A DNA stretch of 64,000 nucleotides, from the NCBI GenBank assembly GCA_016180955.1, contig JACPAD010000001.1, forward strand, positions 8,527-72,526, read 5' to 3'. A model generated the notes under the pieces. That model made no database searches and was not told the DNA's origin. It was given only the letters and a program-made list of their open reading frames with translations. This stretch comes from Candidatus Zambryskiibacteriota bacterium. Its GTDB lineage: Bacteria > Patescibacteriota > Minisyncoccia > Phycocordibacterales > Zambryskibacteraceae. This document shows positions 1 to 64,000 of this stretch, piece after piece. The first letter of the stretch is position 1; each line of letters begins with the position of its first letter. Position numbers and translations under genes: made by a program.

Positions 1-771
1 AATACCTCGAAACCCAAGGAAGCAGTTGACAGCGATACGAAGGCCAGCTTCAACAGCGGTGACCGCATGTACCTTCGTACTGTCTGCCATCACCAACTCT
101 CCGACCTGTGGCATGATGTCAACCGATGGTGGAGGGATCTTCTTGTAGTTGAGCCCGTAGATATCGGTATTCTTACGAGCCATAAACTCTTCGTGGTTGT
201 AGTGATCCGGCCAGAGTTGGAGATGGCCGCCAGCATCGGCTGGTTGAATGTACACCAACGCAGTGACTTGCGTGATGAGCATCTGTGCCCGATGGTTGTC
301 AGGCTCGTCCATCCGGAGAAAATCCTGGTGCGGCCAAGCGCAGGCCCCTTCCTTGAAAAGCTGGGCAAGGCCAAAGGCCATAGGTCTTCCATGGATGTTT
401 TCTCGATTCGCGCCTGCTGGCCACATATCCTCAAGGATCAGCCTAAGATGATCCATGGGATTGAGATATGGCCAGCTAAGCTGTCGGAATTCGACAGCAG
501 ACTGCACCACCTCATCGTAGTATTTCTTCCGCTTTTCAGTATTGGAATGGCCCTCGTAGAAGGCATCCATCACTTTGCCGATTGCTGGAGCGTGGGGATA
601 GTAGGCCAGCTTGGGATGTCTGACCAGACGTCCGCTCATAACCTGACACACTTCAGCTGGGCAGAATTCCGGGACTCGAATTGCGAGTACCTGACCGCGA
701 AACAACGCGATCATGTCCTCCGAGGTAATGGAGCTTGCTTGTCGATGCAACTCCAGACTTTTCGGTTCCAT
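1..771 (-). CDS. Fe(II)/2-oxoglutarate dioxygenase-like protein (C-terminus runs off the window)
   Basis: Own minus-strand translation from ATG at 771: MEPKSLELHRQASSITSEDMIALFRGQVLAIRVPEF..., open to position 1. H-x-D (WPHQDF) plus a distal His (TKVHAV) resemble the 2OG-oxygenase triad. Absent from the ORF track because there is no stop in the window. The 67..861 plus ORF is its antisense shadow. Confidence 0.4.
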   Translation of the reverse strand, partial: MEPKSLELHRQASSITSEDMIALFRGQVLAIRVPEFCPAEVCQVMSGRLVRHPKLAYYPHAPAIGKVMDAFYEGHSNTEKRKKYYDEVVQSAVEFRQLSWPYLNPMDHLRLILEDMWPAGANRENIHGRPMAFGLAQLFKEGACAWPHQDFLRMDEPDNHRAQMLITQVTALVYIQPADAGGHLQLWPDHYNHEEFMARKNTDIYGLNYKKIPPPSVDIMPQVGELVMADSTKVHAVTAVEAGLRIAVNCFLGFRGI

Positions 772-906
772 GAGGTAACCCCTTTCGGTTGGTTGTTGAT
801 GTGGAATGCAAAGTACACTCTAGGAAGAATTTTTAGCATGAATTTGACTGAATGTAAATGACATGTTGCTACAACTCGTTTTTTGTGCTATTTTGTCCAT
901 CGGGTA

Positions 907-930
907 ACTGTTCGTTAACAGTGGTAAAAT
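907..930 (+). promoter_or_regulatory. Inverted repeat ACTGTT-N4-AACAGT abutting a TAAAAT -10 box upstream of the ABC-F gene
   Basis: ACTGTT 907-912, AACAGT 917-922, TAAAAT 925-930, GGAG SD 941-944, ATG 951. Confidence 0.3.
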
Positions 931-950
931 AACCAAGAAAGGAGACGATT

Positions 951-2627
951 ATGCTACAAGCAAAACACATTCAAAAAAGCTACGGCAGTCTGACTGTGCT
1001 TGCTGATGTCTCCTTCTCCTTGGCGAAAGGGCAGAAGGTGGCATTAGTCGGCGACAATGGGACCGGCAAGACAACTGTTCTCAAGATTGTTGCCGGATTA
1101 GTGGAACCTGATGCGGGCGAGATCGAACTCGCCAAGAATACGTGCATCGGATATCTCCCGCAGGACACCAGTCTATCGGGCGATGGAACGATTAGCGCGT
1201 ATCTGAGGCGGATCGCAGGCATTGATGCTCTTGAGCAAAAACTCGAGACCCTCGCTTCTCACCTTGAGGACAAAGCGAAGTCTCGCGAGTATGGGGACGT
1301 ACACGAGCAATACGAACGTCTTGATGGTTACGCCTTTGAGCATCGCATCAAAGTGATGCTTGCGGGTTTTGGTCTTGAAAACGTTGGCATTGACCATCGT
1401 CTGTCCGATTTAAGTAGCGGACAGAAGAGCAAAGTGGCGCTCGCGGGGATTCTCCTCAAAGGTGTCGACCTATTGCTTCTCGATGAGCCGACGAACAATC
1501 TCGACATACCGGCACTCATCTGGCTTGAGGATTTCCTTCGGAAGTCCGATGCCGCTTGCATTGTCATTTCTCACGATCGCCGGTTTCTTGACCGGGTTGT
1601 GAGGAAAATCCTCGAGATTGACCGGCATACACGCGTACTCAACATTTCAGGTGGCACGTACAGTGACTACCTAGCGGTGGTGACGAAACGCATTGCCCGG
1701 CAGAAGGAAAAATATCGACTCCAACAGGAGGAGATTGAACGTCTTTCTGATCAAGCTCGGCAGCAAAGAGCCGCTTCCGCTAGAGGGTCAAGCTGGCGAG
1801 GAAGTGACAACGACAAGTTCTTGAGAGGTTTCAAACGAGATCGTGCGGCAGGGTCTGGAAGAAAGGCGAAGACGATCGAAAAGCGGATAGACCAGATGGA
1901 GAAAGTCGAAAAACCCATCGAGCGCGATCCATTCGAGATTCCGCTCAACGCCGAAGTCGGTCCTGGAACGCTTGATATCCGTCTCGTTGACGTGGTAGCA
2001 GGATATCCGGACGGCTTCACTGTCGGCCCCGTGTCATTTGAGGTGCGGTATGGGAGCAGAGTTGGCATCATGGGACTAAATGGTAGCGGAAAGTCAACTC
2101 TTCTCAAGACTATTACCGGCCAACTGGTGGCGCATGGCGGCACGATCGAGATCGGTTCCGGTGTCAAAATCGGAAACATGATGCAGGAGCATGAAAGCCT
2201 GCCTCGCGATCGCACGCTTCTCAAATTCCTCAAGGAGCGAGCAGGGTTCAGAGAGCAAGATTCGTATGCCAAGCTTGCAAAGTTTGGCTTCGAGGAGAGT
2301 CAGGTGAAACAGCCGATCGGTACTCTAAGTCCCGGCGGTCGTGCTCGACTGCTTCTTGCCTTGTTTTCCGCCCAATCGGTCAACGTGCTAATCCTTGACG
2401 AGCCTACCAACCACCTCGATCTTGAAGCGCTCGAGGCTCTAGAGGAAACAATTCGTACCTATCGAGGAACAATATTGCTCGTGTCTCACGATCGATACTT
2501 CCTTGAGAAAGCACGACTTGATTCCACCTACATCTTGTCGGAAGGGGTTCTCACCAGAATTCCGGATTACAAGACGTATGTGACTCAAGCGGAGGAGCGG
2601 GCATCGCAGCTCTTGAAGTCACTGTAG
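951..2627 (+). CDS. ABC-F family ATPase (two ABC domains, no TM domain; translation factor or ribosome-protection type)
   Basis: Walker A GDNGTGKTT and GLNGSGKST. Signatures LSSGQKSKVALA and LSPGGRARLLLA. Walker B LLLLDEPTNNLD and VLILDEPTNHLD. About 80-aa charged inter-domain linker. GGAG SD. Confidence 0.9.
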   Translation: MLQAKHIQKSYGSLTVLADVSFSLAKGQKVALVGDNGTGKTTVLKIVAGLVEPDAGEIELAKNTCIGYLPQDTSLSGDGTISAYLRRIAGIDALEQKLETLASHLEDKAKSREYGDVHEQYERLDGYAFEHRIKVMLAGFGLENVGIDHRLSDLSSGQKSKVALAGILLKGVDLLLLDEPTNNLDIPALIWLEDFLRKSDAACIVISHDRRFLDRVVRKILEIDRHTRVLNISGGTYSDYLAVVTKRIARQKEKYRLQQEEIERLSDQARQQRAASARGSSWRGSDNDKFLRGFKRDRAAGSGRKAKTIEKRIDQMEKVEKPIERDPFEIPLNAEVGPGTLDIRLVDVVAGYPDGFTVGPVSFEVRYGSRVGIMGLNGSGKSTLLKTITGQLVAHGGTIEIGSGVKIGNMMQEHESLPRDRTLLKFLKERAGFREQDSYAKLAKFGFEESQVKQPIGTLSPGGRARLLLALFSAQSVNVLILDEPTNHLDLEALEALEETIRTYRGTILLVSHDRYFLEKARLDSTYILSEGVLTRIPDYKTYVTQAEERASQLLKSL

Positions 2628-2633
2628 TTCACG

Positions 2634-2671
2634 AACCCGGGAGAGCGCAAGCTTTTTCCGGGTTCTTTTTT
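2634..2671 (+). terminator. Rho-independent terminator after the ABC-F gene
   Basis: AACCCGG (2634-2640) pairs with CCGGGTT (2658-2664), followed by T6. Confidence 0.7.
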
Positions 2672-2675
2672 CACC

Positions 2676-3314
2676 ATGATCAAATCAGAACGTATCGCCA
2701 AAAAAATATGCCAAGAAGTTAAGGTATGGAAAAAAGACCATGCCAAATTGATCGTGGCTGTTGATGGCTATGCGGGCTCTGGTAAAACCACAGTCGGTAA
2801 TTTTATTGCAAAACACGACAAAGACGTGCTCTCAGTACATCTCGATGACTTCATCAACCACTGGAAAATTCGCAAGCAAAAGATAGAAAAGGCTAAAGAC
2901 AAGCCAAAGATATTTGAATATCATTGGTACCGCTATGACGATCTGGAACGACTCGTTAAAGCATTTTTAAGTGGAAAGAAATCAATTAAGCTAAAGACCT
3001 ATAACTATGATAAAAATGACTTTAATCCTAAACAAACCTTCGACTTATCAAAAAAAGTTCTGGTAATAGATGGAATATTTCTTTTTCATCCAAAACACAC
3101 TCTTACAAAATATATTCATAAGAACATCTATCTCGACGCCGACTTTGCGAAGGCAGATAAAAAACGTATAGCCAAAGAAAAGAAGAAGTTTGGTAAAAAA
3201 TATCTTCCGGATAACCATCCAAATAATTGGGTACGTCATTTCAAGCGGGCGTATAAGAGGTACATAGATCAATATACTCCTAAAAAAGTATCTGACTTGG
3301 TATTTAAGATCTAA
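2676..3314 (+). CDS. P-loop kinase, uridine kinase/phosphoribulokinase-family-like
   Basis: VAVDGYAGSGKTT P-loop near the N-terminus, HLDDF motif, 212 aa. Markedly AT-rich compared with the upstream ABC-F gene. Confidence 0.55.
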   Translation: MIKSERIAKKICQEVKVWKKDHAKLIVAVDGYAGSGKTTVGNFIAKHDKDVLSVHLDDFINHWKIRKQKIEKAKDKPKIFEYHWYRYDDLERLVKAFLSGKKSIKLKTYNYDKNDFNPKQTFDLSKKVLVIDGIFLFHPKHTLTKYIHKNIYLDADFAKADKKRIAKEKKKFGKKYLPDNHPNNWVRHFKRAYKRYIDQYTPKKVSDLVFKI

Positions 3315-3468
3315 ATTAATATTCCGCAAAAAGTGCCACTTTTGTCACTTTTTGGTAGACTCATCAATATGGCTTATGGAAACTCAACCTATCACAAATA
3401 AATATATAGGTCACTCTGGTGTGGAGTATATCTTCGAGTACTTTGACACTAAATTCGCATCTCCTATC

Positions 3469-3496
3469 ATTCTCTAATTCTCACGAATTAGAGAAT
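3469..3496. promoter_or_regulatory. Perfect 12-bp inverted repeat (ATTCTCTAATTC-TCAC-GAATTAGAGAAT), candidate ArsR operator over the arsR promoter
   Basis: Read directly. It ends 2 nt before the TGaTAGAAT extended -10 of the arsR-family gene. Confidence 0.5.
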
Positions 3497-3497
3497 G

Positions 3498-3506
3498 TGA
3501 TAGAAT
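3498..3506 (+). promoter_or_regulatory. Extended -10 (TGaTAGAAT) 6 nt before the arsR-family ATG; leaderless candidate
   Basis: TAGAAT 3501-3506, ATG 3513, no SD. Confidence 0.45.
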
Positions 3507-3512
3507 AATTTT

Positions 3513-3779
3513 ATGAAAGAAAAGGAACTGGAGCGGATACTGAAAGCATTAGCAAATAAAAGAAGATTGGCGATAATTTCCTTCCTGCGAAAAAAGAAGG
3601 AAGCAAATGTAGGCGACATTGCTGAAGTTATTCGCTTGTCAATTAAGTCCACGTCGCGTCATTTGACCATTTTGTTCGGCGCAGATCTTCTTGACAGAGA
3701 ACAGAGAAATACGGAAGTATTCTATAGTTTAACGTCCTCTTTACCAGAATTGTTTTTACCATTGATAAAAAGTCTATAA
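3513..3779 (+). CDS. ArsR/SmtB-family winged-HTH transcriptional regulator (no metal-binding Cys motif seen)
   Basis: 88 aa. ALANKRRLAIISFL...ANVGDIAEVIRLSIKSTSRHLTILFGADLLDREQRNTEVFYSL fits the ArsR HTH core. Confidence 0.8.
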   Translation: MKEKELERILKALANKRRLAIISFLRKKKEANVGDIAEVIRLSIKSTSRHLTILFGADLLDREQRNTEVFYSLTSSLPELFLPLIKSL

Positions 3780-3793
3780 TAAATAACAATCTT

Positions 3794-3821
3794 ACTCTCT
3801 AATTCTCACGAATAAGAGAAT
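3794..3821. promoter_or_regulatory. Second copy of the ArsR-type palindrome (ACTCTCTAATTC-TCAC-GAATAAGAGAAT)
   Basis: Differs at 2 positions from the 3469-3496 copy. Lies between the arsR stop (3779) and the trpS promoter. Confidence 0.45.
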
Positions 3822-3871
3822 ATATGATGGGTGTAGAACGGGGTGTTTAAATTTAGCGGTTTTATTGATAT

Positions 3872-3877
3872 TATAAT
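3872..3877 (+). promoter_or_regulatory. TATAAT -10 box 6 nt before the trpS ATG; leaderless candidate
   Basis: TATAAT 3872-3877, ATG 3884, no SD. Confidence 0.4.
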
Positions 3878-3883
3878 TGTCAT

Positions 3884-4840
3884 ATGTCAGCGAAGAAGGT
3901 ACTTCTTTCAGGAGTTAAGCCCACTGGTCGGCCGCATGTCGGCAACTATTTTGGCGCCATGAAGCAGTTCGTCGAGCTGCAAGACTCTTATGAGTCAAGG
4001 ATTTTTGTCGCTAATCTGCACGCTCTGACCACATGCCAAGATAAGGTCGAATTGGAAAGGAATACCCAAGACGTCGTGCTTGATTATCTAGGTATCGGTC
4101 TAGACCCTATGAAAACCACTATTTACTATCAGTCCGATGTGCCGCATGTGACCGAACTGGCTTGGATCTTCGAGTGTATTACTACCATGCCGTATCTTAT
4201 GCGGGCCCACGCTTTCAAAGATGCGGAGGCGAAAAATAAAGAAATAAACATAGGAGTTTTTAATTATCCTCTGCTTATGGCTGCAGACATTTTGGTACAA
4301 GATGCAGATGTTGTACCGGTGGGTAGAGACCAGCAGCAACATATAGAAATTACCCGTGATATCGCTCTAAAGTTCAACAGAATGTACGGTGAGACTTTCA
4401 AAATTCCCGAACCCCTCATCTTGGAAAATGTGGCTACCGTGCTCGGTACGGATGGCCAGAAAATGAGCAAAAGTTATAACAACACCATTCCGCTTTTTGC
4501 CAGTGATGATGAGATTGAAAGTGCTGTCATGGGTATTGTGACCGATTCAGGCCAAGACATACCCAAGAATGTTTACGAGATACATAAATTATTGAAACCA
4601 GAAAGAGAATTGCAAAAATTATATGCGGAGAAAAAGGGTCAATACGCAGAGTTGAAAAAAGAGTTAATCAAAGATCTAAAAAATTTCATCGGTCCTATGC
4701 GAGCGAGACGTGTTGAATGGGAAAGTAAACCAGAAGAAGTGGAAAAAATTATGAGTGAGGGTGGTAAGAAGATGAGAAAGGTAGTGCACGAGAAAATGAT
4801 TGAAGTCAGAGCCAAAGTCGGCTTAATTCACAATGAGTAG
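3884..4840 (+). CDS. trpS: Tryptophanyl-tRNA synthetase
   Basis: Class I motifs GRPHVGNYFG (HIGH-type) and KMSKS. 318 aa. Confidence 0.9.
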   Translation: MSAKKVLLSGVKPTGRPHVGNYFGAMKQFVELQDSYESRIFVANLHALTTCQDKVELERNTQDVVLDYLGIGLDPMKTTIYYQSDVPHVTELAWIFECITTMPYLMRAHAFKDAEAKNKEINIGVFNYPLLMAADILVQDADVVPVGRDQQQHIEITRDIALKFNRMYGETFKIPEPLILENVATVLGTDGQKMSKSYNNTIPLFASDDEIESAVMGIVTDSGQDIPKNVYEIHKLLKPERELQKLYAEKKGQYAELKKELIKDLKNFIGPMRARRVEWESKPEEVEKIMSEGGKKMRKVVHEKMIEVRAKVGLIHNE

Positions 4841-4864
4841 TTCGATAAACTCACTATAAATAAT

Positions 4865-6106
4865 ATGCTCCAAGGATTTGTCCATGCTTTGAGAATTCAG
4901 TCGAAAATCATTTTTATCGTGGTGCGCAATTTGAAAGGTTTGACGCAGGTTGTGGTGGCAGCTGATAACTTGGAGTTTGAGACAGCAAAAAATCTATCCC
5001 TCGAATCGGTTGTCAGAGTAACGGGAGAAATGAAAGAAGAGAAAGCCGCTCCCGGAGGCATTGAGATGCATCCGACTAAAATAGAAGTGCTCTCGAGAGC
5101 CGAACCGGAACTACCGATACCAGTAGTTATCAAGGGTGGGGAAGAGACCGAAGCACCTATACGCTTCGATTACCGCTGGCTGGACCTGCGTAAACCGGAG
5201 AAAACAAAAATCTTTAAAGTTTGGACCGAGTTTGAGAAGGGTTGGAGAAAGTATTGGGATGAGAATAATTATATCCAACTTTATCCACCCGCATTAATGT
5301 CCACGCCATCAGAGAGCGGCGCGGAAGTCTTCGAGGTTAAGTATTTCGATAGGAAGGCATATCTGGCACAATCCCCTCAATTTTACAAGCAAATGGCCAT
5401 GGCGGCAGGTTTCGAAAAAGTTTTCATGGTGTCTCCCGTGTTTCGCGCCGAAGAGTCCTTTACCACTCGCCATGTGACGGAGTTTACCGGCTGGGACTTT
5501 GAAATTTCTTATATTAATGACCACAACGACGTGATGGATGCCGAAGAGGGAATGATTATCGAGGGGTTTAAGGCGCTCAAAGAAGCTCAAATTCCCAACT
5601 TGGAAGCTCAGCTTCCAAGTAGGCCATTTCCAAGAGTTACTATGATTGAAGCAAAAAAAATTCTCGCAGGTCTGGGTATTGCATCTCTCGATGCCGACGA
5701 TCTTTCTCCTGAAGAAGAAAAGGCAATTTCTGATTGGGTGCTCAAAGAAAAAAACCATGAATTTGTATTTATCACCGAATATCATAAATCTAAGAGCGCT
5801 TTCTACCATATGCGAAGTGTCGAAGACCCCGAGCGTAGTCGAAGGGCGGATCTACTCTACCGCGGACTTGAGGTTACAACGCTTGCCCAGCGCGAGCACA
5901 GAGTAGAAATTCTCGAGAAGCAAGCGCAAGAAAAAGGGATGGCTCTTGAGCCGCTCAAAGATTACCTAAACTTCTTCCGCTACGGCTGTCCGCCGCACGG
6001 CGGCGCCGGCATCGGCCCAGCTCGATTTATCATGAAAATCCTCGGCCTCGGGAACGTCCGCGAAGCAACTTATCTCCCAAGAGACGTAAAACGTCTGAAT
6101 CCGTAA
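4865..6106 (+). CDS. aspS: Aspartyl-tRNA synthetase, archaeal/eukaryal-type (short form)
   Basis: Class II motifs SPVFRAEES and GGAGIGPARFIM. OB-fold N-terminus (IFIVVRNLKGLTQVV). 413 aa; N-terminus shorter than usual. Confidence 0.85.
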   Translation: MLQGFVHALRIQSKIIFIVVRNLKGLTQVVVAADNLEFETAKNLSLESVVRVTGEMKEEKAAPGGIEMHPTKIEVLSRAEPELPIPVVIKGGEETEAPIRFDYRWLDLRKPEKTKIFKVWTEFEKGWRKYWDENNYIQLYPPALMSTPSESGAEVFEVKYFDRKAYLAQSPQFYKQMAMAAGFEKVFMVSPVFRAEESFTTRHVTEFTGWDFEISYINDHNDVMDAEEGMIIEGFKALKEAQIPNLEAQLPSRPFPRVTMIEAKKILAGLGIASLDADDLSPEEEKAISDWVLKEKNHEFVFITEYHKSKSAFYHMRSVEDPERSRRADLLYRGLEVTTLAQREHRVEILEKQAQEKGMALEPLKDYLNFFRYGCPPHGGAGIGPARFIMKILGLGNVREATYLPRDVKRLNP

Positions 6107-6846
6107 TGATGAACCACAGTACTTATACTGTAAAGACACAAGTATTTGAAGGTCCGTTGGACCTTCTTCTAGAACTGGTTACGAAAAGGAAGCTCTTCGT
6201 CAATGACGTCTCGCTCGCGCAGGTAACGGATGACTTCATCCGCTATGTTGCTGAAAGAGAGGAGTACTCTCTTTCAGTCCCTCTAGGAGAGAGTGCCGAA
6301 TTCATCTTGGTAGCATCGACTCTGATGCTTATTAAGAGTCGCTCGCTTCTGCCGACTCTTGTACTTACGGAAGAAGAAGAACAGAGTATCCACGAGCTCG
6401 AGGGCCGGCTTGCCATCTACGCTCGGGTAAAAGAGCTTGCCGCTAATCTGCGAGCTCTTTTCGGTAAGAACATTATTTTCGAGAAAGAGCCGAGTAAAAA
6501 TCTGTTTATTGTTTTCTCTCCGGATTCAAAGACTGATAAAGATAATCTTCTCGCCGCGCTAGAGAGAGTAATAGAGTCTCTGCCTAAGAAAGAAGTTTTG
6601 CCGAAAGTGGTGGTAAAAAAAGTAATTAGTCTCGAGGAGATGATAGAGAAGTTAGCAGAAAGAGTTTCGAGAGCGGGTAAAGTCCGCTTCCAGGACTTGA
6701 AACATAAAGACAAAATCTCTGTCATCGTGGGCTTCTTGGCAATGCTTGAGCTGGTTAAGCGCGGAGCAATACGCGTCACGCAGAAGAGTCACTCGGGAGA
6801 AATCGAGATCGAATCGGAATCTATAGGCATTCCTCATTATGCTTGA
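6106..6846 (+). CDS. scpA: Segregation and condensation protein A
   Basis: FEGPLDLLLELVTKRKL N-terminal signature. Immediately upstream of and overlapping scpB. TGA stop. Confidence 0.85.
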   Translation: MMNHSTYTVKTQVFEGPLDLLLELVTKRKLFVNDVSLAQVTDDFIRYVAEREEYSLSVPLGESAEFILVASTLMLIKSRSLLPTLVLTEEEEQSIHELEGRLAIYARVKELAANLRALFGKNIIFEKEPSKNLFIVFSPDSKTDKDNLLAALERVIESLPKKEVLPKVVVKKVISLEEMIEKLAERVSRAGKVRFQDLKHKDKISVIVGFLAMLELVKRGAIRVTQKSHSGEIEIESESIGIPHYA

Positions 6847-7399
6847 GTCAAAGATAGAATCCATATTGTTTTTCCGAAACGAACCAATCTCAATTTCTGA
6901 ATTGGCAAAGATTCTTGGTGGAGATAAGGAAAAAGTAACAGTAGCAATTGAAAATCTCCAGGAATTTTACAAAAATCGCGGTATTGTTATTGTTTCTGAC
7001 GGGGAGTCACTATCTTTTGGCACCCGTCCTTCAAATTCGGAACTGATTGAGAAAATCCAGAAAGAAGAACTTTCCCGCGAACTGGGACGGGCTGGGCTTG
7101 AGACTTTGGCTATCGTTCTTTATCGCGGGCCGGTATCGAGAAGGGAGATAGACCGGATTCGCGGTGTCAATTCTAGTTTTATCCTGCGCACGCTTATGAT
7201 TAGAGGACTTATTGAACGGACCGAAGGTGACCCCTCGACTGCGCTCAGGGCAGGAAGAAGCTATACTTATAAACCAACGTTGAAGCTTCTTCAATATCTG
7301 GGTATTACCCGTCGCGAAGAGTTGCCAGAATACCAAAACGCTTTCAAGAAAATGGAAGAGTTTGTAAAGACCGAGTCGCGGCAAGAAGAAAATGTTTAA
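6839..7399 (+). CDS. scpB: Segregation and condensation protein B
   Basis: ESILFFRNEPISISELAKIL and a second wHTH (LETLAIVLYRGPVSRREIDRIRG). Carries an in-frame PSTALRAG insert. Confidence 0.85.
   Translation: MLESKIESILFFRNEPISISELAKILGGDKEKVTVAIENLQEFYKNRGIVIVSDGESLSFGTRPSNSELIEKIQKEELSRELGRAGLETLAIVLYRGPVSRREIDRIRGVNSSFILRTLMIRGLIERTEGDPSTALRAGRSYTYKPTLKLLQYLGITRREELPEYQNAFKKMEEFVKTESRQEENV
7232..7255 (+). repeat. In-frame 24-nt element copy (CCCTCGACTGCGCTCAGGGCAGGA = PSTALRAG) inside scpB
   Basis: Near-identical nucleotide strings at 32857-32880, 32425-32448 and 24490-24513. Confidence 0.6.
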
Positions 7400-8336
7400 T
7401 AAATTTTTCATTACCAAAGACTCCGAAATAAAATTCTTCTTTGTCCTCGCGACTGCTTTAGCACTTCTCTTTATCATCTCTTTTACTATTGGCTCGAGAG
7501 TCGAACGCAAAGATAACTCCGTGCCCACTAAGACGGCCTCTGGAGAATTTCCGGTTCTGGATGTCAAAGCCAAAAGCGCTTACATCTACGATGTTCGCAC
7601 TAAGACCGTTCTTTTTGCCTTGAATGAAAACATCCGTCTGCCTTTAGCGTCACTCTCTAAGCTTATGGCGGCGCTCGTGGCTTACGAGCTCTCGCCCGAC
7701 TACGGCACAGTTATGGTGACGCGCGAAGCCATCGCTACCGAGGGCGATAGCGGTTTAAAGGCGGGGGAGAGATGGTCGCTTAAAAATCTTTTAGATTTCT
7801 CTTTGCTAAGTTCATCCAACGACGGCATCAAGGCGGTGGCACTCTCACTCGGAGCACTCTCCCGAGCGGAAGCAGGTCCGGAGGAGATTGTGGATGACTT
7901 CGTCCGTAAGATGAATTACAAAGCAGCAGAGCTTGACCTCAAGAATACTTACTTCTGGAACGAAACCGGCTTGGATGAATCGGAGGTAAAGGGCGGCGCT
8001 TACGGCACCGCTAAAGACCTCACCGCGCTTATGGAATATATCATCTCTTACTATCCGGAGATGCTTGAGGCTACCCGGCAACCGAGTGCCACCTTCAAAT
8101 CCGATAAGTATAATCACGCTATCAAGAATACCAATGCTTTAGCAGACGAAATTCCGAATCTTCTCGGCTCTAAGACCGGATTTACCTCGACAGCCGGAGG
8201 CAATCTGACCTTCGCCTTCGACCCCGAACTCGGCCGGCCGATTATCGTGACCATTCTCGGTTCAACAGAAAAAGGCCGCTTCGAAGATGCTAAAGCGCTC
8301 ATTAATGCTACTATGCAGTACATTAATGAGAATTAA
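7392..8336 (+). CDS. D-alanyl-D-alanine carboxypeptidase (serine peptidase S11, low-MW PBP)
   Basis: SxxK (SLSKLM), SxN (SSSND) and KTG (KTGFT) motifs. N-terminal TM anchor. Confidence 0.8.
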   Translation: MFNKFFITKDSEIKFFFVLATALALLFIISFTIGSRVERKDNSVPTKTASGEFPVLDVKAKSAYIYDVRTKTVLFALNENIRLPLASLSKLMAALVAYELSPDYGTVMVTREAIATEGDSGLKAGERWSLKNLLDFSLLSSSNDGIKAVALSLGALSRAEAGPEEIVDDFVRKMNYKAAELDLKNTYFWNETGLDESEVKGGAYGTAKDLTALMEYIISYYPEMLEATRQPSATFKSDKYNHAIKNTNALADEIPNLLGSKTGFTSTAGGNLTFAFDPELGRPIIVTILGSTEKGRFEDAKALINATMQYINEN

Positions 8337-8339
8337 CCT

Positions 8340-10142
8340 ATGTGCGGAATAGCTGGAATAACCAATAAAGAGCTAGTTTCTCAAAAGCTGATTGAGAAGA
8401 TGACACGCACCCTCTCTCATCGCGGGCCGGATGATGACGGCTTTTTTGTGGACGACTCTGTTGCCCTCGGGATGCGCCGGTTAGCCATTATTGACCTAGT
8501 AAAGGGGGACCAGCCCATAAGCTCCACAGATGGCCGTTATCTCATATTTTTCAACGGGGAGATATACAATTACAAAGAGATTAAGAAAGAATTAGCTGGA
8601 TATGATTTCAAAACTGACAGCGATACAGAAGTAATTCTCGCAGGGTATCTTAAATGGGGTGGAGAAGTACTTACGCGTCTGCGGGGAATGTTTGCCTTTG
8701 CTATTTATGATACTCAAGAGAAAAAAGTTTTTATTGCCCGCGACCCCTTTGGCATCAAACCTCTTTATTACTGGAAGAGGGGAGAAAAGATTATGGCGTT
8801 TTCTTCAGAGATAAAGAGTTTTATCGAACTTCCGGAATTTGAAACGGAGGTGAATGATGCCGCGGTCTACAACTATCTCTCGTATCAATACAATCCGCTG
8901 AAAGAAACATTTTTCAAAAATGTTTTTAAACTGCCGCCGGCTCATTACTTAACGATTGACCTTAAGACAGGGGAGTGGGAAGAGAAAAGATATTGGCAAT
9001 TCAAATTTACTCAAAACAATTCACTCCTTGAGGAAGAAACTAAGAAGGAAATTCTAAAGACCATGGAAGATTCTGTGGCGCATCATATGATCGCTGATGT
9101 GCCTGTGGGCTCGTTTCTCTCTGGTGGTATAGACTCTTCAATCATTGCTACTCTTATGCAAAAGATTCGCGGGGAAAAGAAAATAAAAACTTTTACTGTA
9201 GGATTTGAATCTCTGTCAGAAGGAGTAGAGGCAAGAGAAACTTCCGAACCGCTCGGCACTGACCATACCGAAATTACCGTGGGCAGAGATGAATACTTCG
9301 AAGCTCTAAAGAAAGCCATCTGGCACTTTGATGAGCCAGTAGCAGACCCTTCGGCCATAGGTTTGTATTTCTTGGCCAGAGAAGCCAGAAAGTCTGTAAC
9401 TGTAGTGCTATCTGGTGAAGGCTCTGATGAGCTTTTTGGGGGCTATAACATTTACCTTGAGCCATTTGCTAGGCGCTATCTGGCCTGGGCACCGCATATG
9501 GTCTTGAAATTCTTAGCATCTCTGCCTTTGCGTGGCAGTAACTATGCCGAACGTGCTCTTTCAAAGCTAGAAGATTGGTATATTGGCAATGCTTCGATCT
9601 TCAAGCCCTCAGAAATAAAAAATCTCTGGCTTGGGCAGTCTATGTCAAGGGCCGTCCTTGACACGTTGTATCAAGAAGCAAGCAGTCTTAGTGATTCGGC
9701 TAAGATGCAATATATAGATATAAATACTTGGCTGGTAGGGGATATTCTGGCTAAAGCGGATAAGATGACCATGGCGCATTCACTCGAGTTACGCGTGCCC
9801 TTTCTTGATCCCGCTGTGGCGGGACTTGCAGAAATTCTGCCGGATAGATTCAAGTGGCACTCTGGGACGACCAAGTATCTCCTGCGCGAAGCCTTCAAAT
9901 CGGTTCTACCCGAGTCAACCCGCAAGAGGAAGAAGCTCGGCTTCCCGACACCTATTCACAACTGGATTGAAACGGAAGATGTAAAAAATACAATTTTCCA
10001 AAACAAATATATTAAATCCCATTTCAATCTTAATGTAGTTGAAAAGCTTTTCGAAAATTCAAGAGAAAATTCACGGAAAATTTATCTCCTCTTAATGCTT
10101 GCGCTTTGGTATAATGTCTTTATCACGAATAACCGCGAATGA
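8340..10142 (+). CDS. asnB: Asparagine synthase (glutamine-hydrolysing)
   Basis: MCGIAG N-terminal nucleophile, SGGIDSS PP-loop, 600 aa. Confidence 0.9.
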   Translation: MCGIAGITNKELVSQKLIEKMTRTLSHRGPDDDGFFVDDSVALGMRRLAIIDLVKGDQPISSTDGRYLIFFNGEIYNYKEIKKELAGYDFKTDSDTEVILAGYLKWGGEVLTRLRGMFAFAIYDTQEKKVFIARDPFGIKPLYYWKRGEKIMAFSSEIKSFIELPEFETEVNDAAVYNYLSYQYNPLKETFFKNVFKLPPAHYLTIDLKTGEWEEKRYWQFKFTQNNSLLEEETKKEILKTMEDSVAHHMIADVPVGSFLSGGIDSSIIATLMQKIRGEKKIKTFTVGFESLSEGVEARETSEPLGTDHTEITVGRDEYFEALKKAIWHFDEPVADPSAIGLYFLAREARKSVTVVLSGEGSDELFGGYNIYLEPFARRYLAWAPHMVLKFLASLPLRGSNYAERALSKLEDWYIGNASIFKPSEIKNLWLGQSMSRAVLDTLYQEASSLSDSAKMQYIDINTWLVGDILAKADKMTMAHSLELRVPFLDPAVAGLAEILPDRFKWHSGTTKYLLREAFKSVLPESTRKRKKLGFPTPIHNWIETEDVKNTIFQNKYIKSHFNLNVVEKLFENSRENSRKIYLLLMLALWYNVFITNNRE

Positions 10143-10198
10143 GATCGAATGTTGCGAATAAGCCCATTCGTATCATTCGATTAAATTCGTAAAATTCG
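10136..10198. promoter_or_regulatory. Phased pentamer array: CGAAT x3 then ATTCG x4 at 9-10 bp spacing, containing the TCGTATCATTCGAT box and the mraY -10
   Basis: CGAAT at 10136, 10146, 10155. ATTCG at 10166, 10175, 10185, 10194. TAAAAT 10190-10195. ATG 10203. Confidence 0.5.
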
Positions 10199-10202
10199 TA
10201 TC

Positions 10203-11249
10203 ATGGATATTCTAAAGATTATCGTCCCGACGGTGCTAACCTTCTCCTTTGGTATATTCATCACCCCTTTTTTTACTCGCTATTTCTACAAATACAAGAT
10301 GTGGAAGAAGTCTCCTCGCATCGAGGCGGACACTTCAGAAGCTTTCAATAAAATCCATAATACGGAAGAGGAGGTCTCAACACCACGCGTCGGCGGGGTC
10401 ATTATCTGGATAGCAGTGCTTCTCACCGTGGCTGTCATTTATTTTCTTTCTAAACTTTTTCCGGTCTATCAGATGGAACAGCTCAACTTCTTCAGCAGAA
10501 GCCAGACAGTTGTACCCTTGGGAGCCTTCTTCTTCGCCGCCGCGGTGGGGTTTGTCGACGACCTTTTCCACATCTTCGGTACGGGAAGTTATGCTAAGGA
10601 TGCTCTGGTCTATCGTAAAGTCAAAATCATATTTGTTACCCTCATTGGGCTTGCCATCGGCTTCTGGTTTTACTACAAGCTGGATTTTGTCGGCGTCCAT
10701 ATTCCTTTCAACGGTATGTGGCAGATGGGGCTGTGGTTTATCCCGTTCTTCGTTATAGTGATGCTTGCCACTTTCTCGACCTCGGTCATTGATGGACTCG
10801 ACGGCTTGGCTGGGGGAGTATTGGCCTCATGCTTTACTGCCTTTGCCGTTATTGCCTATCTTGGCAGTCAGTTTGATATCTCGGCTCTCTCCGGCGCGAT
10901 TGCCGGAGGAATCCTCGCCTTCCTCTGGTTTAATGTGCCACCAGCCCGCTTCTATATGGGGGAAACCGGCATGTTGTCCTTGTGCGTGGTGCTTGCGGTG
11001 ATTGCGTTTCTCACCGACTCCGTGCTTCTTCTGCCGGTAATCGCCTTTCCGCTTGTGGCTACTACCGCTTCGGATATTATTCAAATAACTTCTTATAAGT
11101 TTTTTAACAAACGTAGAGTATTTTTGGTAGCGCCGCTCCATCTCCACTTCCGCGCGCTCGGCTGGCCGCGCGAGAAGGTGGTCATGCGCTACTGGATTGT
11201 CTCCGTCATTTCTGCCATTACCGGCGTCATCCTTTATCTGGTAAGTTAA
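10203..11249 (+). CDS. mraY: Phospho-N-acetylmuramoyl-pentapeptide transferase
   Basis: Polytopic membrane protein with VIDGLDGLAGG and APLHLHF motifs. Confidence 0.85.
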   Translation: MDILKIIVPTVLTFSFGIFITPFFTRYFYKYKMWKKSPRIEADTSEAFNKIHNTEEEVSTPRVGGVIIWIAVLLTVAVIYFLSKLFPVYQMEQLNFFSRSQTVVPLGAFFFAAAVGFVDDLFHIFGTGSYAKDALVYRKVKIIFVTLIGLAIGFWFYYKLDFVGVHIPFNGMWQMGLWFIPFFVIVMLATFSTSVIDGLDGLAGGVLASCFTAFAVIAYLGSQFDISALSGAIAGGILAFLWFNVPPARFYMGETGMLSLCVVLAVIAFLTDSVLLLPVIAFPLVATTASDIIQITSYKFFNKRRVFLVAPLHLHFRALGWPREKVVMRYWIVSVISAITGVILYLVS

Positions 11250-11255
11250 TCAAAA

Positions 11256-12326
11256 GTGATAATTAAAAAGTTTACTTATCTTAAAGAATACTACGAGCGC
11301 TACGAGAAGTCGGTCTCTATCGGCTCGCTTCTCTTCGGCTTCATCTTGGACTCCTTGACACTTCAGCGGATAGATGCCTTGCGCGAAAATGTCTGGATTG
11401 CAGGCAACATTTTCCTGGTTGGTCTCTCTATAATTCTGCTCAACCGCGGGAAGGGAGATGCGCAGGGCTTCTGGCTGCCCAATATTTTGCAATTCGGTTT
11501 CGGGGCTTTGCTTGGAGCATTCTTCATTTTCTACTTCCGCTCCGCGGCGCTTGTTACCGCTTGGCCATTCTTGCTCATTATTCTCGCGGCCATGGTGGCC
11601 AACGAACTTTTCCAAAAGCGCTACGCGCGGCTTGCGTTCCAGCTCTCCTTCTTCTACCTTTCCGTCTTTTCATTCTTAATCTTTCTTCTGCCGCTTCTTT
11701 TGCACAGCATCGGCGCAATGGCATTTCTATTTAGCGGGGCAGTAAGCATTGTCGCTATCTGGGTTTTCGTCAACATCATGAAGCGGTTTGCGCGAGAAAA
11801 GTTTCTCGAGAACCGGACGCACATCTGGAGACTCATCGCAATCATATTCATTTCCGTCAACGTCCTTTACTTTACTAATCTCATTCCGCCCATCCCGCTC
11901 TCGCTCAAGGATATTGGCATCTATCATTCTATTGCCCGTAATTCGGCGGGGGATTACCTTGTATCAGGGGAAGAAAAGGGGCTTATCGAATTTTTCCATC
12001 TGCGGGAGAAAGTGCATTGGAGCGAGGGTCAACCGCTCTATGCTTATTCAGCCATTTTCTCTCCCGGTTCTCTTAATACCAACATTGTTCACGAGTGGCA
12101 GTTCAGAAATAAAGCGGGGGAATGGACAACATCAACGCGCATCCCGATCTCTATCTCCGGCGGGCGAACCGAGGGCTTCCGAACCTACTCCACCAAATAT
12201 AATCTTTCTCCCGGTCTCTGGCGCGTTAATGTTGCAACCCAGCGCGGTCAGCTCTTGGGCCGTAAAACTTTTGAAATCATCGTCTCCGACGCCGAGCCTG
12301 CTCTCGAAATCGAAGTGAAGAAATAA
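11256..12326 (+). CDS. Membrane protein with C-terminal DUF2914-like domain
   Basis: GTG start. Multi-TM N-terminal half. C-terminus WQFRNKAGEWTTSTRIPISISGGRTEGFRTYSTKYNLSPGLWRVNV resembles DUF2914 (recalled from memory). Confidence 0.45.
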   Translation: MIIKKFTYLKEYYERYEKSVSIGSLLFGFILDSLTLQRIDALRENVWIAGNIFLVGLSIILLNRGKGDAQGFWLPNILQFGFGALLGAFFIFYFRSAALVTAWPFLLIILAAMVANELFQKRYARLAFQLSFFYLSVFSFLIFLLPLLLHSIGAMAFLFSGAVSIVAIWVFVNIMKRFAREKFLENRTHIWRLIAIIFISVNVLYFTNLIPPIPLSLKDIGIYHSIARNSAGDYLVSGEEKGLIEFFHLREKVHWSEGQPLYAYSAIFSPGSLNTNIVHEWQFRNKAGEWTTSTRIPISISGGRTEGFRTYSTKYNLSPGLWRVNVATQRGQLLGRKTFEIIVSDAEPALEIEVKK

Positions 12327-12350
12327 GTTTAACCAAAGTACATAACACAT

Positions 12351-12356
12351 TATAAT
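12351..12356 (+). promoter_or_regulatory. TATAAT -10 box 7 nt before the ftsW ATG; leaderless candidate
   Basis: TATAAT 12351-12356, ATG 12364. Confidence 0.4.
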
Positions 12357-12363
12357 AATCCTA

Positions 12364-13461
12364 ATGGCAACGAGGATCAAAGTTGATAAGCCGTTTCTTA
12401 TCATCACGGTAATACTTATCGTGGCGGGTTTTTTTATCTTCTCCTCCGCTTCGCTCGGGCTTCTTGCCAGAGAGAGCTCGAATTATTCGAACGTGGCTTT
12501 CTCGCAGACAGTACTTGGCCTATTTTTGGGAACGGTTGCCATGCTGGTCGCCACGCGGCTTGACTTTAAAATTTGGAAGAGCTCGGCTTTCTACATTTTG
12601 TTTGCGGCTATCATTCTTAACATCTTGGTCCTCCACCCTTTTGTCGGCATCGAGCACGGAGGCGCCCGCCGCTGGATAGAGCTTGGGCAGTTTAGCTTCC
12701 AACCCTCGGAGGTGCTTAAATTCGCTTTCATCATCTATTTCGCGGCATGGGCGGCGGGCGCCAAAGAAAAAATGCGGACATTCCGTTGGGGATTCCTGCC
12801 CCTGTTGGCACTCATTGGTATTTGCGGCTGGCTTCTTTTGAAGCAGCCCGACACGGATACCTTTTTATTGATCGTCCTCACAGGCATGGCGATGTTTATC
12901 GCCGCCGCCGGCAGATGGCGCTATATTCTTTTTTGTCTTTTAGCGGGACTTATCGGCCTCTCATTTCTTGCCTATAGCCGGCCTTATGTGAAGGAGCGTT
13001 TGGAGACGTTCGTCAATCCTACAGCCGACTCGCTCGGGGCAAGCTATCAAATCCAGCAGTCGCTCATCGCCATCGGCTCGGGGGGACTTTTTGGCAAGGG
13101 TTTCGGCCAGAGCGTGCAGAAATTTACCTATTTGCCCGAGCCGGTAGGGGATTCTGTCTTTGCTGTTGCGGCGGAAGAATTCGGCTTCGTTGGCTCGGTG
13201 CTTCTCTTGGCAATCTTTGCCCTTTTTGCCACCCGCGGGCTGAAAATTGCTTCGAGAACCCCGTCAGCGTTCGGTAGACTGACGGTTGTCGGGATTGTTA
13301 TAATGATAATCTCCCAAGCATTCGTCAATATTGGCGCCATGCTGGGAGTCTTGCCGCTCTCGGGCATTACGCTTCCATTCGTGAGCCACGGCGGCACTTC
13401 GCTCTTCATCACCCTTTTCGAAGTCGGCGTCGTTCTCTCTATCTCTAAAACTCAAAAATGA
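12364..13461 (+). CDS. ftsW: SEDS-family peptidoglycan polymerase FtsW/RodA
   Basis: 10-TM pattern. YQIQQSLIAIGSGGLFGKGFGQS and LPFVSHGGTS motifs. Next to murG. Confidence 0.85.
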   Translation: MATRIKVDKPFLIITVILIVAGFFIFSSASLGLLARESSNYSNVAFSQTVLGLFLGTVAMLVATRLDFKIWKSSAFYILFAAIILNILVLHPFVGIEHGGARRWIELGQFSFQPSEVLKFAFIIYFAAWAAGAKEKMRTFRWGFLPLLALIGICGWLLLKQPDTDTFLLIVLTGMAMFIAAAGRWRYILFCLLAGLIGLSFLAYSRPYVKERLETFVNPTADSLGASYQIQQSLIAIGSGGLFGKGFGQSVQKFTYLPEPVGDSVFAVAAEEFGFVGSVLLLAIFALFATRGLKIASRTPSAFGRLTVVGIVIMIISQAFVNIGAMLGVLPLSGITLPFVSHGGTSLFITLFEVGVVLSISKTQK

Positions 13462-14603
13462 GAATCCTATTTACTGGTGGCGGCACGGGCGGACACTTCT
13501 ACCCGGTAATTTCTATTGCCGAAGAACTAAACACGCTTGCTAAAGAAAAGAAACTTCTTGAACTCGAACTTTTCTATATGTCGCCTTCTTCCTATAACGA
13601 AGGGATACTCTACGAGCACGGCATTACTTATAAGAAAAACAGCGCTGGTAAGCTCCGTCATTCCGCCAGCTGGCGGATTCTCCTGCCTAACTTCTTCGAC
13701 CTCTTCAAAACATTTTTTGGGGCGATAGTTTCCATTGTTGAGATTTACCGGCTTTACCCGGATGTTATTTTTGGCAAGGGGGGCTATGCCTCTTTCCCGG
13801 CGCTTCTGGCCGCAAGAGTTTTGCATATCCCAGTCGTAATACACGAATCAGACACGGTACCCGGACGGGTTAATCTCTGGGCTGGTAAATTTGCGCAAAG
13901 AATTGCGCTCTCTTATCGAGAAGCGGCGCAATATTTTCCGGCGGAGAAAACTGCTTATACCGGCCAGCCGGTGCGCAAGGAAATCGCTACGCCAACTAGA
14001 GCCGGCGCGCGAGAGTTCTTGAAGATCGAAGAAAATATTCCGGTAGTGCTAATCCTTGGCGGTTCGCAGGGAGCGCAACGCATAAACGAAACCATCTTCG
14101 AAGGACTTAAGCGGCTGACAGAGAAGTATGTCATCATTCATCAGACTGGTTCGAATAATATCATCGAGGCCAAAGCCACGGCGGAAGCTATCCTCAATGA
14201 CTCTCCGCACAAAGCTCGATACAAGCCGTATGATTATTTGAATGCTCTAGCCCTGCGCATGGCATCTGGAATAACTTCTGTAGTAGTCTCGCGCGCCGGC
14301 TCAACCATATTTGAGATAGCGGCGTGGAGAGTGCCTTCCATTATTATTCCCATAGATGAACGGATCAGTCACGACCAGCGAAGTAACGCCTTCGCTTATG
14401 CCAGAGCCGGCGGCTGCGTAGTGGTAGAGGAGAAAAATCTTATGCCCAATATTTTGATTTCCGAGATTGATAGACTGGTTACTGATCAATCGGTTGCTGG
14501 AAAAATGCGGGAAGCGGCCAAAGTGTTTTACAAACCGGATGCCGCTCGGCTCATCGCCGAAGAGATATTGAAGATAGCGTTGGGGCATGAAATAGAAAAA
14601 TAG
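13458..14603 (+). CDS. murG: UDP-N-acetylglucosamine--N-acetylmuramyl-(pentapeptide) pyrophosphoryl-undecaprenol GlcNAc transferase
   Basis: GGGTGGHFYP N-terminus. 4-nt overlap with ftsW. Confidence 0.9.
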   Translation: MRILFTGGGTGGHFYPVISIAEELNTLAKEKKLLELELFYMSPSSYNEGILYEHGITYKKNSAGKLRHSASWRILLPNFFDLFKTFFGAIVSIVEIYRLYPDVIFGKGGYASFPALLAARVLHIPVVIHESDTVPGRVNLWAGKFAQRIALSYREAAQYFPAEKTAYTGQPVRKEIATPTRAGAREFLKIEENIPVVLILGGSQGAQRINETIFEGLKRLTEKYVIIHQTGSNNIIEAKATAEAILNDSPHKARYKPYDYLNALALRMASGITSVVVSRAGSTIFEIAAWRVPSIIIPIDERISHDQRSNAFAYARAGGCVVVEEKNLMPNILISEIDRLVTDQSVAGKMREAAKVFYKPDAARLIAEEILKIALGHEIEK

Positions 14604-14621
14604 ATTCAAGATTTAAGATTT

Positions 14622-15791
14622 ATGAATAATTTAGAAAAAGTCGTAGTCCGCATACCGCCGTCGCCGACAGGATACTTCCATATCGGCCGCGCACGCACTG
14701 CGCTCTTTAATTATTTGTTCGCCAGAAAGAACAAAGGAAAAATCGTTTTTCGCATCGAGGATACAGACAAAGAACGTTCTAAAAAAGAATACGAAGAGGA
14801 TATCATCGAGAGTCTGGAATGGCTCGGTATTGATTACGATGACTTTTACCGTCAATCCGAAAGGGGAGAGATATATAAAAAGTATATAGAAAAAATGCTG
14901 GATAATAACTCCGCCTATGTTGCCGAAGACGAAGTCATCCGCTTCAAAAATCCGAACCGGAAAATAAAGTTCGACGATCTGGTGCGCGGAGAAATTGAAT
15001 TTGATACCAGCGATCTGGAAGATTTCATCGTTGCCAAAAGTATCAACGAACCGCTCTACCATTTGGCTGTTGTAGTGGATGATCACGAATCAGGCGTTAC
15101 TCATGTCATTCGCGGTGATGACGGTATTTCCAATACTCCGAGACAGATTCTGCTTCAAGAAGCCGTCGGTGCGGTCCGTCCCCGATACGCCCATGTGCCC
15201 ATGATTCTTGCGCCGGATCGCTCAAAACTTTCTGCCAGACAAGGCGCTACATCTATACGGGATTTCAGAGACAAAGGTTACTTACCACAGGCGATGATAA
15301 ATTATCTGGCCCTTCTCGGCTGGAATCCGGGCACGGAGCAGGAAATTTTTACTAAGGAAGAATTGATAGAACAGTTCTCGCTCGAGAAGATTCAGAAGAG
15401 CGGAGCAATCTTTGATGAGAAGAAACTGCAGTGGGTCAACAGAGAGCATTTGAAACGTCTGCCGGCCGAAGTTCAGAAAGAGAGGCAAATAAGCGCTCTG
15501 CGGGAAGAGCTGTATATAAAAAAGAGGCCGACGCTTGATGTATCAAGTATTTGTTGGAATGACATTTCCAAAGAAAATACAAAAAAGTATCTGGAGAAAG
15601 TCAAAGAATTGGTAGGTGACGATGATGCTATAATGAAATATGCCGAAAAGGTGGGGAAGGGGAATGTTCTCTGGCCTCTCCGTTATGCTCTCTCCGGATT
15701 AGAAAAATCTCCTGACCCGTTTACCCTCATGGCAGCGCTTGGTAAAGATGAATCTATTTCTCGAATCGAAAAAGCTATCCAGCTTCTTTAA
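14622..15791 (+). CDS. gltX: Glutamyl-tRNA synthetase (short, 389 aa)
   Basis: PSPTGYFHIGRARTAL (HIGH) and KLSARQG (KMSKS-like) motifs. Confidence 0.85.
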   Translation: MNNLEKVVVRIPPSPTGYFHIGRARTALFNYLFARKNKGKIVFRIEDTDKERSKKEYEEDIIESLEWLGIDYDDFYRQSERGEIYKKYIEKMLDNNSAYVAEDEVIRFKNPNRKIKFDDLVRGEIEFDTSDLEDFIVAKSINEPLYHLAVVVDDHESGVTHVIRGDDGISNTPRQILLQEAVGAVRPRYAHVPMILAPDRSKLSARQGATSIRDFRDKGYLPQAMINYLALLGWNPGTEQEIFTKEELIEQFSLEKIQKSGAIFDEKKLQWVNREHLKRLPAEVQKERQISALREELYIKKRPTLDVSSICWNDISKENTKKYLEKVKELVGDDDAIMKYAEKVGKGNVLWPLRYALSGLEKSPDPFTLMAALGKDESISRIEKAIQLL

Positions 15792-17058
15792 ATATGTTAC
15801 TCTAGTTTCTATTGTGGTTCTGCCACAGCTTGTTTTAGCCGCTGATTCTAATATGCTTTCCCTTCAGATAGAGGAGGTCAAGCGCGAGCGCGAGACGCTT
15901 CTGGAAGAACAGCGCCGATTGCAAGCCGAACTGGAGAAGGTCAATGCCGAGAGTCGGACGCTCGGTACTGCTGTCAAAAGCTTGGATACGGCAAGAAAGA
16001 AGCTCGCCGCCGATATCAAAGTCACTCAATCGAAAATTGCCGTCACCGACCTTAATATCAAGCAGCTTACGAATTCGGTAACAACGGCCGAGCGTCGCAT
16101 CGGCGCTCACCAGAAAGCGATTGGCTCCGCAATTGTTGTCTTGTTTCAATACGATTTACGCCCGCTTCTCCTCGACCTTCTTGCTTCAGCTTCCTTCTCG
16201 GATGTCTGGAGAGATCGCACCCAAATTGAAGGATTAAGCGCCAAGCTTGACAATGAAGTTAAAAATCTTCAAGAAACCAAAATCGCCTTAAATGTGGAGA
16301 AAGAGAGAAAAGAGAGAACCAAACAAGAAATCCTCTCGCTCCAAAATCAGCTCTCCGGCCAGAAAAAAGTGGTAGAAGAAAACAAATTGGCCAAAGAGCG
16401 TTTGCTAGCCGAAACCGAGAGTAAGGAAGCGCTCTATCAAGAAATGTTGCGCGAAAATTTGGAACGCCAACGGCAATCTGAAGAGGACCTCTTCAAGCTT
16501 GAATCAGAACTTGGCATAACACTTGATCCAACGCTCATCCCCAATACAAGACCGGGCATCTTGTCGTGGCCCCTTGATAAGGTCTATATTACGCAGAGAT
16601 TTGGTAGAACCGCCGGCTCGGCGCGGCTCTATGCATCGGGAAGCCATAACGGCGCCGACTTCCGGGCCGCGCAAGGCACTCGAATATTTGCCATGCTTGA
16701 TGGGGTAGTGGAGGGGACGGGCAATACGGATGAACAAAAGGGTTGCTATTCTTACGGCAGGTGGATATTGTTAAGACACCCTAACGGCCTCTCGAGTATC
16801 TACGCGCATCTTTCCGGCTCTTTGGTGCAAAAAGGTCAGAGCGTCAAGACAGGCGAAGTAATCGGTTATTCCGGCGGCACGCCAAGAGTGTTCGGTTCCG
16901 GCTACTCGACAGGGCCGCATCTCCATATAGGACTTTTTGCGAGTCAAGGAGTTGCTATTCGACAATTCATCACAAGCAAAAACTGCAAACAAGTTTACAT
17001 TCCTATCGCCGACATCAAAGCATACCTTGATCCTCTTGCGTATCTGCCGTCTATTTAA
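15739..17058 (+). CDS. Secreted coiled-coil M23 metallopeptidase (EnvC-like murein hydrolase/activator)
   Basis: Signal peptide KKLSSFFKYVTLVSIVVLPQLVLA-AD, long coiled coil, C-terminal M23 motifs (HNGADF, GPHLH). The start overlaps the gltX 3' end by about 50 nt. Confidence 0.8.
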   Translation: MVKMNLFLESKKLSSFFKYVTLVSIVVLPQLVLAADSNMLSLQIEEVKRERETLLEEQRRLQAELEKVNAESRTLGTAVKSLDTARKKLAADIKVTQSKIAVTDLNIKQLTNSVTTAERRIGAHQKAIGSAIVVLFQYDLRPLLLDLLASASFSDVWRDRTQIEGLSAKLDNEVKNLQETKIALNVEKERKERTKQEILSLQNQLSGQKKVVEENKLAKERLLAETESKEALYQEMLRENLERQRQSEEDLFKLESELGITLDPTLIPNTRPGILSWPLDKVYITQRFGRTAGSARLYASGSHNGADFRAAQGTRIFAMLDGVVEGTGNTDEQKGCYSYGRWILLRHPNGLSSIYAHLSGSLVQKGQSVKTGEVIGYSGGTPRVFGSGYSTGPHLHIGLFASQGVAIRQFITSKNCKQVYIPIADIKAYLDPLAYLPSI

Positions 17059-17070
17059 TAGACTTAAAGC

Positions 17071-17268
17071 ATGAATAGGGGATTTATCGGAACGATTTTT
17101 CTCATCATTATCGGCTTGGCCGCGCTGAAATATTTTCTCAATTGGTCTATTTTCGACGCTCTTGATTCAGAACAGGGGAGAGCCACTCTAGAGTACTTAA
17201 AAAAGTTGTTTAATTATCTTAAAGAGCTTACTCTGTCCCTTTGGTCTTATCTTCGTCAAAGAATATGA
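17071..17268 (+). CDS. Small membrane protein (65 aa)
   Basis: One N-terminal TM helix (FIGTIFLIIIGLAAL). No recognisable domain. Confidence 0.35.
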   Translation: MNRGFIGTIFLIIIGLAALKYFLNWSIFDALDSEQGRATLEYLKKLFNYLKELTLSLWSYLRQRI

Positions 17269-17381
17269 TAAAAGTTCTCAAGGTAATTCTCTTTTTAATC
17301 CTCGCGCCAATCTATGTCCCGGCTTATATTCTTATGCAGTTCAGCTTCAAATGGTGGGCTGGCCTTTTGGGCGGGGATTGA
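17265..17381 (+). CDS. Possible 38-aa membrane micro-protein, ATGA-coupled to the preceding ORF
   Basis: Own translation MIKVLKVILFLILAPIYVPAYILMQFSFKWWAGLLGGD. Below the ORF-track size cut-off. Confidence 0.25.
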   Translation: MIKVLKVILFLILAPIYVPAYILMQFSFKWWAGLLGGD

Positions 17382-17447
17382 TCCTGTTAGAAATTTAATT
17401 CTGCTTATCCACAGCTACTTCGTTTTACATATATTGTGCGAAGATGT

Positions 17448-17453
17448 TAATAT
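17448..17453 (+). promoter_or_regulatory. Extended -10 (TGtTAATAT) 7 nt before the xerC-like ATG; leaderless candidate
   Basis: TAATAT 17448-17453, ATG 17461. Confidence 0.4.
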
Positions 17454-17460
17454 AGTGAAT

Positions 17461-18426
17461 ATGCCCAATTCCCTACCCATAACTCAACACCTTTTGCCCT
17501 TTCTTGATTATTGCGAAATAGAAAAAGGATTATCAAATAATACACAGAAGAATTATCGGCAATATCTCCTGCTTTTTACGGGCTGGCTCAAAAAATCCGG
17601 CAATGAAAAGCTCAAGCCACAGGAGTTGACCGCCAAGCACATTTGGGACTACCGACTCTACCTTGCCCGTCAATATAAGACCCCAGGAGGCTCGTACTTG
17701 AGCAAGAAGTCGCAGAATTACTATTTGATAGCTTTGAGGGCGCTTTTGAATTATTTTGCCGAAAAAGATATAGAGTCTCTTCCCTCTTCGAAAATAAAAT
17801 TGGCGAAGCAGAAGTCGGAGAAAATAATTTCTTTCTTGGAAGTTTCTGATATGGAGAAAATACTCAAGGTGCCGGATGTCTCGACTATAAACGGCTTGCG
17901 CGATAGGGCTATTATGGAACTCTTTTTCTCATCCGGCATGCGCATTTCGGAGCTTGTAGCCCTTAATGCCGACCAGCTCTTATTTCTTGATAACAAGAAC
18001 GCTAAAAGAACTTACGAACTCTCCATCGTCGGCAAGGGCAAACACATTCGCACTATTTTCATCTCCCCTCGTGCCGCCGAGTGGCTGAGGAAGTATCTGA
18101 CAAAAAGGCGTGACGTGCATAAGCCGTTATTTATAAATACTAGGTCGAAAGACCTGGACAACAATCGTCTCACTCCGCGCTCGATACAGTCGATGATATC
18201 GAGGGCGGCGATGTTGGCCGGATTATCAAAAAAAGTGACGCCTCACACCCTGCGTCACAGCTATGCTACCGACCTCTTATCTCATGGAGCCGACCTGCGT
18301 AGCGTCCAAGAGCTTCTGGGACACAAAAATGTTTCTACAACCCAAGTCTACACCCACGTTACCAACAAGCGCCTGCGTGACATCCATGAGAAATTCCACG
18401 GCGGCAGGGATTTAAAGGATAAATAA
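17461..18426 (+). CDS. Tyrosine recombinase XerC/XerD family
   Basis: RDRAIMELFFSSGMRISE, TPHTLRHSYATDLL and LLGHKNVSTTQVYTHV motifs (R..HxxR..Y). Start moved to the internal ATG 17461 (MPNSLPITQHLL...). Confidence 0.85.
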   Translation: MPNSLPITQHLLPFLDYCEIEKGLSNNTQKNYRQYLLLFTGWLKKSGNEKLKPQELTAKHIWDYRLYLARQYKTPGGSYLSKKSQNYYLIALRALLNYFAEKDIESLPSSKIKLAKQKSEKIISFLEVSDMEKILKVPDVSTINGLRDRAIMELFFSSGMRISELVALNADQLLFLDNKNAKRTYELSIVGKGKHIRTIFISPRAAEWLRKYLTKRRDVHKPLFINTRSKDLDNNRLTPRSIQSMISRAAMLAGLSKKVTPHTLRHSYATDLLSHGADLRSVQELLGHKNVSTTQVYTHVTNKRLRDIHEKFHGGRDLKDK

Positions 18427-18436
18427 AACACACAAA

Positions 18437-18466
18437 CCCCGCCGCGTCTGACGCGGCGGGGTTTTG
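18437..18466. terminator. Bidirectional GC-rich hairpin terminator between the convergent xerC-like and lysozyme-like genes
   Basis: CCCCGCCGCG-tctga-CGCGGCGGGG followed by TTTT. Confidence 0.75.
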
Positions 18467-18472
18467 TAGAGA

Positions 18473-18928
18473 TTATCTCTTAGCTATCTCGAAGTTAGAG
18501 AATTTGGACCAGCAAGCAGAGGAGGACATCCAGGGCTTGGCGCCATACTTTTCATAAAGGTAGCGTGCGTAAGCCACGTTGTCGTCCAGGTCGTGCAAGT
18601 CCAATCCCATCTCTTGTGCATCCTCTTGATGGTACAAGATGTTGATTTGCATCACGCCTCGATCGTAGCTGTTCTTCTCGCCGTGGAGCACATCTCCCTT
18701 GGAGTAGTGTCTGTAGCGGGATTCACACCTAGCGATTTTAGCCATGAGTGGAATGTCGGCGAAATAGTTCTTAACGAACCTCTCGACGTTCTCCGTCTCC
18801 GTTATCGGCAGATAGTCTTCTGACCTCACTTCTTTAGGAAGAGGCAGAGTCTCTACCTCAATCTCTGTGGCCGGAACTGGCGAGGTAATCGCTGGAAACA
18901 CAGCCATAGCGGAAGAAGAGAAACTCAA
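18473..18928 (-). CDS. Lysozyme-like / lytic transglycosylase-fold protein; start unclear, possibly frameshifted
   Basis: IARCESRYRHYSKGD...DRGVMQINILYH (catalytic Glu plus MQIN). The frame stays open upstream of the TTG at 18928 and encodes signal-peptide-like LQLTTLSLLLSFSSSAMA. The only ATG (18992) is in another frame across an A4 run. Confidence 0.55.
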   Translation of the reverse strand: MSFSSSAMAVFPAITSPVPATEIEVETLPLPKEVRSEDYLPITETENVERFVKNYFADIPLMAKIARCESRYRHYSKGDVLHGEKNSYDRGVMQINILYHQEDAQEMGLDLHDLDDNVAYARYLYEKYGAKPWMSSSACWSKFSNFEIAKR

Positions 18929-19045
18929 GAGAAGACTAAGGGTTGTTAACTGTAAAATAACAGTGGGATAAACTTGTAATTTTGGGTGACATTGACCGTA
19001 AGAGCGCTCCCAATTGAAAAGCCAGGACTTTCCTGACTTACTTAT

Positions 19046-19074
19046 ATCTTATCACACCTGACTATTGATGTCAA
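19046..19074 (-). promoter_or_regulatory. Canonical promoter TTGACA-17-TAAGAT for the lysozyme-like gene
   Basis: Minus-strand TTGACA = 19074-19069; TAAGAT = 19051-19046. Confidence 0.5.
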
Positions 19075-19130
19075 GGACTTTTTGTGGTCTAGTTTAATAA
19101 AATGGCTTTGTTAAGCCGTATTTTGTGAAA

Positions 19131-19514
19131 CTATTGTGGCTTGCAATTAGCCGCCAGAGTATATCCGGAGGCCTCGGCTGCTTCCGGCGAGCTAAAAATG
19201 ATTTTATTCTCCTCTCTAATCTGCTTGGCTCCCGCGCAATGCGAGTAGTGGTATTTAGTGCCATTTTTAGAAGCCACTACAGAAGAGGAATTTTCAATGT
19301 TATTCAATGCGCTAGAAACAGAGGCTTGATTGGAAATTGATGAGTCGTATTCTATCTTTATTGCTTCCCTGTCCCCCGCCACCGTAAGTCTCCCAATACC
19401 GAAAGAAAGAGCAGCAACGAGAATGATAATAAGAGCTAAGAAAAGCTTCCTTAAAAGCGGAAATTTTTCGATATTACCAAACTTGTCAAAAGAAACTTCC
19501 TCTGCTATATTCAT
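19131..19514 (-). CDS. Membrane-anchored protein with C-terminal Ada-like Zn-binding-type domain
   Basis: Start moved to the internal ATG 19514 (MNIAEEV...). One TM helix. C-terminus GTKYHYSHCAGAKQIREENKIIFSSPEAAEASGYTLAANC. Confidence 0.45.
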   Translation of the reverse strand: MNIAEEVSFDKFGNIEKFPLLRKLFLALIIILVAALSFGIGRLTVAGDREAIKIEYDSSISNQASVSSALNNIENSSSVVASKNGTKYHYSHCAGAKQIREENKIIFSSPEAAEASGYTLAANCKPQ

Positions 19515-19552
19515 AGAGCTTAATATTATAGGTTCGACAAGCTCACTATACA

Positions 19553-19831
19553 ATGGCACATAAAAAGTCCGCGGGCACAACTAAAAACGGCCGAGATTCC
19601 AATCCAAAATATCTTGGCATTAAGATTACTCCGGGAGCAAGGGCTAAGTCCGGCTCTGTTCTTGTGCGTCAGCGCGGCTCTGATGTACTGGCTGGTAAAG
19701 GAGTCTCTATGGGCAAGGACCATACTCTCTTCGCTCTCGTTGACGGCAAGGTTTTTCTTACCTATAAGCGCAAGGTCCATTTTGATAATAGCGTAGTCAA
19801 AAAAAAGGTTATGAATGTTGTTCCCGTCTAA
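19553..19831 (+). CDS. rpmA: 50S ribosomal protein L27
   Basis: [24 protein letters not shown] signature. Confidence 0.95.
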
Positions 19832-20075
19832 ACTTTTCAAGTTCTAAATGTTTTTCTAGACGTCTTGCTTCCTTTTCATTAATCTCCTGCTCTCGAGCGG
19901 CTTTCTTTGTCTTGCTTTGCTCCTTGAGCTGTTTTACTCTAGCGACGCTTGCTTTATCCGCTACGAGCGCAAAATTCTTAGGGATTAAAAAATTTAAAGC
20001 GTAGCCGTCGGCCACATTCTTCTCTTCAAACTTACGTCCGACACCCTTCACATCCTGAAGTAAGATAATCTTCAT
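19809..20075 (-). CDS. rplI: 50S ribosomal protein L9 (N-terminal domain plus helix only, 88 aa)
   Basis: [32 protein letters not shown]. 3' end overlaps the rpmA 3' end by 23 nt (convergent). Confidence 0.8.
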
Positions 20076-20093
20076 TCCATTTATTACTAACTA

Positions 20094-21314
20094 CTATTTA
20101 CTTAAAATCTCTATCGCTTTCTCTAGCTGGGGGTCATGGTCGGCGGCGCGGTCGGCAGGAGTGTACTTGACTATATAATCCGGCTCAATCCCCTTCTCTG
20201 AAATGGAAATTCCGTTGGGAGTAAGCCACCTCGCGACCGTGAGTTTGAGGGAAGTTTCCGGCGTGATATCTACCAGCTCTTGCACGGAGCCCTTGCCGAA
20301 AGTAGTCTCCCCGACCAATACCGCGCGGCCATGTTCCCTCAATGCCCCGGCGAGAATCTCCGATGCTGAAGCTGAACCTTTATCTACAAGGATGACAAAT
20401 TCAAGCTCGTCAGTAAAAATGTCATAACCGCGGCTTCGATAAACCTTCTCTTCTCGTGAGTTACCGAAGTCCTCTCTTACCACTACACGACTTGCCGGGA
20501 GAAACCAACTGGCCATGTCTATAGCCGCCTCCAAGTAACCGCCCGGATTGCCTCTCATATCTAAAATGAGTTTGTCGTTGCCAGAGAGGATGAATTCGCG
20601 TAAAGCGATGCGGAAAAGGTTCGGCGAATTGGCCGAGAAGCTGTATAGTTCGATGTCGAAGATGTCTCCCGGCAAACTCGAGGTTGCGATAATGGGGATG
20701 TCAATGACAGCGCGCTCTATCGCGATTTCGAACGGCTCACTTTTCCCTTCTCTAAAGACCGTGAGAGTCACTTGTGTGCCTCTTGGTCCGCGAATAAGTT
20801 GTACCGCTTCCTCGGTTGAGAGAGAGCTTGTCGGCTCGCCATTGATGCGGATAACCTTATCTCCCGCGAGTATGCCAGCTTTTTCGGCGGGAGAATTTTT
20901 AAGCGGGGCGATGACGATGATAACCCCTTCCTGCGCGAGAATTTCCATGCCAACACCTTCGAAATTGCCGCGGATGTCTGATTCAAAAAGTTCTGCTTCC
21001 ACCGGCGGGAAAAAGACGGTGTAAGGGTCGCCAAGCGAGCCGGCTAAGCCCTCAATCGCTCCCCAGACTTTCTTCTGGTCGCTTACTTTTTCTGCTGTGG
21101 TGGAGGCCGGCACGTACTTCTCGTTAATAAGATTCCAGGCCTTCCAAAACGGGCTGAAGTCGAGTGCTTCCGGTTGGCCAACCGCTTCGTTCTCGAGATT
21201 GGAGACGACCGTCGAGACCTCCTCTCCTCCCTTATTGAATCCAAGATTATAAGAGCCGACAGCGATAAGAAATATGAGGAGAAGCAATGCGGCGTGTTTT
21301 CGCAGAAAATCCAT
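20094..21314 (-). CDS. ctp: Carboxyl-terminal processing protease (S41)
   Basis: PDZ segment, GSASASEI catalytic Ser, downstream FGKGSVQ. Start moved to ATG 21314 (MDFLRKHAALLLLIF...). Confidence 0.85.
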   Translation of the reverse strand: MDFLRKHAALLLLIFLIAVGSYNLGFNKGGEEVSTVVSNLENEAVGQPEALDFSPFWKAWNLINEKYVPASTTAEKVSDQKKVWGAIEGLAGSLGDPYTVFFPPVEAELFESDIRGNFEGVGMEILAQEGVIIVIAPLKNSPAEKAGILAGDKVIRINGEPTSSLSTEEAVQLIRGPRGTQVTLTVFREGKSEPFEIAIERAVIDIPIIATSSLPGDIFDIELYSFSANSPNLFRIALREFILSGNDKLILDMRGNPGGYLEAAIDMASWFLPASRVVVREDFGNSREEKVYRSRGYDIFTDELEFVILVDKGSASASEILAGALREHGRAVLVGETTFGKGSVQELVDITPETSLKLTVARWLTPNGISISEKGIEPDYIVKYTPADRAADHDPQLEKAIEILSK

Positions 21315-21321
21315 TTTGGAA

Positions 21322-21327
21322 ATTATA
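21322..21327 (-). promoter_or_regulatory. TATAAT -10 box 7 nt before the ctp ATG; leaderless candidate
   Basis: Plus-strand ATTATA 21322-21327. Back to back with the cysS -10 inside a 28-bp divergent spacer. Confidence 0.4.
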
Positions 21328-21330
21328 GCA

Positions 21331-21336
21331 TATAAT
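21331..21336 (+). promoter_or_regulatory. TATAAT -10 box 6 nt before the cysS ATG; leaderless candidate
   Basis: TATAAT 21331-21336, ATG 21343. Confidence 0.4.
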
Positions 21337-21342
21337 AGCCTT

Positions 21343-22719
21343 ATGACGATCAGGTTACATAATACTTTAAGTGGAAAACTTGAGGAATTTTCCCCTATTG
21401 AACCCAACAGAGTGAAAATGTATCACTGCGGCCCGACGGTCTACGGTACCCAGCATATTGGTAATCTTTCGATGTTTGTTTTTACTGACATCTTGCGTCG
21501 CACTCTCGAATACAGTGGCTTTCAAACCAAACAAGTCATCAATATTACTGATTTCGGTCACCTGACTTCTGATGCTGACGAAGGAGAAGATAAGATGACC
21601 AAGGGCCTCAAGCGAGAAGGCTTGGAAATGACACTTGATAATATGCTTACTCTTGGACGGAAATATGCTGGAGTCTTTCTCGAAGACATTTCGAGATTGA
21701 ATGTGAAAACAGAGGGCACTTTCTTTCCTTACGCGAGCGAGTACGTGCCGCAGCAGATTGAGATGATTAAGATTCTCGAGTCAAAAGGCTTTACCTATAA
21801 AACGAGCGACGGAATTTACTTTGATATATCAAAGTGTAGAGAATATGGAAAATTGGGTGGTCTCTCGCAAGATTTGCAAGCTCGCATAGCTCCCAACCCC
21901 GAGAAGAAAAACCAGCGAGACTTCAATCTTTGGAAGTTTAATCCAAAACTTGGTTGGAAGTCTCCATGGGGTGAGGGGTTCCCCGGGTGGCATATCGAGT
22001 GTTCGACCATGATTATTAACCTTTTAGGAGAACAGATAGACATACATACGGGCGGTATTGAGCACATACCAGTGCATCATAATAATGAAATTGCCCAATC
22101 CGAGGCGGCTACGGGCAAGGAACCATTTGCTAGGTACTGGCTACACAGAGCTCATCTACAATTAGGCGGCGAAAAGATTGCCAAATCAGAAGGCAACGTG
22201 GTATATCTTTCTGAAATTATCGAGAAAGGATTCAGTCCCCTAGCCTTCCGATACTTCCTTTTGAATTCTACCTATCGAACTTCTACCAACTTCACTTGGG
22301 AAGCGCTGGAAGCGGCTCAAAATGCGTATAAGAAACTCAAAGAAGCTATGACGGGCAAGCAAGATTTAGGAATAATAGATCAAAAATACAAAAAACAATT
22401 CATAGAGAAGATTGAAGATGACCTTAATACTCCCGAAGCACTGGCGGTTGTTTGGAAACTGGTTAAAGATGAATCCGTCTCTTCTGCCGATAAGCACTCT
22501 ACGCTTCTTGATTTCGATAAAGTGTTAGGACTTAATCTTGAACAAAATGAATTTGAAACGGGAGAGATTCCGGAAGAAGTCTCCAAGCTTCTCTCCGAAC
22601 GCGAAGAAGCTCGCGCTTCCGGAGACTACCAAAAATCTGACAAACTTCGCGAAGAAATTAAAAAACTTGACTTTATAGTCGAAGATACTCCATCGGGCCA
22701 GAAAGTTTTGAAGTTATAA
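21343..22719 (+). CDS. cysS: Cysteinyl-tRNA synthetase
   Basis: CGPTVYGTQHIGN (HIGH) and KIAKSEG (KMSKS-like) motifs. Start moved to ATG 21343 (MTIRLHNTLSGK). Confidence 0.9.
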   Translation: MTIRLHNTLSGKLEEFSPIEPNRVKMYHCGPTVYGTQHIGNLSMFVFTDILRRTLEYSGFQTKQVINITDFGHLTSDADEGEDKMTKGLKREGLEMTLDNMLTLGRKYAGVFLEDISRLNVKTEGTFFPYASEYVPQQIEMIKILESKGFTYKTSDGIYFDISKCREYGKLGGLSQDLQARIAPNPEKKNQRDFNLWKFNPKLGWKSPWGEGFPGWHIECSTMIINLLGEQIDIHTGGIEHIPVHHNNEIAQSEAATGKEPFARYWLHRAHLQLGGEKIAKSEGNVVYLSEIIEKGFSPLAFRYFLLNSTYRTSTNFTWEALEAAQNAYKKLKEAMTGKQDLGIIDQKYKKQFIEKIEDDLNTPEALAVVWKLVKDESVSSADKHSTLLDFDKVLGLNLEQNEFETGEIPEEVSKLLSEREEARASGDYQKSDKLREEIKKLDFIVEDTPSGQKVLKL

Positions 22720-22844
22720 ATTATACTTTTTACTAGCGGTCGCAAGTATTTTCTACTTTTTTTGAAATTAGAAATTAAAACAAAAACATTTGAGTGTCAA
22801 ACAAGTTCTCCCCAACTTAAACACTACTTTCTACCCATTTCTAG

Positions 22845-22878
22845 ACTCGTATCATTCGATCAAATTCGCTATAATTCG
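22845..22878 (+). promoter_or_regulatory. TCGTATCATTCGAT box plus phased ATTCG repeats and TATAAT upstream of dnaB
   Basis: Box 22847-22860. (A)CTCG/ATTCG at 22845, 22854, 22864, 22874. TATAAT 22870-22875. ATG 22883. Confidence 0.45.
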
Positions 22879-22882
22879 TGGC

Positions 22883-24307
22883 ATGGAAATTACCGGTCAG
22901 AACCCCATCACTAACGCGGGGCTGCGCATCCCGCCCCACTCGCTCGAGGCGGAGATGGCGCTCCTTGGCTCTATCATGCTTCGTCCGGATGCGATTTATG
23001 AAATTATTGATATCGTAACTCCCTTATCTTTTTATTTCGAAAAGCATCGCACTGTATATGAAGCAATGCTCGAGCTCTTCGGTAAGCATCAGCCGATAGA
23101 TATTCTATCGCTCTCCACACGGTTGAAAGAAAAAGATTTTCTCGAACATATAGGCGGTACCACTTTCCTCACTGAACTTTCCTCTGTTGTACCCTCTTCC
23201 GCCAATGTCAAGCACTATGCCGAGATTGTAATGAAAAAATATATGATGCGCCAGCTTATCGAGGCTTCCGAGTATCTATCGCACTTAGGCTTCAACGAAG
23301 CGGGCGAACTCGAAGAGATTCTCGACCAAGCGGAGAAGAAAGTCTTCGACATCACCGAACACTTCGCTGGTTCTGCACGTTTCCGAGAACTTATGCCGCT
23401 TCTCCACGACGCCTTCGAGCGCTTCGAGAGGCTCTCCAGTGCTGAACACGAATTGCGCGGTGTACGGACAGGATTCAAGTCACTTGATGATATCCTCGGC
23501 GGTTTCCAGAATTCCGACCTCATCATCATCGCCGCGCGTCCTTCGGTCGGTAAGACGGCTCTGGCTCTCGACATCGCCCGTCGCACAGCAAGCGAGCATC
23601 AGACTCCCGTCGGCATCTTCTCTCTTGAGATGAGCGCGGACCAGCTGGTGGACAGGATTGTTGCCGCCCAGAGCCGCACTGACGCCTCGATCATCAGGAA
23701 AGGCGTGCGCACCCAGAGCGGCACTTGGCGTGAGGATATCTTCAAGAATATCCGCGACGCTCTTGATGATCTCTCGCGTACGCCCATCTACATTGACGAC
23801 CAGCCCGGTAATTCCATCATGAAGATGCGTTCTGCCGCGCGTAAGCTCAAGATCGAGAAAAGTCTCAAGCTTCTTATCGTTGATTATCTCCAGCTTATGG
23901 CGCCCTCGACTGCTCGTACCAACGACTCGATGGTCCAGCAAGTGACCGAAATTTCACGCGGGTTGAAGCACTTGGCCCGTGAGCTCAACATCCCCGTCAT
24001 TGCTCTCTCCCAGCTCTCGCGTGCCATCGAGACCCGCGGTGGCAAGCCTAAACTCTCCGACCTTCGCGACTCGGGCTCCATCGAGCAGGATGCAGACCTG
24101 GTGATGTTCATCCACTCCAATGAGGACGATATCCGAGACGAGTCCGGCAAGGTCAAGGACGTCCAGCGCAAAGAGCTCATCATCGCCAAGCATAGGAACG
24201 GCCCGTTGGGTCAGGCGGTGCTCGACTATCACACCCGCTTCAATACCTTCGTTGAAATAGACTACTCCAACTACGGCAAGATTGAGGAAGATTTCAAGAA
24301 TTTCTGA
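22883..24307 (+). CDS. dnaB: Replicative DNA helicase DnaB
   Basis: PHSLEAEMALLGSIM N-terminal motif, Walker A ARPSVGKTALAL, RecA-like C-terminal half. Start moved from the TTG at 22790 to ATG 22883. Confidence 0.9.
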   Translation: MEITGQNPITNAGLRIPPHSLEAEMALLGSIMLRPDAIYEIIDIVTPLSFYFEKHRTVYEAMLELFGKHQPIDILSLSTRLKEKDFLEHIGGTTFLTELSSVVPSSANVKHYAEIVMKKYMMRQLIEASEYLSHLGFNEAGELEEILDQAEKKVFDITEHFAGSARFRELMPLLHDAFERFERLSSAEHELRGVRTGFKSLDDILGGFQNSDLIIIAARPSVGKTALALDIARRTASEHQTPVGIFSLEMSADQLVDRIVAAQSRTDASIIRKGVRTQSGTWREDIFKNIRDALDDLSRTPIYIDDQPGNSIMKMRSAARKLKIEKSLKLLIVDYLQLMAPSTARTNDSMVQQVTEISRGLKHLARELNIPVIALSQLSRAIETRGGKPKLSDLRDSGSIEQDADLVMFIHSNEDDIRDESGKVKDVQRKELIIAKHRNGPLGQAVLDYHTRFNTFVEIDYSNYGKIEEDFKNF

Positions 24308-24909
24308 TGAACGCTATCGATCGGTTAGCTGAACTTTTTAAAAACTTCCCCGGCATAGGCCCGCGGCAAGCCAAGCGCTTTGTTTATTATCTTTTATCTA
24401 GAGATGGAAATTATTCTGATGAACTGATTAAAGCAATACAAAATCTCAAGCAAGAAATCGCACAGTGCAATGAATGCCAGAGACACTTTCCCTCGACAAA
24501 CTCGGGACAAGCGCTCTGTTCCATTTGCTCTGACGATACCAGAGATAGCTCAATGCTCATGGTTGTGCCGAGAGATATTGACTTGGAAGCGGTTGAGAAA
24601 TCTGGTAGTTACAAGGGTTACTATTTCGTGTTAGGCGGTGTGGTGCCGATTCTAGAGAAAGAACCAGAAAAAAGAATCAGAATCAAGGAACTAGAATCAC
24701 GAATCAAGAAAAATAAAAATATCAAAGAAATAATTCTTGCTATGAACGCCAACCAGGACGGCGAGCATACCGCCGAATTCATCAAACAAAAATATCAAGG
24801 GCTACCCTTGATATTTTCCGCGCTTGGCAGAGGTCTCTCCACTGGCATCGAGTTAGAATACGCCGACCCAGAAACCCTCAAAAACGCCTTTTTGCATCGG
24901 ACTAAATAA
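24307..24909 (+). CDS. recR: Recombination protein RecR
   Basis: FPGIGPRQAKRF HhH, CxxC...CxxC zinc finger, Toprim. The finger loop is lengthened by a PSTNSGQA insert. Confidence 0.9.
   Translation: MNAIDRLAELFKNFPGIGPRQAKRFVYYLLSRDGNYSDELIKAIQNLKQEIAQCNECQRHFPSTNSGQALCSICSDDTRDSSMLMVVPRDIDLEAVEKSGSYKGYYFVLGGVVPILEKEPEKRIRIKELESRIKKNKNIKEIILAMNANQDGEHTAEFIKQKYQGLPLIFSALGRGLSTGIELEYADPETLKNAFLHRTK
24490..24513 (+). repeat. In-frame element copy (CCCTCGACAAACTCGGGACAAGCG = PSTNSGQA) inside the recR zinc finger
   Basis: Shares the CCCTCGAC and CTCGGG.CAAGC blocks with the copB copy at 32425-32448. One nt shorter between the blocks, so the 3' half is read in another frame. Confidence 0.5.
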
Positions 24910-25058
24910 GCTACGTTCTAAATTATTTACCCATAAAATACAAATTAAGTCAAATTTTTAGAGCTTGACACACACACTTCTTTGGTAAGGTTCAAACAGA
25001 GCTTACCCCCTAGACAGATTCACTGTTTAGTGGTCTGCCCTTTGAAAGGAAACTACAT

Positions 25059-25784
25059 GTGAATGATAACTTTCGTGGACACTTGGAAGAGTGCATCAAG
25101 CACTTTGCCGCCCGCTTTTCTGAATCGTTTCCGAAAGGAAGCAAAGAAGCGGCAGAGGCTAAGCGGCCGATAGCCAAGTTCTGTGGCGTGAGTGTAGCTA
25201 CCGTGACCCGGTGGCTATATCACGCAAACAGCTTGCCGAAGGGCGAGGAGAACATCAAGCTGATGCATTTCCTCGACCTCAACGGCTACAAGGTAATCGA
25301 ACTCGAGCGCGTTCCGCAGAAGTGCCGCAACTTCGCCAAGCTCATCGGTTTTTCGCTGATCACAAGTCAGCAGGCGACCGACATGCTTGGATATACCCAA
25401 ACCTCTTCTCTTTTCCAGTTGCTTCGTGGCAACCGGGAAGCAAGTGATGACCGGGATCAGAAGTTGTGGGATATGTGGAAAGTGCGAAAGGACAAACTTG
25501 ACGAGGCGGTTGAAAAAGCTGTACAGCGATTTCGACTAAATTTCTCACCAGCGTCAGAGCACTCGACGGTACCAACGGAAACGCTGGTGACGCCGAACTT
25601 CAACAACTACCCCAAAGACGGGGTGATTGATATCATGCAAGGCCTTCTACGGTTTCTCGATGGTGGGGTCTTGCAAGATCTCTCAGACGCTGACTGGGTT
25701 GCATTGCGCAACTCAAGCAGTGTGGTTCTTCGGCTCTCTTCCCATCTGTCAACACTCAGCGCTCGGCTAGTAAAGCCAAGCTAA
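25059..25784 (+). CDS. Hypothetical protein with two HTH-like segments (cassette gene 1)
   Basis: GTG start with AAAGGA SD. IAKFCGVSVATVTRWL and ITSQQATDMLGYTQTSSLFQLLRG. C-terminal half unassigned. GC-richer than flanks by eye. Confidence 0.6.
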   Translation: MNDNFRGHLEECIKHFAARFSESFPKGSKEAAEAKRPIAKFCGVSVATVTRWLYHANSLPKGEENIKLMHFLDLNGYKVIELERVPQKCRNFAKLIGFSLITSQQATDMLGYTQTSSLFQLLRGNREASDDRDQKLWDMWKVRKDKLDEAVEKAVQRFRLNFSPASEHSTVPTETLVTPNFNNYPKDGVIDIMQGLLRFLDGGVLQDLSDADWVALRNSSSVVLRLSSHLSTLSARLVKPS

Positions 25785-25794
25785 AGGAGGTTCC

Positions 25795-26076
25795 ATGACC
25801 GAACCGCATCGCTGGGTGGTGCAGAAGGTCGTTCCTAACGGCCAGCACGGGCCGTACGCGATAGCTCAAGATGAAGACCAAAAACTCGGTTCAGTTACCT
25901 TTTCTCTCACGCCAGATGTTTGGCCGGAGAAGAGATTCCCCGAACCGGGTTCCGAGGTGGTTCTGGAAGATTTTCAGAAGAAGCGCGCAGGGTGGCGCGC
26001 AATGTCTGCCCGGTTTTTCAGACCGGAAGACATCGGCAACAGCAATCAGCAAGCGCGTTCAGCGCGGAGCAAATAG
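25795..26076 (+). CDS. Hypothetical 93-aa protein (cassette gene 2)
   Basis: Strong AGGAGG SD 5 nt upstream. No motif recognised. Confidence 0.5.
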   Translation: MTEPHRWVVQKVVPNGQHGPYAIAQDEDQKLGSVTFSLTPDVWPEKRFPEPGSEVVLEDFQKKRAGWRAMSARFFRPEDIGNSNQQARSARSK

Positions 26077-26078
26077 CC

Positions 26079-26891
26079 ATGAGCATTCAGATCAGTGACC
26101 GTTCGGTGACCCGCACTATCAAGGATCTCGTCGAGGATTTCTACGTCCGTCAAGAACTCAATCATGACTGGGCACTCCAGCTTGGTCTGCTCGTCGATTC
26201 GGGCGTTGAACTGGAACCCATCTACATTACGCGTGACGGTAAGGTGATCGATGGACGCCATCGCATTGAGGCGCACGAACTTGCCAAGAAGACGGAGATC
26301 CGGTGCAAGATCGTCGAGGCCGACGACGACGTCGAATTTGTTGTCTTCGCACTCAAGTGCAACTTGGGAGGTTCTTTGCCGCCAAACAAGGGCGACATCG
26401 AGCACACCATCCAGGAACTCTTGAACCGCGGCGTTCCGAAGAAGCAGCTTGCCGAAATCCTCGCGCCACTACCGACACGCATGGTGCGCGCGTATCTCAA
26501 TGACGTCGAGAGCCGGATGCAGCGCACCAAGTTGCAAAAAGCGGCGCTTGCTATCTCGAACGGCGGACTGTCGGTGCCGAAGGCGGCAGTGCAATATGAC
26601 GTACCCGAGGATCAGCTCAAGGCGCTTTTGAACAATCGGGTCAATGCGCGAACCAAGCGTGGGGTCGAAGAGGCCCAGCGCCAACTCTCAGTGGCATACA
26701 GGTCGCTGGGTAACCGCAATTCCGCGGTCGTTCGTCGGCTCATGGAGGCCTATCAAGACGGTGACGTGAGCCACAAGCAAGTGATGAAGATCTTCACTCA
26801 CTTGGACCACCTGGTGAAGGTGTCAAGCCGCAAAGTCGCTGAATGGCGCAAGCGCTTCGATGCCATGGAGGCGCCAAAGAAGATCGCGTAG
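26079..26891 (+). CDS. ParB/sulfiredoxin-fold (ParB-like nuclease domain) protein with C-terminal HTH-like repeats (cassette gene 3)
   Basis: IYITRDGKVIDGRHRIEAH core. The ATG at 26079 lies 3 nt after the previous stop. The ORF-track start 25920 would overlap gene 2 by 157 nt. Confidence 0.7.
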   Translation: MSIQISDRSVTRTIKDLVEDFYVRQELNHDWALQLGLLVDSGVELEPIYITRDGKVIDGRHRIEAHELAKKTEIRCKIVEADDDVEFVVFALKCNLGGSLPPNKGDIEHTIQELLNRGVPKKQLAEILAPLPTRMVRAYLNDVESRMQRTKLQKAALAISNGGLSVPKAAVQYDVPEDQLKALLNNRVNARTKRGVEEAQRQLSVAYRSLGNRNSAVVRRLMEAYQDGDVSHKQVMKIFTHLDHLVKVSSRKVAEWRKRFDAMEAPKKIA

Positions 26892-26914
26892 TAGTACCCT
26901 TTCGTAATATCAAA

Positions 26915-26962
26915 GGAGAGACGGTTGAAACCTTGAATGGTCAATCCTGTCTCTCTTTTTTT
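26915..26962 (+). terminator. Hairpin plus T7 terminator closing the three-gene cassette
   Basis: GAGAGACGG pairs with CTGTCTCTC, then TTTTTTT (26956-26962). Confidence 0.6.
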
Positions 26963-27025
26963 GTTTTGATTAAAAGTATTAAATACCTGCGGTCGCAAGT
27001 AACTAACACTTCTACTATCTATTGT

Positions 27026-27463
27026 TTACTTAATACTATCTATCTGGACTTCAAAGTAGGGTTGGCGGTGGCCGTATTTTTTGAAATAGCGGGACTTCTG
27101 TTTGTATTTGATAACGTCGATAGTTTTGTATCGAGCGATTTTATTTAAAGTGGCATTAACTACTGCGCCAGTGATAAAAGGAGTGCCTATGGTGGCCTCG
27201 CTTGCTCCGTCGTCTACCAGAAGCACTTTGTCGAAAACAAGTTTGTCTCCCTCCTTGTGTTCGCCAGTGATTTTTTCGATTTTAACCTTATCCCCCACTC
27301 TCACTCGGTACTGCTTGCCTCCGGTGGCAAAAACGGCGTAAAGACTTCTGTCCAAAACTCGGCTTTGGACAGATTTGGAGGCTAACTTAGGAACCGCGGC
27401 TTTACGGACTACAGGCGCCTTTCCGGTGGGCTTTTTAACAGACGTTGCTTCTGCCATAGGCAC
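27026..27463 (-). CDS. rplU: 50S ribosomal protein L21 (with about 40-aa basic N-terminal extension)
   Basis: YAVFATGGKQYRVRVGDKVKIEKI core. Confidence 0.9.
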   Translation of the reverse strand: MPMAEATSVKKPTGKAPVVRKAAVPKLASKSVQSRVLDRSLYAVFATGGKQYRVRVGDKVKIEKITGEHKEGDKLVFDKVLLVDDGASEATIGTPFITGAVVNATLNKIARYKTIDVIKYKQKSRYFKKYGHRQPYFEVQIDSIK

Positions 27464-27464
27464 A

Positions 27465-28511
27465 CTATTCTACCGAAGGTCGCTCCAATGTCAATGGTTC
27501 AAGTCCCGCTCCGGTGCCGGTGATGCGTAGGACGTCCTTGTCCACCTTGCCTAGCTCCTTGTAGCCTGTATTGTAGTGATTGACCGTTGTCGAGAGAGCG
27601 TTGCCGAGCTTGCCGTAGTATTCCTCATAGCTCTTGAGATGTCGGCCGAGCTCTTCCACTCTCTTGATAATCTCTACCGCCTTCTCTTCGATATGGAGCG
27701 CGTTAAGACCTTGTAGTACGGTCTGGAGATAAGCGAGGAAGGAAGTTGGTGAGACTATCAAAACATGATGTTTGGAAGCGGCGCGCTGGATGAGCGTTTC
27801 CGAATCTTCTTTGAGCGCGCCGATTTTATTGACGATGAGGTCATAGTAAATCGCTTCGTGGGGTATGAACATGAAGGCGAAATCCATGGTGCCCTGCGAC
27901 GGCTGGATATATTTAGAAGTCTCGGTAATGCGGTTCTTGAGGTCAGTGACGAATGCTTTCTCAAGTTTCTCTCGCTCTACCTCGTTTTTCTCTTCGACAA
28001 TGCGGTTATAATTTTCCAAAGAAAACTTGGAGTCGATGGGAATGATTTTATCTTTGACAAAGACAGCCGCGTCAACGATGGTGCCGTCCGAGAAAGCGTA
28101 CTGCATTTGGTAACTGCCCGGGGGCAAAACATTTTTTAAGAGAGTCTCAAGATAATATTCGCCGAGCACTCCACGCTGTTTGGGATTTTTGAGTATATCT
28201 TGGAGTGACTGCAGTTGGTCAGCGAAGGAGACCACTTGTTTATTGGTCTCGTCGAGTTTGGTAAGGCCTTGCGTAACTTCGCGAATAAGTTTGGCCGACT
28301 CGCCGAATTGTGCTCGCACCGATTCGTTCATCATTTTATTGGTCTCGGCCATCTTCTGATCCACGGTGCGGGAGAATTCGTGGAGCTGGGTGAGAAGTAG
28401 TTTCATTCCTTCTCCCCCGTCTTGCTTCTGACTGCCGAACTTCTTGGCGAAGAAAAAGAGGGCTACTAAATTAACTGCAATGATAAGTATCAGTAAGGTA
28501 GTTAAAGTCAT
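27465..28511 (-). CDS. rmuC: DNA recombination protein RmuC
   Basis: N-terminal TM helix, coiled coil, C-terminal FAFMFIPHEAIYYDL / VSPTSFLAYLQ typical of RmuC. Confidence 0.85.
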   Translation of the reverse strand: MTLTTLLILIIAVNLVALFFFAKKFGSQKQDGGEGMKLLLTQLHEFSRTVDQKMAETNKMMNESVRAQFGESAKLIREVTQGLTKLDETNKQVVSFADQLQSLQDILKNPKQRGVLGEYYLETLLKNVLPPGSYQMQYAFSDGTIVDAAVFVKDKIIPIDSKFSLENYNRIVEEKNEVEREKLEKAFVTDLKNRITETSKYIQPSQGTMDFAFMFIPHEAIYYDLIVNKIGALKEDSETLIQRAASKHHVLIVSPTSFLAYLQTVLQGLNALHIEEKAVEIIKRVEELGRHLKSYEEYYGKLGNALSTTVNHYNTGYKELGKVDKDVLRITGTGAGLEPLTLERPSVE

Positions 28512-28585
28512 TTATAGTTCTTTATTTCTCTAATAAATACAATTCCAAGACCCAAGGCTATAATTAGCCCTACAATATTATCCAT
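28508..28585 (-). CDS. Possible 25-aa hydrophobic micro-ORF, ATGA-coupled to rmuC
   Basis: Own translation MDNIVGLIIALGLGIVFIREIKNYK. Speculative. Confidence 0.2.
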   Translation of the reverse strand: MDNIVGLIIALGLGIVFIREIKNYK

Positions 28586-28762
28586 TTGTTATTTTTATAA
28601 TGATTAAGTCCCCACCCTATCTCAAGGAAGGTTGGCTTAAAACTCAGATTGAAGGATTACCACTCTCATGAATGCCCTCGTTCTTCTAGTTGTGTCGGCC
28701 AAGCATTTTTAACAATGAGACTTAGGTAAATATAGCACCATAGCTTTCCTTTTGCAAGAAGT

Positions 28763-28792
28763 TTGACAGAATTAAACAGCTTTTGCTATACT
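28763..28792 (+). promoter_or_regulatory. Strong orphan promoter TTGACA-18-TGcTATACT
   Basis: TTGACA 28763-28768, extended -10 TGCTATACT 28784-28792. No ORF follows. Confidence 0.55.
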
Positions 28793-28807
28793 GACAAGGT
28801 CAAACCT

Positions 28808-28840
28808 CTCCCCGCTTCGGCGGGGGGATTTATTTTATTT
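28808..28840 (+). terminator. UUCG-tetraloop hairpin terminator about 10 nt downstream of the orphan promoter
   Basis: CTCCCCGC-TTCG-GCGGGGGG then ATTTATTTTATTT. The T-tract overlaps the stop codon of the convergent NYN gene. Confidence 0.65.
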
Positions 28841-29347
28841 AAGATAGACAATTTGGTCCCTAAGTTTCTTGAGATTTATATATTTTGCCCGGTCTAGAAG
28901 TTCTTTGGCAATATGCCCTTTAGTAGACATGACGATAACTCTTTTATGGTTTTCTTTTACTTTTTCTAAGAGTGGTGCGAAGTCACTATCTCCAGACATT
29001 AGTACAAAGGTGTCGAAATTATTTAGATTGGCGAGAACATCAATAGTCAGTTCAACATCAAGATTTCCTTTCCATTCGTATGCGTTTTGAGATATTTGAA
29101 TGCGCTTTACTTCTTTCGCTTTGACTACATATCCAAGCTCCTTCAGTTTTTCAATGAAGGCATTTTGTTTATAGTTGCTACCAACTCGTCCCGTATAAAA
29201 ATAAATACCTTTTAAGTCACACTCGTTTTCAAAGTACCCTTTGAGTTTTTTGTAATCCACGCGCCATTGCAATTTTTGCTGTGAATAAAGAATATTTGCG
29301 GCATCCACAAATACATACACCCTACCATTTACAAATTGACCAATCAT
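28835..29347 (-). CDS. NYN-domain (LabA/DUF88-like) putative RNase
   Basis: VYVFVDAANILYS N-terminus and LMSGDSDFAPLLEK motif. Confidence 0.7.
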   Translation of the reverse strand: MIGQFVNGRVYVFVDAANILYSQQKLQWRVDYKKLKGYFENECDLKGIYFYTGRVGSNYKQNAFIEKLKELGYVVKAKEVKRIQISQNAYEWKGNLDVELTIDVLANLNNFDTFVLMSGDSDFAPLLEKVKENHKRVIVMSTKGHIAKELLDRAKYINLKKLRDQIVYLK

Positions 29348-29370
29348 TCGATAATAGTTATTTACTGTAT

Positions 29371-29376
29371 TATAAT
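29371..29376 (+). promoter_or_regulatory. TATAAT -10 box 6 nt before the yqeY-like ATG; leaderless candidate
   Basis: TATAAT 29371-29376, ATG 29383. Confidence 0.4.
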
Positions 29377-29382
29377 CGAGAT

Positions 29383-29838
29383 ATGTCCATACACCAAGAT
29401 ATAAAGAGCCGGCTTACGGAAGCGATGAGGGCGCGCGATACGGTACGACTCAATGTCATCCGCGGGCTTCTGTCGGCCTTTACTAACGAAGCGGTAGCGA
29501 AGAGGCGTAAACCAGACGAACAGTTATCCGATGACGAGGCAATGGTAGTCATCACTCGCGCGGCCAAACAGAGAAAGGATAGTATCGAGCAGTTTGAGAA
29601 GGGCGGAAGACAGGAACTTGCCGATGTCGAGAAGCAAGAACTCGCCATCCTCGAGACTTATCTCCCCGCGCAAATGTCTCGCGATGAAATATTTGAATAT
29701 GTGAAGGTCAAGCAGGCGCAACTTAGCATGTTCGATCCTACTAAAAAGAATCAGTTTATGGGGATGGTTATGAAGGAGTTGAATGGCAAAGCAGATGGTA
29801 CAATAGTGAAAGAAGCAGTCGATTCTCTCTTCGCTTGA
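29383..29838 (+). CDS. GatB/YqeY domain protein
   Basis: MSIHQDIKSRLTEAMRARDTVRLNVIRGLLSAF is typical of YqeY. Start moved from 29281 to ATG 29383. Confidence 0.8.
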   Translation: MSIHQDIKSRLTEAMRARDTVRLNVIRGLLSAFTNEAVAKRRKPDEQLSDDEAMVVITRAAKQRKDSIEQFEKGGRQELADVEKQELAILETYLPAQMSRDEIFEYVKVKQAQLSMFDPTKKNQFMGMVMKELNGKADGTIVKEAVDSLFA

Positions 29839-29863
29839 CACATACTGGACTGCGTGTTAGGAT
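29835..29863 (+). promoter_or_regulatory. Canonical promoter TTGACA-17-TAGGAT
   Basis: TTGACA 29835-29840 overlaps the yqeY-like stop codon. TAGGAT 29858-29863. Confidence 0.5.
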
Positions 29864-29905
29864 GTAATTAGGACCCAACAGGCAACTCGTTTCGTAGGAG
29901 CGTGT

Positions 29906-30130
29906 ATGAAAACACTTGGACGAAGAGCGCGCCGCCACGACAACGGAATGAATGGTCGTGGGAAGAAGCCGACTTGTCGGCGTCGGAGTCGGCAGAGTGG
30001 CAGGAAGCCGCTTGGGCCGCCGATTGGTGGCGTAGTGAACGGAGGGGCCATTCCCTTCCACCAGCTTCCGGCGCATCTTCAGGCCGCACAGATAGCGGTG
30101 CGTCGTCGCTACAATCCCAGCGACGACTAG
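29906..30130 (+). CDS. Hypothetical 74-aa Arg-rich protein in a GC-rich micro-island
   Basis: AGGAG SD (29896-29900) 5 nt before the ATG, own promoter and terminator. MKTLGRRARRHDNGMNGRGKKPTCRRRSRQSGRK... No family recognised. Other frames are also open because of the high GC. Confidence 0.45.
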   Translation: MKTLGRRARRHDNGMNGRGKKPTCRRRSRQSGRKPLGPPIGGVVNGGAIPFHQLPAHLQAAQIAVRRRYNPSDD

Positions 30131-30136
30131 CTTTTC

Positions 30137-30162
30137 GAGGGCGGACCTGTAGGTCCGCCCTT
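30137..30162. terminator. GC-rich hairpin (GGGCGGACC-tgta-GGTCCGCCC) shared by the convergent 74-aa ORF and ogt
   Basis: Read directly. A related stem sequence recurs at 53062-53084. Confidence 0.7.
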
Positions 30163-30164
30163 CC

Positions 30165-30419
30165 TTAATTTAAATACCCTTCTTTCTTTAAAATTTTTAT
30201 TTTCGCTCTACTACCGCCGCGATTATAATCTCCCACTCTGCCGTCCGACCTAATCACTCTGTGGCATGGTACTTTCGGATCTGTATTTTTACTCAAAATA
30301 TTTCCTACTGCCCTGTAAGCCTTCGGCTTCCCTACTCTCTCCGCTACTTGCTTGTAAGTAAGCACTTTTCCTTTCGGAATCTTTCTCACCACTTCGCAGA
30401 CTCGCTCTTGGAAATCCAT
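30165..30419 (-). CDS. ogt: Methylated-DNA--protein-cysteine methyltransferase, C-terminal domain only (84 aa)
   Basis: PCHRVI active-site motif and HTH (TYKQVAERVG). Confidence 0.85.
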   Translation of the reverse strand: MDFQERVCEVVRKIPKGKVLTYKQVAERVGKPKAYRAVGNILSKNTDPKVPCHRVIRSDGRVGDYNRGGSRAKIKILKKEGYLN

Positions 30420-30841
30420 CAGTTCGAGTAGCGCAGGACTATTTTGTCTCCGTCTCGCATTATGTAGTTTCCAAACTCGGTATTCTCTGCTCCATTTACG
30501 ATCATGGTAACATTCGAGCCGAGCTCGTAGAAATCTTTGCCCCAGACTTCAAACCATTTACTAAGCTTTATATCGTCTTCCCGCACCAGCCCGCCAAATT
30601 CCAGATGAAGAAGCGGTAGATCTTCGTGGGTATGAATTGGACTGTGCGGAGTCCTTTCTATGCCCTTATTTTTGGACAACTCAATCTTTTCCTCGTTTAC
30701 GTAAATTTCAAGCTCCGGATGCCAGTGGATGCCGCTTCTAGAAATAATAGTGCTATCGTCTTTCTGCAATGATCTTGAGAGCAAAACGCTTCCGATAAGA
30801 AGCGCAACAACTACTCCAACTATGGCCAAGAAGGTCTTCAT
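30419..30841 (-). CDS. Membrane-anchored secreted protein with His clusters (HWHP, HSPIHTHED); possible metal-binding partner of CopB
   Basis: N-terminal TM helix. No family recognised. Same strand as and adjacent to copB. Confidence 0.3.
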   Translation of the reverse strand: MKTFLAIVGVVVALLIGSVLLSRSLQKDDSTIISRSGIHWHPELEIYVNEEKIELSKNKGIERTPHSPIHTHEDLPLLHLEFGGLVREDDIKLSKWFEVWGKDFYELGSNVTMIVNGAENTEFGNYIMRDGDKIVLRYSN

Positions 30842-30861
30842 GAAATTTGGATGATGGCGGC

Positions 30862-30993
30862 TTAGTTTTTCTTAATCTGCTTCCAGAGCCAGACACCGAC
30901 AAGAATCAGGTCGATGAATAGCACGAGCCATGTAAGAAATCCAAAGCCAAGTGCCCCACCCATCATTCCCCAATTATATCCATATCCCATCAT
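30862..30993 (-). CDS. 43-aa Gly/Met-rich membrane micro-protein
   Basis: Own translation MMGYGYNWGMMGGALGFGFLTWLVLFIDLILVGVWLWKQIKKN. TATACT (31005-31000) lies 6 nt before the ATG. Confidence 0.4.
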   Translation of the reverse strand: MMGYGYNWGMMGGALGFGFLTWLVLFIDLILVGVWLWKQIKKN

Positions 30994-31008
30994 GACTAAA
31001 GTATAACA

Positions 31009-32898
31009 TTATAAGTTTATTCGGCGCAAAAGCAGGGCGTTAATAGCAACAATGATCGTACTTGCTGACATAAACCCCGCCGCCAAGGCCGGTTCAAGAA
31101 TAATTCCTTTGGAGACAAGTACTCCGGCCGCCAGAGGCAGGGCGGCCACGTTGTAGCCGGTAGCCCAGAAAAGGTTCTGAATCATCTTTGAGTATGTCAT
31201 CTGGGAAAGCCTGATAATCTTTACGATATCCCGAGGATCGTTCCTAACAAGGATAATACCTGCTGATTCAATAGCAACGTTCGTGCCGGCACCAATAGCG
31301 ATACCGAGATCGGCTTGAGTGATGGCCGGTGCGTCATTAATACCGTCACCAACCATCGCGACCCTTAGATTACGCTTCTGAAGCTCCTTAACTTTTTCAG
31401 ACTTTCGATGAGGCAGTACCCGAGCAAAGTATTCGTCAATGCCAAGCTCGCGGGCAACCGATTCTGCTACCTCTTCCGAATCGCCGGTAATCATAGCCGA
31501 TTTAATGCCCATCTTCTTGATTTGCTTCAAGGCCTCTTTTGCTTCTGGTCTTATCTTGTCAGCGGCTTGAATGACGCCGATTTGTTTATCATCGACTTCA
31601 ACAACGATATCAGACGCACCACGCTGGCCGACAAAAACTTTTTTGCCTTCCACTTCCGCTTGGGCACCGATACCGGCAATGCGCTTGAAGTTTTTTGACT
31701 CTTTTAGTTCCAGATTTCTTTTCTTCGCTTCGTCGACAATGCCTTTGGCGATGGGATGTTCAGAATGAATGTCAACAGAGGCGGCTAGAATCAAGGCTTC
31801 ATCAGACGAGTAAGAAGTAACCCCAAAGACGCCTTCCGTGAGTGTTCCTGTTTTATCGAAGAGCACAGTATCGATAGTTCGCGCCACTTCCAAGGCAAGC
31901 CTTTGTTTTACGAGGAACCCATTCTGTGCCGCTTTGGTCGTGGAGATTGAAGCCACAAGTGGCACGGCAAGACCAAGTGCGTGCGGACAGGCGATGACCA
32001 GTACCGCCACCAGCCGAGCAACCGCGAAGCCGACATCGGCGCCGACCGCAAGCCATAGGACAAGGGTAGTAATGCCCCCGCCGACAGCCACGACGGTCAA
32101 ATAGAGAGCCGCTCTGTCAGAAAGAATTTGGAGTCGAGATTTGCTGGCTGCGGCCTCGGCCACCAGACGCATGACGCCGGCCAGGAATGTTTTCTCGCCA
32201 ATATTCGATACCCTAATCTTTAGCGCTCCATCTCCGTTGATTGTTCCGGCGATAACAGAGTCGTCTTCTTTTTTAGAAACCGGCTTTGATTCTCCGGTTA
32301 CCATAGATTCGTTTACATCGGATTCTCCATCAATAACCGTGCCATCCGCTGGAATCTTTGTCCCCGGCTTAACTAATACTATGTCATTCTTCCGAAGTTC
32401 AGAAAGAGGAATGATTTCTGTTTTGCTTGCCCCGAGCGCGGTCGAGGGGTTGCCGCGAATTACTTCAGCAGTGTCCGGAAGCAGTTTAGACAACTCTTTG
32501 AGTGCACCCTGGGCGCCGCTAACCGCTCGCATTTCAAGCCAGTGGCCGAGAAGCATTATAGTAATGAGCGTTGTAAGTTCCCAGAAAAGCGGTTCCTCTC
32601 CTGCAAATACCGCATATACGCTCCATAGATATGCGGAGCAAATAGCGAGGCCAATGAGAGTCATCATGCCGGGCAAACCGGCCTTAAGTTCGCGCCATGC
32701 TCCTAGAAGGAAGATCCAGCCACCGTAGAAAAATACGAACGAGCTAAGTATTAAAGGCAAATAATCTGAATCTTTGTAAAGTATCACTGGAATCGTAAGA
32801 ATCAGACTTACTAAAAATTTTCTCAAAAAATCTTCAGTATGGTGTCCCGCGTGCTTGTTTGCACTGAGCGCAGTCGAAGTGTTGTGATTATGCTCCAT
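31009..32898 (-). CDS. copB: Heavy-metal (copper) P1B-type ATPase, CPH / His-rich N-terminus (CopB-like)
   Basis: TGES, CPH, DKTGTLT and GDGINDAP motifs. N-terminus MEHNHN...HAGHH. Start moved to ATG 32898 because the ORF-track extension to 32961 is the tRNA-Glu sequence. Confidence 0.9.
32425..32448 (-). repeat. In-frame element copy (CCCTCGACCGCGCTCGGGGCAAGC = PSTALGAS) in copB
   Basis: Lies in EVIRG[[10 protein letters not shown]]TEIIPL, where the protein looks longer than I recall for typical CopA/CopB. Confidence 0.5.
32857..32880 (-). repeat. In-frame element copy (ACTTCGACTGCGCTCAGTGCAAAC = TSTALSAN) in the copB N-terminus
   Basis: Core TCGACTGCGCTCAG.GCA is identical to the scpB copy. 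Confidence 0.5.
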
Positions 32899-32903
32899 AT
32901 TTA

Positions 32904-32975
32904 TGACCTCACGGAGAATCGGACTCCGGTTCCGAGCTTGAGAAGCTCGTGTCCTAACCACTAGACGATGAGGCC
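32904..32975 (-). tRNA. tRNA-Glu (anticodon CUC), no encoded CCA
   Basis: Hand-folded: GGCCTCA/TGAGGTC acceptor, GTCT/GGAC D-stem, CGAGC-TTCTCAA-GCTCG anticodon arm, CGGAG-TCCGATT-CTCCG T-arm, 72 nt. Confidence 0.9.
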
Positions 32976-33206
32976 AACTAATTTTTCAATCGACTGTCTA
33001 CTTTTCCAGTTCTTAATCTGTTTTTCTCTTATTCTGGATTCTGAAAGTGTAGAGTATCTCTCTGTATGAATCAACTGCCACGGTCTTTCTGATTTTGTAC
33101 TTTTTACTCTGCCACTGTTGTGCTGATTCAGTCTTCTGGTCACGTTATCTGAAGCACCTATGTAATATCGGTTATTAACAGATTTTATAATATATACCCA
33201 ATGCAT
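32961..33206 (-). CDS. GIY-YIG nuclease superfamily protein (81 aa, stand-alone catalytic domain)
   Basis: VYIIKS...YYIGAS...RRLNQHN...E..IKNWK motifs. The last five codons and the stop lie inside the 5' end of tRNA-Glu. Confidence 0.8.
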   Translation of the reverse strand: MHWVYIIKSVNNRYYIGASDNVTRRLNQHNSGRVKSTKSERPWQLIHTERYSTLSESRIREKQIKNWKSRQSIEKLVGLIV

Positions 33207-33230
33207 GTTTTATATTGAAAAGTTTGTGTC

Positions 33231-33287
33231 TCCCGATTTTGATTCATCAAAATCGAGGATCCTCGATTTCTTAAAGAGAAATCGGGA
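33231..33287. repeat. Nested inverted repeats (four ATCG(A)GGA/TCC(T)CGAT arms) in the GIY-YIG leader
   Basis: TCCCGATTTT ... AAAATCGAGGA|TCCTCGATTTC ... GAAATCGGGA. Allows two hairpins, or an outer plus central palindrome. Confidence 0.5.
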
Positions 33288-33330
33288 CTAACCACTAGAC
33301 GATGAGGCCAATAACGTACAAAACGATAAC

Positions 33331-35100
33331 CTAAAAATTATCTTTTTTCAACGTTAATGGCGCCGGAGGTGCTGATTGCCTATCCGGTGGGATGTCATAG
33401 TAATTAATTAAGAATTTAGTGATGTTGAAAAAGGAATCGGTCAAAGTTTCGGAGGCGAATTGCACTCCTTTCGGATTGTAAGTGAATAGGAAAATCAAGA
33501 ATTCCGGGTCATAGCTCGGGAAGTAGCCGAAGAAGGAGTGCAGGAAGAGGTCTTCGTAATACCCTCCCCCGCCAACACGGGCAATCTGGGCCGTGCCGGT
33601 CTTAGCCGCCACACTGTAATTCTCAAGCCTCATCTGCCCGAAACGCAGAGAGCGGTCCACCACCTCCGTAAGCATCCGGGAAAGCTCGGCCGATGACTCC
33701 TGGCTAATCACCCGTTTACGCCCCTCTTCCGCGGGGTATTGAATAGTTTTTCTACCTCCTATTTTGTACCTGACTTCTTTGGCCAGATGCGGAGTAATAA
33801 GCGTGCCTCCGTTTGCCAGAGCCGATAGGGCGCGAACGGTGGCCATAGGCGTTAATGCAATACCTTGGCCGAAAGAGGCCTGAGCCAGTTCAAGACTGCG
33901 ATTACTTTTGAGATTCGAGACTAAAGAGAGACCTTCGTTGGGAAGGTCTATGTCGGTCTTGTCGCCTAAACCGAAGGACATCATGTATTTACTGAATTTT
34001 TCGTTCCCCACTCTTACCGCCACGTAGGCCGCGCCGGTGTTTAAGGACTGGTTTAGCACCTCCTGCATGGTAACGGATACGCCATGACTTTTGCCATCGT
34101 AGTTACAGAAAGTTTTGGTATTGAGCGTCATACAACCGGGGTCATTGTAAGTAGTTTTAGCAGTAATGGCACCGGTATCAAGGCCGATGGCGAAGGTTAA
34201 GGCCTTGATAATCGAGCCCATCTCGTAACGGTCTTCTACTAAAATGTTTCTGAAGATATCCGAACTCTCCGCTTTCTGCGGAGAGTTCGGGTCGAAAGTC
34301 GGCTCCAGAGCCAAGGCAGCAATTTCGCCGGTTTTAGGATTGATAACGATGCCGCCGGAGAAATCGGAAGAATATTTTTCCGTTATTTTCTTCAGCACGC
34401 TTTCAAGGAAGGCCTCGACAGATGGCTCGATGGTGGTAACGATATCTCCCTCAATCGCCTCCCTGTCCTTGACTACCGATTTGACGTTGGAAAAAATCTC
34501 GGCAAAAAAGTTGACGAAGACGTCATCACTCTCTCTTTTGAGTGTTTCCTCGTAGTAGCGCTCCAGACCATAGCGACCGGCAAGCTCATCACCGGAATAG
34601 CCAATGAGTCCGACAGCATGTGCAGCCATACTCTCGCCGGGATAAATACGCCAGCGCTCACGCGTGACAGCTAGTCCAGGAATTTTCTGCGCCTGTATCT
34701 TATCAGCCAAATCTTTTTCAAGCCTGGTGGCGAGCTCCTCATAAGGGTCGTTGAGTTTACCCGCCTTAAGCATGAAAAGCTCTTTTTCCAACGGAACAAT
34801 GGCATTGATTTGCTTATAGATACTTTCGAGGTCGCCACGGTCTCGAAGAAGATTCGGATTAGCGCTTAAGAGAAAGCCAGTTTTAATGTTTGCCGCCGGC
34901 ACGAGAGCCCCGTCTTTGGTGGAAAAAAAGATCGAACCACGGTCGAAGTAGCTGACACCCGCAACGTACTGGTGTTCCGCGCGCGCTCGAAATTGTTCGC
35001 CGGAGATGATCTGGACAAAGTAGAGTTTGCTTATGAGCACAAAAGTAAAAAGAAGCAGAAGAAGTGTCAGCAAGCGCAATCTGTTCCCGGAAGCGGACAT
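33331..35100 (-). CDS. ftsI: Penicillin-binding protein 2/3 transpeptidase (FtsI-like)
   Basis: SxxK (SIIK), SxN (SLN) and KTG (KTGTA) motifs. N-terminal TM helix. Downstream of ftsL-like in the mraZ operon. Confidence 0.9.
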   Translation of the reverse strand: MSASGNRLRLLTLLLLLFTFVLISKLYFVQIISGEQFRARAEHQYVAGVSYFDRGSIFFSTKDGALVPAANIKTGFLLSANPNLLRDRGDLESIYKQINAIVPLEKELFMLKAGKLNDPYEELATRLEKDLADKIQAQKIPGLAVTRERWRIYPGESMAAHAVGLIGYSGDELAGRYGLERYYEETLKRESDDVFVNFFAEIFSNVKSVVKDREAIEGDIVTTIEPSVEAFLESVLKKITEKYSSDFSGGIVINPKTGEIAALALEPTFDPNSPQKAESSDIFRNILVEDRYEMGSIIKALTFAIGLDTGAITAKTTYNDPGCMTLNTKTFCNYDGKSHGVSVTMQEVLNQSLNTGAAYVAVRVGNEKFSKYMMSFGLGDKTDIDLPNEGLSLVSNLKSNRSLELAQASFGQGIALTPMATVRALSALANGGTLITPHLAKEVRYKIGGRKTIQYPAEEGRKRVISQESSAELSRMLTEVVDRSLRFGQMRLENYSVAAKTGTAQIARVGGGGYYEDLFLHSFFGYFPSYDPEFLIFLFTYNPKGVQFASETLTDSFFNITKFLINYYDIPPDRQSAPPAPLTLKKDNF

Positions 35101-35117
35101 TTACGCTATTTTAGCGC

Positions 35118-35483
35118 TTACCTCACGGTATTTAAAGTAAGAGAAATATTGGGTGTACGAGAAACGAAGAGTGGCTCCCCCACTTCATGGAAGCCGAGTT
35201 CAATGGCTCGCTCCATGGTCACCGCGTTCCTTAAGGAAATAGAGGCGAATTCAAGCGTGCCAAGCTCAGCAGCAAGTCCGGCTACTTCCCTTTCCAAATT
35301 CTCTCGCACGGCAATGTGGTGGGCAGTAGCGTTTATAGCATAAGTGTAGAGTGCGAGTGAAAGAAGAGAAACTGAAATCAAAAACCAAAAAGCTCTCTCG
35401 CGGCTCTCGTATCCTGCCGATGCTAAAACTTCTCCGAAAGGTAGAGTCAGTTGATTATGATTTATCTTTATTCTCCTAGTCAT
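35118..35483 (-). CDS. FtsL-like small bitopic membrane protein
   Basis: Position between rsmH and ftsI. Single TM helix (FWFLISVSLLSLALYTYAI). 4-nt overlap with rsmH. Confidence 0.45.
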   Translation of the reverse strand: MTRRIKINHNQLTLPFGEVLASAGYESRERAFWFLISVSLLSLALYTYAINATAHHIAVRENLEREVAGLAAELGTLEFASISLRNAVTMERAIELGFHEVGEPLFVSRTPNISLTLNTVR

Positions 35484-36280
35484 ATTTTCTTAATAATTCT
35501 TAGTTTGGCATTGCGTGAGCGGGGGTTTCTCTTAACCTCTTCGGCGCTTGGGACAATAGGTTTTCTTTTCTCCCCTTTTTCTCTAAAGAAGTTCTTCACT
35601 ATCCGGTCTTCAAGGCTATGGAATGAAATTACCACCAGTCGTCCGCCAGGATTCAATATTTCCCATGCTTTCGATAATCCGACCTCTAATGCTGTCAGTT
35701 CGTCATTGACGGCAATGCGCAAAGCTTGGAAAACTTTTGTTGCCGGATGAATGCGGCCCTTTCTGTCTCCAACCACTTCAACCAGATCAAAGGTGGTCTC
35801 AAAAGGCTTAATTTCCCTTCGCCTTACAATCTCTCTGGCAATCTTTTTCGAGAACTTCTCTTCTCCGAAGCCGCGCAAGATGAGCTCAATGGCATGCTCA
35901 TCGAAGGAGTTTAAAATATCGGCTGCGGTAATGCCCTTGCCAGACATTCTCATGTCGAGCGGCTCGTCTTTCTGGAAGGAAAATCCTCTTCCCGCCCCGT
36001 CAGACGGGGCAAGTTGATCGCTCGAGATGCCGAGGTCGAAGAGAATGGCGTCTGGCCTCACATCTGCCAGAAGTTTGTCCAAGTCTTGGAAGTTGCCGGT
36101 AATATCGGCACCAGTTAGAGGATCTTGATCAATAGTGACGACTTTTACCTTCGGAAATTGTCTCAAGATTTCCTTACTGTGCCCGCCAGAGCCATATGTA
36201 GCATCTACGAACACTTCACCGTTCTTCAGATCCAAGCTCTCCACTACCTCGTGTAAAAGAACAGATTTATGTTTAGGCAT
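35480..36280 (-). CDS. rsmH: 16S rRNA (cytosine1402-N4)-methyltransferase
   Basis: HKSVLLHEVV and DATYGSGGHS motifs. Start moved to ATG 36280 (MPKHKSVLL). Confidence 0.9.
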   Translation of the reverse strand: MPKHKSVLLHEVVESLDLKNGEVFVDATYGSGGHSKEILRQFPKVKVVTIDQDPLTGADITGNFQDLDKLLADVRPDAILFDLGISSDQLAPSDGAGRGFSFQKDEPLDMRMSGKGITAADILNSFDEHAIELILRGFGEEKFSKKIAREIVRRREIKPFETTFDLVEVVGDRKGRIHPATKVFQALRIAVNDELTALEVGLSKAWEILNPGGRLVVISFHSLEDRIVKNFFREKGEKRKPIVPSAEEVKRNPRSRNAKLRIIKKI

Positions 36281-36668
36281 ATTCCGATTCGAGTTTTCTC
36301 CTGTAGCTAGCCCATTTCTTGTCATTCCAGATTTCCACTCGGTCATGGACGCCGGTGATGACAATGGGATTCTTCAAGTCTGCGAATTCCCGCAAGAATT
36401 CCGGAATGAGAATCCTGCCTATGGAGTCAATCTCGATTTCAGATGCACCCGCGAAAGTGAACCGCGCGAAGCGATGGTCAGTTTCTACGTGCCCGAGCTT
36501 CTTAACCTCTTCCGAGATCTGAAGCCAGGTCCTGTGGGGGTAGAGAAAAAGACAATGATCTTTGCCTCGAGTAACAACAACTTTTCTGCCGAGAGCTTTT
36601 CGGAATTTGGCAGGCAAAGAGAAACGATTCTTCTCGTCAACGATATGTGTGTACTCGCCGATAAACAT
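36273..36668 (-). CDS. mraZ: Transcriptional regulator MraZ
   Basis: MFIGEYTHIVDEKNRFSLPAKFR and a second SpoVT-AbrB repeat. Confidence 0.9.
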   Translation of the reverse strand: MFIGEYTHIVDEKNRFSLPAKFRKALGRKVVVTRGKDHCLFLYPHRTWLQISEEVKKLGHVETDHRFARFTFAGASEIEIDSIGRILIPEFLREFADLKNPIVITGVHDRVEIWNDKKWASYRRKLESEYA

Positions 36669-36682
36669 TGTGTTTTCATGAT

Positions 36683-36718
36683 ACCACTATTTCCCACTCA
36701 CATACTATTCTATCCCAC
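36683..36718 (-). promoter_or_regulatory. Candidate MraZ boxes: GTGGG / GTGGG / GTGGT repeats upstream of mraZ
   Basis: Minus-strand GTGGG at 36718-36714 and 36697-36693; GTGGT at 36687-36683 (spacing 21 and 10 nt). TATCAT -10 follows. Confidence 0.45.
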
Positions 36719-36815
36719 CTAGCTCCATCTTACTAGGCGAAAAAGCCACTTTTCCCTTCTTCTGTGGATAACTAAATATTAGATTCCCTCTATTATTAGA
36801 GCAAATTAAAAACTA

Positions 36816-38777
36816 TTAAATGTCAAGTACCGCTTTTTTGGCGTTGCTCTGGATGAAAGATTTACGGGACGGGACGTCGGTGCCCATGAGAACATCGAAG
36901 ATGCGGTCGGCCTCGCGAGCGTCATCGACGGTAACTTGTTTCAATATGCGTTTGGTTGGGTCCATGGTAGTTTCCCAAAGCTCGTCGGAATTCATTTCTC
37001 CTAAACCTTTGTAGCGCTGGATATCGGTGGTCTCTTTTATTTTATTTTTCTCGTCATCAGAGTAAGCATAGAAAAATTCTTTACCCTTCTTAATTTTATA
37101 GAGCGGCGGCTGGGCTATGTAGACATAACCTGCGTCGATAAGCGGGCGGAAGAATCTGTAGAGCAAAGTGAGAAGAAGGGTGCGTATGTGCGCGCCGTCG
37201 ACGTCGGCGTCTGTAGCGATAATAATTTTATGATAGCGAAGCTTTGTAATATCAAACGTGTCTCCGATAGCCGTGCCGAGAGCGACCACTAAATTTTTGA
37301 TTTGCTCTGATGCAAGCATGCGGTCGAGACGAGCTCGCTCGATATTTAAAATTTTGCCGCGTAAAGGCAGGATGGCCTGAATGCGCCTGTCGCGGCCCAT
37401 CTTAGCCGTACCGCCGGCCGAATCTCCCTCCACAATAAAGAGCTCCGACTCCTCTGCCGAGCGGCTCTGGCAGTCCGCGAGCTTGCCGGGGAGAGTCATA
37501 CCCTCGAGAGCCCCCTTACGCAGCACCGAGTCTTTAGCCGCCTTGGCGGCCTTACGGGCCTTCAAAGCCAATACTACTTTCTGAATCATGGCTCTAGCAT
37601 CGTCAGGATTTTCCTCAAGGAAGGCAGAGAAAGCGTCACCAAAGACGGTCGTCACCATGCCTTGCGCCTCTACCGAGCCAAGCTTAGCTTTAGTCTGACC
37701 TTCGAATTGAATCTCCTTTAATTTGATTGAGATCACGGCAGTCAGTCCTTCCAGCACGTCATCACCGGTGAAGTTGTCTTCTTTTTCACTGACCAAGTTA
37801 TTTTTGCGAGCATAATTGTTCAAGCTTCTGGTCAGGGCAGTTTTAAAGCCGGTTAAGTGGGTGCCGCCTTCGGCGGTGTAGATGTTGTTGGCGAATGGCA
37901 GAATACGAGAAGAAATATCGTCGACGTATTGAAGCGCTACCTCTACCATCTCAAAGTCGTTGCCATTAGCAGTCTTCTCGACATAGAAAATATTTTTGTG
38001 AATTGCTTTTTGATGCTCGTTCTCAAAGCGCACCAACGATATCAGACCGCCTTCGAAGTAGAAGGACATCGAAGGGGCATTAAGCCCCAGTTCGCGGATG
38101 TAAAAAACCTCTTTACTTGGAAATTGAGCTTCCAAGTTGCGTGCGTCGATGACAGAAATGCGCAAACCCTTTATCAGATAGGCTTGCTGGCGCATATGGG
38201 TAACGATGCGGTCAAAGTTGAAGTTAGTGTCTGGGAAGATAGCCGGGTCGGGTTGAAAAGTAATGATGGTGCCGTGGATTTTAGATGCACCGATTTTCTT
38301 GACTGCGCTTTTCCTCTTGCCTTGAGAATATTCTTGGACATAGACTCCGCCGTCGCGATGCACTTCGGCCCGACACCAAATCGAAAGGGCGTTCACTACC
38401 GAACCGCCGACACCGTGAAGACCGCCGGAGATTTTGTAACCCTCGCCGCCGAATTTCCCGCCAGCGTGCAAGGTGGTCATGATGGTTTCGAGAGCCGAGA
38501 CTTTGGTTTGCTTATGAATATCGACGGGTATGCCGCGGCCGTTGTCTGCCACACGGACGCGACTGTTGGGGAGAAGTGTGATTTCGATGTCGTTGGCGAA
38601 GCCGCCCATCGCCTCATCCCGGGAATTATCAAATATCTCGGTGACCAGATGATGTAAGCCATCTGGACCGGTAGTTCCTATATACATCCCCGGACGCTTC
38701 CTGACCGGCTCCAGACCCTCCAAAACGGTAATGGATTCCGCGCTGTAGCTGCCTGTCTTTGACTTCTTTTCTGCCAT
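36816..38777 (-). CDS. gyrB: DNA gyrase subunit B (type IIA topoisomerase B subunit)
   Basis: GHKL ATPase motif (HHLVTEIFDNSRDEAMGG), Toprim EGDSAGG. Start moved to ATG 38777 (MAEKKSKTGSYSAESI). Confidence 0.85.
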   Translation of the reverse strand: MAEKKSKTGSYSAESITVLEGLEPVRKRPGMYIGTTGPDGLHHLVTEIFDNSRDEAMGGFANDIEITLLPNSRVRVADNGRGIPVDIHKQTKVSALETIMTTLHAGGKFGGEGYKISGGLHGVGGSVVNALSIWCRAEVHRDGGVYVQEYSQGKRKSAVKKIGASKIHGTIITFQPDPAIFPDTNFNFDRIVTHMRQQAYLIKGLRISVIDARNLEAQFPSKEVFYIRELGLNAPSMSFYFEGGLISLVRFENEHQKAIHKNIFYVEKTANGNDFEMVEVALQYVDDISSRILPFANNIYTAEGGTHLTGFKTALTRSLNNYARKNNLVSEKEDNFTGDDVLEGLTAVISIKLKEIQFEGQTKAKLGSVEAQGMVTTVFGDAFSAFLEENPDDARAMIQKVVLALKARKAAKAAKDSVLRKGALEGMTLPGKLADCQSRSAEESELFIVEGDSAGGTAKMGRDRRIQAILPLRGKILNIERARLDRMLASEQIKNLVVALGTAIGDTFDITKLRYHKIIIATDADVDGAHIRTLLLTLLYRFFRPLIDAGYVYIAQPPLYKIKKGKEFFYAYSDDEKNKIKETTDIQRYKGLGEMNSDELWETTMDPTKRILKQVTVDDAREADRIFDVLMGTDVPSRKSFIQSNAKKAVLDI

Positions 38778-38873
38778 TTGGGTAACCTCTATTTTAGCAT
38801 ATTTAGAGCCCAAAAGAAAGACGTTTTCCCCAATTTTTACACTATCTAATTACATCTATAGCTCACGGTCGTG

Positions 38874-38879
38874 TAAGAT
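38874..38879 (+). promoter_or_regulatory. TAAGAT -10 box 6 nt before the ATG at 38886; leaderless candidate
   Basis: TAAGAT 38874-38879. Confidence 0.35.
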
Positions 38880-38885
38880 AGATGT

Positions 38886-39455
38886 ATGGGTAAATTGGAA
38901 GAAAAAAGTAAGAGGAAGGCCAAACGTGGAGAAATCCAAAAGTTGATTTTGGAGGCCGTTAAATTTGCGGGAGTTTTAGGTGTCGGTCTGGTGGCGCCGA
39001 ATGTGATAAGCGCCATGCACAAGGCAGGCATTCTTACAATCAAGCGCCAAAGTGAGGTGGTAAGCTCCTCAGCTTCCAAACTGGCTAAAAAGGGCTGGCT
39101 CAAATTTAATGGCAAATTCTACGAATTGACGGAGGAGGGAGAAAGAAGACTAAGGCAATTTGAGTTTCAAGGATACAAACTTATCAAGCCGAAAAGATGG
39201 GATGGAAAGTGGCGAGTAATAATTTTTGATATTGCGGAAAAGAAGAGGACTGTGCGCGACCGCATCCGCCTCTTGCTCGTGTCAATCGGTTTCTATCGTC
39301 TTCAAGACAGTGTTTGGGTCTACCCTTACGACTGCGAAGATGTCATAGGCCTTTTAAAAACTGATTTCGGAGTCGGAAAAGACGTTCTGTATATGATTGT
39401 TGATGAAATTGAGAATGATAAGCGGCTTCGGGAAGAATTTGGTCTCCCTTATTAA
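38886..39455 (+). CDS. PaaX-like regulator (N-terminal wHTH plus Cas2/VapD-like ferredoxin-fold C-domain)
   Basis: WDGKWRVIIFDIAEKKRTVRDRIRLLLVSIGFYRLQDSVWVYP resembles the PaaX C-terminal / Cas2-like pattern. Confidence 0.55.
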   Translation: MGKLEEKSKRKAKRGEIQKLILEAVKFAGVLGVGLVAPNVISAMHKAGILTIKRQSEVVSSSASKLAKKGWLKFNGKFYELTEEGERRLRQFEFQGYKLIKPKRWDGKWRVIIFDIAEKKRTVRDRIRLLLVSIGFYRLQDSVWVYPYDCEDVIGLLKTDFGVGKDVLYMIVDEIENDKRLREEFGLPY

Positions 39456-39548
39456 TTTTTTATTCTTATATAACTCATTTACATTTATGAATAACGGTCG
39501 TTATAATTAGATGTAGGTAGTTTAAATGATTGTTTATTAAATTTAATT

Positions 39549-39580
39549 AAAAAAACGACCGCCCGGTGGTGGCCGGGCGG
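39549..39580 (-). terminator. GC-rich hairpin plus U-tract terminator after the 76-aa ORF
   Basis: CCGCCCGG (39559-39566) pairs with CCGGGCGG (39573-39580). A-run on the plus strand at 39549-39555. Confidence 0.7.
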
Positions 39581-39596
39581 CGGGGTGCGGGGTGGG

Positions 39597-39827
39597 TTAT
39601 TGAGAGAAGTCGGTGCCTTCATCCTTGATAACCTGGCCGGCGGATGCGACCGCTTTCTTCTCGAGCTCGGAGAGTCCTTGCTTGAGAACTGCCTGCACGG
39701 CCTCTCGCATGTCGAGTTGACAGTGGCCGCAGTTACAACCATGATCGCCCTGCCAGTGTCGTCTCTGCTGGTCTCGAAATGCCAGAAACATCACATCGCT
39801 CAATTGAGCCACATCTCTTACATCCAT
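39597..39827 (-). CDS. Hypothetical 76-aa protein with H-x-C-x-C-x-H-C cluster (GC-rich micro-island)
   Basis: GGAGGA SD (39836-39831). TAGACA-17-TAGGAT promoter (39871-39843) inside the pheS 3' end. DHGCNCGHC motif. Confidence 0.5.
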   Translation of the reverse strand: MDVRDVAQLSDVMFLAFRDQQRRHWQGDHGCNCGHCQLDMREAVQAVLKQGLSELEKKAVASAGQVIKDEGTDFSQ

Positions 39828-39868
39828 ATTTCCTCCACTATCATCCTACATTCAAATACTGTGTATGT

Positions 39869-41011
39869 CTATACCCGTCGAATTACGGCATTGAAATCGG
39901 ATTCGGTTCGATTTTCCAGTTCCGCATGGACTTTATTTACTTCCTCGTTGGTAAGTGTTCTCTCGAGATGGCGATATGTGATGCGGAAGGTGTAACTCAA
40001 CTTCCCCGCCCCAAACTTCTCCGCGTTCTCATATTTATCTAAGAGCTCGACTTGTTCTATCAAATCTCCGCCAATGTCGCGAATCAGGTCGAAATAGTCG
40101 TTTGGTATGAAAGTGTTGGGGACGATGAAAGAGATGTCGCGCGTGACCGGCGGGAATTTGGAAACTTCTTTATACTTATGACCGAGCTTGAGTTGCTTTC
40201 TAACTCGCTCGTCATTAGACCAAAGGAGGCGAATGTCGGGCAGGTCCATCGAGGCCATAGCCAAGCGCTCAAGGCCGAAGCCGAACGCCCAGCCGTTATA
40301 ACCTTCCAAGCCGAAGTTCTTCAAAACACTTTTTCTTGGCAGGCCAGAACCAAGCATCTCCATCCATACCCCATTGATATATGCCTCCATCTCATAGGAA
40401 GGGTCGGTGTACGGGAACTGGTGGTCGTAGAAACGGAACTCTACATCGGCGCCGAAAATGGCTCGGGCAATCTCTGACAAAACATTTTTTAAATTTTCCG
40501 GTGTAACCGTCTGTTTATTGTCCGGCGCAAGATAGAGTCCGCCAATCTGGTGGAAGACGTTCATGTGCCGGTTATCAATCTCGTCCTTTCTGTAGACCTT
40601 GCCGTGGCAAATAGCGCCGAAAGCTTGGCCTTTGGCGACTCTTCCTTTAATTAACGGATGATTGAGATAGTAGTACCAGAAAACGGTGTCATGCGTACGC
40701 AAGACATTTTCCTCATTAACATAATAAGTATCTGACTTGCTCCTAGCGGGATGGCCTTCCGGCATGTTGAAAAGGTCAAAAAGAATAGGAACCGGAATGA
40801 TTTCCGGCACCTTGATGACATCAAACCCTTCCAAACTTTTGACTTTAAGCGTCCTGTCCACAATTTCTTTAAGTGGGCTACCCTCGGTGCGGGAAAGATC
40901 GGGTAGATTCAAAAAACGCTTGAGCCGTTCGGCTTCAGTATCGTGCCTCTGGTCAAGTTCAGCCAAGAGCTCCTTTTCTTCCCTGCTCTGTATGACTATA
41001 TTTTCTGACAT
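39869..41011 (-). CDS. pheS: Phenylalanyl-tRNA synthetase alpha subunit
   Basis: Class II core (FRFYDHQFPYTDPSYEME, GWAFGFGLERLAM). Start moved to ATG 41011 (MSENIVIQ). Confidence 0.9.
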   Translation of the reverse strand: MSENIVIQSREEKELLAELDQRHDTEAERLKRFLNLPDLSRTEGSPLKEIVDRTLKVKSLEGFDVIKVPEIIPVPILFDLFNMPEGHPARSKSDTYYVNEENVLRTHDTVFWYYYLNHPLIKGRVAKGQAFGAICHGKVYRKDEIDNRHMNVFHQIGGLYLAPDNKQTVTPENLKNVLSEIARAIFGADVEFRFYDHQFPYTDPSYEMEAYINGVWMEMLGSGLPRKSVLKNFGLEGYNGWAFGFGLERLAMASMDLPDIRLLWSNDERVRKQLKLGHKYKEVSKFPPVTRDISFIVPNTFIPNDYFDLIRDIGGDLIEQVELLDKYENAEKFGAGKLSYTFRITYRHLERTLTNEEVNKVHAELENRTESDFNAVIRRV

Positions 41012-41032
41012 CGTCTTATATGCTATGGTATA

Positions 41033-42295
41033 GTGGATTTTACTGCAATGCCGGACTTCCATTTACTTATTCTTTATTGCTCGCTTTTCATCTCGCTTTT
41101 CTTCGAAGTGTTTCTTCTCATCACTTACCTAGAAGTGAAAGAAGAGATTAAAAGCGAGGACGAAAGGATGAAGAAAAGCTTCTCGAACTATCCGACCGTA
41201 ACCATTATTGTCCCCTGTTTCAATGAAGAAAAGACCGTAAGGGCGACGGTCGAGTCGCTTTTAAATCTCAACTATCCTAGAGCCTTGCTCTCTCTCGTTC
41301 TCGTCAATGACGGCTCAACTGATAATACCCTCCGAGTTCTCAATCAGTTTAATGACTATCCGCAAGTCAAAGTTTTAGACAAAGAAAACGGCGGCAAGCA
41401 TACAGCTGTGAATCTCGCATTAGAGTCTGTAACTACGGAACTAGTCGGTTGTCTTGATGCTGATTCCTTCGTTACCCCCGAGGCTCTTAAAAAAATTGTT
41501 CCCTATTTTGAAGAAAAAACCGTCATGGCGGTTACCCCGTCCATTAAAGTCCATGAACCGAAGAATATTCTCCAGTACATCCAGCGAACCGAGTATAGCT
41601 GGTCGATCTTCCTGCGCCGGATGCTCTCCTCTATGGGAGCGCTGTATGTCACGCCGGGACCGTTCTCTATCTTCCGCACCAGAGTGTTCTGCGAACTGGG
41701 TAGCTACCACCACGCTCATATGACAGAAGATATGGAAATAGCCCTGCGCATGCAGAAGCATCATTATAAAATCGTTAATTCCCACAGCGCGCATGTCTAC
41801 ACCATCACGCCGAATACGTTAAAGGGCCTCATCAAGCAGAGAGCGCGCTGGGCTTACGGCTTTATCAACAACGGCATAGATTACAAAGAGCTCTTCTTCA
41901 ACAAAAAGTACGGGCATATCGGCATGTTCATCCTTCCTATCGCCACTTTTTCCATCTTCTCGGCTATCTTTATGGTCAGCCATGTACTGTGGGGTTGGAT
42001 AGAGGAAGCGTCTCAAATGCTGAACCGATTCCAAGCAGTCGGCTTCAATTGGAAACTCTCTTGGCCGTCATTTGACTGGTACTTTATCAACACCGGTGTT
42101 CTTCCCCTCATCGTCATTACCGCTGTCGGCTTAACACTCTTTATCCTCTATCTCTCGCTCAAACTAGCTGACGGTAAATTCAAGCTTCATAAAGGTATCT
42201 TCTACTACCTTTTCCTTTATACCTTTATGGTGCCCCTCTGGTTAATAAAAGCGCTTTTTGACACAGTCTTTAAAAGAAAAGTAAGTTGGCGATAA
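41033..42295 (+). CDS. Processive family-2 glycosyltransferase with C-terminal TM bundle (PgaC/cellulose-synthase-like)
   Basis: VIVPCFNEE, DADS and QRARW (QxxRW) motifs. GTG at 41033; alternative ATG at 41048. Confidence 0.85.
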   Translation: MDFTAMPDFHLLILYCSLFISLFFEVFLLITYLEVKEEIKSEDERMKKSFSNYPTVTIIVPCFNEEKTVRATVESLLNLNYPRALLSLVLVNDGSTDNTLRVLNQFNDYPQVKVLDKENGGKHTAVNLALESVTTELVGCLDADSFVTPEALKKIVPYFEEKTVMAVTPSIKVHEPKNILQYIQRTEYSWSIFLRRMLSSMGALYVTPGPFSIFRTRVFCELGSYHHAHMTEDMEIALRMQKHHYKIVNSHSAHVYTITPNTLKGLIKQRARWAYGFINNGIDYKELFFNKKYGHIGMFILPIATFSIFSAIFMVSHVLWGWIEEASQMLNRFQAVGFNWKLSWPSFDWYFINTGVLPLIVITAVGLTLFILYLSLKLADGKFKLHKGIFYYLFLYTFMVPLWLIKALFDTVFKRKVSWR

Positions 42296-42420
42296 AAGCT
42301 CCGCAAATATAGCCCAGAAAACCGCGCTATCATTTCTTGCTAGAAATGCACGCTCCACTCGCACCGTCGCGCTCCATGACGCTTTTCTGCCCTACATTTG
42401 CTCCGCTACGTTTTAATACA

Positions 42421-42455
42421 AAAAGAAACGCCGGCGCAGGATAGGTCCGCGCCGG
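42421..42455 (-). terminator. GC-rich hairpin plus U-tract after the 57-aa ORF
   Basis: CCGGCGC (42431-42437) pairs with GCGCCGG (42449-42455). Plus-strand AAAAGAAA at 42421-42428. Confidence 0.65.
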
Positions 42456-42467
42456 ACGTTGTGAGAG

Positions 42468-42641
42468 TTAGTTGTGAGATGTGATGAGTTTTCGGCACAT
42501 CCGCTTCAGCCACCACCAGGTCGGAATGCCGAAGACAATCATCATATAGACTGCCAACGGCCAGTAGCCCAAGTTGTCTGCGGAATGGGCAAGTTGTTCT
42601 GGAGAAAGGGGTGGTGGCAAACTGCCAATTGCAGAGATCAT
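42468..42641 (-). CDS. Hypothetical 57-aa membrane protein (GC-rich micro-island)
   Basis: Own translation MISAIGSLPPPLSPEQLAHSADNLGYWPLAVYMMIVFGIPTWWWLKRMCRKLITSHN. GGAGG SD (42650-42646). TTGACA-17-TATCGT promoter (42686-42658). Confidence 0.5.
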   Translation of the reverse strand: MISAIGSLPPPLSPEQLAHSADNLGYWPLAVYMMIVFGIPTWWWLKRMCRKLITSHN

Positions 42642-42694
42642 ATAGCCTCCTGTATTTACGATAAACTAGATTTATGATATTGTCAACACGCTTT

Positions 42695-42727
42695 ATTCGT
42701 ATCATTCGATATAATTCGTAAGATTCT
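42695..42727 (+). promoter_or_regulatory. TCGTATCATTCGAT box plus phased ATTCG repeats upstream of the thioredoxin-like gene
   Basis: Box 42697-42710. ATTCG at 42695, 42704, 42714 and ATTCT at 42723. TATAAT 42710-42715 or TAAGAT 42719-42724. ATG 42729. Confidence 0.45.
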
Positions 42728-42728
42728 T

Positions 42729-43397
42729 ATGGTTGATTCGAAGAAATATCTAGTGGCTTTTATTATTACCGCACTCATCTTTGGCACGGCTGTTTTGGCA
42801 AGCTCACTCTTGACCAATAAAAAGGTCAAAGACGTACGTGCTATTGAAAATAGAGTGGCTCTTGACATCCTTTCCTCCGAAACCCAATTTGCTCTCTTGG
42901 CCGAGACTTCCTGCCGCGACATCGGGCCCGGATTTTTATCTAAAGAATTAGGACCTCTAGGCGAAAAGCTCTCTTATGCCGAGAACTCGACTGGCTTTAA
43001 TACCGAAGATGTTGAATCCCTTAAGCGCTCATACTTTCTCCTTGAAATCAAAGATTATCTTCTGATGAAGCGCCTGACAGAGAAATGTAATATCAAACCG
43101 ACCTTTATCCTCTACTTCTATTCGACTGAAGATAAATGCGAGGATTGTGAACGCATGGGTTACGTCCTTACTGCGCTCCGCGACAAATATCCGGACCTGC
43201 GCGTTTACTCTTTCGATTATCACTATGACCTCGGCGCCATCCAGACTCTTACTTCTATCTATAAGGTCAAGTTCGAGTTGCCCGCACTCATCATAAATGG
43301 TGCACCGTATTATGGTTTCAAATCAGTCGAGGAGTTGGAAACCTCAATCCCAGCTCTAAGCTCACGACAAGCTGCTACCTCGACCCCAAACAGATAA
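42729..43397 (+). CDS. Membrane-anchored thioredoxin-fold-like protein (CEDC motif)
   Basis: N-terminal TM helix. FILYFYSTEDKCEDCERMGYVL resembles a thioredoxin CxxC context. Confidence 0.5.
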   Translation: MVDSKKYLVAFIITALIFGTAVLASSLLTNKKVKDVRAIENRVALDILSSETQFALLAETSCRDIGPGFLSKELGPLGEKLSYAENSTGFNTEDVESLKRSYFLLEIKDYLLMKRLTEKCNIKPTFILYFYSTEDKCEDCERMGYVLTALRDKYPDLRVYSFDYHYDLGAIQTLTSIYKVKFELPALIINGAPYYGFKSVEELETSIPALSSRQAATSTPNR

Positions 43398-43399
43398 TG

Positions 43400-43470
43400 A
43401 GCCGACGAGGTGAATCGGACACCTGTATGCGGTTTACAAAACCGCTGCTCTACCACTGAGCTACGTCGGC
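43400..43470 (-). tRNA. tRNA-Thr (anticodon UGU), no encoded CCA
   Basis: Hand-folded: GCCGACG/CGTCGGC acceptor, GCTC/GAGC D-stem, GCGGT-TTTGTAA-ACCGC anticodon arm, AGGTG-TCCGATT-CACCT T-arm, 71 nt. Confidence 0.9.
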
Positions 43471-43490
43471 GACGCGATTAATATAACACA

Positions 43491-43976
43491 TTACTCTTGC
43501 TCTATCACAACAATCCTTTTCTTTCTTGGAGTGGATCTTTTTCCGACAATTTCCTCGGCTGGAATTGTTATTTCCTCTGCCCTCTCTTCATAAACGTCGT
43601 GGAGCTCGCCATTGCCCTTCTCTATATCGGAAATGTTTTTGAAAAATTCAGAAATGCCTTCAGACTTTTTTAAAAGCCGCGCATTCCTCATGTTTCCCGC
43701 GTATTTTTCCGAAATCTCTTTGATATAGGCTATAAATTTATTCCAGAAGTTTTTGGCTCGCATTGGCAGCTGCTTCTTGATCCAAAAGGCAGTCAGCTCC
43801 TTACCTTCCGAATATAAGCGCAATACCTTGTGGTGATAATTTCTTATGCGCTCGTCTCCGCGCGAAATCAGTTTAAGAAAAAAGACACTCGTCTTTTTTC
43901 TCTCCTCAAGTCTCTTGCTGACGAAGAGTGTTGCCAAAACCAGTCCCGAAAAAGTAAAGAGAGTGAACGAAAACAT
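43491..43976 (-). CDS. Hypothetical membrane-anchored protein
   Basis: Start moved to ATG 43976 (MFSFTLFTFSGLVLATLF) directly after the tsf stop. No domain recognised. Confidence 0.4.
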   Translation of the reverse strand: MFSFTLFTFSGLVLATLFVSKRLEERKKTSVFFLKLISRGDERIRNYHHKVLRLYSEGKELTAFWIKKQLPMRAKNFWNKFIAYIKEISEKYAGNMRNARLLKKSEGISEFFKNISDIEKGNGELHDVYEERAEEITIPAEEIVGKRSTPRKKRIVVIEQE

Positions 43977-43977
43977 C

Positions 43978-44430
43978 CTAATTGATAGAGTAACGTACAA
44001 AACGGCCCACCTCGGTGCGTTCGCCGAATTTCTGTATGGTGCCGTTGACGAGGTCGCCCACAGTCTCGCCACTGCCTTTGATAAACGGTTGGCCTAAGAG
44101 TTCGCCGACGTCAACCGGAGACATGGCGGCGATATGCATGGCGATATTCTTCGCCACTGATTTGAATTCCAGAGACTTCGCTACGAAGTCTGTCTCACAG
44201 AGAAGTTCTACCATGGCCCCCACACAGTCTCCCGTGTGAATATAAGAGGAGACTACTCCCGCGCCTAAAATACGGTCCGCTTTCTTCGCCGCTATAGCTG
44301 CACCTTTTTCTCTAAGAATATTGATGGCCTTGGCCTTGTCGCCTAGGGCCTCTTCAAGCGCCTTCTGGCACTGCATGATGGAAAGGCCCGTCTCTTCCCT
44401 AAGCTGTTTAATCTGTTCTGTTGATATCAT
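43978..44430 (-). CDS. tsf: Elongation factor Ts (short, 150 aa)
   Basis: UBA-like N-terminus IKQLREETGLSIMQCQKALEEA. Downstream of rpsB. Confidence 0.9.
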   Translation of the reverse strand: MISTEQIKQLREETGLSIMQCQKALEEALGDKAKAINILREKGAAIAAKKADRILGAGVVSSYIHTGDCVGAMVELLCETDFVAKSLEFKSVAKNIAMHIAAMSPVDVGELLGQPFIKGSGETVGDLVNGTIQKFGERTEVGRFVRYSIN

Positions 44431-45160
44431 TTTGTTCTTTGTCTGCTTTTAGAGCCAAGCCCTTTTTATAAGCTTCGACCAGTTTTTCTACAATGAAAGA
44501 GATGCTTTGGCGCGAAGCATCATTGCCCGGAATAGGGTAGTCAACTTCGTAAAGGTTGGAGTCAGAGCCAGCTAGCGCCACGACCGGAATATTCATTTTG
44601 CGGGCTTCGGATACAGCAATATTTTCTTTCTTCGGGTCGATGATGATAAGAAGTTTCGGCAAAGATTTCAAATTAGTGACACCACCGAAATGGAGCTGGA
44701 GCTTCTCTATCTCGCGGTCGATAAGCAGACGCTCCTTCTTGGTGTACTTGGCGAGCTCGCCTCTCTCGCGCTGGCTGGTCAGTTCCTCAAGACGTATGAT
44801 GCGCTTTTTAATCTCTGTAAAATTCGTAAGAGTACCTCCTATCCAGCGGCCGGCAACGTATGGCATCTGGAGTTCCTTGCCGGCCTTGATTGTGGCCTCA
44901 CGCGCCTCGCTCTTGCCGCCGACAAATAGGACCGGAGCCCCCTCCTTGCCCTTGCTTTCTACGAATTCAAAAGCTTTTGCCAGTTCTTGCGAGGTCTTCT
45001 CTAAGTCGAAGATCTCAATCTTGTTTTTAGTACCGAAAATAAACGGCTTGGCCGAAGGGTGCCGGCGGCTTTTGATGAAGCCGAAATGGGCCCCGACAGA
45101 AAAAAGTGCGTCAACGACGCTATCTTTGTCGTTTTTTAAAATGTTATTTACTTTCTCCAC
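44408..45160 (-). CDS. rpsB: 30S ribosomal protein S2
   Basis: GAHFGFIKSRRHPSAKPFIFG and VDYPIPGNDAS motifs. GTG start. Overlaps tsf by 23 nt. Confidence 0.95.
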   Translation of the reverse strand: MEKVNNILKNDKDSVVDALFSVGAHFGFIKSRRHPSAKPFIFGTKNKIEIFDLEKTSQELAKAFEFVESKGKEGAPVLFVGGKSEAREATIKAGKELQMPYVAGRWIGGTLTNFTEIKKRIIRLEELTSQRERGELAKYTKKERLLIDREIEKLQLHFGGVTNLKSLPKLLIIIDPKKENIAVSEARKMNIPVVALAGSDSNLYEVDYPIPGNDASRQSISFIVEKLVEAYKKGLALKADKEQNDINRTD

Positions 45161-45201
45161 AAGTGTCCAGTCTAGCAGAAAGTATGCCTATAGACAACCC
45201 T

Positions 45202-45867
45202 TCACTGCTGAAAGTTTCCATTGCTCTTATAAAATTGTGAAAAACGGATTATTCCAAACTGGTCTTTATGAGAGCTTAAGTACATAGGATGTTGTGAGAA
45301 ATTTTTTACCTGCTCTGGTTCATGTTCTATAAAAAGGATGCCTTTGTCATTGAGATACGCTCCCGCTTTGGAAATAATTTCTTTGATTATCTCCATCCCC
45401 TCTTTGCCGCCATATAATGCTTTTCTTGGCTCATACAGCATTACGCTTTTTTGTACTCTATGTTGAAGTTCCGGATCTATATAAGGCGGATTCGATAAAA
45501 TAAAATCGTATGAATCATGAACCTGCTCAAATAAATCCCCGCCGAAAATTCTGGTGCGGGAAGAGTCGAGTTTATTCTCCCGGATATTTTTCCCGATTGT
45601 TTTATGATGACTTTCTTCTATCTCGACAAAGTCGACAAATGCTTCTGGAATTTCTTTCAATACGGCAACTCCAATACAGCCGGAGCCGGCACAAAGATCG
45701 AGGATTCTTGGTTCCTTTATTTCACTCTTCTTGACCTCTTGTATAGCTTGATTAACCCAGTATTCCGTTTCTGTTCTTGGAATAAGAGGCCTGGAATCAA
45801 GATAAATCTCGGTGTGTATAAAAGGTATCCATCCGAGGGTGTATGCCAAGGGCTCAGTTTCCGACAT
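45202..45867 (-). CDS. prmC: Release-factor glutamine N5-methyltransferase PrmC/HemK (short)
   Basis: [13 protein letters not shown] motif and NPPY. Follows prfA with a 14-nt overlap. Confidence 0.8.
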
Positions 45868-46699
45868 TTTGGAATGCCTCTAAAATAGGTTCTATCTCCC
45901 CTTTCATAATGCGCTCAATATTATGCCAAGATTCTTTGACGCGGTGGTCGGTGATACGGTCTTGAAGAACGTTGTATGTGCGAATCTTCTCTGAACGGTC
46001 GGCGGTACCGATTTGACTTCTGCGCTCGCCTGCATATTTTAACGCCTCTTCTTCTTCTTTAAGTTTTTCGAGCTTGGCGATAAGGATACTCATGGCCATC
46101 TCGCGATTTTTAAGCTGGCTTCTCTGGGCCGTTGAACGGACATCGATGCCGGTCGGCTTATGGATGATGCGTACGGCAGTCTCAAGCTTGTTAACGTTCT
46201 GCCCGCCGGCACCGCCGGAACGCGAGGTTTCTATTTCAAGGTCAGAAGGCTTAATTTCGATAGTAGTTTTCTTCCTCACTGGCAATATCGCTACTGAAGC
46301 AGTTGAGGTATGCACTCTACCCGTCTTCTCGGTTTCCGGCACTCGTTGGATGCGATGCACGCCGGTCTCAAAACGTAATTTTCTATAAGCATCTTTCCCG
46401 TGAATCTCAAAGGCTAACTTGTCTATTTCCGCTATCATCCACCCTTGCTTTCTGGCATAAGCTATATACATCTCTGCCAGTTCTTCGGCAAAAAGGGCCG
46501 CTTCTTCCCCTCCGGCTCCGGCCCGAACCTCAAGAATTATTTCATCCGGAAACTCGACGTCTTCACTTACTGTCTCGCCCTCGAGAACCTTATCCATCTC
46601 AGCGAGAATCATCCGTTTAGATTCTTCATCAGTAAGTTCTTCGTATGTTTTGGCAAGATATGCGGTTTTTGGATTTTTCTTGTATTTCTCTATGTCCAT
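45854..46699 (-). CDS. prfA: Peptide chain release factor 1 (N-terminally short, 281 aa)
   Basis: GGQ ([11 protein letters not shown]) and RF1-type P-x-T ([14 protein letters not shown]). Confidence 0.85.
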
Positions 46700-46986
46700 T
46701 ACTTCTTAGCTTTTGCCCTTTTTGCCTTGAAGCGTTCGACGCGCCCGGCGATATCGAGAACTTTTTCCTGACCGGTGTAGAATGGATGGGTAGCGGAAGA
46801 GATTTCCACGCGAAAGACAGGATACTCTTTCTTATCCCCGCCCGACCGACCGTCCGGTCGGGCGGGCTTTTTAGGTCTCGCGGTCTCGGTAGTTTTGACT
46901 GTCGAAGGAATAACAAATTCTGTCCCGTCAGAGTTGTCAATAAAAAGCACCGGTCTATAATTGTCTGGGTGAATACCTTTTTTCAT
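46699..46986 (-). CDS. rpmE: 50S ribosomal protein L31 (type B-like, with about 12-aa internal insert)
   Basis: [10 protein letters not shown]... and THPFYTG. No CxxC pair. Insert [15 protein letters not shown]. Confidence 0.85.
46837..46872. repeat. Perfect 12-bp GC palindrome (CCCGCCCGACCG-accgtc-CGGTCGGGCGGG) plus T5, embedded in frame in rpmE
   Basis: Read directly. On the plus (antisense) strand it looks like an intrinsic terminator. On the coding strand it encodes [13 protein letters not shown]. Confidence 0.6.
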
Positions 46987-47012
46987 GTTTGAGAGCCAAT
47001 AATATCAGTGAA

Positions 47013-48374
47013 TTAAACTCCCTGCAAGAAGTCAATATCGCGCTGGATAGTGCTGACTCGGCTCATCACTTGGTTGCCGTAGCTCAAGCCTCGGCCGGTT
47101 CTGCCGCCCACATAACAAGTCTGGCCGGAATAATAGCGGCAGGCGGCGGTGCGCTGGTCAATGTAGGAGTCGCCGGTGTTGCCTATGATATCCTTCAGAA
47201 AAAGTGCCATAGCCATGATAGCGTCTTGCGGGTTCCAGGGATTCGGGGTAGCTTTGCCCAAAGCCGCTCCCACCTTATCCTCCATAAGACTCCAGGTCGA
47301 AGGGATGAACTGCGCCGGCCCCATAGCTCCGCCATAACCGATGGAGAGCGGGCAGGAAACTTTTGTCTGGAATGGGTCCCCGCCGAGTTTATTGAGAATG
47401 GACTGGAGTATCGGCAGGTCGCGGGCCGGGTGAATGCCGTTTCTGAAAATAGTGCCGTTTCTGATACTTCTGGTCTCTCCGCTTGAAAGATTGGTAATGA
47501 CGCATGAACCGACGTTTGCTCCCAAGTTTGACTCTTGCTGGAGAATAGCGAGAATGAGGGCCGATGATACTCCGGTCTTGTTGCTTGCCGCTTCAGCGTA
47601 CTCTAAAGCAGTGCCGAAAGGAATCGCTCCCGCGTCACGCAGTGGGAAGAGTACGGAGCGTATTTGGGCCGCCTTAGCTTGTTTGTCGGCAAGCACTTGA
47701 GCGTAAGTCTTCTCGTTATTCTTGCTTACCGCAAGTAAAGTTTTTTTCTCCGCTTGGTCTCTTTCCACCTGTTTTTTAGATGCCTCCAAGAGTGCACGAG
47801 CGGCGGATTCCTCCTCTTTCTTTTTATTCAAAGCGGCTTTTTCTGCTTCCGTCAATGAACGGGTTTCCCGCAGTTCGGCAAAGAGGTTCTCCAGTGCATT
47901 TTCGGTCGAGGCGTAAGTATCGATATCTACGAAAAAGTCCGAGATGTTTTCTCCGGAGAGTGCTACCTCGACGAGCGAGTAGGAATTAATGTCATTAGTC
48001 TTCCGCAATATATCGGCGATGGCGCGTTTGCCGGTCTCGATGCGGTTATTGAGAACCGTTATCTTAGATTCTTTAACAGCGATATCTTTGGAAAGATTCG
48101 AGATGGCGATATTTTTTGCTTTGATGTTGGCTTGGGCGGCGTTAATCTTGGCTGTGAGAGCTGCCACGTCTCGGGCAAAGGAGGCGGACTGCTCCCTGGT
48201 CTGATTAAGGGTTTGAGTCCATTCTTCGATCTCACGGTTACATTGCTCAAGCTCGGCTTCTAATTGGGCTCGAGATTTACCGGAAGTTTCGGCCGTACAA
48301 GCAGACTGGGCTGTTGCTACGATAGGTAGCACTGCTACTAAAAGTGCTATAAGAAATGTTAAGAGCTTTTTCAT
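47013..48374 (-). CDS. Secreted coiled-coil protein with C-terminal lytic transglycosylase (SLT-like) domain
   Basis: Signal peptide, long coiled coil, LAILQQESNLG (catalytic Glu) and GAMGPAQFIPSTW. Confidence 0.7.
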   Translation of the reverse strand: MKKLLTFLIALLVAVLPIVATAQSACTAETSGKSRAQLEAELEQCNREIEEWTQTLNQTREQSASFARDVAALTAKINAAQANIKAKNIAISNLSKDIAVKESKITVLNNRIETGKRAIADILRKTNDINSYSLVEVALSGENISDFFVDIDTYASTENALENLFAELRETRSLTEAEKAALNKKKEEESAARALLEASKKQVERDQAEKKTLLAVSKNNEKTYAQVLADKQAKAAQIRSVLFPLRDAGAIPFGTALEYAEAASNKTGVSSALILAILQQESNLGANVGSCVITNLSSGETRSIRNGTIFRNGIHPARDLPILQSILNKLGGDPFQTKVSCPLSIGYGGAMGPAQFIPSTWSLMEDKVGAALGKATPNPWNPQDAIMAMALFLKDIIGNTGDSYIDQRTAACRYYSGQTCYVGGRTGRGLSYGNQVMSRVSTIQRDIDFLQGV

Positions 48375-48382
48375 CTAAATTT

Positions 48383-48474
48383 CTAATTAACCTAATTGCT
48401 CTAATTACTCTAATTACTCTAAACAAATCCCAATTTAGAATAATTAGGAATTAGAATAATTAGGTTAATTGCTC
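48383..48474. repeat. AT-rich tandem 9-mers (CTAATTnCT x4-5) forming the left arm of a roughly 40-bp imperfect inverted repeat
   Basis: Left arm 48383-48423, right arm 48433-48474 (extends into the rplY 3' end), spacer aaatccc. Confidence 0.5.
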
Positions 48475-49122
48475 CGGCTTTTGTTCCTCAATTTCCCCTG
48501 CCGGAGCCTCCTCTTTACCCTTCTTCTCTACCTCGATAGCTGATAGGTCTATCGGTGCTGCTTCCTCCTCCTTCTCCTCTCGCGGAGCGGCGACGGTGGC
48601 CACAACTTCTTCTGATTTTTCTTTTAGTTCCACACCGGCAGGAAGTTTAAGATCCTTTGCCAATATCTGGTCGCCGAAATTGATGAGCGGACTGATGTCA
48701 ATGGTGATGTTGTGAGGCAAATCTTTAGGCATTGCTTCCACTTTAATTTCATGGAGAACCTTCACCAGCGCGCCACCGAGATCTTTGATAGCCGATGAGA
48801 CGCCCTCGAATTCGATAGGCAGTGCCACTTCAACCTTGTGGCCCTTTTCGAAGACGTAAAAGTCCGCATGGCGCGGAGCTCCGGTAACAGGGTCTAGGTC
48901 AACGTCATGGATTAGGCTTTCTTTAGTACCGCCGGGAATATCAAGCGTTACCACGCTTGACTCCCCCGCCTCATGCCACACTTTCAGAAAATCAACCTGA
49001 CGGATTGAGATAGGCGTACTAGCTTGCCTTTTACCGTAAAAGACTGCGGGCACCTTTCCCGCTTTTCTGATTGCCGCCGGTTTTGTCTTAGTATTCCGTA
49101 TCTCTGCCTTTAAGGTAAGCAT
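48460..49122 (-). CDS. rplY: 50S ribosomal protein L25 / Ctc form
   Basis: GKVPAVFYGK and HDVDLDPVTG motifs. Acidic C-terminal tail. Confidence 0.9.
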   Translation of the reverse strand: MLTLKAEIRNTKTKPAAIRKAGKVPAVFYGKRQASTPISIRQVDFLKVWHEAGESSVVTLDIPGGTKESLIHDVDLDPVTGAPRHADFYVFEKGHKVEVALPIEFEGVSSAIKDLGGALVKVLHEIKVEAMPKDLPHNITIDISPLINFGDQILAKDLKLPAGVELKEKSEEVVATVAAPREEKEEEAAPIDLSAIEVEKKGKEEAPAGEIEEQKPEQLT

Positions 49123-49131
49123 AGACCCATT

Positions 49132-50706
49132 TTAGCTCGTTTCTATGTGATTTTCAAGGTACTCTAGAGTGCCATTAACTTTTTTGTTGGGATTAAAGAT
49201 ATTTTGCGGGTCAAAGATTTGCTTAACTTTTTTGAAAAGCTCGAGCACTTCCGGAGAGTACATTTTGTCCAAATATGGGGTGCGAATGATACCGTCGTTA
49301 TGCTCCCCCGTTATCGAACCATGATACTGCGATACCAGATCATAAAATTTATTCGCTACTGGTATAAGTTTCTTTCTCTCGCTCTCAAGTTTAAGGTTCA
49401 TCAATGGGATTATGTGGAAATTACCGTTGCCGGCGTGGCCGGCAATGTTTACGTCAATATCGTAGTCTTCAAGAATTTTCTTAGCTTTAGGCAAAAACTC
49501 CGGCACCTTCTCTACCGGAATACAGAAGTCATCAATAAACGGCGCTGTGCGCTTGTTCTTCACATGCTCGCGCAAAAGATTGAATGACTCACGCCTAACT
49601 ATCCAGAATTTTTCTTCTTCAGAATCCTTCTCTACTACTCTATGCCAGACTTTAAATAGTCTTAAACTCTCGAGTATCCCCTTTACCTTCCTCTTTACTT
49701 CACTCTCGCTTTCTTCGGCAATCTCGACCAGCACTACAAGCTCTGGCAACCCGCCCATCTTGATTCCGATAAACGCTTCGGGCAAAAACTTGGCGGCAAA
49801 TGAAAATAGGTTTGATCCGGTTTTCTTGGCGATCTCCGGCATGAAGCGGATACCGAGCTTGATAGTGTCTTTGTCAAAAGTTTCTAAACTCTCCGGCTCA
49901 TAAGGCAGGAGTGTATTAACCACCCCCGGCATATCGTCCCAAGAGCTAAAGAAAATCGCGATAAGGTCGTGATGTGCTTTAACGGGTACCAAACTAACCT
50001 TAGCTTCAGTCATGATGCCTAGTGTGCCCTGCGAACCGACCAGAAGCTTATTGAGATCAAAAACTTCTCCCCCCGTGTTCAAAGCTCGACTTAGAACATT
50101 CCAAAGGTAATAGCCGGCAGAGTTTTTAGAAACTTTTGGTTTGGCATTCTTTATAATTTCTCTATTCTGCTTAATAAGTTCGAATATTCTTTTACTGTAC
50201 TCGTTATCAATGGCACCCCTTTTTATTACATACTCGTTACCATCGGCAAAGACCCACTTGGATTCGACGACGAAGTTCTCCATCTTGCCATAACGAAGCG
50301 ACATCTGCCCTCCACAGTTATTGGCGATCATGCCGCCTAAAGCGCAGAGATTTTTCGAAGCGGTATAGCATGGCAGAATAAGCTTTTTTGCCAGAGTTCT
50401 CTTCTCAAAATCTCTATAGAAGGCGCCAGGTTCGACGCTCGTGCCTTCCGCATCTATCTCCCCTATCTTATTTATATATTTTGTAACGTCGACAATAATT
50501 GATTCATTAAGCGGTCCTCCTGTCATGTCCGTTCCTCCGGCGCGGACCGTTAAACTCTCCTTATGTTCGGTGGCAAATTTTACTAATTTTTTTATATCCT
50601 CAACATTTTTGGGAAAGGCGACAAATTTCGGCAAAACTCGGAACAAACTAGCATCCCGGCTATAACCCTCGAGAACCTTCGGATCGTTATTGAGTAAGTT
50701 CTCCAT
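49132..50706 (-). CDS. FAD-linked oxidase (GlcD / D-lactate dehydrogenase family)
   Basis: FAD_binding_4-type VRAGGTDMTGG. C-terminal GSITGEHNDG. Confidence 0.8.
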   Translation of the reverse strand: MENLLNNDPKVLEGYSRDASLFRVLPKFVAFPKNVEDIKKLVKFATEHKESLTVRAGGTDMTGGPLNESIIVDVTKYINKIGEIDAEGTSVEPGAFYRDFEKRTLAKKLILPCYTASKNLCALGGMIANNCGGQMSLRYGKMENFVVESKWVFADGNEYVIKRGAIDNEYSKRIFELIKQNREIIKNAKPKVSKNSAGYYLWNVLSRALNTGGEVFDLNKLLVGSQGTLGIMTEAKVSLVPVKAHHDLIAIFFSSWDDMPGVVNTLLPYEPESLETFDKDTIKLGIRFMPEIAKKTGSNLFSFAAKFLPEAFIGIKMGGLPELVVLVEIAEESESEVKRKVKGILESLRLFKVWHRVVEKDSEEEKFWIVRRESFNLLREHVKNKRTAPFIDDFCIPVEKVPEFLPKAKKILEDYDIDVNIAGHAGNGNFHIIPLMNLKLESERKKLIPVANKFYDLVSQYHGSITGEHNDGIIRTPYLDKMYSPEVLELFKKVKQIFDPQNIFNPNKKVNGTLEYLENHIETS

Positions 50707-51544
50707 TGAACACGCGTAATTTACTGATAACTACCTTCTTCATATCCTCTACCGCCTCCTGCATAAATTTATAAGGCGCCACTTCGCCACTCTTAACCGC
50801 CTCCGCCAGACCTTCTTTGTAAGCCAATCGCAGCTCGGTATTGATATGAATAATTCTCACTCCGGCATCAATAGCGTTGATAAACTCATCGTCCTTATTG
50901 CCGGAACCGCCATGGAGCACCAAAGGAATGCCAACAGCTTGGCGAATGGCTCTGATACGTTCAATATTTAATTTAGGCTCGCCTGTTTTTACAATGCCAT
51001 GCACATTGCCAACAGACGGAGCCAGAAGGTCGATGCCAGTTTGTTCCACGAATTTCTTTGCGTCCTCCGGTTTGGTTTGAGTTTCTTCCGAGACTCCATC
51101 AGGAATAGTGTCCAAAACTTTCGAAGACTTGCCAATAAAGCCGAGCTCGCCTTCAACTAAAATTTCCGGATTTTTTAATCGGGCGTAGGCGACAATTTCT
51201 TTTGTCATCCTGACATTCTCCTCAAAAGATTTTTCTGCCGCATCGATAATGACACTATCGACCCCGGCATCGATAGCCGCCTTAGCCTTCTCGACCGAAT
51301 AGGTGTGGTCAGCGTTGATGAATACCGGCAAACCGTTGCCTCTGGCAATCTTGACTAGAGCCACTATTTCTTCGAGTCCGATAAATTCTCTCTCTCCCTC
51401 CGAGACGCCAATGATGACAGGAACTTGAAGCCCTTTAGCCGCTTCGACTACCGCCTTGAATCCCTCCGAGTCCGATATGTTGAAATGCCCGATGGCAACT
51501 CGCTTTTCCTCTGTCCAAGAGAGCCATTCACGCAGTGATTTCAT
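50687..51544 (-). CDS. fba: Class II fructose-bisphosphate aldolase
   Basis: AIGHFNISD and LVLHGGSG motifs. TAAAAT (51556-51551) 6 nt before the ATG. Confidence 0.9.
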   Translation of the reverse strand: MKSLREWLSWTEEKRVAIGHFNISDSEGFKAVVEAAKGLQVPVIIGVSEGEREFIGLEEIVALVKIARGNGLPVFINADHTYSVEKAKAAIDAGVDSVIIDAAEKSFEENVRMTKEIVAYARLKNPEILVEGELGFIGKSSKVLDTIPDGVSEETQTKPEDAKKFVEQTGIDLLAPSVGNVHGIVKTGEPKLNIERIRAIRQAVGIPLVLHGGSGNKDDEFINAIDAGVRIIHINTELRLAYKEGLAEAVKSGEVAPYKFMQEAVEDMKKVVISKLRVFNGELTQ

Positions 51545-51561
51545 GTTATAATTTTAACACA

Positions 51562-52548
51562 ATGCATGACTTCATAGCGATTGGAGATATTGTTACCGAC
51601 GCCTTTATCAAGCTCAAGGATGCTTCTGTCCACTGTGATATCAACCGCGAGCATTGCACTATCAGTATGGCCTTCGGTGATAAGATTCCATATGAATCGG
51701 TGGAAGTAGTAAGGGCCGTCGGCAACAGCTCAAATGCCGCCGTTGCGGCTTCCCGCCTCGGTCTCAAGAGCGCTCTTATCACTAATATGGGGGACGATCA
51801 GAATGGCCGTGAGTGTTTAGAGAGTCTGAAAAAGGATGGCGTGGCTACAGAATTTGTCTCTGTCCATCAAGACAAAGAGACCAATTACCATTATGTACTC
51901 TGGTTCGAGAGTGACCGCACTATCTTGGTCAAACATCAAGAATATGAACGAGCCTTCTCCGATGTCGGAAATCCGAAGTGGCTCTACCTCTCATCTCTCG
52001 GCGGCGACACTGTCGAATATCATAAGCGAGTCATCGAATATTTAAAGATTCATCCCGATATCTCTCTCGCGTTTCAGCCCGGCACTTTCCAAATTGAGCT
52101 TGGCAAAGATGAGCTTAAAGACATTTATGCCAGAGCAAAAATATTTTTTTGTAATGTCGGAGAGGCGGAAAAAATACTTGGTCTAAACACCTTAGGAATA
52201 GAGGGGCTTTTGAAGCGCATGCGCTCGCTCGGTCCGGAGATTGTGGTCATCACCGATGGGCCGAAAGGCGCATACGCCTTCGACGGCAAGAATATGTGGC
52301 ATCAGAGCGCCTATCCGGACCCGAAGCCGCCCTATGAGCGCACCGGCGCCGGAGACGCGCTTGCCTCCACCACGGTAGCGGCTCTCGCTTTAGGTAAAGA
52401 TATAGAGACGGCTTTAAAGTGGGGCATGGTCAACGCCATGTCGGTAGTCCAACAAGTCGGCGCCCAGAAAGGATTGCTTAACAGCCCGCAGATCGAAGAA
52501 TATCTAAAAAATGCTCCCGAGAGCTTTCAAACCAAGAAATTAAATTAA
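51562..52548 (+). CDS. PfkB-family carbohydrate kinase
   Basis: GAGDA motif near the C-terminus, ribokinase-like N-terminus. Start moved to ATG 51562 (MHDFIAIGD). TATAAT 51547-51552. Confidence 0.8.
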   Translation: MHDFIAIGDIVTDAFIKLKDASVHCDINREHCTISMAFGDKIPYESVEVVRAVGNSSNAAVAASRLGLKSALITNMGDDQNGRECLESLKKDGVATEFVSVHQDKETNYHYVLWFESDRTILVKHQEYERAFSDVGNPKWLYLSSLGGDTVEYHKRVIEYLKIHPDISLAFQPGTFQIELGKDELKDIYARAKIFFCNVGEAEKILGLNTLGIEGLLKRMRSLGPEIVVITDGPKGAYAFDGKNMWHQSAYPDPKPPYERTGAGDALASTTVAALALGKDIETALKWGMVNAMSVVQQVGAQKGLLNSPQIEEYLKNAPESFQTKKLN

Positions 52549-52601
52549 GTTCCTTAAAAATGCTTAAAAGTAATGGTTTTTAGTAAATTAAGACTAAAAA
52601 T

Positions 52602-52631
52602 TTGACTTTTATATATTAAATGTAGTATAAT
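52602..52631 (+). promoter_or_regulatory. Canonical promoter TTGACT-18-TATAAT for the lipoprotein gene
   Basis: TTGACT 52602-52607, TATAAT 52626-52631. A 7-bp hairpin (52657-52675) abuts the GGAGGAG SD (52675-52681). Confidence 0.5.
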
Positions 52632-52689
52632 GTAAAGAGACAAATAGACAAATTCGCGCTGAGTAATGCTCAGCGGAGGAGATGAGCAG

Positions 52690-53040
52690 ATGAGATTACT
52701 TTTTGTTTTCGTTCTCACGTTCGTGTTCGTCGCTGCTGGCTGTATCGGGATTCCCGAGGGCTACGAGCCTCTTGGGCCGTCGGTCGTGTCAGGGCCATTG
52801 AGAATTTTGCCGCCATACGCTCGAATCATTGTCGGCCAGCGACAGGACTTCGAGGCTTCAGGCGGCGACGGCAAATACGAGTGGAGTTTGATAAGGGGTT
52901 TAGGGACGCTCCGTATCCAGGGTGTCTCTGGCCGTTGGTATTCATACCAGTCGTCAGTGCCCGAGGAGGAGTTCCGTATTATTGTCAAGTCTGGCGACGG
53001 TCAGGCGGTCGAAACCTTCGGCATCGTTGTGTTCAGATAA
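52690..53040 (+). CDS. Small lipoprotein (lipobox VAAGC) with Ig-like beta-rich body
   Basis: MRLLFVFVLTFVFVAAGC signal/lipobox. Start moved to ATG 52690, 8 nt after GGAGGAG. Confidence 0.6.
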   Translation: MRLLFVFVLTFVFVAAGCIGIPEGYEPLGPSVVSGPLRILPPYARIIVGQRQDFEASGGDGKYEWSLIRGLGTLRIQGVSGRWYSYQSSVPEEEFRIIVKSGDGQAVETFGIVVFR

Positions 53041-53061
53041 GAGATGATGGCCGATGGCAGA

Positions 53062-53090
53062 GGGCGGACCCAACAAGTCCGCCCTTTCTT
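53062..53090 (+). terminator. GC-rich hairpin (GGGCGGAC-ccaacaa-GTCCGCCC) plus TTTCTT
   Basis: Read directly. Stem nearly identical to the hairpin at 30139-30160. Confidence 0.7.
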
Positions 53091-53115
53091 AATACCTAAA
53101 AGCAAACGGGAAGCA

Positions 53116-53144
53116 TTGACAAGTATAAAAATAAATCATATTCT
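53116..53144 (+). promoter_or_regulatory. Canonical promoter TTGACA-17-TATTCT
   Basis: TTGACA 53116-53121, TATTCT 53139-53144, AGGAGAAGGA SD before ATG 53171. Confidence 0.5.
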
Positions 53145-53170
53145 ATTTATAGACCATAGGAGAAGGACCT

Positions 53171-53422
53171 ATGCCGAAAAAGACATTCGGTTCATCTGTT
53201 GCGTGGCCGCCACGCACTACCTATCACGGCAAATTGAATCTCGAGCGACTTCCGGAAGTTGTCGCCACGATTCAGCGTGACCATGGGCGGGTTATGGACA
53301 AGGCAGTGGCTTGGCACTTCAATCTCAACAGAAGTTCATTCTGCCGGATATTGAAGATGCATCCGGAGATCAAAACAGCATATGCCGCTCTCGTAGCAAG
53401 AGCGGCTCACTCACACGGGTAG
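53171..53422 (+). CDS. Hypothetical 83-aa protein with HTH-like segment
   Basis: MDKAVAWHFNLNRSSFCRILKMHPEI. Own promoter, SD and terminator. Confidence 0.5.
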   Translation: MPKKTFGSSVAWPPRTTYHGKLNLERLPEVVATIQRDHGRVMDKAVAWHFNLNRSSFCRILKMHPEIKTAYAALVARAAHSHG

Positions 53423-53438
53423 ACCTTACGGTCTACCC
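53417..53438. terminator. Hairpin GGGTAGACC-ttac-GGTCTACCC between convergent genes
   Basis: Overlaps the stop codon of the 83-aa ORF. 12 nt from the tkt C-half stop. Confidence 0.6.
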
Positions 53439-53449
53439 GCTCGTCTTTA

Positions 53450-54436
53450 TCAGCGTCTCAAAACTTTTTTGACGGCTTTGATAATGGCGTCTTTACCCAT
53501 GCCGTAATGCTCGATTAACTCTTCCGGCGTACCTGATTGGCCGAATTGGTCATCAACGCCGATAAATTCGATAGCTACCGGATAATTTCTCGCTAGACAT
53601 TCCGCCACCGCCGAACCCATGCCCCCTCTTATCTGATGCTCCTCCACAGTAACGATTCTTTTAGCTCTCTTGGCCAAAGCGGTAATTGCTTCCTCATCAA
53701 GTGGTTTTATGGTCGAGAGATTTATCACTTCCACCTGAATCTTTTCTTCCTCAAGCTCTTTTGCAGCCAACAATGCTTTATATAAAAGCGCGCCGGTAGC
53801 AATTATTCCTACTTTTGGCGACTCGGACTCCCAGAAAATTTCGGCCTCACCGATTTTAAACGGCGTTTTATCCGTGGTCATGATTGGTGTATTCTCGCGC
53901 GCAAGGCGAATATAGACAGGAGTGTCGGTATTAGCAGCGGCTTCAGTCGCCTTTCTTGCCTCTATTGCATCACAGGGAGAAATGACCACCATGCGCGGTA
54001 GGACGCGGGTAATAGCAATATCCTCTATTGCCTGATGTGTACCGCCATCAGGCCCAACGGATACACCAGTATGGGAACCGGCGATCACAACCCTTCTGTT
54101 GTTGAAGCAGATAGTGGTGCGAATCTGCTCCCAGTTCCTGCCCGGAGAAAACATGGCATAGGAACTGATAAAGGGAATTTTTCCCATGGCGGCAAGGCCT
54201 GATGCGACTGAAGCTAAGTTCTGTTCCGCCACACCGAGTTCGATGAAGCGGTTCGGAAACTTCTCCGCGAATAAATTCATCTTGGTCGATTCCGTCAAGT
54301 CAGCACAAAGCCCGACCACACTCTGATTTTTCTGTCCAGCCGCGAGCAATCCTTCTCCAAATCCCTGCCGAATAGGAACTTGCTCAACTTTCTCATCAAA
54401 CATCTTCTCATTAAGTTTTAAATCCGGGTTGAGCAT
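53450..54436 (-). CDS. tkt: Transketolase, C-terminal half (pyrimidine-binding plus C-terminal domains)
   Basis: 328 aa. GVAEQNLASVASGLA and HTGVSVGPDGGTHQ motifs. Confidence 0.9.
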   Translation of the reverse strand: MLNPDLKLNEKMFDEKVEQVPIRQGFGEGLLAAGQKNQSVVGLCADLTESTKMNLFAEKFPNRFIELGVAEQNLASVASGLAAMGKIPFISSYAMFSPGRNWEQIRTTICFNNRRVVIAGSHTGVSVGPDGGTHQAIEDIAITRVLPRMVVISPCDAIEARKATEAAANTDTPVYIRLARENTPIMTTDKTPFKIGEAEIFWESESPKVGIIATGALLYKALLAAKELEEEKIQVEVINLSTIKPLDEEAITALAKRAKRIVTVEEHQIRGGMGSAVAECLARNYPVAIEFIGVDDQFGQSGTPEELIEHYGMGKDAIIKAVKKVLRR

Positions 54437-54439
54437 TTT

Positions 54440-54730
54440 TTATCTCACTGTCAATTTTAAACCTAGCCCTTGAGTAACTTTCTTAAGAAACGAGAGAGTG
54501 GGATTAACTCTGCCTGATTCAAAACGTGCCAAGGCAGACTGGGTAACCCCGATCTTTCTAGCCAGTTCTTTTTGAGTTAGTTTGCCGTTAATGCGGGCCC
54601 TGACAATAGCATGAAATATTTCCCTCTCAAAAACTCTCTCATCCCAAATTTTTTTAAACTTAGGACTCCTAAGGAGCTTTTTCATGAGTTCTGTATGGGT
54701 AATCAATGTTTTGGGGTCTATCTTCTTCAT
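54440..54730 (-). CDS. XRE-family HTH antitoxin (HigA-like)
   Basis: 96 aa. LTQKELARKIGVTQSALARFESGRVNPTLSFL. Directly downstream of the toxin gene. Stop is 3 nt before the tkt C-half ATG. Confidence 0.8.
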   Translation of the reverse strand: MKKIDPKTLITHTELMKKLLRSPKFKKIWDERVFEREIFHAIVRARINGKLTQKELARKIGVTQSALARFESGRVNPTLSFLKKVTQGLGLKLTVR

Positions 54731-54751
54731 GGGTTTAATATAGCATATATG

Positions 54752-55069
54752 CTATAGACGTTCAACAAGTCTTTTTAGTTCTCTGGCTCGAGCTATATCT
54801 GCTTTAGCTAATGTCCGCCTCTTTTTAATGATCGCGTAGAGCAAATATACTTTATCTTCATAAAAGCAGTAGAAAATTCTAATTTGAATTTGTCCTAGAA
54901 TTCGCAATTCGAATAAACCTCTGCCGAGAGCTTTAGAGTATGGCATTCTTAAAAGATGACCGTGGTCGGCAAGGGCGTATATAAGACTGACCACTTGTTC
55001 TTCCAGATTAAAATCTAACTTATTTATAAATTTTCTGACTTCGGGAAGATAGATTACTTCTATTGTCAT
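54752..55069 (-). CDS. RelE/HigB-fold toxin, phage Gp49-like type
   Basis: 105 aa. KALGRGLFELRILGQIQIRIFYCFYEDKVYLLYAIIKK pattern. Toxin-first order typical of higBA. Confidence 0.75.
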   Translation of the reverse strand: MTIEVIYLPEVRKFINKLDFNLEEQVVSLIYALADHGHLLRMPYSKALGRGLFELRILGQIQIRIFYCFYEDKVYLLYAIIKKRRTLAKADIARARELKRLVERL

Positions 55070-55174
55070 TTTTTAGCGGTTTTTGTTGGTCCACAAGTTA
55101 TTCCACCAGCTTGAAGAGTCTTCTGTCATAGCTACATCATAGAGAGACCTAGCACTATTTTCTGTTCCGTTGAG

Positions 55175-56041
55175 TCATTCATGTTCGCTTCTTATCTTAC
55201 CTCCTAATGTTCGAAGTTCTTTGAGAGCCATTTGGGCTTCTTCTTTATTTGGTGGTTTGCCGTGCCAGCGATAGTCACGCTCAAATTCCTTCACACCTTT
55301 GCCGGGAATTGTGTGGGCAATAATAACGGTCGGTGTACCGAAAATGCCCGATGAGGCGTCGAAGGCGTCAACAATCTCTTCGATATTGTGCCCGTCGATT
55401 TCAATCACATGCCAGTTCCAGGCGCGCCATTTATCAGACAAGGACTCCAATGGCATCACGCTCTCGGTATAGCCGTCGATTTGAATATTATTCCTGTCTA
55501 CTACTGCCACCAGATTATGAAGCTTCTCCTTAGCCCCCAGCATGGCCGCTTCCCAGGTCTGGCCGCACTCCATTTCGCCGTCAGAGAGCAGAGCGTAAAT
55601 GCGCCGCGAGCTCGTGAGCCCGTGGTCAATTTTATCCGCGAGAGCCATGCCAACCGCCTGTGAGAGGCCGGAGCCAAGAGGGCCGGAACTAGTCTCAAGT
55701 ATGGGCAAGAAATCGCGATGCGGGTGGCCCTGCAGACGGCTACCGAACTTTCTCAAAGTTTTTAGCTCGCTTTTCGGGAAATAACCTGCATGAGCCATGG
55801 TGGCGTAGAGAAGCGGGCAGATGTGACCGTTCGAGAGTACCAGTCGGTCGCGCTCCGGCCAGTCTGGTTTTTCGGGCTTGTGTTTAAGGGTATGGAAAAA
55901 GAGGACGGTGAAGATATCCGCCATATCAAGCGGTCCCGCGGTGTGGCCAGAGCCGGCCACGAGCAACGATTCGATAATTGAGATGCGAATCTCATTCGCG
56001 ATGACTTCGAGCGCGACTATTTTGTCTTGAGCAAGTTCCAT
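55175..56041 (-). CDS. tkt: Transketolase, N-terminal half (TPP-binding)
   Basis: 288 aa. GSGHTAGPLDMADIF and LLSDGEMECGQTWEA motifs. Confidence 0.9.
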   Translation of the reverse strand: MELAQDKIVALEVIANEIRISIIESLLVAGSGHTAGPLDMADIFTVLFFHTLKHKPEKPDWPERDRLVLSNGHICPLLYATMAHAGYFPKSELKTLRKFGSRLQGHPHRDFLPILETSSGPLGSGLSQAVGMALADKIDHGLTSSRRIYALLSDGEMECGQTWEAAMLGAKEKLHNLVAVVDRNNIQIDGYTESVMPLESLSDKWRAWNWHVIEIDGHNIEEIVDAFDASSGIFGTPTVIIAHTIPGKGVKEFERDYRWHGKPPNKEEAQMALKELRTLGGKIRSEHE

Positions 56042-56574
56042 AATTCTCTAAAATGAGCCCCTACAATCAACCTGTCCGCCCCGAGCTCGAGAAGTTTTTG
56101 ATAATTTCTTACATTAACTCCACCATCAACACTTATCGGCAGCTCAGGAAATTTTTCTTGAAGTGTTTTAATTCTACCAAATACTTTCTCATTCAGCGCA
56201 TGGCCCTGTTCCCCAATTTCGTCTATGGACATAAGGTGGACAAAATCTACGAAATTCAAAAAGGGTATGACTTCCTCAAGAGATTTGTCGAGCTCCACAG
56301 CAAGGCCTATTTCTGCTTGGCTCCGAAACTGCGCTAAGGAATTGCCGGCAGTGTGTACGCTCAACCTCTTCGCGCCCCTCTCAATCCATTTTGCCATGAG
56401 CTGTTCAGGCTCGCGGACCATCAAATGCACTTCAAAGTCTCTGTTATTCTCCATCCAAATATCTTCCTCCAAAACATCTATGTGAAAAAAAGTGATTTCG
56501 GCCGGCAGAAGAGAGAGCTTCTCCTTCAGGTCCTCCTCGCTCTTTGGCAAAATGGCGGGAATAATTTCATGCAT
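56017..56574 (-). CDS. rpe: Ribulose-phosphate 3-epimerase-like TIM-barrel protein (divergent)
   Basis: FHIDV, VHLMV and SVDGGV motifs. Start moved to ATG 56574 (MHEIIPAILP). Overlaps the tkt N-half start by 25 nt. Confidence 0.7.
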   Translation of the reverse strand: MHEIIPAILPKSEEDLKEKLSLLPAEITFFHIDVLEEDIWMENNRDFEVHLMVREPEQLMAKWIERGAKRLSVHTAGNSLAQFRSQAEIGLAVELDKSLEEVIPFLNFVDFVHLMSIDEIGEQGHALNEKVFGRIKTLQEKFPELPISVDGGVNVRNYQKLLELGADRLIVGAHFRELWNLLKTK

Positions 56575-57043
56575 GGATGCGCTCCATTTTTTGAATTCTT
56601 CTTTGGTATTTCTCAATATTTTTAAAAGGAGTATCAAGCCACTCTTTAACAGCATTCCTCATTTCTTCTTCGGTAACAAACCTTGCACCGATAGAAAGGA
56701 GATTAGCGTTATTATCCGCTCGTGAAATTTTTATAATTGATTCGTGTTCTTCCATCACAATACAATTTCGCTCGCCGTAAAATACGGTGGCACGAACGTC
56801 GCGAAATTTATTAGCCGCCATTCCTTCACCTTGCCCGGACCCTCCAAGAACAATACCACGTACTTCGTTTGGTCTTTGCGACACCTCTCTCGCCACCGGG
56901 ATGATATAATCAGGATAATCATCATCCTCCTTAAATTCAAATGCGCCTTTATCATCGACTTCGTAGCCGAGTTCTTGTAAATATGGGACGAGCTTTTCTT
57001 TAAGCCCAAAGCCGGCGTGGTCTGCCCCTACATAGATTTTCAT
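56567..57043 (-). CDS. rpiB: Ribose-5-phosphate isomerase B
   Basis: MKIYVGADHAGFGLKEKL and GGSGQGEGMAANK motifs. Start moved to ATG 57043. Confidence 0.85.
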   Translation of the reverse strand: MKIYVGADHAGFGLKEKLVPYLQELGYEVDDKGAFEFKEDDDYPDYIIPVAREVSQRPNEVRGIVLGGSGQGEGMAANKFRDVRATVFYGERNCIVMEEHESIIKISRADNNANLLSIGARFVTEEEMRNAVKEWLDTPFKNIEKYQRRIQKMERIHA

Positions 57044-57047
57044 ATCG

Positions 57048-58028
57048 TTAAATGTACAAACCCAGTTTAATAACGTGGTCCACCAGTGTATGAGTATATC
57101 CCATTTCATTATCGTACCATGAGTAGACGGCGCAAAGGTCCTTACCAGTAACGTGGGTTAAGGAAAGGTCAGCAACGGCGGCGTAAGGATTACCTATTAT
57201 GTCGGTAGATACTATTTGGTCGCGCGTGGTAGTGAGTATCCCATGCCAGCGCGGCTCCTTTGCCGCATTCTCAAGGATGGAGTTGATTTCATCAGGCGTA
57301 GTTTCTCTCTCCGAAACGAAGCAGATTGCCGAGAGCGAGCCAGTCGAGACGGGCACTCTCATGGCCACGCCGTCGAATTTGCCTAAAAGCTCGTGGACGG
57401 CGCGCCCGACAGCGATAGCTGCGCCCGTAGTCGAGGGCACGATATTGATGGCCGCGGCGCGACCGCGGCGATAATCCTCTCCTTTCGCTGGAGAATCTAC
57501 TAGAGATTGGGTGGCGGTATAGCCGTGAACAGTATTAAGAAAAGCTTTTTTGATGCCAAGCTTTTCGGAAAGTATTTGCATTATCGGAGAGGCAGAGTTG
57601 GTGGTGCAGGAGCCATTCGAGGTAATGACGCAAGCCTTTAAATCTTCTTCATTTACCCCCATCAGTACGGTCTTGCTGTCGGCCGTGTCATCATCTTTAG
57701 CTGGAGCGGTTATCACCACTCGCTTGGCGCCTGCTTGTATATGAGCTCGAGCTTTATTAAAACTTTCGAATGCGCCGGAAGATTCAACAACGATATCTAC
57801 TCCCAATTCTTTCCACGGAAGTTTGCTCGGGTCTTTTTCAGAGAGGAATTTGGCATCGAATTTGCCGCCCCAATTCCCGTAGATACTGTCGTATTTCAAA
57901 AGATATTCCAAATTTTCCAAATTGCCCAAATCGTTGACGGCAACGATTTGGAGCTCTGGCTTCTCTTTTGCTAACTTATAGAATGCCCTGCCTATCCGGC
58001 CGAATCCATTTATCGCAACGCGAGTCAT
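57048..58028 (-). CDS. gap: Glyceraldehyde-3-phosphate dehydrogenase
   Basis: INGFGRIGR and the active site SNGSCTTNS. Confidence 0.95.
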   Translation of the reverse strand: MTRVAINGFGRIGRAFYKLAKEKPELQIVAVNDLGNLENLEYLLKYDSIYGNWGGKFDAKFLSEKDPSKLPWKELGVDIVVESSGAFESFNKARAHIQAGAKRVVITAPAKDDDTADSKTVLMGVNEEDLKACVITSNGSCTTNSASPIMQILSEKLGIKKAFLNTVHGYTATQSLVDSPAKGEDYRRGRAAAINIVPSTTGAAIAVGRAVHELLGKFDGVAMRVPVSTGSLSAICFVSERETTPDEINSILENAAKEPRWHGILTTTRDQIVSTDIIGNPYAAVADLSLTHVTGKDLCAVYSWYDNEMGYTHTLVDHVIKLGLYI

Positions 58029-59053
58029 CCTTTGAATTGTAGCATGTCCTGCGTGATTTTCTTCTCTTCGTCGGTGTGGGCGCGGACGTCTACTTCATAA
58101 CTAGTGTTCTGACTCTCGAAAAAATTGACTAACTCGTAAACGTCGGTGGCGGTGCCCATCCACTTGGCCGGGTTGGTGGCGCCGTAATGCTTCGGAAGAC
58201 CGAGTTCCTCGAGGCGTCTGTCAGTGACGTATTGCACGTATTGATTGACGTACTCGGCGTTGAGACCCAAAATACCGTTCGGGAAAAGGTCTTTGTTGTA
58301 AGCGGTCTCAAGATTGACGCCCTCAATAATTAGATCCTTAATTTCCTTGGCAAATTCTTCCGTCAGAAGTTCGCTGTTCTCTTCGAGAATGGTGTGGACA
58401 AGATTAATGCCGAACTTAAGGTGGAGAGATTCGTCGCGGATGACCCAGTTAATCATCGAGCCGAAGTTCCGCAAGATATTTCTCTGGCGGAAAGAGAGCG
58501 CCACCATGAAGCCGGAGTAGAACCAGATGCCTTCCATCACAATATTAGTGGCGATTAAATTTCTGATGAAGTCCTTCTGGCCCTCTGAAGTGGAGATGTC
58601 AAGAGTGTCTTCTGTCATGCGCTTCATATACTTGTTGATGTAGCGCTCCTTGGCCTGCATCGATGGGATCTCGATATGAATGTTGAAAATTTTATCGCGC
58701 TCGAAGAACGGGAAAGTTTCGAGCACGTACTCGAAAGCCACACAATGATTAGCCTCCTCCCACATTTGCTTGGCGAGATAAAGATGGCACTCGGGACTTT
58801 TAAGATAAGGGTAAATGCCGAGGGCGATGGAGCGGTTAACGATAAGCTCCGCCGGATTAAAGAAAGCCATGAGGAATTTAACCGCATGTTGCTCGTCGTC
58901 CGTCATCTTCTCCCAATCCTGAATGTCTTCCTTGAGCGCTATTTCGTGCGGGAACCAAGTGTTCCTTACAGCCTGATTATAGAGGTCATACGCCCATTGG
59001 TAGCGCAAAGGGTGAAGATTGGTATCGTCAGGTGATGGTTTACCTATAAGCAT
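58025..59053 (-). CDS. nrdB: Ribonucleotide reductase class I beta subunit
   Basis: Di-iron ligand motifs EEANHCVAFEY and RDESLHLKFG. Confidence 0.9.
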   Translation of the reverse strand: MLIGKPSPDDTNLHPLRYQWAYDLYNQAVRNTWFPHEIALKEDIQDWEKMTDDEQHAVKFLMAFFNPAELIVNRSIALGIYPYLKSPECHLYLAKQMWEEANHCVAFEYVLETFPFFERDKIFNIHIEIPSMQAKERYINKYMKRMTEDTLDISTSEGQKDFIRNLIATNIVMEGIWFYSGFMVALSFRQRNILRNFGSMINWVIRDESLHLKFGINLVHTILEENSELLTEEFAKEIKDLIIEGVNLETAYNKDLFPNGILGLNAEYVNQYVQYVTDRRLEELGLPKHYGATNPAKWMGTATDVYELVNFFESQNTSYEVDVRAHTDEEKKITQDMLQFKG

Positions 59054-59144
59054 TGGTTTAAATTTTCAATTTAGAATTTATAATTTTTATTAAATTTTCA
59101 ATTCATTAATTTTAAATTTTAAATTGAAAATTCTAAATTCCATT
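59054..59144. repeat. AT-rich nrdA-nrdB spacer with permuted inverted repeats
   Basis: AATTTTCAATT x2 and its complement AATTGAAAATT. AATTTAGAATT and its complement AATTCTAAATT. Confidence 0.4.
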
Positions 59145-61733
59145 TTACTGGCAGCTATCGCAGATTAAAGCATCACCCGGATCAGAAACGATGATATTCA
59201 ATTTAGGCTTTTCTTCAATATCGGTTTTCTTTTCCTCAACTACTGGCATTACTTCGGGCACCGTTACCATAACCGCTTCTCCTGACGCTATTGGCTCATT
59301 AAAGACCTTCTTGAACCCGGGAGTATCTTTAAGTCCCGAGAGCACAGCAAAGCCGCGTTTACCGATAACTTCTGCTTTGTTAACCCGCGTGGTGGACTGC
59401 TCGGCATTGTGGCGCGGCTTCATATGGAGATAGTAAGTGGATTTGAGCCCTTTCTCCCAGGCGGTTTTGTAGAGCTCCATAGTCTTGTCTATATCTCTGG
59501 TCTCAAGGTAAATATTTCTCGAGATGGCCTGATCGAACCATTTCTGCGCCCGGGCGGCTACCTCGACGTAAGCATAAGGAGAATTTGTAAAGGAGGTTTT
59601 GTAAACTTCGCGGATATGTTCTGGAATTTCTTCTATTTCGGAGATGTCGCCGCGATTCTCGATGATGCGCTCCTTAACGTAGTCCCAGAGGTCCATATTC
59701 TTGAGGTCTTTGACCAGATTATGGTTGATGTCGAGGTACTTGCCGGAGATTTTATTTCTAGAGAATACCTGCGAGAAGCGCGCATCCATGCCCGGCACGG
59801 TGCCGGCAAGGAGGCCGATATTGGCATTCGGAGCCACCGCCATAAGAGTAGCATTTCGGATGCCGTTTTTAACCTTATTACGCAAAATATCCCAATCAAG
59901 ACCGCGATGATGACTTGTTTTGTCAAGCTTTAGTTTAGTGCCGCGGTCTTCTTCCAAGACTCTGACGGAATCGATAGGAACCATGCCTTTACTCCAGCCA
60001 GAACCCGCAAAATTTTTATAAGCTCCGCGAATTTGAGCGAGGTTAGCGCTCTCGTCAATGGCCATATAGGAGACGAATTCAAAAATACGGTCGGCGAAGT
60101 TGTAGGCATGGATGCTGTCGTAAGCAAGGCCGAGCTTCTCGAAAATGTCTGCCACGCCCATAACGCCAAGACCGACGGCGCGGTTCTCGGAGTCGGATTT
60201 CCTTGCTTCCGGAAGAAGGAGAGTGTTGATGTCGACCAGATTATCAAGTATGCGCACGGCAAGACGCACTGTCTCCTCAAGCTTCTGCCAATTAACCTCT
60301 TTGTTTGAGACATGGGTAGCAAGGTTTACGGAAGCGAGATTGCAGACCGCGATATTCTCCTTGTCTTGAGGCAGACAAATCTCGGTGCATAGATTGGACA
60401 TATGAATGGTGCCAGTATTATTGTTGAGTGCGCGGAGATTAATGGCGTCTTTCCAAACAAGCCATGGGTGCGAAGTAGTCTGAAGCGAGACGAGCATTTT
60501 TCTAAATAATTCCTTAGCGGGCATTTTTTTATGGACACGCATTCTGCCTTGCTTTGCCATTTCAATATATTCGGCGTAGCGCTTGGAGAAGGCGGAGCCG
60601 TATAGTTCTACAAGGTCGGCAGTTTCTTTCGGGTCGAAGAGATACCATTCCTCGTCCGCGGCGACACGTTTCATAAACTCATCGGAAATATAAGCCGCGG
60701 TATTGGCCGTGCGCATACGGGCGTAGTCGTCGCCGGCATTATGCTTCCACTCTAGAAATTCCGTGAAGTCGAGATGCCAATTCTCCATGTAGAAACAAAG
60801 CGCTCCCAGCTTCTTGCCCCCGCGCTGAATAGCGCGGATGGCCGTATCCATAATCTTGGCAAATGGCGTCGGTCCGGTAGAGAAGCCACCTCCAGCGGCA
60901 GTCAAAGGAGAGCCGGAAGCGCGCAGTTTGGTCACGGACACTCCGAGCCCGCCGGACATTTTAGAAAGCATCATGACGTCGGAAACTGACTTGGCGATGT
61001 GCTCCATATCATCTTCAACTTGGAGTAAGAAACAGTTGGAGAGCGCGGGACGTGTGGTGCCGGCACCGAGATTACAGGAACCGCCAGTGATGAAATCCAT
61101 TTTGCTCATCTTGTGGTAGAAGAGCTTGGCCCATTTAGTCGGATTTTCTTCATTATAAGAAAGACCCATGGCTACGCGCATGAAGAAGTACTGGGGAGTT
61201 TCGATCGGTTCTTGTCTGGCATTCTTGATAGCATAACGATTTAAGAGTCCCGACAGTCCAGCATAAAGAAAAAGTTCATCGCGCGAAAGATCGAATGCGT
61301 GCGCCAGCTCCTTCAGATTAAACTTTTCCTTCATTCTCTTGTCGAGTCTGCCATGCTCAATTCCTTTTTCTATATAAATTGGAAAATATTCCCGATGCTT
61401 TTTCTCTAAAATCCTTGAGCTGTCTTCGTAATCGCCTAAAATTTTTTTGTAAACGGTCTTAAGGAGAAGTCTGGTGGCGATTTTGTCGTATTCAGGGTCG
61501 TGTTGGACATTCTGAATGGCGGCGTTGATGGTTGCCTTGTCCATTTCCTCGGTAGTAATACCGTCGTAGAGAGTAAGACGGGTCTCGGTAGCGACTTGAA
61601 TCACTTTGGAGATAGGGTCCTCAAGTCCGATAGTGGCGCGTTCGATGGAACGATTGATTTTATCGGCATTAAAGGACTCTTTAGTGCCGTCGCGGTGAGT
61701 GATTTGGATTGACATGAGTGATGGCTGGAACAT
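59145..61733 (-). CDS. nrdA: Ribonucleotide reductase class I alpha subunit with ATP-cone
   Basis: ATP-cone (ITHRDGTKESFNADKINRSIE), NLCTEI, C-terminal CDSCQ. Alternative start ATG 61715. Confidence 0.9.
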   Translation of the reverse strand: MFQPSLMSIQITHRDGTKESFNADKINRSIERATIGLEDPISKVIQVATETRLTLYDGITTEEMDKATINAAIQNVQHDPEYDKIATRLLLKTVYKKILGDYEDSSRILEKKHREYFPIYIEKGIEHGRLDKRMKEKFNLKELAHAFDLSRDELFLYAGLSGLLNRYAIKNARQEPIETPQYFFMRVAMGLSYNEENPTKWAKLFYHKMSKMDFITGGSCNLGAGTTRPALSNCFLLQVEDDMEHIAKSVSDVMMLSKMSGGLGVSVTKLRASGSPLTAAGGGFSTGPTPFAKIMDTAIRAIQRGGKKLGALCFYMENWHLDFTEFLEWKHNAGDDYARMRTANTAAYISDEFMKRVAADEEWYLFDPKETADLVELYGSAFSKRYAEYIEMAKQGRMRVHKKMPAKELFRKMLVSLQTTSHPWLVWKDAINLRALNNNTGTIHMSNLCTEICLPQDKENIAVCNLASVNLATHVSNKEVNWQKLEETVRLAVRILDNLVDINTLLLPEARKSDSENRAVGLGVMGVADIFEKLGLAYDSIHAYNFADRIFEFVSYMAIDESANLAQIRGAYKNFAGSGWSKGMVPIDSVRVLEEDRGTKLKLDKTSHHRGLDWDILRNKVKNGIRNATLMAVAPNANIGLLAGTVPGMDARFSQVFSRNKISGKYLDINHNLVKDLKNMDLWDYVKERIIENRGDISEIEEIPEHIREVYKTSFTNSPYAYVEVAARAQKWFDQAISRNIYLETRDIDKTMELYKTAWEKGLKSTYYLHMKPRHNAEQSTTRVNKAEVIGKRGFAVLSGLKDTPGFKKVFNEPIASGEAVMVTVPEVMPVVEEKKTDIEEKPKLNIIVSDPGDALICDSCQ

Positions 61734-61770
61734 ATTTTGCAGTTAAGTATATTGTATATCAAATTAAATA

Positions 61771-62247
61771 CTATTTTTTCTGTAGATAAGATATAAATTG
61801 CCCTATGTCAATATCATACTTTTGCGCTTCTCCCGCTGGTATTTCCAAAACATATTTTATGTTGTCTGGTGGATAGAAAGCTTTCGGATAGGTATTAGGG
61901 TTTATTAATCTTTCAATTCCTACAACCTTCCAATTCTCATCAATCCAGACGATGTCTATCGGAAAGTGCATGTTCTTCATCCAGAAGCCATACTTAGCCG
62001 GCTCATCGAAGATAAAAAGCACTCCGTGTCCGGTCTCTAAAGTCCCTTTGTCCGAAAGTCCTTGCGCTCTCTCTTCTTCAGTATCAGCAATCTCGACTTC
62101 AATATTATTTTTACCTACAACTACATAGGTCCGACCTATGTAGTTTTGATAATGTACCGGTGCTGACTTTTGTAAAAATGCATAGAAAGACCAGAGGATA
62201 ATAGAGAGACCAATAATTAAAAAGAAAGCGTTTTTCAGAGAATTCAT
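61771..62247 (-). CDS. DUF192-family secreted protein
   Basis: N-terminal TM/signal. GFWMKNMHFPIDIVWID motif. Confidence 0.7.
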   Translation of the reverse strand: MNSLKNAFFLIIGLSIILWSFYAFLQKSAPVHYQNYIGRTYVVVGKNNIEVEIADTEEERAQGLSDKGTLETGHGVLFIFDEPAKYGFWMKNMHFPIDIVWIDENWKVVGIERLINPNTYPKAFYPPDNIKYVLEIPAGEAQKYDIDIGQFISYLQKK

Positions 62248-62262
62248 TACTTGAATTATAAC

Positions 62263-62288
62263 AAAAAAGCCCCTCTCGGGGCTTTTTT
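62263..62288. terminator. Bidirectional terminator A6-GCCCC-tctc-GGGGC-T6
   Basis: Read directly. Lies downstream of the RRM gene. Confidence 0.75.
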
Positions 62289-62290
62289 GT

Positions 62291-62578
62291 TTACATCGGG
62301 CGGCGGTTCATGCCGTTGCCGTTGCGAGGCTCGAGCGGACGAGCGACATTGACAGTCAGCTTCCTTCCTTCGAAGTCCTGACCGTTGTACATCTCGATCG
62401 CCTTCTGGGCCTCTTCATCAGACGCCATTTCGACGAATCCAAAACCCTTGGACCTGCCGGTCATGCGGTCAATGATGATAGCCGTAGAAACGACGGAACC
62501 TGCTTTGGCAAATGTTTCGCCCAAAGCGGCTTCAGTCGTGGAATAAGGAATCCCTCCGACGTATAACTTGGTACTCAT
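62291..62578 (-). CDS. RRM-type RNA-binding protein
   Basis: RNP2 KLYVGG and RNP1 KGFGFVEM. Confidence 0.9.
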   Translation of the reverse strand: MSTKLYVGGIPYSTTEAALGETFAKAGSVVSTAIIIDRMTGRSKGFGFVEMASDEEAQKAIEMYNGQDFEGRKLTVNVARPLEPRNGNGMNRRPM

Positions 62579-62692
62579 TTAACTTAACTTATTGCCGGCC
62601 TTTCTAATAAAGCATGTAAGCGCCGGGCCTATCTCATCTCAAGAAACCTCTCAACGAGAACCTTACACAATCTAACTATATCATACCTCGAT

Positions 62693-62899
62693 TTAGAAGA
62701 AAAGCCTTTTAAGCCAATTCTTTAATTTGTTCCAAACCAAATATCTTATACCTAATATCTCCAAACCTACTACCAACAAAAAGCCCACCGGGGTAAAGGG
62801 GGTAATAACGGAGATCAAGCCGATGATAACAAGGAGTACCCCGATCGCTCTCCTCAACCTCGGATTCTCCCCTAAAAATTTTCTAATTTTTTCTCTCAA
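62693..62899 (-). CDS. Small two-TM membrane protein (PGPGW-like)
   Basis: 68 aa. AIGVLLVIIGLISVITPFTPVGFLLVVGLEILG. Confidence 0.35.
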   Translation of the reverse strand: MREKIRKFLGENPRLRRAIGVLLVIIGLISVITPFTPVGFLLVVGLEILGIRYLVWNKLKNWLKRLFF

Positions 62900-62905
62900 A
62901 ATATA

Positions 62906-63673
62906 CTATTCCTTTTTGGCGAGTAATGAGATACTCTTGACACCGAAATCCCTAGTTGCTCCCTGGGCTGATTTGGATAGGAAACTGTATTGGGAATTCT
63001 TTCTTACTTTTTTAATTTCTAATCCAGCGTTTTGAATATATTGTTTGTAGGTATCTTCCTGTGCGGCTCCACCTATACAGGATGCCCATATGTCTATATC
63101 GCAGACTATTTTTTCGGTCAACTGTTTTTCTGTAACAATATCTGATATAGCTAGCCGGCCGCCCTTTTTCAGCACACGGGCTATTTCCTGAAAAACTTTC
63201 TCTTTTTCAGCCGATAAATTAATAACCCCGTTCGAAATCACCACATCAAATATTTCTTTTTCCTCGGGGAGTGTTTCAATATATCCCTTTTTGAATATTA
63301 TATTAGAAAATCCGGCTTGATTCTTAAGTTCTTCGGCTTTGGAAAGTTGCTCATCGGTCATGTCCAACCCCACAACTTTTCCGTCGCTGCCCGTTTTTAA
63401 CCCAGCAATAAATGTATCCATTCCCGAACCTGAACCTAAATCAAGCACGGTTTCACCCGGTTTGATATCAGCCATATCAAAGTGATAACCAACTCCGGCA
63501 AAAGATTCAGTGGAAGCAGTAGGAATTCTATCCAAATCCGCTTTAGGATATCCTAATTTTTCTGCCAAAGCGCGTCCCATTTCAAAATGAAATTTGCCTT
63601 GCGGATTTTCGGCCACGGCTTTATACATTTCTTTAACCTTGTTTTGGAGTTTTTTAGTATCTATTTGTACCAT
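62906..63673 (-). CDS. Class I SAM-dependent methyltransferase, ArsM-like
   Basis: VLDLGSGSGMD SAM motif and WASCIGGA. The N-terminal Cys pair of canonical ArsM was not seen. TTGCAA-17-TATAAT promoter upstream. Confidence 0.7.
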   Translation of the reverse strand: MVQIDTKKLQNKVKEMYKAVAENPQGKFHFEMGRALAEKLGYPKADLDRIPTASTESFAGVGYHFDMADIKPGETVLDLGSGSGMDTFIAGLKTGSDGKVVGLDMTDEQLSKAEELKNQAGFSNIIFKKGYIETLPEEKEIFDVVISNGVINLSAEKEKVFQEIARVLKKGGRLAISDIVTEKQLTEKIVCDIDIWASCIGGAAQEDTYKQYIQNAGLEIKKVRKNSQYSFLSKSAQGATRDFGVKSISLLAKKE

Positions 63674-63738
63674 AATTTTGATAAGTATTATTTTCTTCCA
63701 TTATATCAATATAAAAAAATACTTGCAAAAAATTATTG

Positions 63739-63775
63739 AAAAAATCCACTAAAATTTGTGGTAGTGGATTTTTTT
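63739..63775. terminator. Bidirectional hairpin A5-ATCCACTA...TAGTGGAT-T6
   Basis: Read directly. Follows the stop of the partial upstream gene. Confidence 0.65.
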
Positions 63776-63798
63776 CAAATAGTAGTTCTTGCCTGGAG

Positions 63799-63999
63799 TT
63801 AAGGATTTTTCTTTTGTGAGGGCTGGTAAGTCTTTTGCCATTCTTCACAAGTGTAGCTGCCTGTGTAATTAGGCTCGCATGGAGAATGATTCTGCAGTTG
63901 TGGATGACTTCTGTCCCAAATTACATTTCTAAAAGGCGAGGCCGCAAGATTCAAAACAATCATAACTGCTAAAGAAATGCCGAGCCAAGAAAATGCGTA
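63799..63999 (-). CDS. Hypothetical protein, C-terminal part (N-terminus beyond the window)
   Basis: Own translation ...YAFSWLGISLAVMIVLNLAASPFRNVIWDRSHPQLQNHSPCEPNYTGSYTCEEWQKTYQPSQKKNP, stop at 63801-63799. Confidence 0.3.
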   Translation of the reverse strand, partial: YAFSWLGISLAVMIVLNLAASPFRNVIWDRSHPQLQNHSPCEPNYTGSYTCEEWQKTYQPSQKKNP

Positions 64000-64000
64000 T

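Follow-up and report, generated by a model that had tools for sequence, protein, structure and literature searches.

The 64,000-nucleotide stretch analyzed here (the window), from a Candidatus Zambryskibacteria MAG, carries a 24-nucleotide (nt) unit, CCCYTCGAC-NNN-GCTCRGGRCARG, in five solid copies and a probable relic, where the chance expectation is none (Table 1). Our preferred reading, in which we place moderate confidence, is that these strings belong to a mobile DNA repeat, very small and non-autonomous, which is akin to REP and RPE elements and is tolerated in protein loops. Three aspects of its behavior are directly evident. The unit enters DNA as an exact 24-nt block without target-site duplication; it prefers to land where DNA is prone to be single-stranded, as in the loops of other hairpins, those of other units among them; and its filled and empty alleles pass between related strains by short-patch homologous recombination, with old copies decaying by point mutation. 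Searches of the literature by peptide string, DNA string, and topic found no published description of the 24-nt unit.

Four of the copies, in ScpB, RecR, and (twice) the ATPase CopB, had been noted in a preliminary description of the window. All four lie where it placed them, in one shared codon phase and on the sense strand of each gene; its codon-aligned coordinates capture the strings, but the natural register of the unit begins one base earlier (7231-7254 in ScpB). The pattern that it gave and proposed to count, TCGAC-N3/4-CTCRGGRCARG, has three exact matches in the window against 0.00 in 100 shuffles, and a looser pattern recovers all four strings where 0.1 is expected in the window. As a consensus, N3/4 merges two subfamilies, the RecR copy belonging to the one that is a base shorter (TCGAC-AA-GCTC...). 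The census of four was also incomplete, missing an antisense copy in a tRNA synthetase gene and a probable relic in FtsW/RodA. The window was scored with a profile built from 143 external copies of the unit, and we call the FtsW/RodA string a decayed copy only tentatively because its score of 8.6 bits lies within the range of shuffled controls. The orientation of the window copies tracks that of the genes and not one replication strand.

Table 1. Copies of the 24-nt unit in the window, with their host genes
Feature	Sequence	Positions	Strand	Host	Peptide	Match
Canonical 24-nt unit	CCCCTCGACTGCGCTCAGGGCAGG	7231..7254	+	ScpB	aa 132-139, PSTALRAG	Profile E = 2.5e-6
N2-subfamily unit	CCCTCGACAAACTCGGGACAAG	24490..24511	+	RecR	aa 62-69, PSTNSGQA	1 mismatch, G->A
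Canonical unit	CCCCTCGACCGCGCTCGGGGCAAG	32426..32449	-	P1B-type ATPase ("CopB")	PSTALGAS	E = 7e-5
Degenerate unit	CACTTCGACTGCGCTCAGTGCAAA	32858..32881	-	CopB, near N-terminus	TSTALSAN	3 mismatches; E = 8e-3
Antisense unit		5823..5846	-	Class II Asp/Asn-type tRNA synthetase gene (4865-6106 +)		E = 4e-4
Probable decayed relic	CAGCCGACTCGCTCGGGGCAAGC	13022..13046	+	FtsW/RodA	PTADSLGAS	3 mismatches; phase as other sense copies

Pfam assigns the host genes to ScpB, RecR, and a P1B-type heavy-metal ATPase, whose translation probably begins at the ATG at 32898, since 32904-32975 is taken up by a tRNA gene. The ScpB copy, among the rare ones with a discordant Y4/R17 pair (C-A), is placed in the wing loop of the C-terminal (second) winged-helix domain, and the RecR copy within the C4 zinc finger loop. 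In CopB, the internal unit occupies a turn between ..VIRGN and KTEII.. in the region of the actuator domain, and the N-terminal one directly precedes the conserved KHAGH motif. The tRNA synthetase copy reads CCCTTCGACTACGCTCGGGGTCTT on the unit strand, with a noncanonical 3' tail, and appears in the protein as ..EDPERSRRA... Its 23-nt match, CCTTCGACTACGCTCAGGGTCAT, has three mismatches to the template and is identical in the orthologous gene of five other CPR loci (L137, L141, L173, L185, and L195), where the flanking residues differ.

The edges of the unit are sharp at 24/25 nt, and the flanks are random. Besides the 24-nt form there are a 23-nt N2 variant and a variant with an ATGAC tail. 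As a single strand, the unit makes a hairpin: the stem is 4 to 5 bp, the 12-nt loop (TCGAC-NNN-GCTC) hardly varies, and a tail of 4 to 5 nt is conserved. Pair 4:17 is TA in 241 cases, CG in 63, and discordant in 7; compensatory changes occur at pairs 1:20, 2:19, and 3:18 as well, and in the ATGAC subfamily T1 and A0, at otherwise unconstrained positions, pair with A20 and T21 to give a 5-bp stem. Column composition over 251 units distinguishes tails of RCARG(C) or ATGAC and 5' ends of CCC or AT, with no GTAG or CGTC tag on either strand, and the termini (CCCY... and ...RCARG) are not mutual inverted repeats. By nearest-neighbor folding, the hairpins are weak (0 to -3.9 kcal/mol, z about 0) and no better than shuffles. 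On the complementary strand, a C-[GNA]-G loop and a pair of Py-GA-Pu steps are available; these are DNA-specific stabilizing motifs (PMC13037366, PMC3201870), and we hypothesize that this strand may adopt a sheared-GA/GNA-triloop fold beyond the reach of nearest-neighbor parameters.

The same DNA is read as PST.L.AG, as FDKL../LD.ARGK, as LRLRSGQA, and, antisense, as PERSRR/PALSVVEG. This bears out the suggestion in the preliminary description that metagenomic peptides of the FDKLRAG and STSSGQA type are other frames of one DNA motif. Its further claim that conservation lies at the DNA and not the protein level is confirmed by the ScpB orthologues, in which four-fold synonymous sites within the unit are 82% identical, compared with 32-38% in the flanks.

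The manner of insertion can be read from several kinds of junction. In five cases one unit is nested within another, and removing 24 nt restores a canonical host unit, with an ambiguity of at most 2 nt at the junctions; the insertion points of all nested cases fall in the 12-nt loop. The palindrome CCGTTCG-N-GAG^CYTGTCGAAG is intact in five instances and carries an additional 24 nt in two, and inverted repeats of at least 7 bp flank 7% of copies, against 0.5% of controls. Units also form head-to-tail 24-nt tandem arrays, and at one locus (L014) runs of 5' partial units are followed by one complete unit. In CopB, one pair of empty and filled alleles (GACGG/AAAAAC and AACGG/CCCTTCGACAAAGCTCGGGGCAAG/CAAAAC) differs by an exact 24-nt block. 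Flanking target-site duplications, for which a check had been proposed, are found neither at this pair nor in the nested cases, and the single empty site shows no conserved target tetranucleotide. The earlier alternative of a recombination or repair scar is without support since the ends of the unit are too sharp and its conservation across phyla too strong.

The preliminary description also held that the element is inserted into housekeeping genes at tolerated surface loops. At both CopB sites this is the case: the internal unit is a clean addition of eight residues relative to most close orthologues and is carried by 22 of 120, and the N-terminal unit is a clean eight-residue polymorphism (HD-TSTSLSAG-KHAGH against HD-KHAGH) carried by 8 of 120, with one CopB orthologue reading it in another frame, as PFDGARG. 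The ScpB site is polymorphic for the unit among orthologues, and alignment to the PDB gives four extra residues there relative to solved ScpB. RecR, by contrast, is not locally longer as had been thought, for in its close orthologues the loop is the canonical PSTSSGQA, a decayed form of it, or a non-motif sequence just as long; the whole RecR clade is about five residues longer at this loop than solved RecR structures. Loop placement rests on these PDB alignments and not on the AlphaFold2 model of ScpB, which is unusable over residues 62-143 (pLDDT of <50).

Clean 24-nt differences were sought among orthologues at the ScpB and RecR sites and were not found; the closest ScpB pairs of different state (87% nucleotide identity) are separated by messy, non-24-nt changes with no clean junction. 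Orthologous ScpB, RecR, and CopB sites do form a decay series by point mutation. Neighbor-joining trees built from 120 sequences of ScpB or RecR are star-like, with motif state uncorrelated with similarity, and event counts from them are not reliable. Exchange of alleles by recombination is seen as a 60-nt patch in otherwise identical genes and as a second tract of about 300 nt, both of which include the unit. Allelic recombination explains both of the closest pairs of filled and other alleles, with no de novo insertion event among them. The unit is special neither to housekeeping genes nor to this genome and is mostly intergenic elsewhere. The central ideas of a DNA-level element and of insertion at tolerated gene loops are supported.

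Related CPR DNA (916 kb) contains 48 copies against 1 by chance, and the unit was found at at least 120 loci in viral contigs (environmental phage) and at least 120 in named genomes, for a chance estimate of about 4. Among the named-genome matches listed, the exact 24-nt pattern occurs in at least 15 bacterial phyla. Cultured cyanobacteria, Methylomonas, and Trichlorobacter have it on plasmids, and the Acidobacteriaceae chromosome OY970205.1 is a further carrier; the cultured carriers are Planktothrix agardhii, Microcystis aeruginosa NIES-2481, Methylomonas sp. DH-1, and Trichlorobacter lovleyi. It is absent from the cultured-phage records and E. coli genomes that were searched and is therefore neither a universal gene or RNA fragment nor a laboratory artifact common to assemblies. 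An origin in sequencing or assembly chemistry is also unlikely, given in-frame conservation across the independent NCBI, JGI, ENA, and Logan datasets.

The genomic setting of the unit varies with the host. In lower-GC non-CPR genomes, 15 of 22 copies are intergenic. CPR DNA is about 92% coding, and only 3 of its 42 copies lie outside any long ORF, the rest being in ORFs and mostly sense and in frame (31 sense against 8 antisense); 22 of the 42 share one reading frame, which encodes a Pro/Ser/Thr/Gly/Ala-rich peptide. Density in CPR loci is irregular, at about 1 per 10-30 kb. Neighboring copies tend to share an orientation, by 20 against 2 at spacings of 100-1000 nt and by 31 against 12 above 1 kb. 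A stricter rule, that two copies on a contig always share a strand, is true of strict matches and becomes only a bias once weaker copies are counted.

Several known systems resemble the unit in part. REP and RPE elements occur within genes and in frame, including in repair genes and tRNA synthetases, and in REP families a conserved terminal tetranucleotide, GTAG or CGTC, stays unpaired as a tag (Di Nocera et al. 2013, PMC3733652). Like REPs and REPINs, the unit is a short hairpin repeat (20-40 bp) with compensatory stem changes, though its folding is weak. It is likewise dispersed and multi-copy, mostly extragenic outside CPR with a minority in frame in ORFs at termini or loops; it counts DNA-repair genes and tRNA synthetases among its hosts, can supply start or stop codons, and occurs as singles, dimers, and clusters. 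It differs in lacking the tag, in having a stem of 4-5 bp and a 12-nt loop as its conserved part (REP stems are 6-9 bp, with mostly short loops), and in being nearly identical over at least 15 phyla, whereas REP families are for the most part confined to a species or an order. To our knowledge, no such nesting of exact 24-nt blocks in hairpin loops has been reported among REPs.

Ogata and colleagues reportedly described the palindromic elements of Rickettsia (RPE) in 2000 as selfish DNA inserted in frame into protein-coding genes, work that PMC3733652 and PMC10969869 cite. The unit shares with them a palindromic repeat lying in frame in essential genes of a reduced genome, tolerated at the surface and translated into an extra peptide, as at the two CopB sites (eight residues each), the ScpB wing loop, and the RecR zinc-finger loop. 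RPE-1, however, is about 100-150 bp (30-50 aa) and restricted to Rickettsia, whereas the unit is 24 nt (8 aa) and pan-bacterial, with occurrences in phage contigs. Like MITEs (reviewed in PMC10969869), the unit is non-autonomous, multi-copy, presumably mobilized in trans, and located in genes whose proteins it alters; unlike them, it has neither TIRs nor TSDs, and MITEs typically measure 50-500 bp or more. With IS200/IS605 and other HUH elements it shares a small imperfect hairpin with a short conserved tail, insertion without target duplication, and an affinity for single-strand or hairpin contexts, but neither TnpA nor another HUH gene was found in the window, and no conserved target at the single empty site. 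The unit is, as far as we know, several-fold shorter than the smallest MITEs, and we know of no precedent for a functional element of just 24 nt with a single hairpin.

If the unit is a mobile repeat, as we prefer to think, copies landing in protein surface loops or termini would outlast selection because 24 nt make eight codons and the sense frames are stop-free, giving small flexible P-S-T-x-L-G-A-G peptides. With about 92% of a CPR genome coding, such copies would be nearly the only ones remaining. The putative mover would be a trans-acting enzyme recognizing the hairpin loop on single-stranded DNA, and our preferred guess is an HUH/Y1-type transposase, as in REP/RAYT and IS200/IS605. Identity across phyla would then imply a widely transferred, conserved mobilizing enzyme or else an added sequence-level function. 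The 64-kb window holds only ordinary genes, with no transposase, HUH enzyme, or reverse transcriptase among them, and the 10 ORFs tested between paired copies elsewhere, which cover a small part of each genome, include no mobilizing gene or RAYT. A "transposase" match in T. lovleyi was rejected as the mover, the unit there being an in-frame passenger copy inside an IS gene.

Some observations sit uneasily with a mobile repeat. Near-identity across at least 15 phyla is unlike the lineage-specific REP and MITE families (PMC3733652). At the ScpB site, the synonymous positions of the unit are conserved even though the flanks of the orthologues are saturated; neutral selfish DNA should decay, so this conservation requires either a hotspot at which units are repeatedly re-inserted or converted, or genuine selection on the sequence. 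The weakness of the predicted hairpins and the want of clean 24-nt differences at the ScpB and RecR sites belong here too.

The strongest alternative, which we nonetheless consider unlikely, is that the unit is a selected cis-acting signal, a binding or processing site, on DNA or transcript, for a conserved host or phage factor. It might serve recombination, repair, or replication, or act in mRNA as has been proposed for REPs; copies would be kept because they are useful, and insertion would merely be how new sites arise. The extreme cross-phylum conservation of the 12-nt loop and tail suits such a signal, as do the constrained synonymous sites in ScpB, the identical antisense AspRS copy kept in six CPR lineages, and the inclusion of the unit in both observed recombination patches. 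The co-orientation of neighboring copies and the sense-strand bias in CPR point the same way, but orientation in the window follows genes and not the replication strand, and selection on the encoded peptide can explain it. Moreover, the unit is missing from many orthologues at every examined site, nothing there appears to compensate for it, decay of copies is unchecked in many lineages, the density is low and irregular, and nested or tandem copies and insertions into unrelated palindromes look parasitic. No Rfam 15 family matches where the units lie, whether in the window, in 18 loci from genomes, or, under a permissive scan, in a phage locus with six copies.

Other identities for the unit were dropped. 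Inspection disposed of a tRNA T-loop or D-arm (nothing corresponds to G53, and the spacing could not work), the 16S 5' end GGCTCAGGACGAACG (the match is only partial), the hammerhead core and K-turn (required GA or bulge positions are absent), and restriction sites. KOPS (GGGNAGGG) was rejected on orientation, which follows genes and not one strand.

Less probable again, and in our estimation a long shot, is that the unit is "written" by a reverse transcriptase or other polymerase that uses one fixed template of 24 nt, in the manner of telomerase or of retrons and DRTs. It would be added at nicks or breaks, for example at cleaved hairpin loops, as a product of repair or addition and not of cut-and-paste. 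Writing would fit the fixed unit length and missing target duplication, the whole-unit head-to-tail arrays, the 5' partial runs ending in one complete unit at L014, and the preference for hairpin loops, which are natural nuclease targets; a conserved template would also yield constancy across phyla. Yet the free positions N10-12 and the compensatory stem variants differ between neighboring or nested copies of one locus, variation that one invariant template would not give. The unit is sharp at both ends, whereas mechanisms of primer alignment tend to leave ragged 5' junctions, and no reverse transcriptase was seen near the copies in the window or among the ORFs tested between paired copies elsewhere.

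We give very little credence to a drive like that of the uptake sequences (USS/DUS) known in Pasteurellaceae and Neisseriaceae, by which a motif preferentially taken up by competent cells spreads through recombination into homologous loci. CPR bacteria depend on DNA uptake, alleles of the unit are exchanged on very short tracts (~60 and ~300 nt), and the motif sits in tolerant frames and loops with its synonymous sites conserved. USS/DUS, Chi, KOPS, and cyanobacterial HIP1 are all over-represented, constrained oligomers that occupy tolerant genic frames and spread on recombination tracts. These, however, arise by point mutation and drive and are denser and lineage-specific, and none is inserted as a block, nested, or arrayed in tandem; USS/DUS in particular build up by point mutation and not as discrete 24-nt blocks, and at about 1 per kb they are 10 to 30 times denser than the unit. 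Lineage-specific uptake receptors cannot be reconciled with one identical sequence shared by at least 15 phyla and phage contigs, and this cross-phylum distribution, together with block insertion, makes uptake drive unlikely. The idea that PST.LGAG is a convergent loop motif of the proteins, under selection for its structure or function, is effectively refuted: many CPR gene copies do share a frame, and the peptide suits loops, but synonymous positions are conserved while the variable-triplet residue switches among S, A, and T; other frames, antisense strands, and mostly intergenic DNA are used; the host proteins are functionally unrelated; and the motif is absent from many orthologues.

Returning to the mobile repeat, a more ambitious combined reading, which we offer as a possibility and regard as doubtful in its entirety, would make the unit the smallest mobile genetic element yet seen (24 nt, one hairpin), moved or written by unrecognized conserved machinery that acts on single-stranded hairpin loops and is shared by most bacterial phyla and phages. 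Because the unit is exactly eight codons long and stop-free in its sense frames, it would be a general and ongoing source of loop insertions in proteins, and it would explain the ubiquitous PSTSSGQA-, FDKLRAG-, and LRQAQGK-type strings in metagenomic predictions.

If this is true, one 24-nt sequence would be a pan-bacterial genomic parasite or signal, undescribed yet visible in thousands of metagenomic protein predictions. For annotation, spurious small ORFs and odd eight-residue inserts in conserved proteins would become recognizable and could be masked. For population genomics, presence/absence alleles of the unit would serve as markers of very short recombination tracts. How 24 nt and one hairpin are mobilized, and what keeps the sequence identical from Acidobacteriota to Cyanobacteria to CPR and phages, are questions for the study of mobile DNA that the cultured carriers make open to experiment. 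For the evolution of proteins, the unit would provide a concrete and recurrent route to loop insertions in the essential proteins of reduced genomes.

The best-supported reading of the 24-nt unit is that it is a REP- or RPE-like, non-autonomous mini mobile repeat. The four strings of the preliminary description are all present where it placed them, and Pfam confirmed their hosts as ScpB, RecR, and a P1B-type heavy-metal ATPase (CopB). The search pattern proposed for them is enriched, with 3 exact matches in the window against 0.00 expected, and a looser pattern recovers all four copies (0.1 expected). By its best database matches, the window belongs to a Candidatus Zambryskibacteria MAG, within the CPR/Patescibacteria. 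These copies share one codon phase, lie on the sense strand of the host gene, and begin P/T-S-T. Two further sites in the window were found by search (see the table).

Positions of units and accompanying features (window unless a database locus, L, is named)
Feature	Source	Position	Strand	Remark
Unit, ScpB	window	7231-7254	+	wing of second winged-helix domain (solved-structure alignment)
Unit, RecR	window	24490-24511	+	C4 zinc finger loop (solved-structure alignment)
Unit, CopB, internal	window	32426-32449	-	
Unit, CopB, N-terminal	window	32858-32881	-	
Unit, class II Asp/Asn-type tRNA synthetase	window	5823-5846	-	antisense to gene; pattern + profile
Probable unit relic, FtsW/RodA	window	13022-13046		pattern search
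tRNA gene	window	32904-32975	-	6 nt upstream of CopB ATG (32896-32898)
XerC/D-like recombinase and four small minus-strand ORFs	window	17314-20075		
Two of these ORFs	window	18473-18928, 19131-19580	-	no Pfam match (two of four scanned)
Split transketolase ORFs	window	53453-54436, 55178-56041	-	N-terminal TPP-binding part + Pyr/C-terminal part
Units, pIAE1 transposase	L325	4001-4024, 7268-7291, 4812-4835		
Unit, class Ib tRNA synthetase 5' end	L156	3521-3542		
Same site	L198	1419-1440		
Same site	L002	544		
Same site	L167	5818		
Same site	L175	560		
Same site	L176	6422		

The proposal that conservation acts on DNA and not on peptide is borne out by conserved synonymous sites and by the use of several frames as well as the antisense strand. 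Among ten distinct ScpB alleles, all unit-bearing, pairwise identity at four-fold synonymous sites is 82% within the unit versus 32 to 38% in the 25 codons on each side, and the residue encoded by the variable triplet switches freely among S, A, and T. Sense readings of the unit give PST.L.AG,.FDKL.. or LD.ARGK, and LRLRSGQA, and antisense readings give DPERSRRA and PALSVVEG; the other-frame peptides mentioned in the preliminary description are thus readings of one DNA. In the Asp/Asn-type synthetase (protein ..DDPERSRRADLL..), the antisense copy recurs as the same 23-nt sequence in five CPR loci (L137, L141, L173, L185, and L195), among which the adjoining residues vary; on sequence comparison this is a second orthologous site conserved at the nucleotide level, this time on the non-coding strand. 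In CPR DNA, which is 92% coding, merely 3 of 42 copies fall outside any long ORF; in lower-GC genomes outside CPR, 15 of 22 are intergenic.

The unit is widespread. In IMG/VR viral contigs, CYTCGACNNNGCTCRGGRCARG matched at least 120 loci, and the aligned copies have sharp edges (positions -1 to 23 conserved, flanks beyond random), giving the 24-nt form CCCYTCGAC-NNN-GCTCRGGRCARG, usually followed by C. Scanning GTDB with the 24-nt pattern (one genome per species, 596 Gb) returned at least 120 matches, with an estimated ~4 expected by chance. The matches listed include Acidobacteriota, Nitrospirota, Verrucomicrobiota, Planctomycetota, Chloroflexota, Patescibacteria, Bacteroidota, Cyanobacteriota, Gemmatimonadota, Pseudomonadota, Thermodesulfobacteriota, Kiritimatiellota, Dormibacterota, Methylomirabilota, and others, with cultured Aequorivita, Leeuwenhoekiella, Nodularia, and Baaleninema among them. 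The unit also occurs on plasmids from cultured Planktothrix, Microcystis, Methylomonas, Pseudanabaena, and Trichlorobacter lovleyi; searches of cultured-phage records and E. coli genomes found none. The N2 variant TCGAC-AA-GCTC (RecR type), one base shorter, occurs at 37 viral loci and an ATGAC-tail variant at 38, and 916 kb of Zambryskibacteria-like DNA holds 48 copies (up to 3 mismatches) versus 1 in shuffled sequence.

Several lines of evidence (nesting, filled palindromes, and inverted repeats in the flanks) indicate that a unit is inserted as a defined block, often in the loop of a hairpin. Units nest within units in five cases (ScpB's own in L002, then L011, L025 twice, and L122), always inside the 12-nt interior, and in all five a canonical host unit is recovered once exactly 24 nt are removed. 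An unrelated palindromic repeat, CCGTTCG-N-GAG^CYTGTCGAAG-N, has five uninterrupted occurrences and two that carry exactly 24 additional nt at ^, and another, CCGGCGGGA^CGCCGGCG, exists in empty and filled forms. Flanks form mutual inverted repeats (stem of at least 7 bp) in 7% of cases versus 0.5% of mismatched-flank controls, a more than 10-fold excess. Head-to-tail arrays of units with a 24-nt period also occur. Two viral contigs (L061 and L096) have the unit within the loop of a longer, GC-rich palindrome, GGGGCGCAATA...TATTGCGCCCC, which looks like a separate repeat family. In Kiritimatiellae, Dormibacterota, and Acidobacteriota loci (L247, L219, L251, and L252), an ATGAC-tailed second unit with an interior expanded by 20 to 30 nt (CTCTTCG....GCTCAGGATGACA) often directly follows the unit, and the two form larger composite repeats, themselves repeated within a locus.

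The preliminary description took its sites for insertions, which holds cleanly at both CopB sites. Most close orthologs read ..AEVIRNG|KTETI.. internally, and 22 of 120 read ..AEVIRNG|PSTxLGxS|KTETI..; at the N terminus the majority have ..HD|KHAGH.., whereas ..HD|TSTSLSAG|KHAGH.. is found in 8 of 120. In DNA encoding two CopB proteins that are 98.5% identical, the empty allele GACGG|AAAAAC faces the filled AACGG|CCCTTCGACAAAGCTCGGGGCAAG|CAAAAC. The difference is the canonical 24 nt, and the target-site duplication looked for in this pair is absent. The unit lies inside a diverged tract of ~300 nt, a pattern typical of a recombined segment. Two metagenomic CopB alleles (L402 and L403) are identical over 2,160 nt save one SNP and one ~60-nt patch (alignment columns 594 to 653) that spans the unit and 33 nt upstream and replaces a decayed unit and diverged flanks with a pristine unit and consensus flanks; from the alignment, the tract that was recombined or converted is unusually short. 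Other short inserts directly before KHAGH in CopB orthologs (P0242 to P0360: PSFAKASAG, KPSSAKAPEG, and DKSRFAEANRGSSISQAKSG) look like translations of at least one further short DNA repeat family with a common ...GGACAAGC-like tail. Most close orthologs have an N-terminal zinc-ribbon metal-binding domain, PF19335 (TCPMHPE..CPECGM), which is missing from the window CopB (629 amino acids). The true CopB start is probably 32898, because the long ORF with a GTG start (to 32961) runs into the tRNA gene.

For ScpB, the site is polymorphic, with short alleles (TEGTERSYSYK) and others that carry N3, N2, or decayed units or a double. No clean step of 24 nt separates the alleles, not even those of the most similar discordant loci, and motif state does not correlate with similarity over the remaining protein. 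For RecR, the copy is not demonstrably an insertion among close relatives: the loops are equal in length, running from FPSTSSGQAL through many intermediates to the non-motif YAKNGHESKI, and the loop is "locally longer" solely for the whole clade, by ~5 amino acids over solved RecR proteins. The suggested loop placement was upheld by alignment to solved structures, the three sites lying in a loop, wing, or turn (for CopB, a turn in the actuator-domain region); the AlphaFold ScpB model was of too poor quality to inform it.

Among 251 distinct units gathered by profile rather than fixed pattern, positions 5 to 9 (TCGAC) and 13 to 16 (GCTC) are near-invariant, flanked by pairs 4:17 (TA 164, CG 61), 3:18 (CG 238, TA 3), 2:19 (CG 219, AT 6, GC 2), and 1:20 (CG 108, TA 46, plus C-A 80). 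In pooled strict sets, pair 4:17 is TA in 241, CG in 63, and discordant in 7, with both types in every subfamily. Positions of the ATGAC subfamily that the search left unconstrained are T (32/34) and A (27/34), pairing with A20 and T21 into a 5-bp stem, ATCCY/RGGAT. Because pair changes are compensatory and standard folding predicts weak hairpins alone on either strand, the stem rests on covariation and not on energy. T-N-C makes up the variable triplet in 57% of copies, rising to 94% in the ATGAC subfamily; on the complementary strand it reads C-[G-N-A]-G, with two flanking Py-GA-Pu steps. In DNA, GNA loops with C:G closure are known to give unusually stable hairpins (PMC13037366, PMC3201870); the GCGNAGC consensus fits the complementary strand solely with a one-base bulge.

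This anatomy suggests that the mover would be an HUH/Y1-like enzyme recognizing the hairpin loop on single-stranded DNA. The 64-kb window is ordinary housekeeping DNA in which we found no HUH transposase or reverse transcriptase, the sole recombinase being XerC/D-type (Phage_integrase plus SAM-like N domain); it and the small ORFs behind it may be a small integrated element or xerC/D plus neighbors. ORFs between paired copies at other loci are ordinary genes (e.g., oxidoreductase, phage terminase and portal, aminotransferase). An annotated T. lovleyi transposase was rejected as mover, since it carries the unit as an in-frame passenger. It is present in two copies on plasmid pIAE1, adjoining a sul1/qacEdelta1 cassette, with a perfect antisense unit (PALSVVEG) near the C terminus; upstream of it, the ORF of the complete copy also holds a degenerate unit on the sense strand. 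Elsewhere in the window, the transketolase gene is split into ORFs ~740 nt apart with small ORFs between.

Neighboring copies are mostly co-oriented (31 versus 12 beyond 1 kb; 20 versus 2 at 100 to 1,000 nt). In the window, unit orientation tracks gene orientation. Selection on the encoded peptide can account for this, since small residues abound in the sense frames, which contain no stop codons. Units also recur at a second site, directly upstream of the conserved KILVSGVK start of a class Ib (TrpRS/TyrRS-type) tRNA synthetase; in two loci CTCATG replaces CTCAGG, so that the start codon comes from the unit, whose 5' half is then leader sequence.

REPs and RPEs have been described in frame within genes, among them repair genes and tRNA synthetases (PMC3733652), so the kind of element is already known. 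Unlike those families, however, the unit lacks the GTAG/CGTC tags, terminal inverted repeats, and target-site duplication, is just 24 nt long, is conserved in its loop rather than its stem, and is not lineage-restricted. Its identity across phyla and the strong conservation of synonymous sites at an old orthologous site are awkward for plain selfish DNA, and they keep two rivals alive, a selected cis-signal and a conserved "writing" mechanism. Rfam has no model for the unit, full-text searches by DNA string, peptide string, and topic found no description of it, and the mechanism behind it has a substantial chance of being new. As a mobile repeat, it would persist as in-frame survivors that decorate protein loops in a host genome with almost no intergenic space, its alleles subsequently being shuffled through short-patch recombination.

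Follow-up and report, generated by a model that had tools for sequence, protein, structure and literature searches.

The junction between an asnB-like asparagine synthase gene (8340–10142, plus strand) and mraY (10203–11249, plus strand) of a Candidatus Zambryskibacteria genome is occupied by regularly spaced copies of the pentamer ATTCG and its inverse CGAAT. The junction lies in a 64,000-nucleotide stretch of DNA, hereafter the window, in which similar sequences precede dnaB and a third gene. The initial annotation read the array as a binding site for an oligomeric regulator, or as a dedicated -35/UP-type element, that would join cell-wall, replication, and redox genes. Here we ask whether the array is such a regulatory site or an element of a different kind.

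The mraY array and its single-arm copies

The array upstream of mraY is composed of two outward-facing arms with four ATTCG units each. The left arm (10126–10159, minus strand) is seen on the plus strand as CGAAT at positions 10126, 10136, 10146, and 10155, with a spacing of 9-10-10 when counted outward from the centre. The right arm (10166–10198, plus strand) contains ATTCG at positions 10166, 10175, 10185, and 10194, with a spacing of 9-10-9, and the ATG of mraY (10203) is located 4 nt past its end. The arms are separated by the 6-bp central gap AAGCCC (10160–10165), which makes this the "empty" form of a pair. The initial annotation placed seven of these pentamers correctly and overlooked the CGAAT at 10126; with this fourth copy the array is therefore a 4 + 4 mirror about the 6-bp gap, at position 10162. 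The outer part of the left arm runs across the asnB stop codon (10140–10142) and so encodes the last five residues of AsnB (TNNRE) and the stop. The mraY product (Glycos_transf_4) is 100% identical to a protein from a Candidatus Zambryskibacteria metagenome-assembled genome (MAG). The mean spacing of the pentamers, 9.3–9.7 bp, is below one turn of B-DNA, and therefore the first and last pentamers would be approximately 90–120° apart. From this geometry, we infer that the array is not strictly one-faced, contrary to the one-face phasing originally proposed.

The other two loci in the window have single arms, both on the plus strand. The arm upstream of the dnaB replicative helicase gene (22883–24307, plus strand) spans positions 22845–22878 and is formed by ACTCG and three ATTCG units (22854, 22864, and 22874) with a spacing of 9-10-10. 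It carries TATAAT (22870–22875) and ends 4 nt before the ATG; its position directly before dnaB agrees with the initial annotation, with the start codon corrected to 22883. The third arm (42695–42727) contains three ATTCG units (42695, 42704, and 42714) and ATTCT with a spacing of 9-10-9, carries TATAAT (42710–42715) and TAAGAT (42719–42724), and ends 1 nt before the ATG of a gene at 42729–43397 (plus strand). The product of this gene, previously called thioredoxin-like, contains a membrane segment at its N terminus and a CEDC motif, and has no match in Pfam or NCBIfam; we refer to it as the CxxC membrane protein.

The arm before the gene at 42729 is identical to the right arm of mraY in 30 of 34 positions, and the three right arms are approximately 88% identical, with the likeness extending past the pentamers. 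The 14-mer TCGTATCATTCGAT (10168–10181), which covers units 1 and 2 and the spacer between them, is repeated exactly at 22847 and 42697, as had been noted, each time on the plus strand; approximately 5e-4 exact copies are expected by chance in 64 kb when both strands are counted. The distance from the end of the 14-mer to a -10-like box is 8 nt at mraY (TAAAAT, 10190–10195), 9 nt at dnaB (TATAAT), and 8 nt at the CxxC membrane protein gene (TAAGAT). Near-identical strings are present in relatives (ATTCGTATCATTCGATCAT at locus L041 and ATTCGTAACATTCGATCAA at locus L031). The identity of the 14-mer at three loci could reflect selection on the spacer, imposed by a lineage-specific binder or by a -35-like use, rather than recent copying.

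The window was scanned for arrays with up to three mismatches allowed across the 20 pentamer positions. The scan identified exactly four four-unit arrays: the right and left arms at mraY with no mismatches, and the dnaB and 42729 arms with one mismatch each. Nineteen of 20 Markov simulations produced no such array and one produced a single array, and the expected number is approximately 0.03–0.05. Exact triple arrays are confined to the same three loci, and at least one appeared in 5 of 200 simulations. No further arrays were found elsewhere in the 64 kb, nor in the short contigs overlapping its contig. Phased pentamer arrays of other sequences do occur as ordinary tandem repeats, and the arrays could in principle be a product of chance or a functionless simple repeat. 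However, the excess over expectation, the three exact copies of the 14-mer, and the module size fixed at four units make this explanation so improbable that it can practically be dismissed.

The four-unit module and the GxxExxY gene in other phyla

The pattern ATTCG-N4-ATTCG-N5-ATTCG-N4/5-ATTCG has at least 120 matches in GTDB genomes, compared to approximately two expected under the assumption of uniform composition. The phyla among the matches listed include Bacteroidota, Planctomycetota, Verrucomicrobiota, Chloroflexota, Desulfobacterota, Cloacimonadota, Acidobacteriota, Elusimicrobiota, Spirochaetota, and Patescibacteria. In viral contigs, which provided the permuted-pentamer control, the ATTCG module was found at 41 loci, and two permuted pentamers were found at 4 and 15. 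The number of units is exactly four in 127 of 147 arrays. A spacing of 9-10-9 was counted in 82 arrays and one of 9-10-10 in 34. Spacers 1 and 3 have the same sequence in just 16 of 92 arrays, and in most genomes the pentamers alone are common to the array copies. The outer side of the arms faces either a gene start at a distance of 3–55 nt or the end of a convergent gene at a distance of 0–7 nt. The arrays occur beside unrelated genes, and both 5' and 3' gene ends are represented. The genes downstream of the arrays across phyla (hcp, nuoM, rfbA, aroQ, def, uvrA, recN, atpD, cysS, purM, and others) are also unrelated, which is why a conserved cross-phylum regulon was rejected. Literature searches for the array sequences and for ATTCG/CGAAT repeats returned nothing relevant, and the four-pentamer module is apparently undescribed in the literature searched.

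When two arms are paired, they face outward in 55 cases and inward in 6. The gaps of the outward pairs fall into two size classes, one of -2 to 93 bp, with 31 pairs, and one of 366–555 bp. The mraY pair with its 6-bp gap belongs to the short class, and the dnaB and 42729 arms are single. Every gap of 366–555 bp contains a gene or pseudogene for GxxExxY, a PD-(D/E)XK protein of approximately 130 residues (PF13366/TIGR04256). PF13366 is also the top family among the inner-side neighbours of the arrays (6 of 107) and is not present among the outer-side neighbours. Array-flanked GxxExxY cassettes were found in at least four phyla. A reciprocal check that started from the protein identified arrays of CGAAT upstream of the gene and of ATTCG downstream of it at 11 of 11 GxxExxY loci, all of which encode closely related Flavobacteriia/Bacteroidota proteins within the same rfb operon. 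The copy number of the flanking arrays varies from 3 to more than 10 units, and the cassettes at rfb operon junctions are located inside the host transcription unit with no obvious promoter or terminator of their own.

Gene-less pairs and solo arms are far commoner than gene-holding pairs. Only approximately 8–10% of the sampled arrays adjoin a GxxExxY gene, the array-bearing phage contigs contain none, and an HMM search of the window and of loci L001–L080, which cover approximately 1 Mb of related Parcubacteria, found none. Either the arrays of the host are relics, or they are recognised by a protein that the searched sequence does not reveal. Alternatively, the link between arrays and gene could mean that the GxxExxY gene targets pre-existing arrays.

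To our knowledge, GxxExxY is a very large and widely transferred family with no known function, and the literature searched contains passing mentions only. The catalytic D...ExK residues are invariant across the alignment. The AlphaFold model has moderate confidence (pLDDT 69.5). The fold matches that score best are Cas4 SSO0001, the AddAB nuclease, and lambda-exonuclease-like proteins, all with E values above 0.001. The predicted fold weakly resembles Cas4/RecB-type nucleases, and a PDB sequence search with GxxExxY had no match.

The mirrored arms at mraY might instead act at the RNA level, as a REP-like element that folds in the asnB-mraY transcript and serves as a stabiliser, processing site, or translation mask. 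The segment 10120–10205 is predicted to fold with -31.2 kcal/mol (z = -6.9) into a hairpin that ends 6 nt before the AUG, and pairs are found between co-directional genes right after stop codons. The complementarity of mirrored spacers, 0.537 compared to 0.447 ± 0.031 with shuffled partners, is consistent with pairing, but it is weak and is due to a few recent palindromes. Furthermore, no hairpin can form from single arms, which make up two of the three loci in the window and most arrays elsewhere, and arrays in phage contigs are located next to start codons in both orientations. Rfam covariance models did not match 15 array loci at the gathering score, or positions 10000–10300 at E ≤ 1. The element is not an intrinsic terminator, because it has no T-run and the hairpin is followed by the AUG without U's; terminator-like sites were not detected between positions 9900 and 10400. 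We consider an RNA-level role very unlikely.

The reading towards which we lean, with modest confidence, is that the mraY array is the terminal array of a small GxxExxY cassette, here gene-less, that was co-opted as a portable promoter. The module would consist of four ATTCG pentamers, usually arranged as an outward inverted pair wedged at gene boundaries. Full-length copies would bracket the GxxExxY gene, the mraY copy would be an empty pair, and the copies at dnaB and 42729 would be single arms. The pentamers most likely provide sites for a protein that occupies four of them head-to-tail, either as a tetramer or as two dimers, and the GxxExxY nuclease is the obvious candidate for the binder. 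In its spread, the cassette probably behaves as a selfish unit. We tentatively extend this reading to propose that ATTCG arrays and the GxxExxY gene form previously unrecognised minimal selfish cassettes of many phyla, which may insert at gene junctions in operons and leave behind gene-less pairs or single arms; in CPR bacteria, the arms may have been domesticated as leaderless promoters able to overwrite native ones. Four ATTCG units with a spacing of 9-10-9 would provide GxxExxY with a defined DNA partner, and thus a handle for assays of its binding and cleavage and for following its spread.

Conservation among relatives and the operator explanation

The mraY array is kept at one of 80 orthologous mraY loci, and the dnaB arm at none of the three dnaB loci of relatives. 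Arrays in relatives are positioned before murG, before dnaJ, or in a convergent intergenic region beside a terminator hairpin. The array at locus L031 has the same two-arm layout as that of the window. The two arrays agree in 40 of 40 pentamer bases and in 15 of the 27 bases of the spacers (Fisher p = 3e-6), and the third codon positions of the two mraY genes are only 40% identical. The retention of pentamers where synonymous sites are near saturation also speaks against a chance origin. Similarly, the pentamers are kept and the spacers differ among the orthologous loci L133/L157, L109/L143/L188, and L150/L187. The sequence comparisons indicate that the pentamers are under selection relative to the spacers. 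The distribution of the array is patchy: neither the closest MraY relatives of the window nor those of L031 have it.

If the array were an operator of a host transcription factor, an oligomeric regulator would control mraY, dnaB, and the CxxC membrane protein gene together, most likely by repression. Such an operator would fit the position of the arrays in the 64 kb, which is solely at three start codons and overlapping -10 boxes, the sharing of spacers as well as pentamers by the three arms, and the conservation of pentamers over spacers in L031. A head-to-tail series of four sites is what oligomeric DNA binders such as MraZ, OmpR/PhoB-type regulators, and omega/ParG-type repressors typically use. 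Nevertheless, we find the operator unlikely in view of the near absence of the array from orthologous loci and its positions in relatives. In addition, the left arm is directed into the 3' end of asnB, modules of other phyla flank unrelated genes and gene 3' ends, and regulators encoded in the window have distinct operators of their own. The proposed regulon of cell-wall, replication, and redox genes fails because the array is missing at 79 of 80 mraY and all three dnaB loci of relatives, so that the box is mostly absent from orthologous upstream regions. The sites are indeed non-random, phased, and orientation-switching, of the kind that an oligomeric regulator would bind, but a dedicated operator role is unsupported, and so is a -35/UP-type element, as the module occurs in many phyla beside unrelated genes. 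For annotation, this serves as a warning that a motif common to a few promoters of one genome can mean a dispersed element and not a regulon.

The module resembles several known operator arrays. The omega heptads, ParG boxes, TorR/PhoB boxes, and Spo0A 0A boxes are likewise cooperative head-to-tail arrays of short direct repeats with orientation switches and promoter overlap, and the core CGAA of the 0A box (TGNCGAA) resembles CGAAT. However, these ribbon-helix-helix and response-regulator arrays have a period of 7 or 11 bp, compared to 9–10 bp in the ATTCG module, no such regulator is linked to ATTCG arrays, and the spread of ATTCG over many phyla and unrelated genes is unlike that of a regulon. 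The LexA (CGAAC), ARG (TGAAT/ATTCA), Spo0A 0A, and DnaA boxes and the H-NS nucleation site are not known to follow the direct-repeat 9-10-9 layout. MraZ operators are formed by three to four short direct GTGG(G) repeats with a phasing of approximately 10 bp upstream of the dcw cluster and are bound by an oligomeric protein. They share with the array the short, phased direct repeats next to a cell-division or cell-wall gene, and differ in that the array is built of ATTCG, not GTGGG, and is also found at dnaB and elsewhere. MraZ was rejected as the binder, since mraZ of the window (36273–36668) has its own canonical phased GTGG boxes upstream (36749–36683), spaced by 31, 21, and 10 bp. The ArsR-type regulator of the window was rejected as well: it has its own palindromic operator, and the upstream region of its gene contains only a three-mismatch likeness to the 14-mer.

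Promoter geometry and comparison with mobile elements

The host is a CPR bacterium, in which leaderless mRNAs predominate. The -10-like hexamer TAAAAT of the right mraY arm is formed by spacer 3 and the AT of unit 4 and is located 7 nt before the ATG, as had been noted. TATAAT of the dnaB arm is also 7 nt before the start codon, which is the leaderless distance, and at the CxxC membrane protein gene TATAAT and TAAGAT precede the ATG by 13 and 4 nt, respectively. A TAnnnT hexamer is present 6–8 nt before the start codon of 15 of the 50 genes of the window. The mraY and dnaB arms thus resemble leaderless sigma-70-type promoters, but they differ in that a -35 hexamer similar to TTGACA was not found 16–18 bp above the -10 box, where the sequence reads TCGTAT, and in that the -10 box lies inside a repeat module conserved for other reasons. 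A promoter scan at the mraY arm called no promoter. The dnaB genes of relatives (L044, L049, and L050) have a sigma-70-type promoter of 35–37 nt, TTGCnA-17-TAnnAT-6-ATG, and the dnaB arm stands exactly in its place.

The co-option part of the cassette reading builds on this geometry. The spacers, which are free to vary, hold TAAAAT or TATAAT at a distance of 7 nt from the start codon, and therefore an arm may double as a portable core promoter in the leaderless Zambryskibacterium. At dnaB, the arm has replaced the ancestral -35/-10 promoter. As promoters and regulation in CPR bacteria are almost uncharted, this would be a case of a repeat module that supplies a leaderless -10 box and displaces an ancestral promoter. 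Another extended -10 sequence, TGGTATAAT (10107–10115, plus strand), is located inside the 3' end of asnB, where it is encoded by the conserved LWYN motif and is kept as TGGTAYAAT in most relatives. It is probably an older or alternative mraY promoter, and a transcript that starts from it would have the entire mirror element as a hairpin at its 5' end.

The array could also represent a promoter class in itself, one of several repeat-built promoters in the lineage, with ATTCG or TAnnAT-TCG units that RNA polymerase, or else an alternative sigma factor, would read directly. The units at mraY (TATCAT, TTAAAT, and TAAAAT, each followed by TCG) and at dnaB (TATCAT, TCAAAT, and TATAAT) have the required form, and the arm stands in for a canonical promoter at dnaB. 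Other genes of the host and its relatives have different 7–9-bp tandem repeats directly before the ATG, an observation that could belong to such a class. Nevertheless, locus L031 keeps all pentamers but lacks a -10-like hexamer ahead of the mraY ATG, nothing -35-like is present at 16–18 bp, the last spacers in other phyla are TGTA or TGAA in place of TAnn, and many arrays are directed at the 3' ends of genes. Moreover, Bacteroidota promoters use a different consensus. We give little credence to a separate promoter class.

The cassette that we favour has two groups of parallels among mobile elements. Homing-endonuclease-like selfish genes and the intervening sequences of 23S rRNA also combine a very small open reading frame, of nuclease fold or unknown, with inverted flanks, and like the GxxExxY cassette they are placed within transcription units of the host and have no evident promoter or terminator of their own. 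In contrast, GxxExxY is flanked by phased pentamer arrays whose copy number ranges from 3 units to more than 10, and the gene-less pairs and solo arms far outnumber the filled cassettes. MITE and REP elements, such as the Correia elements of Neisseria and the enterobacterial REP/BIME, are small extragenic palindromic units placed between genes, often after stop codons. Correia elements can donate outward promoters. The ATTCG module differs from these elements in that it conserves phased 5-bp units and not a contiguous inverted repeat, in its architecture fixed at four units, and in its gene, which encodes a PD-(D/E)XK GxxExxY protein and not a DDE transposase or RAYT. A target-site duplication was not seen at the asnB/mraY or dnaB junctions. 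Like MITE and REP elements, the module has a patchy occurrence among relatives and is present several times in some genomes: at least five copies of a 185-bp element that has its own terminal inverted repeats and a mirror array at its centre were found in an Anaerolineae MAG.

Anatomy of the arrays in the window

The array upstream of mraY consists of two inverted arms of four pentamers each, arranged as a mirror about the 6-bp gap AAGCCC (10160–10165). The positions assigned to the pentamers in the initial annotation are correct (ATTCG at 10166, 10175, 10185, and 10194; CGAAT at 10136, 10146, and 10155), and a fourth CGAAT, which it overlooked, is located at 10126. The left arm overlaps the stop codon of asnB (10140–10142), and the right arm ends 4 nt 5′ of the mraY ATG. 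The 14-mer TCGTATCATTCGAT is present, as reported before, in exact copies at 10168, 22847, and 42697, with ~5 × 10⁻⁴ exact copies expected. A search permitting up to three mismatches over the 20 pentamer positions identified exactly four four-unit arrays in the window: the two mraY arms and solo arms upstream of dnaB and of the gene at 42729. Nineteen of 20 Markov simulations yielded no array, and the remaining one a single array. The three plus-strand arms are ~88% identical to one another, far beyond the pentamers alone. The proposed phasing of the units holds, with spacings of 9-10-9 or 9-10-10, but their placement on one face of the helix is only approximate, because these spacings are shorter than a helical turn.

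The mirror element could act as an RNA hairpin, and it folds at −31.2 kcal/mol (z = −6.9). However, the solo arms are unable to form a hairpin, the complementarity of the spacers is weak, and the mraY element has neither a T-run nor an Rfam match.

Conservation and putative promoter context in Parcubacteria

The conservation expected of a regulon was not observed at mraY, where the array is present in one of 80 metagenomic loci from related Parcubacteria (L031). All eight pentamers are in place in L031 (40 of 40 bases identical to the window), whereas 15 of the 27 alignable spacer bases match (p = 3 × 10⁻⁶ for pentamers versus spacers); the third codon positions of the two mraY genes are 40% identical. 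A chance origin of the window arrays is excluded by the simulations, the fixed number of units, and this pentamer conservation. The closest relatives by MraY, whether of the window or of L031, lack the array. Upstream of dnaB, three relatives contain a conserved block followed by a TTGCnA-17-TAnnAT-6-ATG promoter of 35–37 nt, and the 38-nt arm in the window occupies the exact place of this ordinary promoter. Within ~1 Mb of sequence from relatives, other arrays precede murG (L022) and dnaJ (L068), and that of L041 lies in a convergent intergenic region beside a terminator hairpin. Judged from these sequence comparisons, the distribution is that of a dispersed element and not of a conserved regulon. 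A host operator or regulon may exist in this one genome but is disfavoured, as the array is unconserved at orthologous genes and the module behaves otherwise elsewhere.

The non-coding block upstream of dnaB (22803–22843; GTTCTCCCCA(A/G)(C/T)TTA(A/C)ACAC...TTTC(T/C)AG) is common to L044, L049, and L050, with DnaB proteins ~77–88% identical.

The MraY protein is 100% identical to that of a Candidatus Zambryskibacteria MAG (Parcubacteria, CPR). A TAnnnT hexamer is positioned 5–9 nt upstream of 15 of the 50 gene starts in the window, and a Shine-Dalgarno-like motif precedes only five, from which the Zambryskibacteria genome is read as largely leaderless. The mraY and dnaB arms contain TAAAAT and TATAAT, respectively, each exactly 7 nt before the ATG. 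Because these −10-like hexamers are formed by a spacer and the AT of the following ATTCG, at this distance from the start codon, each of the two arms is plausibly a core promoter. A second candidate is the extended −10 element TGGTATAAT (10107–10115), which is probably an internal mraY promoter embedded in asnB. It is encoded by the conserved C-terminal LWYN motif of AsnB, and most of the 80 relatives retain it as TGGTAYAAT.

Other short tandem repeats are located directly 5′ of start codons: TTAGAGTAA 9-mers in four to five copies, AGATTYA 7-mers, and an AAATT-rich string. They were found in the window at ~48375–48425 (minus strand), ~14600–14621, and ~59054–59120 (minus strand), and upstream of mraY in L004, L006, L008, L015, L018, L026, L034, L041, and L048. 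The AAATT-rich string GAAAATTCTAAATTGAAAATT recurs 5′ of mraY in many relatives and 5′ of the gene at 58025–59053 in the window. In this lineage, these repeats may form a second class of promoters built from repeats. On the minus strand at 42409–42642, a divergent ORF of 78 residues, preceded by a good Shine-Dalgarno sequence (AGGAGG), begins on the inner side of the arm at 42695, ~55 bp away; it has no family match, and TTGACA is located at ~42680 (minus strand).

The module in other phyla and the GxxExxY gene found between some arms

Scanning one GTDB genome per species with the pattern ATTCG-N4-ATTCG-N5-ATTCG-N4/5-ATTCG identified at least 120 loci, against ~2 expected under uniform composition, and in viral contigs the module was found at 41 loci and two permuted pentamers at 4 and 15. 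The GTDB matches listed include Bacteroidota, Planctomycetota, Verrucomicrobiota, Chloroflexota, Desulfobacterota, Cloacimonadota, Acidobacteriota, Elusimicrobiota, Spirochaetota, Calditrichota, Saccharibacteria, and others; among them, 127 of 147 arrays have exactly four units, spaced 9-10-9 in 82 arrays and 9-10-10 in 34. The units follow the consensus (A)ATTCG(T)(G), and the spacers conform only loosely to TGWA / TTWTM / TGTA. At orthologous loci in different genomes, the pentamers are kept and the spacers have diverged. The adjoining genes, from crude ORF calls in the fetched loci, are unrelated (hcp, nuoM, rfbA, aroQ, def, uvrA, recN, atpD, cysS, purM, and more).

The arms are polar. The outer (3′) side abuts a gene start at 3–55 nt or a convergent gene end at 0–7 nt, and longer gaps, terminator hairpins, or a partner arm are found on the inner side. 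Among the matches listed, 55 pairs face outward versus 6 inward, and the gaps within pairs form two classes, one of −2 to 93 bp (31 pairs, among them the window pair with its 6-bp gap) and one of 366–555 bp. Every pair of the latter class encloses a gene or pseudogene of the PD-(D/E)XK family GxxExxY (PF13366/TIGR04256), with the layout [CGAAT]n - gene - [ATTCG]n in the sense of the gene; such cassettes were found in Chloroflexota, Desulfobacterota, Calditrichota, and Bacteroidota. Among the neighbours on the inner side in these matches, PF13366 is represented more often than any other family (6 of 107), and it does not occur on the outer side. In the reciprocal search by protein, the weight of which is limited by the close relationship of the 11 proteins, all 11 GxxExxY loci are array-flanked and located at rfb operon junctions. 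The upstream array of CGAATTRAAR 10-mers is a VNTR, because its copy number differs from 3 to more than 10 between Flavobacterium metagenome contigs encoding an identical protein.

The putative catalytic D...ExK residues of GxxExxY are invariant in the alignment, and the AlphaFold model, of moderate quality (pLDDT 69.5), bears a weak resemblance to Cas4/RecB-type nucleases. PMC3424549 lists the family as one of unknown function that has been transferred between divisions multiple times. Our literature search, which left most subscription journals outside its reach, returned no paper containing the array sequences or tying GxxExxY genes to flanking arrays.

The simplest account covering all observations is a small GxxExxY-nuclease cassette that has the four-pentamer arm as its terminal binding array for a protein, presumably GxxExxY itself. 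Gene-less pairs and solo arms would be derivatives of this putatively mobile cassette; those in the window would be the empty pair at mraY and the two solo arms. Portable promoters may have arisen from the arms in a leaderless host. No GxxExxY gene was found in the window, which covers 64 kb of the genome, in the Parcubacteria loci, or near the arrays of the phage contigs. The arrays may have a different binder or be relics. Among known kinds of element, the cassette and its derivatives would be closest to MITE/REP-like repeats and selfish nuclease cassettes.

Variation of the CGAATTRAAR array was seen in L242–L250, L150, and L252. The rfbB ORF upstream of the GxxExxY gene stops within the first array unit (...YAN-stop), like asnB in the window. 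IMG/VR phage contigs (L201–L241, e.g., L208, L219, L227, L234, L203, and L228) carry four-unit arrays directly beside start codons, which are located on either side of the array. The Anaerolineae MAG JBDOIF01 (L098, L100, L106, L107, and L171) contains a multi-copy MITE-like element of ~185 bp with terminal inverted repeats of its own, GTATTTCARTTTSGGGGCGAG, and a mirror ATTCG array at its centre; the copies end about 25–35 bp upstream of TGnTATAAT −10 boxes.

Putative operators of mraZ and the ArsR/SmtB-type gene

MraZ was ruled out as the array binder, since the mraZ gene of the window (36273–36668) has its own phased GTGG boxes. These are located upstream of the gene at 36683–36749 on the minus strand (GTGGC 36749–36745, GTGGG 36718–36714, GTGGG 36697–36693, and GTGGT 36687–36683), with spacings of 31, 21, and 10 bp, and resemble a canonical MraZ-type operator. 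The genes of the dcw cluster lie apart, with mraZ-rsmH-ftsL-like-PBP at 36.7–33.3 kb (minus strand) and mraY at 10.2 kb (plus strand). A perfect DnaA box, TTATCCACA (36763–36771, minus strand), upstream of the mraZ promoter region may be a chance occurrence. The palindrome CATTCTCTAATTC-TCAC-GAATTAGAGAATG at ~3467–3497, just 5′ of a TAGAAT −10 box, is probably the own operator of the ArsR/SmtB-type HTH gene at 3513–3779.
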